Part shown: positions 1 through 5,082 of the stretch, one piece after another
Numbering within the stretch: position 1 is the first letter of the stretch
How the letters are laid out: the number at the start of each line of letters is the position of its first letter
Source: a virus
Length of the DNA stretch: 5,082 nucleotides
IMG/VR virus record: IMGVR_UViG_3300029217_000081
Location: 1-5,082 of that record
Strand: one strand, 5' to 3'
The notes under the pieces: model-generated
Told to the model about the DNA's origin: nothing
The model's database searches: none
What the model saw: the letters and a program-made list of their open reading frames with translations, nothing else
Made by a program: the position numbers and the translations under genes

Positions 1-99
1 TTTTTTTTTTCAGCGGTTATCGCCGCAACAAAACGAAGAAACTTATTGCTTACTAATAATCTGCTCTGTATCGTATTCTAAGGCACTTACCTGCTTCAC
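1..99. repeat. Terminal direct repeat, copy 1 (wrap-around of a circular genome; unit length 4983 bp)
   Basis: Bases 1..99 are identical to 4984..5082 by direct base-by-base comparison. The repeat runs to the window edge, so its length is set by the window or assembly. It includes the 3' end of the Zot-like CDS (43..99 = 5026..5082). Confidence 0.95.
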
Positions 100-657
100 G
101 GATTTGGGGATGGTATACCACCGCGCCCGCCCCGCCTTACGCACCGTATTGACCAGTTCTTGGCCTCCCTCGGGGCGATGTTCCATAGCGATACAGGAGC
201 GATAGGGAGTGAGACGACAGAACCAGCCAATACGGTTGCAGAGATAAATGCGGTCACAGAGGTCACGAATCTTTTTATCAAAATCCATGGTCTGAGAAGA
301 TACAATAATCGTCAAATGATATTTGCGCTGCATCTTGAAAAACTCAACTGCTTCACGGGGCATAGTTTTAAAATCACGGTTAGAGTGCAACACACCAATT
401 TCATCGATGAGAATAAGGGAATCAGGGAGAAAAGTTTGTTTCCAGTATTCGGCCTCTAACTCGTAACCAATACCCATATTACTATAGATAAGACCCTTAT
501 TAGCACGTAGCCACTTATCAGCAACACGAGACATATACAGAGACTTGCCAGAGCCTTTTGAACCAACAACAGCCTCAAGTTTGTAGGGGTTTTTGCAATA
601 GTTATCGATATAAACAAAAAGCCAGCAAATGCAAAAGATAAGAATACCATAAAGCAT
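43..657 (-). CDS. Zot / pI-like P-loop NTPase (filamentous-phage assembly/morphogenesis ATPase), 204 aa, with an N-terminal hydrophobic segment
   Basis: Walker A is GSKGSGKS (aa 32-39) and Walker B is LILIDEIG, followed by IIVSSQ. Size and position (last gene before the intergenic region) match inovirus gene I/Zot. The SD AAAGG lies 10 nt upstream of the ATG at 657. Residues 1-16 (MLYGILIFCICWLFVY) are hydrophobic. The stop is TAA at 43..45. Confidence 0.75.
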   Translation of the reverse strand: MLYGILIFCICWLFVYIDNYCKNPYKLEAVVGSKGSGKSLYMSRVADKWLRANKGLIYSNMGIGYELEAEYWKQTFLPDSLILIDEIGVLHSNRDFKTMPREAVEFFKMQRKYHLTIIVSSQTMDFDKKIRDLCDRIYLCNRIGWFCRLTPYRSCIAMEHRPEGGQELVNTVRKAGRARWYTIPKSVKQVSALEYDTEQIISKQ

Positions 658-681
658 AACATATAATCCTTTCTAAATGCG

Positions 682-720
682 AAAACGTCGCCGACCATAA
701 AAAATGGTCGGCGGCGTTTT
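682..720 (-). terminator. Strong bidirectional rho-independent terminator immediately after the coat-protein candidate
   Basis: A perfect 10-bp stem (689..698 CGCCGACCAT pairing with 704..713 ATGGTCGGCG) has a 5-nt loop. It is extendable through a T/G wobble and the flanking A4CG / CGT4 (682..687 with 715..720) to about 17 bp. A T-tract follows the stem on both strands. Confidence 0.8.
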
Positions 721-730
721 CTCTAAATCA

Positions 731-859
731 TTAGGAGCGTCCAGGAATCCAGCGGCGGAGGATACGGAGAACGATGCCCGCGATAGTGAGAATCACGAAG
801 ACGAGGAGAATGGGCTGAGACTCATAGAAATCAATGAGCTGACCCATCCAAGTAATCAT
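731..859 (-). CDS. Major coat protein candidate (pVIII/Pf3-like), 42 aa from the ATG at 859; the open frame continues upstream to 925 with no other ATG
   Basis: Hand translation gives MITWMGQLIDFYESQPILLVFVILTIAGIVLRILRRWIPGRS. It has an acidic N-terminal part (D, E), one hydrophobic helix and a basic C-terminal tail with 4 Arg, which is the classic inovirus coat architecture. It is followed directly by a strong terminator, as gene VIII is in Ff. It is absent from the ORF track because it is under 60 aa. The true start is uncertain (see findings). Confidence 0.6.
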   Translation of the reverse strand: MITWMGQLIDFYESQPILLVFVILTIAGIVLRILRRWIPGRS

Positions 860-919
860 CGAAGTGAAGAACTCACCGACCAAGGAAAGCAGCGTGGCGA
901 GAATAGAAGCAGTAGGGCC

Positions 920-940
920 CTGAAGTCATCATCCTTTCAT
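920..940 (-). promoter_or_regulatory. Consensus Shine-Dalgarno (ATGAAAGGA) whose normal spacing points to a CAG codon in frame with the coat ORF
   Basis: On the minus strand, AAAGG is at 937..933, followed by 10 nt and then CAG at 922..920. The same AAAGG plus 10-11 nt precedes the ATG of five other genes (rep, ssb-like, 55-aa, 43-aa, Zot-like). The ATGAAAGG form is shared with the rep and ssb-like SD sites. Confidence 0.45.
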
Positions 941-960
941 AAAAATATTTATGGCACCTG

Positions 961-1074
961 TCACGGACGGAGCAGGAGAACCAACATAGAGAAGACAGCA
1001 GCGAAGATAATGAAATAACCAATTTCGGGGACAGAAAAGATACCAAAACAATACTGTAAAGGGAGAATTTCCAT
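961..1074 (-). CDS. Small hydrophobic protein, 37 aa (pVII/pIX-like minor virion or membrane protein candidate)
   Basis: Hand translation gives MEILPLQYCFGIFSVPEIGYFIIFAAVFSMLVLLLRP. Its ATG (1074..1072) overlaps the TGA of the upstream 204-aa gene (TGATG), which suggests translational coupling. It is not in the ORF track (under 60 aa). Confidence 0.5.
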   Translation of the reverse strand: MEILPLQYCFGIFSVPEIGYFIIFAAVFSMLVLLLRP

Positions 1075-1688
1075 CAGCTCATGCGCCCCCAAATCGCGTT
1101 TTTAATCCAAGTAACAGTAGTAATGAAGACAAGGACAACAAGCAGAGCAGAAACGCAAGCTTGCGGATTGAGAACCTGAGACGTAGTAGTGGCATCTTCC
1201 TCATAAGGGAGCTGAATAAGTTGAGTCGAGCTGTTATAGGAATACCTTTCAGACGTATAGCCGGACTTATGCACCGTCTCAGTGCGTTCGATGAAAAACG
1301 TATCTCCGAACCAATCCATAATAGAAGTGAAACTATTAGAGACGTTAGGGAGATTAGAATACAAAGCCGGAGTATCTGCGGCGCGGTCATCATAAGCAGT
1401 CAAACTCCCATCAAAAGGCAATTCAACCTCCTCCGGCACATAGCCGTCGCGGAGGTCTGGAGATTCTGTAATATGCTGCGCGGGTTGCTCGGGAGCAGGA
1501 GCAGCTTCCGAGGGAGATTCAGCAGCGGCTTTAACGTCCATATCGGCGACAGCCTGCGCGGATGCCTTGAGATAGTCATACTGCTGAACGGTCATATCAC
1601 AAGTACTACCATCTTTATACTGCACAGTATAGACGGTAACGCCGTCAGAATCAACCCAAGTTTTGATAATAGCAGGGACTTCCATCAT
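1074..1688 (-). CDS. Hypothetical C-terminally membrane-anchored protein, 204 aa (structural or assembly role, function unknown)
   Basis: This is a long ORF in the gene-strand frame series. GGAGGTG lies upstream of the ATGATG start. Its ATG overlaps the TGA of the 55-aa gene (ATGA). It has a Pro/Ala/Glu-rich linker (AAAESPSEAAPAPEQPAQ) and one C-terminal TM segment (CVSALLVVLVFITTVTWI), with no N-terminal signal peptide. I recognise no family. Confidence 0.6.
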   Translation of the reverse strand: MMEVPAIIKTWVDSDGVTVYTVQYKDGSTCDMTVQQYDYLKASAQAVADMDVKAAAESPSEAAPAPEQPAQHITESPDLRDGYVPEEVELPFDGSLTAYDDRAADTPALYSNLPNVSNSFTSIMDWFGDTFFIERTETVHKSGYTSERYSYNSSTQLIQLPYEEDATTTSQVLNPQACVSALLVVLVFITTVTWIKNAIWGRMS

Positions 1689-1852
1689 TTATCACCTCCA
1701 TCCCAAAGGCCACGGAGAACAAAACCAACAAGCGAAAGCAGAAGACAAACCAAAATAAAGTTGCCAAAAGTACCGAAGCCAAAAAAGGAAATAGAAAGCA
1801 CATTGGCGATAAACGAGGTAAAAACGCCAAGAGCGGAAACAAAATCTACCAT
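1685..1852 (-). CDS. Small double-hydrophobic-segment protein, 55 aa (minor coat or membrane protein candidate)
   Basis: Hand translation gives MVDFVSALGVFTSFIANVLSISFFGFGTFGNFILVCLLLSLVGFVLRGLWDGGDK. The SD AAAGG lies 10 nt upstream of the ATG (1852..1850). The start overlaps the stop of the 43-aa gene (ATGGTAG) and the stop overlaps the next start (ATGA). It is not in the ORF track. Confidence 0.55.
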   Translation of the reverse strand: MVDFVSALGVFTSFIANVLSISFFGFGTFGNFILVCLLLSLVGFVLRGLWDGGDK

Positions 1853-1977
1853 GGCAACCAATCCTTTACGAACTTATAAATACCGAGGCCGACAAGGAAA
1901 ACAACAACGGCAATAACGAGAACGCCACCAGAACCGAAAAGCCCGAAAACTGATTTGAAGAAATCAAGAAAAGTCAT
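1846..1977 (-). CDS. Small single-TM protein, 43 aa (coat-like; second candidate for a virion protein)
   Basis: Hand translation gives MTFLDFFKSVFGLFGSGGVLVIAVVVFLVGLGIYKFVKDWLPW. The SD AAAGG lies 10 nt upstream. The ATG (1977..1975) overlaps the TGA of the pIII-like gene (ATGA). It is not in the ORF track. Confidence 0.55.
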   Translation of the reverse strand: MTFLDFFKSVFGLFGSGGVLVIAVVVFLVGLGIYKFVKDWLPW

Positions 1978-3152
1978 CCGTCGACCGCCTTTCTAATAAG
2001 CATGCGGAGAAAGACAGCACCAAAACAAAGGAGAGAAACAGAAAAGAGAAACGTGCCTAAATTCTGGAAAAGAGCACCAAGAAGACCAGAAGCACCGGAG
2101 GCAATATCAGAATCAACAGAGGAAGCAGAATTCCAAGAATTCAAATCATTTTTGGAGTTTGTGAGAGTATCAGAATCAATATCAAACTCGTTAGTAATGG
2201 CATCTTGTAAATCCTCTGGAGAATCAGACAGCCAGCCACCAAGCTTAACGTCAGGCAAAAGAGAAGCAGGAACAAGGAGAGAAAAAGCGAAAGAAGCGGT
2301 AGTATCAAAGGCAGAAGCAGAATAAACAGGGGAAGAAGAAGGCTTTTGCACAAAAACAAAACCGATATCAGAAGAAGGAATAGTATATCCGGACGGATAA
2401 GGAACAAAAGAATGAGTCCCCAAAAGATAACGATTAGAATTGAGGTTAATATTCCTCAAGTTAGAATAAGCATTAGGAGGAACAATAAACGAAGAGTCAC
2501 CACCCTGTAAAACATAGCCACTTGCAGAAGAAGAAGTAGATTCACGGAATGCAAAAGGATATGAATAAAAGGGGGAAGAAAAAGTGAAAGAATCTAAAGT
2601 ATCAGTAGAAGAGCCAGAAGAAGAACCGGCAGTATTACCGAAAGAAAGAATACGGTCTGAACGGCTAAAAGAAGAAGTTAAAAAGCCATAAGTTCCAGAC
2701 GGTTGAGGAGAAGTAGAATAAACGCGAACAACAGAAGTTTGAGGGGAAAAGCCAAAACCAATAGGAAAAGAGGGAAGTTCAGACCAAAGACCAGAAGCAC
2801 CGCGAAGAGGATAAGGAAAAGCGCAAGCATAATCATAGGCTAAGCCAGAATCGTTAGCTAAATAAGAAACATCAAATGCATCCGTAGAATAAGAAATAGA
2901 ATACGGCAATGTATAAGAAGAGCCAGAAACAGCAATAGGAGAGCAAAGAAGCTCAAAACAATCTATACCACTGTAAATAAGCTTACGCCAAACAAACCAA
3001 GAACCATGATGACTATAAAAATCATCAAGAGAGGGCATATCCGCTTCCGTATCAGAAGCAGCCAAAGCCGAAACAGGAAGAGAAAAAGAGATAACCAGAG
3101 CCGCAACAAGGGCGGCGAATCGCGTCAAGAAAAACGCATGCTTTTTCTTCAA
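1974..3152 (-). CDS. pIII-like adsorption / minor coat protein candidate: secreted, Ser-rich, C-terminal membrane anchor (392 aa from TTG at 3152; the ORF is open to GTG at 3203)
   Basis: From the TTG start the N-terminus is (M)KKKHAFFLTRFAALVAALVISFSLPVSALA/ASD, a textbook signal peptide with an AxA site. AGGGGGG lies 8 nt upstream of the TTG. The C-terminus has a Gly-rich stretch followed by a TM helix and basic tail (LGTFLFSVSLLCFGAVFLRMLIRKAVDG), as in g3p. It is the largest structural-module ORF. The upstream GTG at 3203 lies only 6 nt from the tRNA 3' end and has no SD. Confidence 0.6.
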   Translation of the reverse strand: MKKKHAFFLTRFAALVAALVISFSLPVSALAASDTEADMPSLDDFYSHHGSWFVWRKLIYSGIDCFELLCSPIAVSGSSYTLPYSISYSTDAFDVSYLANDSGLAYDYACAFPYPLRGASGLWSELPSFPIGFGFSPQTSVVRVYSTSPQPSGTYGFLTSSFSRSDRILSFGNTAGSSSGSSTDTLDSFTFSSPFYSYPFAFRESTSSSASGYVLQGGDSSFIVPPNAYSNLRNINLNSNRYLLGTHSFVPYPSGYTIPSSDIGFVFVQKPSSSPVYSASAFDTTASFAFSLLVPASLLPDVKLGGWLSDSPEDLQDAITNEFDIDSDTLTNSKNDLNSWNSASSVDSDIASGASGLLGALFQNLGTFLFSVSLLCFGAVFLRMLIRKAVDG

Positions 3153-3208
3153 TTCGCACACCCCCCTATCACGGCAAACGTTTTTTTGTCGAAAGTCACT
3201 CACGACAA

Positions 3209-3282
3209 TGGTTGCGGGCGATAGATTCGAACTACCAAATCAAGGCTCAGAACCTTGTGTGTTACCATTACACCAACCCGCC
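3209..3282 (-). tRNA. Full-length tRNA, anticodon CUG (Gln by anticodon), with encoded CCA and an unpaired G1/A72
   Basis: The minus strand reads GGCGGGT TG GTGT AATGGTA ACAC A CAAGG TTCTGAG CCTTG ATTT GGTAG TTCGAAT CTATC GCCCGCA A CCA (74 nt). U8, A14, G18G19, G53-C61 and the TTCGAAT T-loop are all present. It has a 4-bp D stem, 5-bp anticodon and T stems, and a 7-nt anticodon loop with CTG at 34-36. Acceptor pairs 2-71 to 6-67 are Watson-Crick, 7-66 is U/G and 1-72 is a G/A mismatch. Confidence 0.85.
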
Positions 3283-3286
3283 ATGT

Positions 3287-3306
3287 GAGAGCGGCGAACC
3301 ACTCTC
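3287..3306 (-). other. Strand-specific 8-bp hairpin with a UUCG tetraloop, 4 nt upstream of the tRNA
   Basis: The minus strand reads GAGAGTGG TTCG CCGCTCTC. All 8 positions pair on this strand, one of them as a G/U wobble. The same position is a C/A mismatch on the plus strand, so the structure favours the coding/viral strand. Confidence 0.55.
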
Positions 3307-3342
3307 CCATAGGAAATGAAATTTAGGTTTGAACAAAGGAAG

Positions 3343-3585
3343 TTAGACTTCCTCAATTCCAAGCAAATAGCCGTTGCGGTCAAAGTCCAGATCGTACATA
3401 GCGCCAACAACGATGAGCGCATACGGCATCATCCAAGATTCGACATTGATTCTATCAACCTGAACGCCGGAGTTATCATCGTTTGCGCGCATGTCAAACT
3501 CTGCCATGATGGTTGTAAAATCATAGTCTTTGCCTGCTTTTGACTTGCCAGCGCGGTGGGACTTACCAACTACAGTGACCTTCAT
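3343..3585 (-). CDS. Putative ssDNA-binding protein (gene V analogue), 80 aa
   Basis: The call rests on position immediately after rep, size (Ff gVp is 87 aa), a basic N-terminal strand region (MKVTVVGKSHRAGKSKAGK) and a beta-rich pattern. The SD ATGAAAGGATGG lies 11 nt (after AAAGG) from the ATG at 3585. It is based on synteny and composition only, not on a recognised motif. Confidence 0.5.
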   Translation of the reverse strand: MKVTVVGKSHRAGKSKAGKDYDFTTIMAEFDMRANDDNSGVQVDRINVESWMMPYALIVVGAMYDLDFDRNGYLLGIEEV

Positions 3586-3603
3586 AGAGTGACCATCCTT
3601 TCA

Positions 3604-4740
3604 TCAGAATAAAGATATATCATCAAACCCATCTGCACTAAAGGGAGAGGGGTCTTCAACAACTTCACGGAACTCCTCAACAGCAATGCGCGAAGACTCA
3701 GCGAATTGAGATACTTCCTGTGTCAACGCCAAAGGGGAGAACGGAAGACGCTCATTATAATACTGTTCCCACTTACAACAAGCAAGGAAGAGCAGCTCAG
3801 GACGATAAAGCAGGATATCAATGATACGATGACCAAAGATATTCGTAACATAAGACATTTTCTGTTCTTCGGTATGAATAGAAACGGAAAATTTCTTAGC
3901 AAGGTCATCACTAAGGGGATGCCAAAAGTCATCAGTGTAATGAATGCCACGGGCTTCGATATCGGTCACGAACTGCATATCTTCCCAGCCATCGGGAAGA
4001 AGAGTTTCATTTCCGTAACGATTCCAGACTTTACGAAGATAGGAGAAAAGCTTCTCAGGGTCTTCATAGTAAAACCAGAAAAGCGGAGACGGGTCATAGA
4101 CGGAACGAGAACCAGAACGCACACGAGAAGTAAACTTAAATTCAATCTCGTAACGAATGATATAGGAATCATCAGGGCAATCCAGAAACTCACCAGAAGC
4201 CGTACAAAGCTTTTTTTCAGGGTCTTGCAGGGACTTATTATAGATACGGCAGAAGACAGCAGAAGACGTTCTACGACCGATATAAACGGTAGTGGAATCG
4301 CCGTAGCCCTGATACATGACCTTGCGAACCTTACGGGCTTTTTCAGGGTAATTCATATCATCGACAGAAGCAGAAATAACACCCAAATAAAACTCGCGCC
4401 ACCGTTGCTTTGTCATAACAACATCGAAGCAAAAGTCGAGACGAGAGAAGTGACCAAATTCGTGACCATCCTGCATCAGTGAAGCGAGCCGCGGCAATGT
4501 GGGACGGAAAAGCTCACAACCATGACCGGACACTTGCAAAGAGTGCGGAGACTGTTTCGCGCCGTTGTTCGGCTTAAAGAAAAGGCCCGCAGGGGAATTG
4601 TAAGGGGAATTCTCACTTGCGTTGGAAGTCTGCACAAAGTGCAAATCACACTGAGCAAGAGCATCTTCGATTTTGGAAATAGAGATTGAACCCTGCTCAA
4701 AAGCAAAAGTAACATAGTCAAGTTTAACAACCGTTTTCAT
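3604..4740 (-). CDS. Rolling-circle replication initiator, Rep_trans family (pT181 RepC/RepD-like; PF02486-type), 378 aa from the ATG at 4740
   Basis: Motif series typical of Rep_trans proteins: KLDYVTFAF, LQVSGHGCELF, FSRLDFCFDV, TVYIGRRTSSAVFCRIYNKS, IRYEIEFKF. The ATG at 4740 has the SD AAAGGTGG at optimal spacing. The GTG at 4752 listed in the ORF track sits inside that SD, so the ATG is preferred. The stop is TGA at 3604..3606. Confidence 0.85.
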   Translation of the reverse strand: MKTVVKLDYVTFAFEQGSISISKIEDALAQCDLHFVQTSNASENSPYNSPAGLFFKPNNGAKQSPHSLQVSGHGCELFRPTLPRLASLMQDGHEFGHFSRLDFCFDVVMTKQRWREFYLGVISASVDDMNYPEKARKVRKVMYQGYGDSTTVYIGRRTSSAVFCRIYNKSLQDPEKKLCTASGEFLDCPDDSYIIRYEIEFKFTSRVRSGSRSVYDPSPLFWFYYEDPEKLFSYLRKVWNRYGNETLLPDGWEDMQFVTDIEARGIHYTDDFWHPLSDDLAKKFSVSIHTEEQKMSYVTNIFGHRIIDILLYRPELLFLACCKWEQYYNERLPFSPLALTQEVSQFAESSRIAVEEFREVVEDPSPFSADGFDDISLF

Positions 4741-4771
4741 GTGAGAAACCACCTTTCATTTCCATGGCTAA

Positions 4772-4800
4772 ATGTTACCGCAATATGAAGGAGTTGTCAA
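4772..4800 (-). promoter_or_regulatory. Sigma-70/SigA-type promoter driving rep and probably the whole operon
   Basis: On the minus strand: TTGACA (4800..4795), a 17-nt spacer and TAACAT (4777..4772). The -10 ends about 30 nt upstream of the rep ATG and the promoter sits immediately downstream of a terminator. Confidence 0.7.
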
Positions 4801-4810
4801 GAGGAAATTT

Positions 4811-4842
4811 CAAAAAGGTGGGCGTATTACACACACGCCCAC
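4811..4842 (-). terminator. Rho-independent terminator closing the circular transcription unit, just upstream of the rep promoter
   Basis: The minus strand reads GTGGGCG TGTGTGTAATA CGCCCAC CTTTTTG. The 7-bp GC-rich stem (4842..4836 with 4824..4818) is extendable by T-A and G/T pairs and is followed by a T5 tract. Confidence 0.65.
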
Positions 4843-4879
4843 CGGCTCGCGCCGTCACGGCAGTCACTACGTATCGAGA

Positions 4880-4923
4880 GCCCTTACCAGCCTGTTTTGG
4901 AAGGGCAAGGGCTTCGCCCTTGC
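4880..4923. repeat. Composite inverted-repeat element: GCCCTT ... AAGGGC AAGGGC TTC GCCCTT
   Basis: A perfect 8-bp hairpin is formed by GCAAGGGC (4905..4912), a 3-nt loop and GCCCTTGC (4916..4923). A second GCCCTT at 4880..4885 can pair with the first AAGGGC (4901..4906), giving two alternative or stacked stems. Confidence 0.7.
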
Positions 4924-4937
4924 GGGGGACGGGGGAC
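4924..4937. repeat. Tandem direct repeat GGGGGAC x2 (iteron-like)
   Basis: GGGGGAC at 4924..4930 and GGGGGAC at 4931..4937 lie directly adjacent to the 4905..4923 hairpin. Confidence 0.6.
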
Positions 4938-4983
4938 GCGGTGGAGACGCTATCGCGTGACTAAACGTGGCGACTGCCTGCAT

Positions 4984-5082
4984 TTTTTTTTTTCAGCGGT
5001 TATCGCCGCAACAAAACGAAGAAACTTATTGCTTACTAATAATCTGCTCTGTATCGTATTCTAAGGCACTTACCTGCTTCAC
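4984..5082. repeat. Terminal direct repeat, copy 2 (same sequence as 1..99; not a second gene copy)
   Basis: It is identical to 1..99. Bases 5026..5082 re-present the 3' end of the Zot-like CDS. Confidence 0.95.

What the first reader, a model, noticed from the sequence alone, without database searches (positions are those of the whole stretch)
731..940. Orphan Shine-Dalgarno: consensus spacing lands on CAG, in frame with a coat-protein ORF that has no properly placed ATG
Five genes here start with AAAGG + 10-11 nt + ATG. These are rep (16 nt from the first A), ssb-like (16), 43-aa (15), 55-aa (15) and Zot-like (15). Three of the SD sites share the longer form ATGAAAGG. The sixth such site (937..933) is followed after 10 nt by CAG (922..920). 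That CAG is the second codon after two in-frame TGA stops. It opens a 63-codon frame encoding QGPTASILATLLSLVGEFFTS-MITWMGQLIDFYESQPILLVFVILTIAGIVLRILRRWIPGRS. This is a procoat-like layout: a hydrophobic leader, an acidic loop, a TM helix and a basic tail. The only ATG in this frame (859) has only a weak GGTGAG 12 nt upstream and no upstream stop overlap for coupling. The ATGATG directly after the SD is 0-3 nt away, too close, and opens a 19-codon dead-end frame. With a co-encoded CUG-anticodon tRNA carrying initiator-like features, the speculative reading is phage-specific initiation of the most abundant virion protein at CAG. Alternatives are initiation at ATG 859 giving a leaderless Pf3-like 42-aa coat, a frameshift from the ATGATG frame, or a sequencing indel near GGGCCC (919..914).
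Basis: inference. Interest (0 to 1): 0.8.

Follow-up and report, generated by a model that had tools for sequence, protein, structure and literature searches.

The report
Phage tRNA that starts translation at CAG
A 5-kb gut filamentous phage has a small coat-type gene with no normal start codon, and it carries its own tRNA with initiator-like ends whose anticodon matches the CAG at the start position; in related phages the anticodon and this codon change together, which points to a natural, virus-encoded way of starting a protein at a non-AUG codon.

Summary
On the minus strand, AAAGG (937..933) is followed after 10 nt by CAG (922..920). That is the spacing used by five ATG genes here. CAG opens a 63-codon frame just after TGA TGA.

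The frame is not an assembly error. 43 related genomes keep the same layout, CAG is invariant, indels after it are multiples of 3, and substitutions are mostly synonymous only in this frame.

Homologues in tRNA-less relatives begin with SD+ATG/GTG within one residue of this Q.

Every complete relative with the orphan start carries one tRNA with a 1x72 mismatch and G2:C71/C3:G70, the formylase determinants of bacterial initiator tRNA.

The decisive evidence is covariation between anticodon and start codon:
- CUG with CAG in four lineages.
- UUG with CAA in three genomes.
- CGU with ACG in three inovirus genomes and one tailed-phage fragment.
- CUA with UAG in one genome.
- No tRNA with ATG/GTG.

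One blind prediction was met: a tRNA in the complete genome of a CAG-start lineage.

The best reading is a phage-encoded initiator-type tRNA that starts the coat-type protein at CAG, probably with (formyl-)glutamine. Charging, formylation and P-site use are inferred. I found no prior report. The 3-GC anticodon-stem rule is mostly not kept.

The parts
933..937 (-). Shine-Dalgarno core AAAGG of the coat-type gene. The extended conserved block is GAAAGG[A/G]TGATG, 938..927.
   Evidence: Same motif and spacing as five ATG genes of the window. The block is conserved in 43 genomes.
920..922 (-). CAG, the proposed non-AUG start codon. It lies 10 nt after AAAGG.
   Evidence: Invariant in 43 genomes while the preceding codon varies (CTT/TTT/CAT). 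It is replaced by CAA, ACG or TAG where the tRNA anticodon is UUG, CGU or CUA, and by ATG/GTG where no tRNA is present.
731..922 (-). 63-codon coat-type ORF (QGPTAS...RRWIPGRS) plus TAA. The layout is an amphipathic N-terminal half, a transmembrane helix and a basic tail.
   Evidence: Translation. Coding signature from the first codon. Homologues aligned. No family hit, so 'major coat' is inferred.
926..931 (-). Two in-frame stops, TGA TGA, directly upstream of CTT CAG.
   Evidence: The first TGA is conserved. The second is TGT/TGC in some relatives.
873..932 (-). Out-of-frame ATGATG and its 19-codon dead-end frame.
   Evidence: The peptide is not conserved: synonymous to non-synonymous codon differences are 520:2671. 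This is not part of the mechanism proposed.
857..859 (-). First in-frame ATG (Met-22). A second in-frame ATG lies at 847..845. This is the rival start.
   Evidence: It is GTG in L026 and L038, and 21 conserved codons lie upstream. Only GGTGAG lies 12 nt upstream.
682..716 (-). Strong hairpin plus U-run after the coat-type gene (terminator-like).
   Evidence: Fold energy -28.6 kcal/mol, z = -8.9. Conserved in relatives. Not flagged by the simple terminator scan.
3209..3282 (-). tRNA with anticodon CUG (3250..3248). It has a G1xA72 mismatch, G2:C71, C3:G70, A73, an encoded CCA and an anticodon stem of A29:U41/G30:C40/G31:C39.
   Evidence: ARAGORN. Rfam tRNA at 48.4 bits, with pair 1:72 flagged as non-canonical. 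Family comparison.

Best explanation
The window is a 4983-nt circular gut inovirus. Its small coat-type gene (922..731, minus strand) has no AUG/GUG/UUG start.

Proposed mechanism:
1. The ribosome is positioned by the normal Shine-Dalgarno sequence (AAAGG, 937..933).
2. The P-site codon is CAG (922..920).
3. CAG is read by the phage's own tRNA (3282..3209, anticodon CUG).
4. This tRNA has the acceptor end of a bacterial initiator tRNA: a 1x72 mismatch, G2:C71, C3:G70 and A73. It would therefore be formylated and used by IF2 rather than EF-Tu.
5. With a CUG anticodon it would be charged with glutamine, so the protein would begin with (formyl-)Gln: Q-GPTASILATLL...
6. Synthesis of this virion-type protein thus depends on a phage-made initiator and is invisible to standard gene callers.

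Shown by computation:
- The orphan SD and its spacing.
- Coding from CAG onward.
- Co-occurrence of the tRNA with the orphan start.
- Covariation between anticodon and start codon.
- The 1x72 mismatch.

Inferred: aminoacylation, formylation, P-site use, the identity of the N-terminal residue, and that the protein is the major coat protein.
For: 1. Layout. AAAGG+10 nt+CAG matches AAAGG+10/11 nt+ATG at rep, ssb, the 43-aa gene, the 55-aa gene and Zot.

2. Not an error. 43 genomes at 81-99% identity keep GAAAGG..N..CAG, and CAG is invariant.

3. Coding from CAG.
- Segment lengths are 69, 66 or 63 nt, all multiples of 3.
- Variable columns by codon position are 11/6/18.
- Synonymous to non-synonymous codon differences are 1914:1371 in this frame, against 520:2671 and 7:3003 in the other two frames.

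4. Homologues in tRNA-less relatives (L045, L046, L047, L215, L234/L235, L241-L243) start with SD+ATG or GTG within one residue of the Q.

5. One tRNA is found in every full-length clade genome.
- On 31 distinct tRNAs, 92.9% of cells are paired.
- The covariation score is 0.534 against 0.160 for shuffles (0/500 reach it).
- Pair 1:72 is unpaired in 30/31.
- 2:71 is always G-C and 3:70 always C-G.

6. Anticodon and start codon covary.
- CUG with CAG: the window clade with L237, L042/L043, L044 (also L165, and the partial, tRNA-less contig L202), and L213.
- UUG with CAA: L214, L232, L233.
- CGU with ACG: L236, L238, L240, and the terminase gene of the tailed-phage fragment L244.
- CUA with UAG: L204.

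7. A prediction was tested. Partial contigs L194/L195 had a CAG-start coat and no tRNA. The 9.4-kb relative L213 carries tRNA(CUG) with C1xA72 and the full G29-31:C39-41 stem.

8. Internal Gln codon usage stays CAG-biased in the UUG-type genomes, so the anticodon tracks only the start codon.

9. There is an engineered precedent. Initiator tRNAs with altered anticodons start translation at the complementary codon, and the CUA version is charged mainly with Gln (10.1101/524249; PMC11744186).
Against: - No experimental data exist.
- The three consecutive G-C pairs of the anticodon stem, the other hallmark of initiator tRNAs, are mostly absent.
  - The window has au/GC/GC. That variant is known in mycoplasmas and alpha-proteobacteria (PMC5389676).
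  - Most clade members have A:U/C:G/G:C or weaker.
- The D stem has U11:A24. By my own knowledge, bacterial tRNAfMet typically has A11:U24.
- Two CGU-type tRNAs (L238, L240) have a U1-A72 pair rather than a mismatch, with U73.
- A 1x72 mismatch could also simply favour Gln charging.
- L240 and L204 have an in-frame TTG directly before the special codon. In those two genomes a TTG start followed by decoding of codon 2 is possible.
- L214, L232 and L233 have an in-frame ATG 6 codons downstream.
- The host is unknown. The only hint is that two contigs were binned in Roseburia and Clostridia MAGs. Whether its GlnRS or GluRS/GatCAB would charge this tRNA is also unknown.
- The 'major coat' identity has no family support for the window protein.
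Confidence: 0.8

Rival explanations
1. Translation starts at the first in-frame ATG (859) and gives a 42-aa leaderless coat. The upstream 21 codons are untranslated leader, and the tRNA is unrelated.
For: ATG 859 is the first canonical start, and GGTGAG lies 12 nt upstream. Gene callers use internal starts of this kind in L232 and L233.
Against: - The 21 upstream codons evolve mainly by synonymous change, only in this frame, with indels that are multiples of 3.
- They align with the N-termini of ATG-started homologues.
- ATG 859 is GTG in L026 and L038.
- L042 and L043 have no in-frame ATG until inside the membrane helix.
- This reading does not explain the anticodon/codon covariation.
Confidence: 0.04
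2. The host's ordinary fMet-tRNA starts weakly at a non-canonical codon near the SD (CAG itself, or ATT 904 or CTG 892). The phage tRNA is an ordinary elongator kept for codon supply or as a recombination site.
For: Weak initiation from non-canonical codons is known in bacteria (my own knowledge). ACG, used in three lineages, is a near-cognate of AUG. The 3-GC rule is not kept by most of these tRNAs.
Against: - CAG, CAA and UAG each match AUG at no more than one position.
- The codon tracks the anticodon across four codon classes.
- Internal codon usage does not track the anticodon.
- Pair 1:72 is unpaired in 30/31 distinct tRNAs, and ordinary phage tRNA-Gln(CUG) genes have U1-A72.
- The tRNA bodies diverge fast with compensatory changes, unlike an attachment site that copies a host gene.
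Confidence: 0.07
3. Translation starts at the out-of-frame ATG (929) and shifts +1 into the coat frame within the first few codons.
For: An ATG or TTG lies 7 nt upstream of the special codon in the window clade, L237, L238, L240 and L042.
Against: - There is no conserved slippery site. The codons after the ATG are ACT TCA, TTT TCA, ACA TCA or CTT TCA.
- The ATG abuts the SD with 3 nt of spacing.
- L043, L213, L214, L232 and L233 have no such start codon.
- This reading does not explain the tRNA covariation.
Confidence: 0.03
4. The tRNA is an elongator (or, for CUA, a suppressor) that decodes the second codon after an unrecognised start codon immediately upstream.
For: L204 has TTG TAG and L240 has TTG ACG in frame at workable SD spacing.
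Against: In the window and most lineages the preceding codon is CTT, TTT, CAT, TCT, TGT, CCG, TTA or even TGA (L238). None of these is a start codon. A 1x72 mismatch is unfavourable for EF-Tu (my own knowledge).
Confidence: 0.04
5. A sequencing or assembly indel near GGGCCC (919..914) destroyed an ATGATG-started gene.
For: Removing one base would join ATGATG to the coat frame.
Against: About 50 independent assemblies from different studies keep exactly the same frame relationship, and in most of them GGGCCC is a different sequence.
Confidence: 0.005

Closest known systems
Bacterial initiator tRNA (tRNAfMet)
   Same: It shares the mismatch at 1:72, G2:C71 and C3:G70 (the formylase determinants, PMC5389676), A73, and an encoded CCA. 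In most relatives the anticodon loop is CUCUGAA, which is the tRNAfMet loop CUCAUAA with only the anticodon changed (the tRNAfMet loop is from my own knowledge). The relative L213 also has the three G-C pairs.
   Different: The anticodon is CUG, not CAU. The 3-GC stem is mostly not kept. The D stem has U11:A24. The gene is carried by a 5-kb phage. It would carry Gln, not Met.
Engineered anticodon-mutant initiator tRNAs (amber initiator tRNAfMet-CUA; i-tRNA variants for non-AUG start codons)
   Same: A changed anticodon retargets initiation to the complementary codon. The CUA version starts at UAG and is charged mainly with glutamine (10.1101/524249; PMC11744186). L204 looks like a natural CUA/UAG pair.
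   Different: Those are laboratory constructs on the E. coli tRNAfMet body. Here the pair (tRNA plus start codon) is natural, virus-encoded, and conserved and co-evolving in several phage lineages.
Phage-encoded elongator and suppressor tRNAs (codon-usage supply; stop-codon recoding in gut phages)
   Same: The phage carries a tRNA that changes how its own late or structural genes are decoded.
   Different: Those act in elongation or at stop codons, and they have paired 1:72 ends (examples). Here the tRNA matches one codon at a gene head, and internal codon usage is unaffected.
Non-AUG starts read by the normal initiator (GUG, UUG, AUU of infC)
   Same: An SD-led start at a codon other than AUG. 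The window itself uses TTG for its 390-aa secreted protein.
   Different: Those are near-cognates of AUG read by tRNAfMet. CAG, CAA and UAG are not near-cognates, and a dedicated tRNA is present.
Leaderless inovirus coat proteins (Pf3 type)
   Same: A small protein with an amphipathic N-terminal part, one membrane helix and a basic tail, with no signal peptide. It is followed by a strong hairpin.
   Different: There is no sequence-family or structure match. The resemblance to Pf3 comes from my own knowledge only.

Membership tests
Bacterial initiator tRNA | Mismatch (or weak pair) at 1:72 | tested here: met
   The window has G1xA72. The pair is unpaired in 30 of 31 distinct tRNAs and is never G-C. 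Position 1 is G, C, A or U against A72 or C72.
Bacterial initiator tRNA | G2:C71 and C3:G70 (formylase determinants; PMC5389676) | tested here: met
   Invariant in 31/31. Note that my extraction pattern required GCGGG/CC[CT]GC, but ARAGORN found exactly one tRNA per genome and each one fitted.
Bacterial initiator tRNA | Three consecutive G-C pairs 29:41, 30:40, 31:39 | tested here: not met
   The window has A:U/G:C/G:C, the au/GC/GC variant that PMC5389676 lists for mycoplasmas and alpha-proteobacteria. Most clade members have A:U/C:G/G:C or weaker. Only L213 has the full set.
Bacterial initiator tRNA | CAU anticodon and methionine identity | tested here: not met
   The anticodon is CUG. Relatives have UUG, CGU or CUA.
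Bacterial initiator tRNA | A11:U24 in the D stem (my own knowledge) | tested here: not met
   U11:A24 in 31/31.
Bacterial initiator tRNA | Formylation by Fmt, binding by IF2, P-site entry, exclusion from EF-Tu | not testable with these tools
   Biochemical properties. They are inferred only from the acceptor end.
Elongator tRNA-Gln | Gln anticodon (CUG/UUG) | tested here: met
Elongator tRNA-Gln | Paired U1-A72 (or A1-U72) end, as in ordinary phage tRNA-Gln genes. G73 in E. coli (my own knowledge). | tested here: not met
   The window has G1xA72 and A73. Ordinary CUG tRNAs of large phages (L151, L152, L156-L160, L163) have U1-A72, and L098 has A1-U72 with G73.
SD-led bacterial start site | SD at working distance from the first codon | tested here: met
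   AAAGG+10 nt, as at five ATG genes. In other lineages a GGAGG-type core lies 5-9 nt before the codon.
SD-led bacterial start site | AUG/GUG/UUG at that position | tested here: not met
   CAG, invariant in 43 genomes.
Inovirus major coat protein | Match to a coat-protein family or to a solved coat structure | tested here: not met
   No Pfam, PHROG or PDB match for the window protein or its alignment. Only the unrelated CAG-started protein of L042 hits phrog_2186, 'virion structural protein', at 7.7e-6.
Inovirus major coat protein | Small size, one membrane helix, basic C-terminal tail, location in the structural module | tested here: met
   63 aa, ending ...LRILRRWIPGRS. It lies directly upstream of the Zot-like assembly ATPase and is followed by a strong hairpin.

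The most novel reading that the evidence does not exclude
Phages encode dedicated initiator tRNAs whose anticodon has been switched (CUG, UUG, CGU, CUA, perhaps CCU and CAG). They place the matching non-AUG codon at the head of key structural genes: the coat-type protein, a g3p-like secreted protein, and in one tailed phage the terminase. This would be a natural, virus-private translation-initiation channel. It would make these proteins start with Gln or Thr instead of Met, make their synthesis depend on the phage tRNA, and hide the genes from annotation.
Probability: 0.7. Interest if true: 0.95.

Novelty: categorically new. Interest (0 to 1): 0.93.

Why it matters
All known natural bacterial translation starts with tRNAfMet reading AUG or a near-cognate codon. 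Retargeting initiation by changing the initiator's anticodon has been done only in the laboratory. A natural, co-evolving pair of tRNA and start codon carried by 5-kb phages would have four consequences.

1. It would be the first natural orthogonal initiation system.
2. It would explain why a core virion gene goes unannotated in these genomes. The GenBank records PQ006129 and PQ006175 and several Logan gene calls leave it blank.
3. It would supply ready-made parts for synthetic biology, namely several tRNA bodies that lack the 3-GC stem.
4. It raises testable questions: why a phage would want a non-Met N-terminus or tRNA-gated coat synthesis, and how initiation proceeds without the 3-GC stem.

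The compensatory CAG/CUG to CAA/UUG change makes the idea directly testable with a two-plasmid reporter.

Tried and rejected
- Alternative genetic code (TGA as sense): rejected. It would fuse rep to ssb through TGATGA, and all other genes use normal starts and stops.
- Family assignment of the coat-type protein: Pfam, PHROGs and the PDB profile search gave nothing meaningful for the window protein.
- A generic scan for SD-preceded codons at the heads of ORFs that lack a canonical start: it recovered the known sites but was too noisy on both strands to serve as an enrichment test. I did not use it as evidence.
- IMG/VR scan for UUG-anticodon tRNAs with the same 3' end: it returned only large phage contigs and no further L214-type inoviruses.
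- Scan for CUA-type tRNAs: it found only L204, so the UAG case is a singleton with a TTG-start alternative.
- Follow-up of initiator-like tRNAs with CCU or CAG anticodons in larger phages: inconclusive on partial loci. There is one possible AGG start, in L117.
- Genome-contig scan for hosts: it returned only two short MAG contigs (Roseburia sp. and a Clostridia bacterium), so the host assignment stays weak.
- Nine of the 10 permitted literature searches: none found a report of natural non-AUG initiator tRNAs in phages. Two searches served only for background on initiator tRNAs.
Full report
**What the window is.**
- The 5082 bases are a 4983-nt circular unit with a 99-nt terminal repeat. All genes lie on the minus strand.
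- The gene order is:
  - Rep_trans replication protein (4740..3604)
  - 80-aa ssb/RstB-like protein (3585..3343)
  - one tRNA (3282..3209)
  - 390-aa secreted protein that starts at TTG
  - 43-aa protein
  - 55-aa protein
  - 204-aa protein
  - 37-aa protein
  - the frame in question (922..731)
  - 204-aa Zot-like assembly ATPase (657..43)
- The nearest database relatives are uncultured 'Inovirus sp.' genomes from pig faeces at about 82% identity. More distant relatives come from rodent and lemur faeces.

**Check of the observation.**
- AAAGG occurs eight times on the gene strand, and six of those copies sit before gene heads.
- The first A lies 16 or 15 nt before the ATG of rep, ssb, the 43-aa gene, the 55-aa gene and Zot, and 15 nt before CAG 922.
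- The coat frame reads TGA TGA CTT CAG, followed by 63 codons.
- Two corrections are needed. A second in-frame ATG lies at 847, and the 'procoat leader' reading does not hold (see below).

**It is not an error, and it codes from CAG.**
- I collected 4 GenBank genomes, 37 IMG/VR genomes and 1 Logan genome of the same clade.
- All 43 genomes, the window included, keep an SD block, 8-10 nt, then CAG. In all but L237 the SD block is GAAAGG[A/G]TGATG.
- CAG never varies. The codon before it does vary (CTT, TTT, CAT), and the second TGA can be TGT or TGC.
- The stretch from CAG through the two codons at Met-22 is 69, 66 or 63 nt long, always a multiple of three.
- In 29 distinct sequences of the modal length:
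  - variable columns fall 11/6/18 on codon positions 1/2/3;
  - codon differences are 1914 synonymous to 1371 non-synonymous in the coat frame;
  - the other two frames give 520:2671 and 7:3003.
- A sequencing indel is therefore excluded, and the 21 codons upstream of Met-859 are translated.
- ATG 859 itself is GTG in two genomes.

**tRNA-less relatives use ATG at the same place.**
- Homologous proteins in L045, L047, L215, L234/L235 and L241-L243 start with a good SD, 4-8 nt, then ATG. L046 starts with GTG.
- In a 12-sequence alignment, the first residue of the orphan-start proteins lines up within one residue of these Met residues.
- The window protein is therefore a leaderless 63-residue protein with an amphipathic N-terminal half, a membrane helix and a basic tail. 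It is not a procoat with a cleaved leader.
- It has no Pfam, PHROG or PDB relative. 'Major coat protein' rests on architecture, on its position next to the Zot-like gene, and on the strong hairpin that follows it (-28.6 kcal/mol, z -8.9).

**The tRNA.**
- ARAGORN and Rfam both call a tRNA with anticodon CUG. Rfam scores it 48.4 bits and flags pair 1:72 as non-canonical.
- The sequence is GGCGGGU...GCCCGCA-ACCA. This gives G1xA72, G2:C71, C3:G70, G4:C69, A73 and an encoded CCA.
- Every full-length clade genome has exactly one such tRNA. Only short partial contigs lack it.
- On 31 distinct tRNAs from all lineages:
  - the cloverleaf is strongly supported, with 92.9% of cells paired;
  - the covariation score is 0.534 against 0.160 for shuffles, with 0/500 shuffles reaching it;
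  - 13 pairs show changes on both sides;
  - pair 1:72 is unpaired in 30 of 31, with G, C, A or U at position 1 against A72 or C72;
  - 2:71 and 3:70 are invariant.
- The second feature is mostly not kept here. The window has A:U/G:C/G:C, which is the au/GC/GC variant that paper lists for mycoplasmas and alpha-proteobacteria. Most clade members have A:U/C:G/G:C. Only L213 has the full set.
- U11:A24 is also unlike tRNAfMet (my own knowledge).
- Ordinary CUG-anticodon tRNAs in large phages have a paired U1-A72 end.

**The decisive evidence: anticodon and start codon change together.**

| tRNA anticodon | Genomes | Context at the gene head |
|---|---|---|
| CUG | L042, L043 (bajarodino viruses) | AAAGGGGG+8 nt+CAG GG[CA] GC[AT] AC[TA] TCT..., directly after the tRNA. 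The ORF is coat-like and unannotated in GenBank. It hits phrog_2186 'virion structural protein' at 7.7e-6, and its homologue in L180 has a signal peptide plus ATG. |
| CUG | L044; the partial contig L202 has the same coat head but no tRNA | GAAAGG+10 nt+CAG at the coat |
| CUG | L044, L165 | SD+CAG at the head of the g3p-like signal peptide |
| CUG | L237 | GGAAGGAGG+8 nt+CAG |
| UUG | L214, L232, L233 (Zot 74-75% identical to the window) | G1xA72 tRNA; GAAAGGGG+9 nt+CAA |
| CGU | L236, L238, L240 | SD+7-8 nt+ACG at the head of the homologous protein |
| CUA | L204 | U1xC72 tRNA; the second coat paralogue has GGAGGTGA+5 nt+TAG, while the first has SD+ATG |
| CGU | L244 (tailed-phage fragment) | C1xA72 tRNA; the terminase-like ORF opens stop-AGA-ACG with GGTGA+6 nt+ACG and no canonical start before its Walker A motif |

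- Of 43 more distant Zot-bearing inoviruses, 42 have no tRNA. All but one lineage of those whose coat homologue I could identify have Met or GTG starts.
- That one lineage (L194/L195) became the prediction test below.
- Inside genes, Gln codon usage stays CAG-biased in the UUG-type genomes (32:14, 34:13, 28:15). The anticodon therefore follows the start codon and not codon usage.

**A prediction that could have failed.**
- Two partial IMG/VR contigs (L194, L195) had a coat that opened with GAAAGGAAGGT+8 nt+CAG, and no tRNA.
- The hypothesis predicts that a complete genome of this lineage carries a CUG tRNA with a 1x72 mismatch.
- It carries tRNA(CUG) with C1xA72, A73 and the full G29G30G31:C39C40C41 stem.

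**Mechanism proposed.**
- The SD places the 30S subunit so that CAG 922 is in the P site.
- The phage tRNA pairs with CAG. It is presumably charged with Gln through its anticodon and formylated through its acceptor end.
- The protein would then start with (formyl-)Gln.
- This is the natural counterpart of laboratory initiator tRNAs with altered anticodons. Those start translation at the complementary codon, and the CUA version is charged mainly with glutamine (10.1101/524249; PMC11744186).
- Charging, formylation, IF2/P-site use and the N-terminal residue are inferences.

**Weak points.**
- The 3-GC rule and A11:U24 are not met.
- L238 and L240 have a U1-A72 pair and U73.
- L204 and L240 have an in-frame TTG directly before the special codon.
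- L214, L232 and L233 have an ATG six codons downstream.
- The host is known only through two MAG-binned contigs, from Roseburia sp. and a Clostridia bacterium.
- An out-of-frame ATG or TTG 7 nt upstream of the special codon recurs in five lineages and is unexplained.

**Rivals.**
- A Met-859 start, a +1 shift from ATG 929, weak initiation by the host initiator, decoding of a second codon, and an indel are each contradicted by the conservation and covariation data.
- Details are in the rival list. Together I give them about 0.2.

**Novelty.**
- Seven of the nine full-text searches looked for prior reports, using terms on initiator tRNA, inoviruses and filamentous phages, CAG start codons, phage-encoded initiators and start-codon reassignment. 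None found a report of a natural non-AUG initiator tRNA in a phage.
- The other two searches found background papers on initiator-tRNA features and on engineered systems.
- I therefore rate the finding as categorically new as a natural system. The underlying principle is known from engineered tRNAs, and the evidence here is comparative only.

Noticed in passing
L204:1334-1407 and L204:4190-4395: An inovirus from IMG genome 2700989228 carries a tRNA with anticodon CUA, a U1xC72 mismatch and A73. The second of its two coat paralogues has TAGGAGGTGA+ATTTG+TAG ACT ACT..., while the first has SD+ATG. This looks like a natural 'amber initiator'. The alternative is a start at the in-frame TTG directly before TAG, followed by suppression.
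   Followed up: partly
L244 (minus strand; tRNA at position 41 and ORF head at 2199 of the reverse complement): A 4.7-kb fragment of a tailed phage has a tRNA with anticodon CGU, C1xA72 and A73. Its terminase-large-subunit-like ORF opens stop-AGA-ACG, with GGTGA 6 nt upstream and no canonical start before the Walker A motif. The phenomenon may therefore extend beyond inoviruses.
   Followed up: partly
L061, L062, L071, L085, L090, L097, L117, L126, L128, L146, L149; L052, L127; L150, L154, L166: Larger phage contigs carry tRNAs with the same initiator-type ends (N1xA72, GCGGG.../...CCGCA-ACCA) but other anticodons: CCU, CAG, or (in jumbo phages) CUG. A quick look for matching SD-spaced start codons was inconclusive. 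There is one possible AGG start in L117 (minus strand, position 6321).
   Followed up: partly
L044:4890-4925 (minus strand) and L165 just downstream of its tRNA: In the L044 lineage the g3p-like secreted protein also seems to start at CAG. L044 has ATGAAAGG+ATGATTTAT+CAG ATT TTG AAA AAG. L165 has ACGGAGGTG+TTATT+CAG CGC AAG CTT. In each case CAG begins the signal peptide.
   Followed up: partly
window 3209-3282 compared with L001-L041: Phages with 94-99% identical Zot proteins carry two very different tRNA bodies. One type is in the window, L008, L014, L015, L021 and L036. The other is the GGCGGGGTGGTGCAAYGGTAGCAC... type. This suggests exchange of the tRNA module between otherwise near-identical genomes.
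   Followed up: no
window 927-929; the same offset in L237, L238, L240 and L042: An out-of-frame ATG (TTG in L042) lies exactly 7 nt upstream of the non-AUG start codon in five lineages, but not in L043, L213 or L214. Its role is unexplained. It could be part of an extended SD or a decoy start.
   Followed up: partly
L042:4483-4762, L043:4461-4640; L236, L237, L238 upstream of Zot: Public annotations and automatic gene calls leave the orphan-start coat gene blank. PHROGs has families for all eight other window proteins I scanned but none for this one.
   Followed up: yes
window 3144-3146 (minus strand): The 390-aa secreted g3p-like protein starts at TTG (AGGGGGGTG+TGCGAA+TTG AAG AAA AAG) with a clear signal peptide. 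The longer GTG-started ORF listed mechanically (3203) runs up to the end of the tRNA gene (3209) and is unlikely to be real.
   Followed up: partly
window 1-99 and 4984-5082: An exact 99-nt terminal repeat shows that the contig is a circular 4983-nt genome. The 3' end of the Zot-like gene lies inside the repeated segment.
   Followed up: yes
window 4772-4843 (minus strand): A TTGACA-17-TAACAT promoter-like site lies upstream of rep, preceded by an 11-bp G+C-rich hairpin with a T-run (4843..4817). This is probably the main regulatory and origin region.
   Followed up: no
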